The notes: generated by a model not told the origin, from the letters alone. A DNA stretch of 30,196 nt from Candidatus Thorarchaeota archaeon (GCA_048884965.1 JBHLQH010000002.1:67943-98138); one strand, 5' to 3'; shown: positions 1-30,196, numbered from the stretch's first letter. Made by a program: numbers and translations.

Positions 1-54
1 GAATATCTTGACTTTCCAGTTCCCATTACCACATGAACCACATGATATCTCCAT
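1..54 (-). CDS. 5' end of a small CxxC (probable Zn-ribbon) protein, running off the window start
   Basis: Minus strand reads GGTGA RBS (65-61), ATG at 54, then MEISCGSCGNGNWKVKIF with no stop to the edge; not in the ORF track. Confidence 0.6.
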   Translation of the reverse strand, partial: MEISCGSCGNGNWKVKIF

Positions 55-59
55 TTTTA

Positions 60-262
60 GTCACCTATTGGTCGAGTTCTAGGTGCCCTTCAGTTTGTAG
101 GTCTTTAAATCCTCGCCCTAGGAAACAATAGATGTTGACACACGGTCCCCTTCGTGGTGTCACGCCTCGAACTATGACATCTGCTCCGAGCTTTCCAAGG
201 ACTCTCTCCTCCGGAAGCTCAGTTGCCGGCAGTTGCACCCTGCCATACTGCCGGCAATAACC
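60..262 (-). ncRNA. Structured 5' leader / candidate cis-regulatory RNA
   Basis: Perfect 11-bp stem 223-233/247-257; long hairpin 186-222; hairpin 136-162; stem 79-83/117-121; alternative pairings involving the RBS. Mismatches mostly resolve as G-U on the minus strand. Confidence 0.55.
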
Positions 263-316
263 CCAACTCTTTTTTCCAGTAATGATATACTTAGGAAAGC
301 ATATAGAAAGAATATC

Positions 317-361
317 CAGATATTACTATTAGATAATATTATATAATAATAGGAATATCTG
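317..361. promoter_or_regulatory. AT-rich imperfect inverted repeat in the divergent promoter region (possible operator)
   Basis: CAGATATT-a-CTATT ... AATAG-g-AATATCTG enclosing the palindrome ATTATATAAT. Confidence 0.35.
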
Positions 362-387
362 TATATGCCGCGTGGAGGATTTAGATA

Positions 388-1188
388 TTGTGGCGTTTGC
401 TCGAAGAAGAGGGTACTGATGTATTCAAGAATCTAGCATTGGAAGAAGCCATAGCGAGAGTGAACGCTGAACAAGAGGAGAAGATTAACACCCTCCGATT
501 TTGGAGAGCTGACTGTGCTGTTATACTCGGAAGATTCCAGTGCGTCCACAAGGAAATTGACATTGCATTCTGCCAGAAGAATGACATTGCTATAGCAAGG
601 AGATTCACAGGCGGCGGAACCGTCTTTCACGATATAGACAATCTGAATTTTGCTATTTGCCTTGATCAAAACAAACCCTATGTCAACAGAACCCTCAATG
701 AATTATATTGGAACTTCATAGGCGGGATAGCAACTGCACTACAAGAGATCGGGATTCCTGCGATCTATGATAGCTATAGATCTTGTTTACGAATCAATGG
801 CAAGAAAGTGACAGGTACTGCAGGGTGGTTGAAGCATGGAGTTTCGTTCATCCATGGCACACTCCTTATTGATTCGGATTTGGAAATTATGAGAAATGTA
901 CTGAAGGTACCTTCCAATCAACCGGTATACCTCCGTGATAATAGACGAATACGATGCCTAGAGAGCAAGCGCGATTCAGTTACCACTATTGCGAGGGAGG
1001 TGACCCGTCGCCCATCAGATGATGAGATAAAGAGCGCAATCATCAACGGCCTTGAGAAACTCTCTGGAGAGGATATTCAAAGCGGAAATATAACAGAACA
1101 GGAAACTGAACGTGCAGAGTCTTTATATCAGTCACAGTACAGTCAACCCGAGTGGAATCTTGGCACATTAGAGCAAGATGAGAAATGA
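388..1188 (+). CDS. lplA: Lipoate-protein ligase A, catalytic domain only (archaeal bipartite type)
   Basis: NLALEEA, LRFW, RRFTGGGTVFHD, KKVTGTAG, HGTLL and terminal Y..PEWN motifs; TTG start after GGAGG. Confidence 0.9.
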   Translation: MWRLLEEEGTDVFKNLALEEAIARVNAEQEEKINTLRFWRADCAVILGRFQCVHKEIDIAFCQKNDIAIARRFTGGGTVFHDIDNLNFAICLDQNKPYVNRTLNELYWNFIGGIATALQEIGIPAIYDSYRSCLRINGKKVTGTAGWLKHGVSFIHGTLLIDSDLEIMRNVLKVPSNQPVYLRDNRRIRCLESKRDSVTTIAREVTRRPSDDEIKSAIINGLEKLSGEDIQSGNITEQETERAESLYQSQYSQPEWNLGTLEQDEK

Positions 1189-1552
1189 GGAGATACCTCT
1201 GATGACTGATCATGATGTTGAGAAAATACTGAAGAGTTTCATGAGGCATTTTGGAGCACTAAATCGGGATATCCCCGACACGCGCAATGCTTTCACAGAT
1301 CTACAAAAAACAGTTCACAAGGACGGAGCACTATCAGCCAAGTTCAAAGAAATCATATGTATTGTCGCGTCAGTTCTAGCACCCTGCGAATCCTGCATTG
1401 TCTATCACACCAGCCAAGCTATCAAGCTGGGAGCGACGAGAGAAGAGATTATGGAAGCCTGTGGTGTAGCCATCGTAATGGGCGGAGGACCAGCTGCCTC
1501 ACATTTGGCACTCGTACAAGATGCCTTAGACAAATGGGCACCAAGGTCATAG
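1178..1552 (+). CDS. Carboxymuconolactone decarboxylase / AhpD-like protein
   Basis: DGALSAKFKEII, CESCIVYH (CxxC..H), GATREEIMEA, MGGGPA; overlaps the lplA stop (alternative start 1202). Confidence 0.85.
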   Translation: MRNEEIPLMTDHDVEKILKSFMRHFGALNRDIPDTRNAFTDLQKTVHKDGALSAKFKEIICIVASVLAPCESCIVYHTSQAIKLGATREEIMEACGVAIVMGGGPAASHLALVQDALDKWAPRS

Positions 1553-1570
1553 ACACTGAATACAGCGAAA

Positions 1571-2614
1571 TCATTCGAGCTGCGTGAAAAGGACCTTGAT
1601 TGCTTTTTGGGTTTCCATTAGCTCGAAACCCTTCTCCCATTCATCAAGAGATATTCGATGAGTGATGAGCGGCTTCACGTCAAGCTGCCCAGAGGCCATC
1701 ATCCTTAGTGTCATAACCCACGTTGAGGGTAGTGTTCCCCATGAACCAGACATAGTCAATTCCTTCTCGACTACATGATCAAGATAGAGGTCGGTATTCG
1801 TCCCTTGCGTTCCCAATAGAGTCACGTGCCCGGTGGTTTTGACAAACTCAAGAGCCTGTCTCCTTGCAGCCGCAGACCCTGAGGCCTCTATAACGACATC
1901 AGCACCGGCACAGTCAGTTTCGCCTCTGACAACATCTACGGCATTTTTCTCAGTTAGGACATCGATTGTTATATCAGCACCAACCGATTTGGCGATCTCG
2001 AAGCGCCATTGGTCCGAGGTGATACCTGTTACAATTACTTTGGCAGCACCCATCGCCTTTGCAACTTGAGTGGCGATTAATCCCATAGTGCCAGGTCCCT
2101 GAACTAGAACGACATCTCCAGGAGCTATTGGGGACCTCTCTGCAACGCAGCGGACTACACAAGCGGCTGGTTCAGATAGTGCTGCTTCTTGTAGTGAAAG
2201 ACCATCGGGCACCTTATGCAGCACGTATTCCGGAACAGAAACATACTTGGCAAAGCCCCCATTCGCGAGAGATACACCAAGGATTCTCTTCCCCTCTGCA
2301 GTGCATCTATTCACATGAGCATTCTTGCATTGGTAGCAATGGCCACAATATTGTGTTGCAGGAGATGTGACTCTATCGCCCAGATGAATATCCTTTACCC
2401 CATCACCTACTTCAACAACAGTTCCTGCATATTCATGTCCAAGAACAACAGGAGGTGTGTAGAAAGAGTGGTCCTGCCGAATGTGCATGTCGGTCCCACA
2501 AATTCCAGCTGCAGCGACTTCGATAAGTACCTCTCCACGAGCGGGTTTGGGCTTCTCGATATCACGTATCTCAATATTGCCTGTTCCACGTGCAATCTTC
2601 ATCAGCGCCTTCAT
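1571..2614 (-). CDS. Zn-dependent medium-chain alcohol dehydrogenase (threonine/sorbitol dehydrogenase-like)
   Basis: GICGTDMH, GHE, C-x2-C-x2-C-x7-C structural Zn site, GPGTMG Rossmann motif. Confidence 0.9.
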   Translation of the reverse strand: MKALMKIARGTGNIEIRDIEKPKPARGEVLIEVAAAGICGTDMHIRQDHSFYTPPVVLGHEYAGTVVEVGDGVKDIHLGDRVTSPATQYCGHCYQCKNAHVNRCTAEGKRILGVSLANGGFAKYVSVPEYVLHKVPDGLSLQEAALSEPAACVVRCVAERSPIAPGDVVLVQGPGTMGLIATQVAKAMGAAKVIVTGITSDQWRFEIAKSVGADITIDVLTEKNAVDVVRGETDCAGADVVIEASGSAAARRQALEFVKTTGHVTLLGTQGTNTDLYLDHVVEKELTMSGSWGTLPSTWVMTLRMMASGQLDVKPLITHRISLDEWEKGFELMETQKAIKVLFTQLE

Positions 2615-2680
2615 GGACTGACCTCGGACCGTGGAAGAATATAGCTATTATAGAATGTTGTGGAGTAGCCATGAAGAAGA

Positions 2681-2947
2681 TCATATGGAGCTCAGAAAGT
2701 TGCTACTCTCCTCTCCTTCATCCTCAGGTCGAACACGAAAACCGTTACCTTGTTCATTTCGAAGGGATGAGGCAGTCTGTGCACCCACGAATCTCTTGCG
2801 GACATCAGCGTTCTTACCCATCCAAACATAGATGTTTTTGTTTGCATCGTCAATGATACAGTACACGCTCTCAGAAGAAAGACTCTGACGAGTAACCTCG
2901 ACCTGATGGGAGGTGCCGTCCTCATGCATTTCGTATGCTAAGGTCAT
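2681..2947 (-). CDS. Single-domain gelsolin-like protein (ProGel-like)
   Basis: LSSESVYCII, IYVWMGKNA and EDEGEESSNF match the gelsolin repeat consensus; start at MTLAYE. Confidence 0.8.
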   Translation of the reverse strand: MTLAYEMHEDGTSHQVEVTRQSLSSESVYCIIDDANKNIYVWMGKNADVRKRFVGAQTASSLRNEQGNGFRVRPEDEGEESSNFLSSI

Positions 2948-3049
2948 CGGGGGAAATGACTCCTTTCTAGCGTGAGATATGTTTCTCATACTTCCTCTTT
3001 ATTCTTCCGGATTATATACTTGAATACTTTTAGCGTATTATCTCAGGAG

Positions 3050-3397
3050 CTACACATTCTCAAAACGTGCCTTCACAGTACTTCCACAATAGGTACATTT
3101 CGCCTCCATGGGTCCCACCCAATCAATTCCTTCATACGATAGGGAAGCATTGCATGAAGGACATTTGTCAGGAAGCCTAACTGTCTTCATCTCAGATCCA
3201 TCAGATCTTGTTCGTGCGTGAGGTATAACAAATGAAGGAGCCTCAATTGTCCATCCACCCTGAGTCATGGACTGACTTGTTTGACATATCTTTGTTATCA
3301 CAAAGATGAAGATGATTAGGAATACGATGATTGGGATGATAAAGAATAACCCAAAGAAACTGAAAAAGAAATCAAAGAAATCGAAACTGAACTGCAT
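3050..3397 (-). CDS. Single-pass membrane protein with C-terminal Zn ribbon
   Basis: Phe/Ile-rich TM segment, then CPSC...CTYCG. Confidence 0.75.
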   Translation of the reverse strand: MQFSFDFFDFFFSFFGLFFIIPIIVFLIIFIFVITKICQTSQSMTQGGWTIEAPSFVIPHARTRSDGSEMKTVRLPDKCPSCNASLSYEGIDWVGPMEAKCTYCGSTVKARFENV

Positions 3398-3552
3398 CTA
3401 CTCTCTCCTCGTACGGGCTTTGTTCTTGTTTGCTTCAAGAATTGCAATGCTTATTAGATTTGCCCGTCAAAAGCAAAAAATCGCATCTTCGCAAGAGATT
3501 TATACGGAGGAAAACATCGACCTTTTGGAACTTACAAGGTGGAGAAATAACT

Positions 3553-3912
3553 ATGCAGATTCCATCATTCTTGTTGAAGAAATTATATGTTAAGGGTAGC
3601 CTTGAGAATGTTGACGACGGATTCCACTTCAAGTTGAAGAACTCGTTGTCACCAGGAACTGCGATTGGCATGGAGCCAATCAAAGTGAATGGCCAAGAAT
3701 ACTCTCTTGCCGATACAACCATCAGTACAGAGGGATCTTCGATGGTTGCCGCAGACGTGAATGGCGATCAAGCCTTCGCAATCAAGGTTGGAGTGGACAT
3801 TGTGATCCACATCAAAGGAACACCATTGGCTGAAGGCGACCATAAGATTGACATTTCACTAACTACAAAGGAAGCTGGCAAGCTGGCTTTCGATGTGTCA
3901 GATAGTATCTAA
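3553..3912 (+). CDS. Small beta-sandwich protein (resembles DUF6379 / N-terminal domain of some HMG-CoA reductases)
   Basis: GGTGGAG RBS, ATG 3553; MQIPSFLLKKLYVKGSL..GF.FKLKNSL pattern recalled from that family. Confidence 0.55.
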   Translation: MQIPSFLLKKLYVKGSLENVDDGFHFKLKNSLSPGTAIGMEPIKVNGQEYSLADTTISTEGSSMVAADVNGDQAFAIKVGVDIVIHIKGTPLAEGDHKIDISLTTKEAGKLAFDVSDSI

Positions 3913-3919
3913 ATTCAGA

Positions 3920-3957
3920 TGCAGAGGGTCCAAGGACCCTTTGCAGTCTATGTTTTT
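3920..3957. terminator. Hairpin between convergent genes followed by a T-run
   Basis: TGCAGAGGGTCC-AA-GGACCCTTTGCA (3920-3945) then TGTTTTT. Confidence 0.6.
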
Positions 3958-3965
3958 CTAAAAGC

Positions 3966-5513
3966 TCATCCTTTTTTCATTTTAATGACAACTACGATTA
4001 CTATGACAACTGCCACTATGCCAATAATTCCAACAATCAGTAAAATATCTGCAGGAGTCCCAGGGGGTGGAGTGGTTGTGTCGGTACCCCCAGTGTCAGG
4101 AATGATTGTGCTGAATACAAAGCGAGCGCTACTCCAGATGCCTTCTGAATTCTCAGCATACACATCAAGGGTGTGCTCACCTTCAGGACCAGGAAGTCCC
4201 GAAATTTCCGTTGTGTTTGAAGCGCCGTCCCATGAGAAGTATTTTGTAACTGGGTCCTCACTGAAGAGAATGAAAGGAACGGTGCCAATAGGTTTGGAAC
4301 TAGTATTCGCAATGACACGATCAACGATCTCTATTGGACCATCATAGGGTAGATTATACTGATCGAATAGCGTACCATCGGGTGTAATCGCGGAGAAATT
4401 CACTGCATGAGCACTTACTGCGGAGAGCATATAGTGATAGAGGCCAGTGCTCCACGGACTATTATACAGTGGTGCACCTAATCCGCCAGTGATGATGTGT
4501 ACAACACCATTCACTGTCACTCGGTCATATGTATGGTCATGCCCAACTGCGAATAGAGTGACATTCTTTTCCTCAAATAGCTCCTGAAGTCCATCGCGCT
4601 CATCTGTGTCAATATCTAATGCACTGCCAACATGAGTGACTGGATAAAGCGGACGATGAGCAAATACGAACTTCATCTTTTCTGGATTTGCATCGAGGTC
4701 CTGCACGAGCCAATCGTATTGAGTACCAACGATATGCCCTTCAAGATCCTCTAATTCACTGTCAAGGATAGTGAAATGAACTCCTGCATAGTCGAAGGAA
4801 AAATACGTGGTGTTCTCCCCTGTGTTTATGAAAGCATCGAGGTAGTATTGAATCTGGTACTCGCCATATGACACGCCAGTGTCGTGATTGCCAACAATTC
4901 CTATTACTGGGGCATAGTGCCCAATGTGATCTGTGATATCTGTAAAGAGCTTCCAAGTGTTAAGATTAGCTGAGTCAGATGTAGTCACTGAATAGACAAA
5001 ATCTCCAGTAAGCACGACAAGATGAGGCTCTTCTTCAATAATTCTTTCTGCAAGCTCTGAGAAGATTTCTGGCTGAGTTGGATGCTCTGAGCTCCCTGGC
5101 CGATTGTCGCCTGCAATGACGAGTCGGAATTCTTCTCCGTCAGCAGGAGCTGTGTGGAATGAGTACATTTCACTCTCAACAATTCCAGATTCAACTGTGT
5201 AGTAATACTTTGTATCCATATCCAAGCCATCAAGTCTGATCAGATGATCCGTTACGGTGGTCGCATTCGTTACTGATTCCAAAAGACTCGTATTCTTCCC
5301 AAAATGCACTATCGAGTTTTCTGATGTTGCAGTTCTCCAAAAGATTGAGGCAGTATCGTTAGATACAAGATTGACGGTTGGACCCCTGATAAAGTCTGAG
5401 CTATCCGATATAACAAAACTGGTGCTACTGACATTCACTGGGGCAATGGCAATTGCAATCAACGGAGAACATAGTAATGATAATAGAACGAAGGTCGATA
5501 CTGTTCTTCCCAT
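3966..5513 (-). CDS. Secreted, C-terminally anchored metallophosphoesterase (purple acid phosphatase-like with FN3 domain)
   Basis: Signal peptide; FN3-like H..RL.GL..DTKYYY; GDNR, TGDFV, GNHD, AHRP, GHDH motifs; Thr/Pro linker, TM helix, KMKKG tail. Confidence 0.85.
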   Translation of the reverse strand: MGRTVSTFVLLSLLCSPLIAIAIAPVNVSSTSFVISDSSDFIRGPTVNLVSNDTASIFWRTATSENSIVHFGKNTSLLESVTNATTVTDHLIRLDGLDMDTKYYYTVESGIVESEMYSFHTAPADGEEFRLVIAGDNRPGSSEHPTQPEIFSELAERIIEEEPHLVVLTGDFVYSVTTSDSANLNTWKLFTDITDHIGHYAPVIGIVGNHDTGVSYGEYQIQYYLDAFINTGENTTYFSFDYAGVHFTILDSELEDLEGHIVGTQYDWLVQDLDANPEKMKFVFAHRPLYPVTHVGSALDIDTDERDGLQELFEEKNVTLFAVGHDHTYDRVTVNGVVHIITGGLGAPLYNSPWSTGLYHYMLSAVSAHAVNFSAITPDGTLFDQYNLPYDGPIEIVDRVIANTSSKPIGTVPFILFSEDPVTKYFSWDGASNTTEISGLPGPEGEHTLDVYAENSEGIWSSARFVFSTIIPDTGGTDTTTPPPGTPADILLIVGIIGIVAVVIVIVVVIKMKKG

Positions 5514-5625
5514 GTTTAAGACCCAGAAGATATCCGACAATCAACGTATTAAAGGATAAGGTAGGGAGAACAGATGATGGAATAGTTTTTTACAGAGAAT
5601 TCAAGTCTGAACTTGGTGGTTTGAT

Positions 5626-6534
5626 GTGTATGTAAAGATTAGGAGAGACGGAGCCATCGGATTAGGTCGAGGAACCGAAGGAGCAGAAGAAATCACGCTA
5701 GGCTATGGAGAAGCCCACATGATTGCTGCAGCTTTGGACAAGTTAGCTCAAACAGCAAGGAGCTACAAACAGACCTACAAGAAGACCACAGATGTGGGCA
5801 AAGGGAATAAGATAGATTTTGAGCGCGCCGAAGATGGTTCAATTATTATTGCTGGAGATGGACAGAGGTATATTTGTACAGAGAAGCAAGTCAGAGAATT
5901 ATCGGAGGTCCTCAAACATCTACCACCTGTAGAAGTCGCCCCACCTTCAGATTATGTCAACAAGACGAGGCCAAATCAAGGCTTCTGCCTTGTTCTGCAG
6001 AATGGAGGAAATAGCATTCCCCTCATGCTTCATGAAGCGGCATTGCTAAAGACATCTGTCAATTCTAGTATAGGTGGCAAGTTCTACAAGGAACGAATAA
6101 AGATTGGCGGACGCGATTTGATGGTCGAACGAAGTAGCGACCTCAAATGGAAGATATCCTCTTCTGACCAGGAAGTGAAATTCACGGCCTTCGAAGTAGA
6201 GGGATTGATCCAGGGACTTCATAATGGTGTCCTCGATGTCTTGATGGATCTGGTGAAATCCTTTGGAAGTGACTCCTTAGCGGATATACGTGTGAAGAGT
6301 CATATTCAGAGGGTGGAGCAGGAAACCGCGAAGCTATTCCAAGACGACAAGAGTGGAAAGGGTCTCGCGAAAAGCATAGTGAAATCAAGCAGGAAAATCA
6401 TCGGAACTGGCGAGGATGCTGAATCCAGAACTCTGGAATTCATAGACCTATGCAACTACGTCCATGCCAGTGTTAATCCAGAGCATCATGAAACTCTCTT
6501 CAAGCTGTTCTCATCAGTCTTCGTTCCAGAATAA
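5626..6534 (+). CDS. Hypothetical protein with four beta-beta-beta-alpha repeats (PUR/PC4-like?)
   Basis: 302-aa ORF, GTG start after GGTGG; repeated short strands followed by an amphipathic helix. Confidence 0.6.
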   Translation: MYVKIRRDGAIGLGRGTEGAEEITLGYGEAHMIAAALDKLAQTARSYKQTYKKTTDVGKGNKIDFERAEDGSIIIAGDGQRYICTEKQVRELSEVLKHLPPVEVAPPSDYVNKTRPNQGFCLVLQNGGNSIPLMLHEAALLKTSVNSSIGGKFYKERIKIGGRDLMVERSSDLKWKISSSDQEVKFTAFEVEGLIQGLHNGVLDVLMDLVKSFGSDSLADIRVKSHIQRVEQETAKLFQDDKSGKGLAKSIVKSSRKIIGTGEDAESRTLEFIDLCNYVHASVNPEHHETLFKLFSSVFVPE

Positions 6535-6547
6535 TGCAGAAGAGCGA

Positions 6548-7981
6548 TCATTCAAGGTCCAGAGTTGGTGACATTATCGCTGTGGACCATGGATATCGCT
6601 CTAGAATTCTTTGCATGAGCCGATTTACTTTGAACTCTTCAGATGTACCTGAATATGCTAGAAGTGTGACAACACCACCACGTGTACGCTTTATCTTCTG
6701 ATACATCGTTTTGCTTGTGTTTATTGTATCACAGATTACCATAACTTCGGCCTGAGGGATGTCAAGATCTCGCTCCCCAACGGGGGACATCACAAGCACG
6801 GATATCGAGTCGTCCTCACGAAACTGTCTAAGAACTTGACCTTTATCACGGGTCTGTCCCGTTATTGTCAGAACAGAGTGACCCGCCTTCTCAAGAACAT
6901 CCTGAATCTGGGAGACCATCTCCAGATACGAGGTGAGAACAAGCGTTTTCTTGTGCTGCTGTGCAATCTTTAGCACTCGAATCGTTTTGGCTGATATTTC
7001 AGGAAGAACGCGTCGCAGATCAGAGATATTGAAGTATTGCTTTACGTGGGGACCATAGAACATCCTAATGAATTGCTTTGGGGGCATTGCGTAGACATAC
7101 TTTCTGAGCATCAGTAAACTGGAGTATCTTCCTTTGAGCTCATCAGGAACGGGGAGTCTTTCAAGGAGCAGATGGATACGTCTAGTATCTCCTTCGATCA
7201 TCTCCAGATTATCCTGTTCACGCAGGTCTTGTGCGATCTCCTGTCGTGCGTTTCGTATCAACTCATCAAGCACAATGGATATCGAACGAATTCGTGCATC
7301 AAAGACTGTGCTCATTGTCAGAAAGGTTGGTTCCAGATAATCTTCTACATCCGTATCGTAGAGGTCCTCCATTGAGATTAGCGCTGCATCAGGGATATGC
7401 TTCTTCAATGTATTGAGTTCTTTTCTGATCTCCAGTTGCTCCTTATTGAAGACGGCGTGATCATCCCGCAAGGTTCCACTCATCCCTATGATCCATTTAT
7501 GCTTGAACAGGAGGAGAAGTGTAGGCCATGGAAAGACCAGGTTCGTTCGTCCAGCTGTCCGTCGAACAAGTGTATCGACCTCATTTATCAGGATGACTTC
7601 GAACGGGTCGAACAAGCTGATGTCCTTTCGTGCCATTGATGCAAGAACCTGAGGTGTGGCCACCACGACCCTTTTTTCCTTCAGAACATAGGGTCTACGC
7701 CCTGATGGTACTCTCGAAGATAGTTCCCCAAGGTCCTCATCAAGACCTTCATACTCGCTTCTAAGATAATCGACTGTTTCAGCCAAGGATGAGGAGGAAT
7801 GAACTACGATGATGAATCGCTTGTCTGGAAATCGCTCTTGGACGAGCTGATGAGTTATGAATCGTTTTCCGAGACCGCAATCAAGCTCTAGAAGTAGATT
7901 GGTATCAGCCATCTCGTCCACGCGATCGAGTATGAATGATTGGTATCCCCTTGGTGTGTATTTTTGCTTGGGTGAAGACAT
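6548..7981 (-). CDS. SF2 (Hef/ERCC4-like) helicase homolog with degenerate motifs
   Basis: PRGYQ Q-motif, CGLGKR, VVATPQ, NEVD, GMSGT, GERDLDIP, QKIKRTRG in SF2 order. Confidence 0.8.
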   Translation of the reverse strand: MSSPKQKYTPRGYQSFILDRVDEMADTNLLLELDCGLGKRFITHQLVQERFPDKRFIIVVHSSSSLAETVDYLRSEYEGLDEDLGELSSRVPSGRRPYVLKEKRVVVATPQVLASMARKDISLFDPFEVILINEVDTLVRRTAGRTNLVFPWPTLLLLFKHKWIIGMSGTLRDDHAVFNKEQLEIRKELNTLKKHIPDAALISMEDLYDTDVEDYLEPTFLTMSTVFDARIRSISIVLDELIRNARQEIAQDLREQDNLEMIEGDTRRIHLLLERLPVPDELKGRYSSLLMLRKYVYAMPPKQFIRMFYGPHVKQYFNISDLRRVLPEISAKTIRVLKIAQQHKKTLVLTSYLEMVSQIQDVLEKAGHSVLTITGQTRDKGQVLRQFREDDSISVLVMSPVGERDLDIPQAEVMVICDTINTSKTMYQKIKRTRGGVVTLLAYSGTSEEFKVNRLMQRILERYPWSTAIMSPTLDLE

Positions 7982-8019
7982 CCTATCAGCTCATAGTGTT
8001 ACGGTCTTATGAATCCATA

Positions 8020-8415
8020 TCAAAACTGCTTGAAAACCTTCGCCAATGAAGGTCCCTTCACATGAGTCTTGAACTCAGTGAATACACCATACTCGACGAT
8101 ATGGACTGAAAAGTCCCGTTCCCTCAGCCGCTCTGCAGTTTCCTCTATGAGTCGCTCTGCGAACTCTGGATCCGATTTACTGTCCTCGAGATGAGCAAAG
8201 GGATGGAGAATGATTGATGTGACATCATTCTTCTGTGCCAACCATCTAACATTCTTGACCATCTTGCGTAGGATGCTGATTCTATCCTGTTCATCCTTCT
8301 CTTCAGAGTGAATCCATACCAGAAGGGACTCATCAAGTGACACCCCTGGATCGGATTCGTCAGATTCATTCACTCTATACCAGAAGCTCGTCACGTGGAA
8401 CATCAACATACGCAT
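8020..8415 (-). CDS. Free-standing threonyl-tRNA synthetase editing domain protein
   Basis: MRMLMFH..F.Y, VWIHSEEKDE, ILHPFAHL, KG.SLA pattern of the archaeal ThrRS N-terminal editing fold. Confidence 0.8.
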   Translation of the reverse strand: MRMLMFHVTSFWYRVNESDESDPGVSLDESLLVWIHSEEKDEQDRISILRKMVKNVRWLAQKNDVTSIILHPFAHLEDSKSDPEFAERLIEETAERLRERDFSVHIVEYGVFTEFKTHVKGPSLAKVFKQF

Positions 8416-8434
8416 GAGAATTACGTCCAGTTCT

Positions 8435-9283
8435 TTAGACATGCTCCCCTTCTGAGGGCGTGTAATCCTTAGACCCATTTATCAGCGACTTTGAATCACG
8501 AATTGTCAAATCCTGCACCATTGACCGAGGTACTGCTTTTCCACGAACCCAAATAGTATTGGGAGGGATCACCTTGTCCTTCGGTACGACAGTATTGGCT
8601 CCTATGAGCACGTTGTCACCAATATTCGCTCCTGGGAGAACGACGGCGTTCGCACCTACAGTCACATTGTTACCCAGTCTCACGGTCTGGAGGTACAGCT
8701 GGTCGCCTTCGTAAACATGACCGCTTAGGATAGCATCGTAGCCGAAGAAGCAATTGTCACCAATGATCGTTCGCTCTGGATTGAAGAGACGTCCATTCCC
8801 AATGATTGTTGATCGTCCTATCTGGGCACCGAATGCCTGATGGCGAGGCTTCGTATCTAGGAATACAGAGAAGAACCAAGCAAAGTATGGGAATAGGACG
8901 TAATAGATCTCATAGTATTCATAAATGAGCATATAGTCTTCTACTGAGTGATACCCATCAGCGAGGAAAGGAATTCCCCTCCGGGAAAGCAAGAACATGC
9001 CTAGGAGGATACCAAGGAAAAGGGAATAGCATACAAATGTAATCGGTATGAGGAAGAATAAGAACCAAAACTTCTCGATCGCAATGAGTGGCATATACTG
9101 ACCGAAGACCGCGATGAACCAACTATGAATATCGAGGAATGGCCACCCTAAACCACATAGGAATGTATCAAGGTTCTCGAAGAGATACAGGAAGAAGAAT
9201 ATGATCGGGATAGATGCTACTGTAAGGCTGATGAGGATTGAAAGAACCATATATGCAGAATAGGCTACGATTCTTAGTTTCAT
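8435..9283 (-). CDS. Membrane-bound hexapeptide-repeat (left-handed beta-helix) acyltransferase
   Basis: N-terminal TM helices then GAQIG, IIGDNCFFG, LGNNVTVGANAVVLPGANIGDNVLIGAN repeats; start 9283 or 9340. Confidence 0.8.
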   Translation of the reverse strand: MKLRIVAYSAYMVLSILISLTVASIPIIFFFLYLFENLDTFLCGLGWPFLDIHSWFIAVFGQYMPLIAIEKFWFLFFLIPITFVCYSLFLGILLGMFLLSRRGIPFLADGYHSVEDYMLIYEYYEIYYVLFPYFAWFFSVFLDTKPRHQAFGAQIGRSTIIGNGRLFNPERTIIGDNCFFGYDAILSGHVYEGDQLYLQTVRLGNNVTVGANAVVLPGANIGDNVLIGANTVVPKDKVIPPNTIWVRGKAVPRSMVQDLTIRDSKSLINGSKDYTPSEGEHV

Positions 9284-9433
9284 AGGAACACAACATTTGA
9301 TGGGGGTTATCAGTGATGTTACATACTCTAATTTGAACATTCTTCCCCGACCATCCCTATAGGGGAAACAGATATGAAGGGTACAAAGATTCGAAACGGG
9401 ACTACATTGGAGAACTAATGGAGCGTCAAGAAT

Positions 9434-10672
9434 ATGGCATTTGATGCAGACGTTGTGATTGCAGGAACAGGACCCGCAGGGCTCATGACAGCAGAACAGA
9501 CAGCTGCTAAGGGACTGAAGACCATCGTCCTTGAGAAACGAAAAAAGGTCACCGATTCGCTCATGGGAGAGCTGGTCACTGATAAGGCACTCAGATTCCT
9601 CCGAGTGAGACCAGACTCAGAATATGTCGGGAACAAGTACAGTCGAATCATTGGAGAGAGTCTCGACACCGGTGCGAACATCGTAGTGGATAGGACGCAT
9701 CTTGGAAACTCCTATCTATTAGATGAGGACAAATGCCAGGAATTGATGCGAGACCGTGCACTCTCAGACGGAGCTGAGTTTCGATACGGAGCTAGGGTTT
9801 CCTCGGTCATCAAAGAAGATAAACAGGTCGTTGGTGTGAAGTATAATAAGGACGATGAAGTCAGAGCTCCACTGAGTGTCGGTGCTGACGGTTCATTTAG
9901 CAGGGTCTCTGAGACTGCAGGCTTCACTCATCCCAAATGGCTGCTCTCCTATGGCTACAGGTTCAAGCTTGAAGGATGCAAGGATATCGATCCAAACACC
10001 GCTTACTTCTACGTTGGTAAAGATGTCGGTCTGGGCTATCTGTGGCTCTATCCACGCTCAGAGACCGAGATTAACCTAGGTATCGGTCGAGTGCCATCAT
10101 CGAAGTACAACTGGGAAAGACTGCCACCGATGCGTGATGTTCTTCACAAGTACATGAAGACACATCCTGAAACCCAGAATGCTCGTATAGCATCTGTCAA
10201 CGGGGGAGTCGTCCCTTGTGCTGGAATCATACCTCGATTCACTGATGCAGGAGTTTCTCTCTGCGGAAATGCAGCAGGACAGGTATCATCCATCGTTGGA
10301 GGTGGCGTCACTACTTGCTTCCATGCAGGAATCGTCCTAGCGAGACATGCCAAGCGAATGGCGGATGAAGGAGATTATTCAGCTAAGAGTGTCGGCAAGT
10401 ACGAGAAAGAGTATCGTGCGACGAAGCTCGCTAGCAACATCACCAATACTGGAAAGGGAATGTGGGCAGTTTCAAAGTTCTCCATGCACAACGACCCAAT
10501 TGCCGCAGCGGAGTTAGTCCTTGGCGGGAAGCTGGATGCAAGTGTACTTAATGAGCTAATCCAGGGTCATGCAAGTGTAGGCACGTATATGACCCTCATC
10601 TCTGACTTTCTACCAATGGTCATGAAGATTGGAATAGGTTATATGAAATCGGTTGCTATCAGTGGACTGTGA
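9434..10672 (+). CDS. Geranylgeranyl reductase family FAD-dependent oxidoreductase
   Basis: GTGPAG, VGADG, GYLWLYP (YxWxFP-like), CGNAAG..GGG. Confidence 0.85.
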   Translation: MAFDADVVIAGTGPAGLMTAEQTAAKGLKTIVLEKRKKVTDSLMGELVTDKALRFLRVRPDSEYVGNKYSRIIGESLDTGANIVVDRTHLGNSYLLDEDKCQELMRDRALSDGAEFRYGARVSSVIKEDKQVVGVKYNKDDEVRAPLSVGADGSFSRVSETAGFTHPKWLLSYGYRFKLEGCKDIDPNTAYFYVGKDVGLGYLWLYPRSETEINLGIGRVPSSKYNWERLPPMRDVLHKYMKTHPETQNARIASVNGGVVPCAGIIPRFTDAGVSLCGNAAGQVSSIVGGGVTTCFHAGIVLARHAKRMADEGDYSAKSVGKYEKEYRATKLASNITNTGKGMWAVSKFSMHNDPIAAAELVLGGKLDASVLNELIQGHASVGTYMTLISDFLPMVMKIGIGYMKSVAISGL

Positions 10673-10763
10673 AACTTCTAGCAAATCCTTGACAGAAGAA
10701 TAATCTATTGACAGTCTTCTGCCAATTGGATGAGTGTAAATAGAGGATAGGAGAAGAAGGAGT

Positions 10764-11762
10764 ATGGAGGATAGCTGCGATAACAACTTGGAGCAATTGG
10801 GATTTCTCTCACAGAATGGCATGGATTCAAAGACCACGAATCTATTGCAGGCGATACTTCAAGCTCAACGAAACGAAGGCTCTGACTCTACATTCTCGGT
10901 TGTATATGAAACCTATACAGAACTAGAAGGGGGAAAACCAAAGAGTAAGCCCTATGTCCATAGGCTTCTCAACGCATTGATCGATATCCACGTTATTCGC
11001 GTTGAAGGTCTAGAAGGAAGAAAAAGAAAGTACCTTTGCGATATCAATACCTTGGCATCAGGCCTATCATTCTTGAAAGAACAGAGACTCAGCGACTTGG
11101 CAAAAGAGAAGGAGAAGGTGAATGAGAGGACTCAAGAGATAGAGTCTATTGATGCGAATGAACTTGCCACCCAGTTGTATGAGAGGCTAACAGGAGAAAA
11201 GAAGACTCCTACATCTCGATTCCTGAAAGGGCTTGATGAGTTTCAACGGGTGACCAATGAAACAATCTATCATGTTGCGAAAGTGGGCGACATCATTCGA
11301 ACATCAGTTACAGGTATAGAGCGATTCAGTTCAGAGCCTTTTGTGAACGACTTTGCATCACGGGTGCAGCGAGTCATTGTTGCAGCATCAAAGGGAGTGG
11401 ATGTCCGCTATAGTATCCCTCCAGTTGATCTAGGCAATATAAGCCAACTTTGGAAAAGCGAGGAGGGAGTGCAATTCTTTGCAGATCTATCAGAGCTCAT
11501 TGTAAAAGATGAAGGTGAAGGACCAGGTTTCCATTTCCGATTCAATTCAGCGGGTCAGAAAAGCCATCAGTTCGTAAGCCTCAACAATGATATAGTCACA
11601 TTATGGATCTCAGAATATCCACCAACTGCAGCGTGGATCACTAGAGAGTTCAATGCGGACCTAATTGACCACATCATCAATACCTTCGATGAACAATGGA
11701 AACAAGCCTCTTCAGTTCGCGAGCACCTTAGGCAAGTCATGTCGGAGAAAGGAAAAAAGTAG
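10764..11762 (+). CDS. TrmB-like regulator, paralog 1 (wHTH, coiled coil, PLD-like effector domain)
   Basis: SKPYVHRLLNALIDIHVI wHTH with wing Tyr, heptad-rich helix, GDIIR..S, KGVDVR, HQFVSLNND. Confidence 0.7.
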   Translation: MEDSCDNNLEQLGFLSQNGMDSKTTNLLQAILQAQRNEGSDSTFSVVYETYTELEGGKPKSKPYVHRLLNALIDIHVIRVEGLEGRKRKYLCDINTLASGLSFLKEQRLSDLAKEKEKVNERTQEIESIDANELATQLYERLTGEKKTPTSRFLKGLDEFQRVTNETIYHVAKVGDIIRTSVTGIERFSSEPFVNDFASRVQRVIVAASKGVDVRYSIPPVDLGNISQLWKSEEGVQFFADLSELIVKDEGEGPGFHFRFNSAGQKSHQFVSLNNDIVTLWISEYPPTAAWITREFNADLIDHIINTFDEQWKQASSVREHLRQVMSEKGKK

Positions 11763-11900
11763 CCCAACCAATCGCAAGAGTGAAGCGGGGCCTCACCCCC
11801 TAAGACCCTGCTTCGAGTTTGTGCCAGGTCCGAACATGCCCATCTAGCACCCCGCAACGCCGTTGGAGTTTTTAACGTCATAGCGAAGTGAGAACTTCTG
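11760..11900 (-). ncRNA. Candidate structured small RNA 1 (three hairpins)
   Basis: Hairpins 11851-11887, 11821-11850, 11782-11814, mostly G-U compatible on minus strand; TATA-like 11931-11942 upstream; U6 run at 11753-11758. Confidence 0.6.
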
Positions 11901-12094
11901 ACCAAAGCAACCTCTATGTAGTCATACCCGACATATATATGTTAACTCTTTCAACATTCATATAGTTAGTAACACTCTTTATTTAGATGAGAATTTTAGT
12001 GAGCATAGTAATGTAATCAAAATCTCGAGTGATACTAGTCAACTATAGTAAAGCTACTATGTAGATATGTACACTCTATGAAATGGATCAGGAA

Positions 12095-12207
12095 AATGAA
12101 ATCGGGCGGAGATGGGTCCCCCCGCCCTCACCAGCCATTTTCCGCAGCATGCCAGCTTGGCTATGAACGACGGTTCAATCCCGACCTGAATTACCCAGCC
12201 GTTCATC
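12095..12207 (-). ncRNA. Candidate structured small RNA 2 (three hairpins, homologous core to RNA 1)
   Basis: Hairpins 12163-12206, 12133-12162, 12104-12127; TTTATATT box at 12232-12225, ~26 nt upstream; U-rich tail. Confidence 0.6.
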
Positions 12208-12256
12208 TTTTATAGCGAACACGAAATATAAATTCATTCAGTTTTTCAATGTATAT

Positions 12257-12277
12257 GAAGCTAGCTATAGCTACTTC
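12257..12277. promoter_or_regulatory. Palindrome between RNA 2 promoter and paralog 2 (possible operator)
   Basis: GAAG-c-TAGCTATAGCTA-CTTC. Confidence 0.35.
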
Positions 12278-12355
12278 CCTTGAAAATAGCAGAAAGTAGA
12301 AGGTTTTTTATGAGATATCAGTGCCTAGAATCTATCTCAACTGGGGGTTATTGGC

Positions 12356-13366
12356 ATGCTGGATGACATAGATAAAGAAGAACTCGGACTAATTGGCTTC
12401 TTCTATCAAAACGGGTTTGACACCAAGGCAGCATTGCTATTACAATCCATGCTAAAGACCCAGCTTGAAAAAGAAGCATCGCTTTCATTCTCAGAGATCT
12501 ATGATGCATTCTCTAGAGAGAATGAGGGGAGCAAGATATCAAAGGCATGGGTACACAAACTGCTGCGCAGTCTCACAGAGTTGAGGTTGGTTGCCATTGA
12601 GGCGATAACAGCACGACGGAACAATTACAACTGCGATATCAATACTCTCTCAACAGGACTGGGTTTTATGAGAGAACAGGCTCTTCAACATGTCTTACAG
12701 GAGATGAAGGACCTAAAGGCTCGAGATGCGAAGTTGAAGGAATTAGATACAACTTCATTAGCTCAGAAGGTTCATGAATCAATGACAGGGATGAGAAAGC
12801 ATCCTACATCACGCTTCTTGAAGGGACTTGAAGAATTCCACAGAGTGACAGATGAGACCATCTATCAGGCAGCAGGACCAGGAGACATCATTAGAAACTC
12901 TGTTGCGAATGTCGGACCCTTTGTATTAGGATATGCTGATCGGACAAAGAGGCTCTTTACCATGGCTGCGAAAGGCGTTGAGGTCAGATACTCTATCTCG
13001 CCGGAGTCGCTCAAGGAAGAAGGGATTTTTGGTCAGGATATGAACATGGAGTTCATGCAATTCGCACTCAAGATGCTCAAGGGGAGAGGTGAGGAAGGAC
13101 AACCAGGACTTCACGCAAGGATAAATCCAGCAGCATCAAGAGGACACCAGTTTGCGAGTCTGAATAATGAGATCATGGCGTTATGGATTTCTGAATATCC
13201 TCCTACAGCTGCATGGATTACAAGGGATTTCAATGAGGATCTGATCGATGATATCATACGAACCTTCGAAGAACAGTGGGAGAATTCACAGCCTATCAAC
13301 GAAGCATTGGAACAGGTAATCAAAAGTCATGGTATGAAAGGGTCCAAGAATGGTGTAAGGAAATGA
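12356..13366 (+). CDS. TrmB-like regulator, paralog 2 (closest to paralog 1)
   Basis: SKAWVHKLLRSL wHTH; shares TSRFLKGL.EF.RVT.ETIY and LWISEYPPTAAWITR.FN.DLID with paralog 1. Confidence 0.7.
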   Translation: MLDDIDKEELGLIGFFYQNGFDTKAALLLQSMLKTQLEKEASLSFSEIYDAFSRENEGSKISKAWVHKLLRSLTELRLVAIEAITARRNNYNCDINTLSTGLGFMREQALQHVLQEMKDLKARDAKLKELDTTSLAQKVHESMTGMRKHPTSRFLKGLEEFHRVTDETIYQAAGPGDIIRNSVANVGPFVLGYADRTKRLFTMAAKGVEVRYSISPESLKEEGIFGQDMNMEFMQFALKMLKGRGEEGQPGLHARINPAASRGHQFASLNNEIMALWISEYPPTAAWITRDFNEDLIDDIIRTFEEQWENSQPINEALEQVIKSHGMKGSKNGVRK

Positions 13367-14295
13367 GTGACAGACGGACCAGAGTTTTGGAGTCATTGGG
13401 ATACGATATCAATTCCAATCATGCGAGAATCCTAAAGGCAATCCTATTATCTCAAGATGAGCTCGGTGCTGGAATCACCTTTGATGTGCTAGAAGTCAAG
13501 CTGCGTGAGCTTACAGGTGGCAAGGGTATGTCACGACCACTCATCTATCGTTACATGAAATCATTGGAATCCTTGGAGATTCTAATCGTGAATCGAGACG
13601 TGAGTCCAAATATCTACATAGTTAATTTTGAATCTGTTGTGAATGCATTAGAAACCAGTAGATTTCAGGTTCTATCAAGTCTACGAGAAGAAATGAATAA
13701 GATTAGTGAGCAGGAAATTGCACTAACAAATGTAGACCTTTCATGGTTGGCGCGAAGATTCCATATCATGCTTGCAGGGAAACCAGAAAGAGTGGGTACA
13801 AAGACCGTAAAAGGAATTGTGGATGCACATTATCTAATTGATACAGAGATATATTCCAAAGCTATAGCAGGTGATACAATCAGGATAACATTGGATTGGT
13901 TTCAGCTCACAGAAAGAAGTGAAGTCGAAAGGCAAGCAGGAGCATTGCAACTAGCTGTAAAGGGTGTGCATATCAAGTCACTCCAGTATTTCCCTGAAAA
14001 GGTCCCTCCAAATATCATCAAGTTACGATATGAACGATTGAAGGACCTCAGAGAGAAAGGAGTTGAAGCTGAATTTCGGATAGCCCCCCGTACTGTTAGA
14101 ACCTATCAGGGAGTTGCATTGAACAGGGAGGGATTCATACTTGTTGTTTCAGAGGAACCACTAACCCTTGTTTGGATTCCCCGTTCAGTCAATGAGGCAT
14201 TGATCACGGAAGCTATCAATAGCTATGACCGTGATTTTGAGAAAGGAACCGATTTTTTGGAATATTACAAGGAGGTTTACGATGAGTCTGAGTGA
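13363..14295 (+). CDS. TrmB-like regulator, paralog 3
   Basis: ATGA overlap with paralog 2 stop; LESLGY, SRPLIYRYMKSLE, P.IY, GDTIR, KGVHIK. Confidence 0.7.
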   Translation: MSDRRTRVLESLGYDINSNHARILKAILLSQDELGAGITFDVLEVKLRELTGGKGMSRPLIYRYMKSLESLEILIVNRDVSPNIYIVNFESVVNALETSRFQVLSSLREEMNKISEQEIALTNVDLSWLARRFHIMLAGKPERVGTKTVKGIVDAHYLIDTEIYSKAIAGDTIRITLDWFQLTERSEVERQAGALQLAVKGVHIKSLQYFPEKVPPNIIKLRYERLKDLREKGVEAEFRIAPRTVRTYQGVALNREGFILVVSEEPLTLVWIPRSVNEALITEAINSYDRDFEKGTDFLEYYKEVYDESE

Positions 14296-15241
14296 GAAAG
14301 ATTTCTTTGATATACTGAGTATCAATCCGAGTTCCCGGAACTATCAGATTCTCAAGGCCATTATAGAAGTCACAGAAGAAAAAGGGAAAGCCCCAGACTT
14401 CTCGGAGATAGAATTGAAGGTCAACTGCAATAGAGAAGAACCATTTAGCAAGCAATGGATATACAAGTGTCTCTCAGACCTCAAGGATCAAGAAATGATC
14501 ACTGTTGATAACATCAACAAACCTACAACATATTCTGCATCAGTAATTAATCTGAGAAGCGGATTAGCACGACTACAACAAGACAAGTTGAAGGAGCTTG
14601 CAATCAGAAGAAAGAATCTGGAGCAGGAGATTAAGGAAATTGAAGACCAAAGCCTATACGATCTCGCATACTACTTTGTTGATTCTCTTTCAGGCAAACG
14701 AGTAGAAAGAAGATCAGGGGTCATTGAAGGGATTGAGAATATAAGACGTTTCATCCTCTTAGAGATTATTGAGCAATCGAAAGCTGGAGATATCATTCGA
14801 GCCAATAGCAGAATCAACTTTGTAGACAACTTGGCTCAAGAACTTGTGTCCTTGGAAAGAGTGCTATTAGAAACGGTACAGAAGGGCGTAAAGATCAAAG
14901 CACTGCTTGCGCATCATTCTCTAGTTGAGGCATATGAAGCCAGTGATCTATCAGAACTCTTCAGGAGGGAACAGGACTTATTCAAGAAAGCCATAGCAAA
15001 TGATTTAATCGACATACGTGCTCCGAGGGATAATCTCATGCCGTACAGAATCATTTCTCTCAACAATGATAAAATGTTCATGTTTCTCGCAGATACTGCT
15101 AATCCAGATACTGTTGCACTGATATTTCGAGAGGGGAATCCATCTATGGTTGACAGTGCGATCGAGAAATTCGATAGGATTTTTGCTGAAGGCGAAGAAC
15201 TCAATGCTACTGTCCTCGAAGAGATAGAACGGATGCTATGA
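14282..15241 (+). CDS. TrmB-like regulator, paralog 4
   Basis: AGGAGG RBS, overlaps paralog 3; SKQWIYKCLSDL, KPTTY, GDIIR, KGVKIK, IISLNND. Confidence 0.7.
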   Translation: MSLSEKDFFDILSINPSSRNYQILKAIIEVTEEKGKAPDFSEIELKVNCNREEPFSKQWIYKCLSDLKDQEMITVDNINKPTTYSASVINLRSGLARLQQDKLKELAIRRKNLEQEIKEIEDQSLYDLAYYFVDSLSGKRVERRSGVIEGIENIRRFILLEIIEQSKAGDIIRANSRINFVDNLAQELVSLERVLLETVQKGVKIKALLAHHSLVEAYEASDLSELFRREQDLFKKAIANDLIDIRAPRDNLMPYRIISLNNDKMFMFLADTANPDTVALIFREGNPSMVDSAIEKFDRIFAEGEELNATVLEEIERML

Positions 15242-16294
15242 TACTACCCAATCCGTAGCTCCTTGCAGAGCATTGAAAATGTCATTACACACCGCTTGGA
15301 AGTCATCATACATGCCCCATTCGCCGCCAGCCGCAAACGGATGTCCTCCACCATTGAACATCTTGGCTGCAGCATTGCATAGTACTTTTTCAGAACCTCG
15401 TCGAAAACCTAGCATACCTCCAGCACTCACAGTAATCAATAGATCAGCAACTGATAGTTGCATGTCATCATTCTTGAGATTTTCAGCATCTGCCATATAT
15501 GTGCCCAAATCTGTTGTTGTTACGCCATTGGGGAGCTCGACTATCCTTACCAATCGTCCATGAATCTCCAAATCACTATGACCCGCAATTGCCTTCTTCA
15601 TTTTCTTCTGACGTTCCTTTCTGTAGAAAGCTACTTGTTTTGACAAAAGTGGGTCTTTCAAGTCACGAGTAGTCTTATCCCAGATCCCATCAGCTCCATC
15701 CTTTGCTAGGCTCTTCAGAATTGGTAGAATGGCATTAGTAAGGTCATCTCGCTTATCGAGAGCACTGAATCTAATTACAGACAGAGCGTCTGTTAGTGCA
15801 CCAGCGACGTCAATCTCACGCAGATTGAAATCCGTATCATGTGCAATTCGTGCAAGCTCTGCGGATATCTCATCCCTAGGCATTAGTACCTTATGTGCAA
15901 TCTCGGCAGCACAATACTCATGATTAACCTTGAGTACAGGTTTGTTGTTCAATGACGTGATCGCTTTGATAGAGCGTTCGGACCATTGGTGATGATCGAG
16001 CCAGACGACTCTGCACCCTTGAGATATTGCACGTGATAGAGAACTAGTAACAAGGTCCAGCTCCGTTTCATCCATCCCAAGATCTGTAACGACGATGATA
16101 GCATTCCTGTACAATGAAACCTTTGAGAAGACCTGATTGAATCCTCCGTAATCGGTCAGGAGCACTTCATGCTTAAGATTCTTGGAATCAGCATAACGCC
16201 AAGCTATGGCTGCAGAAGCTAATCCGTCCACATCCTTGTCATGTGATATGGAGAGGAGTGTAGTTATCTTACTCCCTGTAGGTGTTGCAGTCAT
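15236..16294 (-). CDS. DHH/DHHA1 family phosphoesterase (NrnA/RecJ-like)
   Basis: SHDKDVDG, VTDLG, WLDHH, GGGHPFAAG. Confidence 0.85.
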   Translation of the reverse strand: MTATPTGSKITTLLSISHDKDVDGLASAAIAWRYADSKNLKHEVLLTDYGGFNQVFSKVSLYRNAIIVVTDLGMDETELDLVTSSLSRAISQGCRVVWLDHHQWSERSIKAITSLNNKPVLKVNHEYCAAEIAHKVLMPRDEISAELARIAHDTDFNLREIDVAGALTDALSVIRFSALDKRDDLTNAILPILKSLAKDGADGIWDKTTRDLKDPLLSKQVAFYRKERQKKMKKAIAGHSDLEIHGRLVRIVELPNGVTTTDLGTYMADAENLKNDDMQLSVADLLITVSAGGMLGFRRGSEKVLCNAAAKMFNGGGHPFAAGGEWGMYDDFQAVCNDIFNALQGATDWVVS

Positions 16295-16408
16295 TCTCTA
16301 TCCTGTTGTGGATATACAAAACTGCTTTTCATTCTTACCAAAGCGCAAATTTTCCTTTCTCGAAAGGGTTTTCAAGTGGCATTCATCTGAGCTAATGGGT
16401 TGCATTTC

Positions 16409-18292
16409 ATGAATGATGAGGATTCCTATCTGTTGATGAGTGGAAATGAAGCCATAGCAAGAGGGGCTTTGGAAGCAGGAGTTGGTTTCTGTGCTTCCTA
16501 TCCTGGGACTCCTTCAACTGAGATAGCAACCGAGCTCCAGAAAGTGGCTGAAGAGTACGGAATCTATGTTGAGTGGAGCGTAAATGAAAAGGTAGCTCTT
16601 GAGGCTGCAGCAGGTGCTAGCTGGGCAGGTATCCCAGCATTATGTCCAATGAAATCGCTTGGTCTAAATGTTGCATCTGATTTTCTTCTCAATCTGAATC
16701 TATCGGGAAGCGGACCCGGAGGTCTCGTCATCGTGGTCTGTGATGATCCTCGTGGTCATAGCTCTAGTAATGAGCAGGATTCACGATTCTATGCCAAGGC
16801 ATCCTATCTTCCCCTTCTTGAGCCTAGCTCAAGTCAGGAAGCGAAGGATCTCATAGGTGTCGCATTTGACATTTCTCAGAAACAGCAAATACCAGTCTTT
16901 GTTCGTAGTACAACGCGCCTTAGTCACTCGAGTTCGATTGTCGAAGTATCGCCAATAGATAGGAAACCAACAACAGCTAGACAAGAGATACCTGATGGTC
17001 TTTACAATGTTCCAAATCCCCACCTGCGTCATAAGGAGCTGAATGAAACTAAAAGCAAAGTCCACAGTGACTTTGAGGACTTGTCCTTCAATTCGCTTGA
17101 GAGTACTAAAGCCAGCTTCTTGATACTTGCATCAGGAGTAGCATTTCGATATGCGAAGGAAGCTGCGCAAGCAATCGATTCACCACACATCGACGTTGCC
17201 AAATTGACATCAACACATCCAATTCCACAAAAGACGATCCTCAAGTGGCTTCAAGGAAGGAAACGAGTTCTTTTCATAGAGGAAGTTGACCCATTTATTG
17301 AAGAGCAAGTACTCTCCCTTTATGCAGAACTAGAGGTCTATGAAACAGAATTAGGAAGGATAGAGTTCTACGGCAAGCAAAACGGTTTTGTTCCTGCGTA
17401 TGGAGAGCTGAATACCGATATTGTTCTCGGAGCATTAGCCAAGATACTAAGAATTGACCGTGACAAATTGAAGGTTGCAGAAGAGAAAGGAATCAATTTA
17501 GCAAGAGAACTCCTCATACCTAGACCACTTACATTCTGTGCAGGATGCACTCATCGAAATATCTACTGGGCAATTCGAAAAATCCGAAAAAGGCTGAAGG
17601 AAGGGCTTGTCGTTGCTGGAGATATAGGCTGCTATTCCCTAGGAGTCTTCTATGATGGTTCAATGAATACAATGCAAGCCATGGGGTCAGGGATAGGTAC
17701 AGCCACTGGATTAGGGCAGCTTCATCGATTCGGATTCGAGAAGAAAGTCATTGCAGTTGCAGGAGATTCAACATTCTTCCATGCGTGCATTCCAGCTCTT
17801 ATCAATGCAAGACATAAGAATGCCAACATCACCTTTCTCATACTTGACAATGCAACGACTGCAATGACAGGATTCCAGCTTCATCCAGGAACTGATCCGG
17901 GTGAGAAAGACTTGACACAGGTCAGCATTGAGAGGATTGTCAATGCTATTGGACCGGATCTGTTTGAAGCAGTCGATGCCACAGATATAGATGCGACAAC
18001 CGATACCCTGCACAGGATAGTACAGATGAAGGGGTTGAAGGTGCTTTTGTGCAAGAGCATCTGTCGATTAGAGGAGAAGAAGGATAGAGCAAAGGAACCG
18101 CGAGTCTTCATAGCTAGTGAAGCGTGCCATGGAGAGAAGTGTCGTATCTGTGTAAGCGAGTTCGCCTGTCCTGCGCTTGAATGGGATCAAAGCAAGGGAG
18201 TTGCACGAATTATCAAGCACGCCTGTATCAGATGCGGGACATGCATCGCAGTATGTCCTCATGCTGCTATCCAAAAGGAGGGGTTGGATTGA
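16409..18292 (+). CDS. iorA: Indolepyruvate:ferredoxin oxidoreductase alpha subunit
   Basis: GNEAIARGA, YPGTPSTE, NEKVALE, FCAGCTHR, GDIGCY, GDSTFFH, DN..TAMTG, C-terminal 2x[4Fe-4S] motifs. Confidence 0.92.
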   Translation: MNDEDSYLLMSGNEAIARGALEAGVGFCASYPGTPSTEIATELQKVAEEYGIYVEWSVNEKVALEAAAGASWAGIPALCPMKSLGLNVASDFLLNLNLSGSGPGGLVIVVCDDPRGHSSSNEQDSRFYAKASYLPLLEPSSSQEAKDLIGVAFDISQKQQIPVFVRSTTRLSHSSSIVEVSPIDRKPTTARQEIPDGLYNVPNPHLRHKELNETKSKVHSDFEDLSFNSLESTKASFLILASGVAFRYAKEAAQAIDSPHIDVAKLTSTHPIPQKTILKWLQGRKRVLFIEEVDPFIEEQVLSLYAELEVYETELGRIEFYGKQNGFVPAYGELNTDIVLGALAKILRIDRDKLKVAEEKGINLARELLIPRPLTFCAGCTHRNIYWAIRKIRKRLKEGLVVAGDIGCYSLGVFYDGSMNTMQAMGSGIGTATGLGQLHRFGFEKKVIAVAGDSTFFHACIPALINARHKNANITFLILDNATTAMTGFQLHPGTDPGEKDLTQVSIERIVNAIGPDLFEAVDATDIDATTDTLHRIVQMKGLKVLLCKSICRLEEKKDRAKEPRVFIASEACHGEKCRICVSEFACPALEWDQSKGVARIIKHACIRCGTCIAVCPHAAIQKEGLD

Positions 18293-18894
18293 AGACCTCT
18301 TTCAATATCCTGATTGCAGGGGTAGGAGGTCAGGGGAACCTTGTCTGTGGTCGAGTTCTTGCTGAAGCAGCAATCCTAGAAGACAGACGACCTGTTCTGG
18401 GAGATACCTTTGGTGCATCAAGAAGAGGAGGAAGCGTGCTTACACATCTACGGGTCGCTGATGAGGATATGGGACCTCTCATCCCAAAGGGACATGCGGA
18501 CCTAGTTGTGGGCATGGAACCAGTAGAAGGGCTTCGCTCGACATTGAACTATGCTTCACCAGGAACGAAGGTTGTCGTTAGTACCATGCCAGTGTACAGC
18601 CCAGCGACACGCTCAGGACAATATCAATATCCAGAGGTCTCTCGAATCACTTCTGCGCTACGCGACCTATGTGAGGTGGTATATGCCGTTGACCCAAAGC
18701 CGACGCTTGACAGGATAGGAACCTACAAGGTACTCAATGTGTTCATCTTGGGAGTGCTTAGCGGGTCGGGAGTGGTGCCCTTTTCTCGGGAGGCAATTCA
18801 ATCTAGCATAGAGAAGACGGTGGGTCTAGAAACCTCGAATCAGCTTGCTTTTACTTCGGGAATTGAAGAAGGAATGAGATTGCGCTCTCTATAG
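18289..18894 (+). CDS. iorB: Indolepyruvate:ferredoxin oxidoreductase beta subunit
   Basis: TTG start overlapping the iorA stop (TTGA); GVGGQG, G.SRRGGSV.THLR, EP.E.LR. Confidence 0.9.
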   Translation: MKTSFNILIAGVGGQGNLVCGRVLAEAAILEDRRPVLGDTFGASRRGGSVLTHLRVADEDMGPLIPKGHADLVVGMEPVEGLRSTLNYASPGTKVVVSTMPVYSPATRSGQYQYPEVSRITSALRDLCEVVYAVDPKPTLDRIGTYKVLNVFILGVLSGSGVVPFSREAIQSSIEKTVGLETSNQLAFTSGIEEGMRLRSL

Positions 18895-18895
18895 C

Positions 18896-21199
18896 CTACC
18901 TGTTCTGCTTCTTTGCTTCCGCAGCCTCACGGGCTTCACGCCACATTAGCTCGGACAGAACCGTGAACATGTCAGCAACACCCTCACCTGTCTTTGCAGA
19001 GCTCTCCATATAATAGAATCCTTGACCCTCTGCCCATCCTTTTGCTTCCTCAGATGGCACAGCACGGTCAGGAAGGTCAATCTTGTTCCCAACGCAAATC
19101 ATGGGTACGCGAAGGCCAATGGACTCATCTGCCTCTTCGACCCATTTGACAAGCTCTTGGAAGGACCGTCGTCTTGTGACATCGAATACTAGGATGACAC
19201 CTGCAGCGCCACTGTAGTACATCTTGCGCACTGCCTTGAATCGCGCCTGCCCTGCTACGTCCCAGGCTTGCACCTTGATACCTATAGCATAGGGTTCGTC
19301 GGGCGGAGAAACATGTGTGAGCTTGACAGCGAACTGGGAACCGATCGTAGTCTTGTAGTCGGTCTCAAAGGCTCCCGTTGTGTATCGATTCACAAGCGCT
19401 GTCTTTCCGACTGCACCTTCCCCTATGATCATAGTCTTGAAGAGATAGCTGTATCCATCAAGGTCAGTCCCGGGTCGCACAGGCTTTGGCGGGCGAGTTC
19501 GTATCTCGGTGATTCTGCTGCTTTCGACTTCAAACACCTCATCTGTCAATACAGGCGGTTCAGAGATGATAGGTGCTTCAGTCACCACGGGTTCCTCTGT
19601 GGAAGCCATCATATCCTCCATTCCATCACTTGATGATTCTCCGAAGAGTTGGTCAAGGAGTTGCTCAGCAGCCTTGAGGGATTCTGTGGAGCCACTTGAG
19701 GTCTTGATTTGAATCTTCTCACCGTCAGAGCCGAGTATGGATCCGAAGCCAGTGCCCTCTATCTCGATGCTCTCAAGGGATTCTTCCTCAATGATCGTTT
19801 CATCAACATGAATCGTAACAGGTGCCGTTGCAGCTGGTGCGGCTTGGACCAGCTCCGAATCGACAAGAATGGCGGTCTCAGGCGTTGTGACCTGCTTGAC
19901 CATGCCATCATCACCTGTCCACATCAAGACAATAGGACGGACAATGACGCTTCCTTGCTCATGGGGAGTCAACTTGATATCGATCGTCTTTGTCTCTCTT
20001 GGTCCAACATCGAAATGTATCTGCTGAGGTTCGACCTCCAGATTCGCTTTCGGGAACCAGTAGATCTTACCCGTGATCCCCTGAACTGGTTCATCAGTGA
20101 CATTCATCACACTAAGCTTTGCAAACATCTCATCCTCAGTTGTGGGAGGGGGTATGACCTTGAACTTTGGAATGATCTGGTAGAGACCTTGGACCACCTT
20201 TAGAGGCTTATCTCTAATACCTACAAGGACCTCCTTCCTATCATCACCACTTACATCGCCAACTGCAATCGAGAGTATCTTAGATTTTATATCAAGCTCC
20301 GAGATCTTTTGAAGCTCGGCCATATACAGATTATAGAAGGCGACCTTGAAATCGGAAGTAGCTACTACGACTTCATCCATATGATCAGCATTTAATTCAG
20401 CGATTCGAATAGACAATGCCTTCACGTCAGGCAGCTCTGAGAAGAGCTCAAGCTTACTCTCCTCATTGCGATATACTCTGATGGACCCATCATGAGTGAC
20501 GACACCCAGTTCCATCTTCCTATCACCAAGAAGATCACCAGATGCAATTGAAATGATTGGACTGGGGAGCTCAAGTGCTTCAATCTGGTCCAATACACCA
20601 TCATTTACTTTGAAGACTCGAAGCGATCCATCTCGATTTCCAGTCACTATCTCATCAATCTCATCACCAATGACATCGCAAACGCCAATAGCTAGGGGCA
20701 TATCATCGAGGACTCTCTTAGCAATCTCTGTCATTCTATTATCGGGATCAACTCTCAAAACTCTGAGTGTCATGTCACTTGCGCCAGCTACGATCTCATT
20801 CTTGTTATCACCTGTGACATCTGTCACAACTACAGTCGTAACAAAACGATCAATCGCATATTCAGATAGCAGCTCTAAACTCCCGCTTGGTGCATATCTA
20901 TACATTTGCACAGTTCCAGCAGAGCCCGGGCTCTCACCAGGCCCAACGCTTCGACCGACAACTATCTCCATCATACCATCATTGTTTGCATCAGCTATCT
21001 TGATGGATAGAATTGCTCCAGTAACATCGTGCTGTGCAAGAAGAATTGTTTCTGAGTTATTTGCATCATATAACCTAATGACTCCATCTTGACCACCGGT
21101 CAGTAGTTCGGATGCACCAGATCCAGTGACATCACCCACAGCTATTGCACTTGTGCTTAGTTCATCTGCGATTTCAAAGAGTATTCGTGGAGAAACCAC
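18896..21199 (-). CDS. FG-GAP 7-blade beta-propeller + Ig-like domain + acidic linker + Rab-like small GTPase fusion
   Basis: Seven D-x-x-G-D-x-x-x-E-h-h-h-G-type repeats; G1 GEGAVGKT, TIGSQF, WDVAGQARF, YYSGA, LVFDVT, NKID, ESSAK; GTG start at 21199. Confidence 0.85.
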   Translation of the reverse strand: MVSPRILFEIADELSTSAIAVGDVTGSGASELLTGGQDGVIRLYDANNSETILLAQHDVTGAILSIKIADANNDGMMEIVVGRSVGPGESPGSAGTVQMYRYAPSGSLELLSEYAIDRFVTTVVVTDVTGDNKNEIVAGASDMTLRVLRVDPDNRMTEIAKRVLDDMPLAIGVCDVIGDEIDEIVTGNRDGSLRVFKVNDGVLDQIEALELPSPIISIASGDLLGDRKMELGVVTHDGSIRVYRNEESKLELFSELPDVKALSIRIAELNADHMDEVVVATSDFKVAFYNLYMAELQKISELDIKSKILSIAVGDVSGDDRKEVLVGIRDKPLKVVQGLYQIIPKFKVIPPPTTEDEMFAKLSVMNVTDEPVQGITGKIYWFPKANLEVEPQQIHFDVGPRETKTIDIKLTPHEQGSVIVRPIVLMWTGDDGMVKQVTTPETAILVDSELVQAAPAATAPVTIHVDETIIEEESLESIEIEGTGFGSILGSDGEKIQIKTSSGSTESLKAAEQLLDQLFGESSSDGMEDMMASTEEPVVTEAPIISEPPVLTDEVFEVESSRITEIRTRPPKPVRPGTDLDGYSYLFKTMIIGEGAVGKTALVNRYTTGAFETDYKTTIGSQFAVKLTHVSPPDEPYAIGIKVQAWDVAGQARFKAVRKMYYSGAAGVILVFDVTRRRSFQELVKWVEEADESIGLRVPMICVGNKIDLPDRAVPSEEAKGWAEGQGFYYMESSAKTGEGVADMFTVLSELMWREAREAAEAKKQNR

Positions 21200-21383
21200 T
21201 TCTATACAGCTCCATGTTATTAGGATGAGTTCGGATGTTTTGAAACACAGTAACATTTAGGTCTACTTTGTATCCGAACCTCACATCAGCTTCATAATCT
21301 CCCCTTTTTTACTTTGCTTGCTTGTTGCCAAATCTATCATGGAAGGTACAGTATATAACAGAGTATGATAGGCATAGATGTAG

Positions 21384-22163
21384 GTGCAAAGTGTGTCAAA
21401 GCTCTCTGTTCGAAACGTCACCAAGGCATACGAAAATGGTGAGAATGGGCAAGAGCTTGTGCTTGATAACATCAGCTTTGATGTACAAGAACGGGAATTC
21501 CTGAGTATCCTTGGTCCATCTGGATGTGGAAAGACGACCCTTCTGAAGATTATCGCAGGGCTCCTAAGACCAGATTCGGGTCAGATACTGATTGATGGGA
21601 AGGAAGAGGGATTGGGACACAATCGTGTTGCAGTCATCTTTCAGCAAGAATCTCTTTTTCCATGGCTTGATGTAAGAAGAAATGTAGAATTCGGTCTCGA
21701 GTTACATGGAGTAGAACAGAAGATGCGACGCGCCTTATCTGATGAGATGATGAACCTCGTTGGAATTAAGGGACTTGAGGATCACTTTCCTCACGAAATA
21801 TCAGGAGGACAAGCGAGGAAGACTGAGATGGCTCGAAGCCTTATCACCAGCCCTGACGTGCTTGCATCTGATGAAGGATTCTCGAATCTCGATGCGCAAA
21901 CCAGGAACTATCTACAAGAGGAGTTTCTACGAGTTTGGGAAGAAACAGGTTCCACCATTCTGTTCGTTACACATAACGTAGATGAAGCAGTCTTCATGTC
22001 TGATAGAATTCTAGTGATGAGCAATATTCCATCGCGAATCATTGCAGAATATGTGATAGATCTACCCCGACCAAGGATACGCGCTAGCAATGAGAGCCGT
22101 GAGTTCAGAGCGAAGATACTTGATGTACTGCGAACAGAACAAGAGAAGGCGCTACAAATATAA
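21384..22163 (+). CDS. ABC transporter ATP-binding protein (NitT/TauT/SsuB family)
   Basis: GPSGCGKT, FQ..SLFPWL, ISGGQ, SDEGFSNLD, VTHNVDEA, DLPRPR. Confidence 0.9.
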   Translation: MQSVSKLSVRNVTKAYENGENGQELVLDNISFDVQEREFLSILGPSGCGKTTLLKIIAGLLRPDSGQILIDGKEEGLGHNRVAVIFQQESLFPWLDVRRNVEFGLELHGVEQKMRRALSDEMMNLVGIKGLEDHFPHEISGGQARKTEMARSLITSPDVLASDEGFSNLDAQTRNYLQEEFLRVWEETGSTILFVTHNVDEAVFMSDRILVMSNIPSRIIAEYVIDLPRPRIRASNESREFRAKILDVLRTEQEKALQI

Positions 22164-22166
22164 TAG

Positions 22167-22985
22167 CTAGACTGAGATTTCCTGTCGGTATCTTAGTAGA
22201 TATCGCTCAGCCCTCAAGAAGACATAGCTGAAGAGAAATCCAATCACACCAATCACAACCATTGCAGAAACAGTCTGTCCAATTAGTCCTAGTTGCTCAG
22301 TCTGAATTACAAGATATCCCAGACCGAGTCCGCCACCAATGATCTCTGCAGCGACTAGACACATCCATCCAATGCCAAACCCAATTCGCAGTCCCGCAAA
22401 GATTTCAGGGGCTGCTGAAGGAAGAATCACTTTCGAAAGAATCTGGGTTTCACTGGCTCCAAATGTGCTGGCGACATCAAGATGCACTGGTTTAGTTCGC
22501 TTCACTCCTGCAGTAGTGTTGATGAGAATGGGAAAGAATGCACCAACCCAGATAATGAAGACCTGTGCCCCAGTGAAATTGGGTTGAAATAGCATTAGAG
22601 AGATAGGTATCCAAGCAATAGGAGGGATAGGTCTCATTGCCTCAACGACAGGTCCCAGCACTGCATCAGCATTCCGATATCTACCAATCATAATGCCAAG
22701 TGGACAAGCCGTAAGGAATGCGATTATGAATCCAAGGGATACTCGGTAAAGGCTCAATGCAGTATGCTCTAGGAGCGTATGACCTTCAGCGTCACCTTCC
22801 ACCAAGAGATCGATAAAAGATGAGATGACATCAAATAAGCCTAAGGGATTTGGGCGGTTTCGGGTCGCAATCATAATGATAAGTTGCCAGAGAAGGAGAA
22901 GAATCACTAAAGGGAGCACCCCTTTCAGTACAATATCTCTTGCACCGGGGAGCTCCCATTTACGAGTAGTGGTCCTTTCAGTCAT
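22167..22985 (-). CDS. ABC transporter permease (NitT/TauT/SsuC family)
   Basis: SLYRV..GF, RPIPPIAWIP, FFPILINT, EAA-loop VASTFGAS, LVAAE. Confidence 0.9.
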   Translation of the reverse strand: MTERTTTRKWELPGARDIVLKGVLPLVILLLLWQLIIMIATRNRPNPLGLFDVISSFIDLLVEGDAEGHTLLEHTALSLYRVSLGFIIAFLTACPLGIMIGRYRNADAVLGPVVEAMRPIPPIAWIPISLMLFQPNFTGAQVFIIWVGAFFPILINTTAGVKRTKPVHLDVASTFGASETQILSKVILPSAAPEIFAGLRIGFGIGWMCLVAAEIIGGGLGLGYLVIQTEQLGLIGQTVSAMVVIGVIGFLFSYVFLRAERYLLRYRQEISV

Positions 22986-23034
22986 TGCTCTCAACAGAGC
23001 GATTCTCTGCCTACTTTTGTGTTTGTCGCTTCGT

Positions 23035-24009
23035 TCACGCTAGGTGAGATAAATCGATGAAAGTGTCCAAGAAACCTGCAGCATCTGCTTGACTCATTGT
23101 AACCAATTCCTCATCAATGAGAAAGTCAAGGTACGCCTCAACCCCTGTAACATTTAGAGTGTAATTGTAGATTATTCGATTGAATGCAGTAGATACTGGA
23201 GATTCATCAATTCCTAGCCAATCGACTGCAATTGCTAAGGCTTCTGTTGGATGGCTGACAATCCATTCCTCAGCTCTGATGTGAATGTCAACGACCTTTT
23301 GAACGATATCAGGATGCTCTGCAGCAAATGTGTTAGACGTTGCCAAGACGCAACATGGATGTCCAGCCCAAATGTCGCCTGAAAGTTTCAACGGAACTGT
23401 TGTTTCCTCGTAATATGATAATGAAGGGAAGGGTTCCCAAGCCACGTATGCAGGCTTTTCAGCGGTCAATAGGCTCGCCATATCTTGTACCCTAGTTGTC
23501 TCAATGCTGACATCGTTGATTGTCAAACCAGATTGATTCAAGGCCAAACGAAGAAGAAAGTTCTGAACTGTCGAAGGGCCAGGCTGAAAAATCGTCTTAC
23601 CAGCCAAATCGGCAACCGTGGTGACATGACCAGCATCATATTCTGATTTGAGGACCTCAATTGATGAGCCTTCAGCATTTGCCTGCGCTAAAACAGTGAT
23701 ATTGATACCTGCATTGATACTCTTGACAAGTGCAGGTGCAACTCCAAGGTAACCCATATCAATTTGTCCAGATTGGAATCCATCCATCTCATAGGCACCA
23801 TTCTGATACACGAGAAGTTCAACATTGATGCCTTCTTCCTCGAACCAACCATTCACAACAGCAACTCTCAATGCTAGTTGATGAAGATCCTGTGATAGAT
23901 ATCCAATTCGTACGTCAGGTTGTATTGTTGGGTACCAAAAAGCTATCAGCGCGGCTGAAGATACAACAATAATAACAAGGGCAATTGCGGTAGTCTTTTT
24001 CTTGTCCAT
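23035..24009 (-). CDS. ABC transporter substrate-binding protein (NitT/TauT/SsuA family)
   Basis: N-terminal anchor after MDKKK; G.IDMGYLG.APA, DLAGKTI, WEPF, HPCCV. Confidence 0.88.
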   Translation of the reverse strand: MDKKKTTAIALVIIVVSSAALIAFWYPTIQPDVRIGYLSQDLHQLALRVAVVNGWFEEEGINVELLVYQNGAYEMDGFQSGQIDMGYLGVAPALVKSINAGINITVLAQANAEGSSIEVLKSEYDAGHVTTVADLAGKTIFQPGPSTVQNFLLRLALNQSGLTINDVSIETTRVQDMASLLTAEKPAYVAWEPFPSLSYYEETTVPLKLSGDIWAGHPCCVLATSNTFAAEHPDIVQKVVDIHIRAEEWIVSHPTEALAIAVDWLGIDESPVSTAFNRIIYNYTLNVTGVEAYLDFLIDEELVTMSQADAAGFLDTFIDLSHLA

Positions 24010-24119
24010 TTGAACCAAACGACTCCTGATGTAACTATCGTGAAAAAAACCGTATATGAGGATTGGCATATGTGACTTGTACAATGAAGTTTTTAGGTTG
24101 ATTGGGATACCAATTTCAT

Positions 24120-24494
24120 ATGAGCCTCCATGATAGAATACCAGGACAACTGAAATTGACTGATGCATTGGTCCAGATAACACTGGAAGATGATGTCGGA
24201 GTGTTCGACACAGGGGACTATGTGTTAATCGAGGTCTCTCAGAATGCTGGTCGCATCAATGTTCCGAAAATAGCACAGACTGTTAGTAGCCTAGTAAAGG
24301 CTGAGAAGAAGATGGTCGCAGTTCGAGGATTCGGATTCAAAGGAATTGGGCTAGGTGTTCGGATTGCACATGAGATTAAACGTCTAGAAGAGAGATTCAT
24401 CTATCAGATGGCATTCGATACATTCGAGGCAACAATAGGCGCAGATGGACAACCTCTCACTAGTGTCCAGATTGTCATCATGCCTCCTGAATGA
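24120..24494 (+). CDS. Alba/SpoVS-fold nucleic-acid-binding protein (tentative)
   Basis: LIEVS..helix..VAVRGFG.KGI..GV.IA..IKR..AF..DG..TSVQIVI pattern. Confidence 0.5.
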   Translation: MSLHDRIPGQLKLTDALVQITLEDDVGVFDTGDYVLIEVSQNAGRINVPKIAQTVSSLVKAEKKMVAVRGFGFKGIGLGVRIAHEIKRLEERFIYQMAFDTFEATIGADGQPLTSVQIVIMPPE

Positions 24495-24515
24495 TAGTAA
24501 GAGGAGCCTCCCACG

Positions 24516-25148
24516 ATGAATGATAGGGAGAATGGGATAAGCAAGAAAGACCCTTCAGGATTGATTAAGGTCAAGCTTTCAAAGGTTCAGTTTCCAGAGT
24601 ACTGTCCTGTTTGCATGGATGAAGCTGAGGATCTAGTTGCCATCATGGTTTTTGAAACAACGGTAGACCATTGGTCGGAGAGAAGGGGTCTTGCAAGTGG
24701 ATGGGCCAAGCAGCGGGATCATGCAGACATAGCCCTTTCCCACACCAAGGGAGGGAGTATCTTTTGGGTACCAGCGTGTCTAAGTCACGGAAGTGATACC
24801 ATCACTACTCCAAGGAAGCAAGTGGTTTCCATCATTGGTTTCATGTTCTTGTTCTATCCATTGCTCTACTTCATTCTTGGACTGCTTGCAGCCATAGAGT
24901 ACTCTCGACCAGTTCTTGATTCATTGATTCCTGTAACGATACTATTGTGTGCGATGGTATTTGATATTATGTATGGATTCTATCCGAGGTCTCTTGAGAA
25001 GAGCATTCAGTTTCTAGATATAAACTATTCAAAGGATGAAGCAGTCATCTATCTCAAGAATGATAGATACCGAGAACTATTCCTCAGAACTAATGAGATG
25101 ACAGCAGAATCGCTTCGAGGAGAAAGTACAAAAACCGAAGGGCAATGA
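24516..25148 (+). CDS. Two-TM membrane protein with probable Zn site
   Basis: FPEYCPVC ... VPACLSH followed by two hydrophobic helices. Confidence 0.7.
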   Translation: MNDRENGISKKDPSGLIKVKLSKVQFPEYCPVCMDEAEDLVAIMVFETTVDHWSERRGLASGWAKQRDHADIALSHTKGGSIFWVPACLSHGSDTITTPRKQVVSIIGFMFLFYPLLYFILGLLAAIEYSRPVLDSLIPVTILLCAMVFDIMYGFYPRSLEKSIQFLDINYSKDEAVIYLKNDRYRELFLRTNEMTAESLRGESTKTEGQ

Positions 25149-25168
25149 CATAATCGGAGGGACCTTAG

Positions 25169-26356
25169 ATTCGAAGAATAGCCTCGATTGCTTTGCTCAT
25201 CATTGGGATGGTAGTGTCACTTCCTTTTGCAGGATTGGCCGTCAGCCCTAGGATGCCAGATTTACCAATGAAGGAATCAAAAAACTTTGTTCACTCCCAG
25301 TACACAAACCATGACAGGATTGCTATTACAAATAACTCGCATTTCACTAGAGAGGGTTTTACAGGTTCAGGCACCCCAGAAGATCCTTATGTCATCTCAA
25401 GCATTGCAGTTGATAGTCAAACAGACGCAATTTCGATTCAAGACACCACTGCCTATTTCGTTATACGAGATACACAAATCATTTCGAATACTCAAGGAAT
25501 CTATCTGTATAATGTGAGTAATGGCATCATTGAGAACTGCATAATCACTAGTAGCACAAATAGTATCTATTTTCATAATAGTGTAAATATCACCATCGAT
25601 TCGGCGGACGTAAGGACAGGCAATTATGGTATACGAGGCGAGAATGTAGCATTCTCAACCATTGAGAACTCGAATGTGCATCATAACAGGTTTGGAATTT
25701 ACATGAATGGAGAGTCATCAATGATAGATATCCAATCATGCAAGATATTTTCGAATTCTGTACTGGGAATCATTCTACAAAACGAAACAAGAGAAATCAC
25801 CATTTCCTACTGTGATATTGGATGGAATGGCGTATGGGATAATGGTATACTGACGACCAATAATATCGAAGATTTGAGTAATATCACTGTATGGAACTCA
25901 AATCGATTCAGTGATTATGATGGTGAAGGAACTCATGAAATTGGAAATAGCATAGTGATCAATCCAATCCCACTGCAGGACAATCTGGCACCATCAGTTT
26001 CAGGAGTCGATGATATGCGGCTTGATGAAGGAGATATAGGACATCAAACGATCCATTGGAACGCCTCAGATGAGTACATCTCTTTCTATGAGATCTGGAT
26101 GGATGGATGGGTCGTTGAGGTTGGAGATTTCTATGGAGGGCAATTGATATTCGACCTTGAGGAGATCGAGCTAGGGTCACATAACTTTACAGCGGTATTC
26201 ATTGATGCAGCGGGAAATGAAGCATCGGACGAAGTGTGGGTATCTGTGTTGCTTGATGTCTTTGGTGGAGAGGGAACGATATTGGTACTGTATTCCTCAG
26301 TCCTTAGCGTAGGTTTTGTCTTGCTGATTCTAATTGCATTGAAACGAATGCGTTGA
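25169..26356 (+). CDS. Surface right-handed beta-helix (NosD/pectin lyase-like) protein 1 with Ig-like domain and C-terminal anchor
   Basis: GSGTPEDPYVI motif, GIYL..N repeats, DAAGNEASD Ig strand, TM + KRMR; start ATT 25169 or TTG 25193. Confidence 0.8.
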   Translation: MRRIASIALLIIGMVVSLPFAGLAVSPRMPDLPMKESKNFVHSQYTNHDRIAITNNSHFTREGFTGSGTPEDPYVISSIAVDSQTDAISIQDTTAYFVIRDTQIISNTQGIYLYNVSNGIIENCIITSSTNSIYFHNSVNITIDSADVRTGNYGIRGENVAFSTIENSNVHHNRFGIYMNGESSMIDIQSCKIFSNSVLGIILQNETREITISYCDIGWNGVWDNGILTTNNIEDLSNITVWNSNRFSDYDGEGTHEIGNSIVINPIPLQDNLAPSVSGVDDMRLDEGDIGHQTIHWNASDEYISFYEIWMDGWVVEVGDFYGGQLIFDLEEIELGSHNFTAVFIDAAGNEASDEVWVSVLLDVFGGEGTILVLYSSVLSVGFVLLILIALKRMR

Positions 26357-26413
26357 ATAGAACCCTTTTAGATACTTGATGTACCAATCTGTTAGTCCCA
26401 TGGAGAGATAGAT

Positions 26414-27724
26414 TTGTCAACGGCAGAGAGAACCCTGCAAGGATTGCTTGTAGTAGTTATGATTATGCAGCTATTCTTGGTAATCGCTGTGCACAGTTCA
26501 ACTGTTTCATACTCAAATACAGACCAGCAGATACTCGCTCAATCATACACTGACCACGACTTCATAGCAATCCTCGGAAATGCCGACCTACTCTCTCAAG
26601 CAGCTCTTGAAGATTGGGATGGAACAGGTACTTCTGAAGATCCAATCATCATCACAGGCTATCGAATTGTCGATAATCGGCATCTCTTTCGAATAGTCAA
26701 TACAGACCTTCATTTTAGATTCGAGTACAATCTGCTTGATGGCATCAATGGCGATTGGTGTGGATTGTACCTGGCGAATGTCACAAATGGTGTAGTTGCT
26801 AATAATATTGTACAAAACTCCGCAATTGCTCTTCACATGGTTCAAATCTATAATTGTTCACTTGTTGATAATGACATTCATGACAATTATGTTGATGGGA
26901 TTGTCCTGGAACTCCCTTGTACAGGGAACAATGTAACTGGAAATCATATCTATGACAATGCAGAATGTGGTATCATTCTAGACTATGGATGTCAAGACAA
27001 CATTGTTGCCGACAACGAAATTCATGACAACGGGGATACAGGCATCTTCCTTTGGCAGTTCTCGTCTGATCAAATAATCACAAACAATTTCATCATCCGA
27101 AACCATATAGTACGACATCCTGTTGGTATGACTATCCAAGGTGAGCAGAATTTCATTCTCAACAATACTATCGAGGAGTCAAGCAGAACAGGCATTCTTT
27201 GTGATGGACAGGGTAATACCATCAGGGAGAATATCATAACAAGGGGAAGACGGGATGGAATTAGCCTTTATTCATATGCCAGTGAGAATTTCATTGTTCT
27301 AAACTCGATATCGAATAACACCAAGGCAGGATTAAAAATCGCCTCAACATCCTCAAGCAATAAGATTCGTCATAACGACTTCCTTGGAAATAATGAAACC
27401 CTACAAGTATACGATGATGGGACGAATAACGAGATTGAGATGAACTATTACAGTAACTGGAATTCTCCTGACAATGATCATGATAACTTCGTGGATTTTG
27501 AATACCCAGTCAGTGGACATGCGAATAACACAGATGCATTCCCATATCTTGAACCCAATGTGCCATATCTGGAACCTTGGTACACCTATACAGAAGCACT
27601 GGCAACGCCCTCATCTAGTACCTCACAAGAAGCGGGAGACGCAGCTCTTTTGTTCCTGTTGCCAGTTACGGGAATCGTACTCCTGATTGTAATCGGCGTC
27701 GTCTTCCCGAAAATGAAGAGATGA
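26414..27724 (+). CDS. Surface right-handed beta-helix protein 2
   Basis: WDGTGTSEDPIII, N.I.DN..GI repeats, D.D.D.FVD..Y, D.FP, TM + KMKR. Confidence 0.85.
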   Translation: MSTAERTLQGLLVVVMIMQLFLVIAVHSSTVSYSNTDQQILAQSYTDHDFIAILGNADLLSQAALEDWDGTGTSEDPIIITGYRIVDNRHLFRIVNTDLHFRFEYNLLDGINGDWCGLYLANVTNGVVANNIVQNSAIALHMVQIYNCSLVDNDIHDNYVDGIVLELPCTGNNVTGNHIYDNAECGIILDYGCQDNIVADNEIHDNGDTGIFLWQFSSDQIITNNFIIRNHIVRHPVGMTIQGEQNFILNNTIEESSRTGILCDGQGNTIRENIITRGRRDGISLYSYASENFIVLNSISNNTKAGLKIASTSSSNKIRHNDFLGNNETLQVYDDGTNNEIEMNYYSNWNSPDNDHDNFVDFEYPVSGHANNTDAFPYLEPNVPYLEPWYTYTEALATPSSSTSQEAGDAALLFLLPVTGIVLLIVIGVVFPKMKR

Positions 27725-27797
27725 TAGCCTAGATTCCACCCCGTCCCTATTTTGCTGAGTTCTTCTATTTTATATACGATTCCAATTAATGAAATAG

Positions 27798-27839
27798 TGA
27801 TTTCTATGAATTGAAATCATAATTCCAAAAAATGGAATT
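27798..27839. promoter_or_regulatory. Two adjacent inverted repeats upstream of beta-helix gene 3
   Basis: TGATTTC-N8-GAAATCA and AATTCCA-N5-TGGAATT. Confidence 0.3.
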
Positions 27840-27853
27840 GATAGGTGATAGAG

Positions 27854-29149
27854 ATGTGGAGATCAAGAAATCAACAACTCGAATTGATTGGAATACTGAT
27901 TGTGGGACTACTCCTAGTTGGAGCAGGAGCGTATATGGGGATGCCTACGGGGAATAGAGCAGTCACACATCAAGGTAAGATGTACATAAATTCTCAAAGC
28001 TATGTGGAACATGAGAATATCTTCACCCAAAGTGATGCTGAGCTTTTGGCCCTAGCAGAGGATGAAGGATGGGAAGGTACGGGGACAGTAGAGGACCCAA
28101 TTATAATTTCAGGATATAGTTTCTATGCAGAGCCAACTCAACCAGTAAGGATATGGAATACGGACCTACACTGGGTTTTTGCAAATAATTTGGTCAGAAC
28201 AAGTGGAGTGATGTGTGGATTCTACTTAACACAGACTACAGCTGGTATCATTCGAGAAAATGTGTTCCAAGGATGCCACAGCGCAATTGCAATGATAAAC
28301 TGTGGGAATATAATCATCGAAAACAACACATTCCTAAGCAACATAGGAAATGGTGTCGATCAAGAAGCGGCTCTCACAAATGCTACTATCAGATACAACG
28401 AATTCTGGAACCATGGAGCAGATGCAATCTCTCTAGAAGACACTAATTCTGTGGATATCTATGGAAATTACATCAATGGTGCCCAGTATGATGGCATCGA
28501 TACTCAGAATGGACACGATATTCTCATTGAGGATAACATAATCTTGGGTACTAGAATGGGCATTCGAATAGGAAGGCGCTCAACAGACATTCATGTTGTC
28601 GATAATCTCGTAAGGAACATCACACATCATGGGATTAACTGCAATGGTGACTCAAATCTAATCGAAAATAACGTCTTGAGGGACATAGGTATCAACGGCA
28701 TCATCTTCTCAGGATCAGAAGGATTGAATGCAGAAGAAAATGTCGTGACCTCGAATACGTTCATCAATTGCACAAGTTATGCGATTCAAATCGAAGAGGT
28801 GGTCATTAATACAGTCATCACTTCTAATGACTTCTTTGAAACAGGTCAGGAATGCCATATCTGCGATAGCTCAAATGATGCAACTATAGAGAGTAATTTC
28901 TATGATACTTGGACTTCGCCTGATGTTAATGGAGATTCGATCGTTGATAATCCATATGAGATTGCAGGTTCTATTGGAAACATGGATGCTTCACCAAAAG
29001 CATCGCCAATAAATCAACTACCAACAGACTATGAGTATACTCCAATAGTAACTGTGCAGGATGAGTTGCCACTGTTTGAGCTTGCACTAATTAGTGGCAT
29101 TGGAATCACTGTGTGTTTGATCGTAGTGATAATGATCAAACGGAGATAG
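27854..29149 (+). CDS. Surface right-handed beta-helix protein 3
   Basis: GGTGA RBS; EGWEGTGTVEDPIII, beta-helix repeats, DVNGDSIVDNPY, TM + IKRR. Confidence 0.85.
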   Translation: MWRSRNQQLELIGILIVGLLLVGAGAYMGMPTGNRAVTHQGKMYINSQSYVEHENIFTQSDAELLALAEDEGWEGTGTVEDPIIISGYSFYAEPTQPVRIWNTDLHWVFANNLVRTSGVMCGFYLTQTTAGIIRENVFQGCHSAIAMINCGNIIIENNTFLSNIGNGVDQEAALTNATIRYNEFWNHGADAISLEDTNSVDIYGNYINGAQYDGIDTQNGHDILIEDNIILGTRMGIRIGRRSTDIHVVDNLVRNITHHGINCNGDSNLIENNVLRDIGINGIIFSGSEGLNAEENVVTSNTFINCTSYAIQIEEVVINTVITSNDFFETGQECHICDSSNDATIESNFYDTWTSPDVNGDSIVDNPYEIAGSIGNMDASPKASPINQLPTDYEYTPIVTVQDELPLFELALISGIGITVCLIVVIMIKRR

Positions 29150-29197
29150 TCTTCATCTATAGTGCAAGCTGAGAGTTTACCAAACTTACTTCAAGCT

Positions 29198-29227
29198 GGA
29201 GGGGCATGTCCCCTCCGTCCCTATTTT
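29198..29227 (+). terminator. Hairpin plus T-run after beta-helix gene 3
   Basis: GGAGGGG-CATGT-CCCCTCC then GTCCCTATTTT. Confidence 0.55.
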
Positions 29228-29416
29228 CGACCAATTGTGTTCTCTGACCATCTAGTCCACATCTGACCGTTGCTGAGGTGCGTCATGTTATATATTGAAT
29301 GAAGTATATCTTCGATACTTCAGCTCATAGGAATCAAATTTGGCAGTGTGACTATGGCATAGGTGAATCCAGTTAGGAGGATTCTGATACGTTGGGTTAG
29401 GAGGGAGATAGAGAGT

Positions 29417-30196
29417 ATGAGAGATAGATTAAGCATTAGTAGGATTTGCAGTATCCTTATTCTAGTAACGTTACTGTTGAGTACGACCAGTATAGTCACA
29501 GGAACCATGAGCTCTGAAAACAATAGCATTGGGCGGAGTGAGTTCAGCATTTCGCAAGAGTATACTCCGCATGAGAATATCTGGATCAAAAGTGACAGCG
29601 AATTGCTGACTCTGGCCGCGAATGAAGGATGGGTAGGTACAGGTACGAAGGAAAACCCCATCATCATCGAGGGCTACAGCTTCTTCGATACGGAGATGCA
29701 GCCAGTAAGATTCTGGGACACAACACTCCATTGGATATTCAGGAGCAATCGGGTTTCAACCGCCACTGAATGGTGTGGAATATGGGCACTTCGAACCCAG
29801 AATGGTATCGTTTCCAACAATACATTTGATGCATGTCATAGTGGTGCATACCTCGAACATGTCCAGGGAATGATAATTGAGAACAATACCTTCCAGCATA
29901 ATACAGGGAGTGGAGTCGATGGTGATAATCCAGTATCGGACCTAATCATTAGAAACAATGAGATCTATGATCAAAATGTGGATGGTATCATCTTCAAATA
30001 TCCTGCAACGAATGTGACCATCATCAACAACTACATTCATGACAATACATACGACACTATAGATATTCAGTTTGGGGAGGATATCACAATCCAGGACAAT
30101 GTCATGAAGAATCATAGATATGGTATCAAGATCGGCAATACTGTGACTGGATGTATCGTTGAAGAAAACACGATTCAAAATATTCTCAATAGTGGC
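29417..30196 (+). CDS. Surface right-handed beta-helix protein 4 (truncated by window end)
   Basis: Not in the ORF track; ATG 29417 reads MRDRLSISRICSILILVTLLL...SQEYTPHENIWIKSDSELLTLAANEGWVGTGTKENPIIIEGY, paralogous to gene 3. Confidence 0.85.
   Translation, partial: MRDRLSISRICSILILVTLLLSTTSIVTGTMSSENNSIGRSEFSISQEYTPHENIWIKSDSELLTLAANEGWVGTGTKENPIIIEGYSFFDTEMQPVRFWDTTLHWIFRSNRVSTATEWCGIWALRTQNGIVSNNTFDACHSGAYLEHVQGMIIENNTFQHNTGSGVDGDNPVSDLIIRNNEIYDQNVDGIIFKYPATNVTIINNYIHDNTYDTIDIQFGEDITIQDNVMKNHRYGIKIGNTVTGCIVEENTIQNILNSG

Follow-up and report, generated by a model that had tools for sequence, protein, structure and literature searches.

Two paralogous candidate small RNA genes beside an operon of TrmB-like regulators in a Thorarchaeota genome

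In a 30,196-nt stretch of a Candidatus Thorarchaeota genome (hereafter the window), the gap between two genes for TrmB-like regulators appears to hold two paralogous small non-coding RNA genes, both on the minus strand, each predicted to have its own TATA-type promoter and to end in a hairpin with a U-rich tract. We give this sequence-based reading a probability of about 0.7. The predicted RNAs would measure ~165 nt for element 1 and ~117 nt for element 2. An initial annotation of the window had described two homologous hairpin elements in this gap, and both GC-rich islands lie where it had placed them, with minus-strand hairpins and an alignment of the two central (H2) hairpins that read as it described. 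Almost nothing is known of regulatory RNAs in Asgard archaea, which are mostly uncultured, and a full-text search of the literature found no report of a Thorarchaeota sRNA. The elements represent a candidate new Rfam family and a concrete annotation model. They also offer a testable regulator-RNA pair. Their genomic partner is fixed, an operon of several TrmB-like paralogs next to a lipid-reductase-like gene. On present evidence they have no bearing on eukaryogenesis or on any long-standing question.

The intergenic gap extends for 593 nt from the stop codon (11760-11762) of paralog 1 (10764-11762, plus strand) to the start of paralog 2 (12356-13366), and consists of an AT-rich core flanked by the two GC-rich islands (GC ~0.48 vs 0.38). 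The operon contains four paralogs of ~335 aa each, none of which matched a Pfam or NCBIfam model. The AlphaFold model of a paralog (pLDDT 82) comprises a winged helix, a long coiled coil and a PLD-like domain, and because the top Foldseek matches to this model were TrmBL2 (E 2e-9) and TrmB, the neighbouring paralogs are TrmB-like at the level of the modelled fold. A mechanical gene call also placed a 112-aa minus-strand ORF with a TTG start at 11567-11905, antisense to the end of paralog 1 and running through element 1. This ORF is probably spurious, and it is not conserved, since the same RNA faces a different gene in most relatives. Between the putative TATA box of paralog 2 and the gene itself stand two tandem palindromic TAGCTA hexamers (12259-12274), which are kept in same-genus genomes and form a candidate operator for autoregulation by the TrmB-like proteins.

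Element 1 begins further 5' than initially annotated. Read along the minus strand, it is preceded by a promoter module of the TTACTAAC..ATGAATGTTGAAAG type (11945-11973), which stands before every copy in several genera and which in the window is adjoined by no plus-strand protein gene. The module is followed by a putative TATA box for element 1 (11932-11942), and transcription is predicted to start near 11915; in all genera, an A/T box precedes the first conserved RNA positions by a constant distance. The 5' stem-loop (11877-11902), equivalent to stem-loop SL-a of the family and missing from the initial annotation, has a GUCA/UGAC outer stem around a GAAGU/ACUUC hairpin. It is retained in a contig of genome G061, and its inner hairpin has been swapped for another sequence in G006. 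An unpaired AACUCC motif (11865-11870) precedes the hairpin that stands before the GGGCAUG motif, and it occurs at the matching place in the window's genus, in a second genus and in the largest genus. The H2 hairpin (11821-11850) presents the GGGCAUGUUCGGA motif (11841-11829) in its loop, and H3 (11782-11814) has an 11-bp stem and a G-rich loop. The pyrimidine-rich tail (11751-11781) contains a U6 tract at 11758-11753 and overlaps the stop codon of paralog 1. The three-hairpin layout initially proposed for both elements is accurate for element 2 but not for element 1, in which H1 (11865-11855) is a hairpin of only 4 bp and the helices number four or five. Minus-strand folding gave -44.2 kcal/mol for element 1 and the same figure for element 2, with modest z-scores (-1.5 and -1.9), and the plus-strand folds of the two elements reached -29.6 and -29.9 kcal/mol.

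Element 2 is arranged as a direct, not inverted, repeat of element 1, with which it shares the promoter module and the order of motifs. Its module (12241-12275, minus strand) is positioned back to back with the promoter region of paralog 2, and the ..TATACATTGAAAA.. box and TAGCTA repeats within it are kept in same-genus genomes. A box previously noticed upstream of element 2 was confirmed as TTTATATT at 12232-12225, about 20-25 nt before H1. It would serve as the TATA box for transcription predicted to start near 12207, and equivalent A/T boxes occupy the same place in G004, G005, G006 and G061. The H1 hairpin (12163-12206) is followed by a weak H2 hairpin (12133-12162) whose loop contains the GGCAUGCUGCGGA motif (12153-12141) and whose stem is also weak in relatives. 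A terminator-like scan identified, on the minus strand, the G-run hairpin H3' (12127-12104) with its U-rich tail (12103-12091). Element 2 is found beside element 1 in three genera: the window's own (in four genomes and the G061 contigs), a second and, as a variant, a third. Of these copies, 8/8 maintain one order, from the promoter module through the variable hairpin, the motif and the G-run hairpin to the U tail; a hairpin directly precedes the motif in every one of the eight, and its sequence is of six unrelated kinds. GGCAU(G/C) is kept in the copies of two genera and the third has ACAUGUUC, while in H3' the G-run is kept and the 3' arm differs and compensates in each genome. Matches to the element-2 pattern in a fourth genus were rejected, as they lie inside coding DNA.

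The relatedness of the two elements proposed in the initial annotation is borne out by the shared module and motif order and by the element-1 family model, which recognised element 2 on the same strand, with a weak score of 9.5 bits (E 0.015 in a 601-nt search). From these sequence features, element 2 is read as a diverged tandem duplicate of the RNA together with its promoter, occurring in three genera. Within a G061 contig, a 40-nt stretch of element 2 is letter-identical to the window whereas the adjacent paralog protein is only 52-53% identical, and the identity of this stretch therefore points to strong constraint. G061 was binned as a genome of another genus than the window's. Its contigs C207, C80 and C1 (L056, L067) are short and carry elements 1 and 2 in nearly the window's sequence; they probably derive from a mis-binned close relative of the window's organism and not from that genus.

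BLAST searches of either element against its own genome returned only the self-match. The pattern GGCATG-N2-3-CGGA-N2-3-TGGC was found at exactly two sites in the 4.09-Mb genome, both in this gap and both on the minus strand, as against 0 occurrences of a reversed control pattern. Therefore, the likeness of the two elements, which the initial annotation had recognised, is not a chance one. BLAST also detected element 1 at 76% identity in a same-genus genome, and both elements are present in G004, G005 and G006, the latter two keeping their order and strand. The search was extended to other genera with a covariance model of two sequences (R1), and a refined model (R2) identified element 1 in 53 of the 87 genomes of the order, representing 8 of 17 genera and almost always as a single copy. 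The covariance-model search of Asgard genomes suggested by the initial annotation thus yielded homologues. When R2 was applied to a phylum-wide sample, matches were obtained in 13/26 genomes of the window's family and in 0/124 genomes from 26 other Asgard families. By these model searches and as far as they extend, the element 1 family is limited to one Thorarchaeota family. Within that taxonomic family, nine genera gave no model match; the RNA family is probably wider, judged by sequence, than the eight genera that the model detects. Two loci without a model match, L108 (2960-3090, minus strand) and L109 (2720-2880, minus strand), contain diverged versions that are visible by eye, with GGGCAUGG or GAGCGUGUU, a G-run hairpin and a CU tail.

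The genomic position of element 1 is highly constant. At all loci examined the order is a geranylgeranyl-reductase-like gene, 15-40 nt, element 1, 170-420 nt and one or more TrmB-like paralogs, and element 1 is encoded on the strand opposite to both the reductase-like gene and the TrmB-like operon. A tblastn synteny comparison found this order kept in 45/45 loci (16 + 29, the 29 including reductase-only loci). A search for related loci with paralog 2 as the query gave no match, and the paralog alignment was too diverged for use. Loci were also retrieved via the reductase gene, and R2 matched 26 of 30 of them, always on the opposite strand and 15-40 nt past the reductase stop. The window, G004 and the G061 contigs carry an extra TrmB-like paralog (paralog 1) between the reductase-like gene and element 1, an insertion (window 10764-11762) that is absent from most relatives, G005 and G006 among them. 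Element 1 therefore stays with the regulator side.

The conserved convergent arrangement, with its spacing of 15-40 nt, could also be explained by a minus-strand RNA that acts in cis, as a convergent antisense transcript whose 3' part pairs with the 3' end of the upstream gene's mRNA and controls its stability. The G-loop would then meet a C-loop, and the U tracts do lie at or beyond the neighbour's stop codon, as in the window, where the tail overlaps that of paralog 1. However, the convergent partner is not the same gene throughout, being the reductase in most genomes and a paralog in the window, G004 and G061. Element 2 lacks any convergent gene, and the conserved unpaired motifs of the 5' and middle parts overlap nothing. 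We consider action in cis unlikely and return to the reading of the elements as small RNA genes in their own right.

Across homologues, the family consensus of these RNAs begins in its 5' part with a stem-loop, an unpaired AACUCC(G) and a second stem-loop. The middle part consists of an unpaired ACGGGCAUG.UACAGGGCA region, with two GGGC motifs 12-16 nt apart in several genera, and the 3' part consists of a variable covarying hairpin, H3 with its G-run loop, and the tail. Among the unpaired motifs, GGGCAU(G) is conserved best across the family. In the window's genus this motif lies in a hairpin loop, whereas in most genera it is unpaired between two hairpins, and the H2 stem that the initial annotation had drawn around it is no general feature but peculiar to the window's genus. 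Comparison likewise removed CGGA from the proposed core, as it is not conserved across the family. The self-complementary loops from which kissing dimers had been envisaged are not conserved either, one genus having GGGCAUAG or GGGCAAAG. The H3 stem GAAGCAGGG/CCCUGCUUC is nearly invariant across the eight genera and 96.7% paired; its inner pairs covary (U-A to G-C) and the distance between its arms ranges from 13 to 20 nt among homologues. SL-a, which shows many kinds of base pair, is 89-92% paired.

Two genera possess, 20-45 nt downstream, a C-run complementary to the G-run of the H3 loop. U-to-C and A-to-G changes in the two runs match, so that GGGGGCG occurs with CGCCCCC and GGGGUG with CACCCC (L013, L014, L056 and L059-L064 compared with window 11782-11803). 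Another U tract, longer than the first, often comes after the C-run, and in a third genus the complement is situated upstream. No C-run complementary to the H3 G-run was found in two other genera, and it is absent from the window's copy. Pairing of the two runs may form a pseudoknot or an alternative structure.

Covariation, which the initial annotation had proposed as a test, was measured with a full-length model (R3) on 34 distinct sequences and was found. Across four helices, both partners have changed in 24 of 28 pairs, and 87.7% of cells are paired. Such counts overstate independent events, because each alignment was fitted to its model and the genomes come from related organisms. With the partners slid, paired cells fell to 34-54%. 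The covariation score was 0.268 vs 0.107 in shuffles, none of 500 reaching 0.268, and 0.035-0.076 with the partners slid. In an alignment fitted to the model, the structure of an independent sRNA gene is thus supported by covariation. The well-aligned helices SL-a, SL-b and H3 contain 29 G·U pairs vs 3 A·C, and because of this excess the RNA is assigned to the minus strand of the window. The wobble asymmetry first seen in the two elements, G-U on the minus and A-C on the plus strand, thereby extends to the whole family. Of 39 variable hairpins compared before H3, 28 are stabler on the minus strand and 9 on the plus strand. Whole-region folding z-scores did not separate the strands (-2.4 vs -2.6), and because they are equal on both, the strand call rests on the wobble-pair bias.

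These measurements also bear on whether the elements work as DNA, the inverted repeats being operators for the TrmB-like regulators and the remainder promoter or terminator sequence. The main candidates for such operators would be the invariant H3 arms and a genus-specific GTGGAT..ATCCAC repeat. The adjacent genes encode proteins that by their modelled fold are TrmB/TrmBL2-like DNA binders, the H3 arms are conserved in sequence across eight genera, and in L077 the start of the paralog has a TACT-N8-AGTA palindrome close by. DNA recognition would also fit the 9-bp core of H3, whose near-invariant sequence is unusual for a simple terminator. Yet the arms of H3 are separated by anything from 13 to 20 nt, the spacer between them has a conserved G-run on one strand, and the remaining hairpins stay paired through complete turnover of their sequence. 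A wobble bias of 29 vs 3 towards one strand is not expected of a duplex-DNA site. A TrmB-type operator with fixed spacing was rejected on the variable arm spacing and strand-biased wobble pairs, and function as DNA in general seems to us quite improbable.

An RNA from the plus strand would be either a long structured leader for the TrmB-like operon or the 3' UTR or terminator of whichever gene precedes it, the reductase gene or, in the window, paralog 1. It would agree with the equal folding z-scores and with the location of H3 15-40 nt past the upstream plus-strand stop in nearly all genomes. One genus even has a short U tract after the plus-strand H3. Such tracts are nevertheless missing in most genera, the 29 G·U against 3 A·C favour the minus strand, and no plus-strand gene lies upstream to which element 2 or the duplicated promoter modules could belong. 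In three genomes with an inserted paralog, the element stays on the regulator side, and overall we judge a plus-strand origin very improbable. That the elements are alike by chance, or are a MITE or another decayed repeat or mobile element, is scarcely credible despite folding z-scores of only -1.5 and -1.9, for the genome has two copies and its relatives about one, always at the same syntenic place and with covariation, and the elements match only themselves.

As to the small RNA genes on the minus strand, every copy is preceded on the RNA strand by the conserved module (TTACTAAC..ATGA.TGT..A.A type) and then by a TATA-like box, and by sequence prediction the first conserved RNA positions come 25-35 nt past this box. 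Since the module also precedes copies with no adjacent plus-strand protein gene (element 1 of the window, G005, G006 and L076), it is taken as the element's own promoter and not only that of the regulator operon. Most homologues have CU-rich tails with U4-U7 tracts after H3, which by their sequence would be archaeal terminators. TACT-type half-sites are present in the promoter region shared with the TrmB-like genes. The 5' region of the TrmB-like gene in L077 (G077:C7) includes a perfect palindrome, TACTCAT-TT-ATGAGTA (TACT-N8-AGTA), about 50 nt before the paralog begins, and this palindrome resembles published TrmB operator half-sites.

Searches against known RNA classes agreed with the initial annotation, which had regarded the elements as a minus-strand small-RNA family outside those classes. 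ARAGORN detected no tRNA in the window and none at the locus when the whole genome was scanned with introns allowed. A 7-bp helix in element 1 that resembles an acceptor stem had suggested a tRNA or split tRNA. A cloverleaf fitted by hand lacked both the T arm and the anticodon arm, and G005 does not retain the acceptor-like helix. Rfam 15 gave 0 matches in the window and 0 in seven homologous loci, and a permissive Rfam search of 11600-12400 returned only a spurious microRNA match (E 3.9). Identity with a known Rfam or MITE family, the outcome that the initial annotation had said would speak against a new RNA, found no Rfam match and no repeat-family match. A C/D box sRNA was rejected, as neither window element nor any of the 34 distinct homologues has a C box (RUGAUGA). 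An H/ACA sRNA was rejected because H3 is a continuous 9-11-bp stem without a pocket, followed by three bases that vary (CAC, CGC, CAA, CUU and others).

Candidate functions tied to the neighbouring DNA fared no better. A cis riboswitch or leader was rejected because, on the strand indicated by the wobble-pair bias, the RNA points at the 3' end of a convergent gene and no conserved same-strand ORF follows, a result that upholds the earlier statement that the elements are not 5' UTRs on the minus strand. Translation of a small ORF from the AUG of the motif was dismissed because this AUG is AUA or AAA in one genus and its distance to H3 changes by non-multiples of three. Replication-origin boxes, with G-strings flanking the AT-rich core, were dismissed because no cdc6/orc gene is nearby, most genera have one element, and the two elements of the window are direct repeats.

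Trans-encoded sRNAs of archaea and bacteria are intergenic, have their own promoter, expose a conserved seed and end with a terminal hairpin and a U tract. The elements described here are likewise intergenic and ~110-170 nt long, with a predicted TATA box upstream, hairpins that flank an unpaired motif, and a GC-rich 3' hairpin followed by a U/C-rich tail. Their taxonomic range is narrow and a regulator adjoins them, as with such sRNAs. Unlike ordinary terminator hairpins, the terminal stem of element 1 is invariant in sequence and bears a conserved G-rich loop. Unlike known trans-encoded sRNAs, the elements are known here from sequence alone and have no sequence or structure match in Rfam. 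Protein-titrating sRNAs of the CsrB/RsmZ type contain repeated short motifs. The elements resemble them in having one or two exposed GGGCA motifs between hairpins and in the duplication of the gene in some lineages, and differ in that the family has at most two or three copies of the motif instead of many. We know of no CsrA-like partner in archaea. TrmB-family operators are short promoter DNA sites of fixed spacing, of the TGM-type palindrome in Thermococcales and TACT..AGTA in haloarchaeal TrmB. The shared promoter region has comparable TACT-type half-sites and one TACT-N8-AGTA palindrome, whereas the elements themselves show variable arm spacing, covariation and a wobble strand bias.

In the mechanism we propose, the RNA would be transcribed from the conserved promoter module. 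Control by TrmB-like proteins is probable, because the module has TACT-type half-sites and is placed back to back with the promoter of the regulator operon. The RNA would then act in trans through its conserved exposed parts, namely one or two GGGCA(U) motifs 12-16 nt apart, the AACUCC stretch and the G-run of the terminal hairpin. It could do so by pairing with mRNA, at CU-rich or start-codon regions, or by binding protein, and we rate pairing slightly higher. Conserved motifs that lie exposed between hairpins suit a base-pairing seed, and protein binding would suit the doubled GGGCA motif and an H3 stem of invariant sequence. In the genome, the motif's complement is found as often as expected by chance, and this search revealed no target; duplex energies with the reductase mRNA were no better than those of shuffled seeds. 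A match of the element-2 loop to the start region of paralog 2 was discarded as a target, as it is not kept in G005 or G006. A more specific proposal, which we hold only as a tentative one of low probability, is that the RNA is the dedicated partner of the TrmB-like paralog assembly, whose proteins would bind the H3 stem and G-loop together with the GGGCA motifs. If this is true, the RNA would titrate or switch the transcription factors that govern its own promoter, and the locus would constitute an RNA-controlled TrmB-family regulator circuit specific to Thorarchaeota.

Outside the window, ARAGORN identified ~19 intron-free tRNA genes arranged head to tail in genome G000 (contig C4:160883-163299) and five more packed tRNA genes at C9:108216-108648, while the genome's other tRNAs are scattered and often intron-bearing. 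These arrays could be foreign DNA of bacterial or viral origin, the estimated contamination being 7.2%, or a mobile tRNA array.
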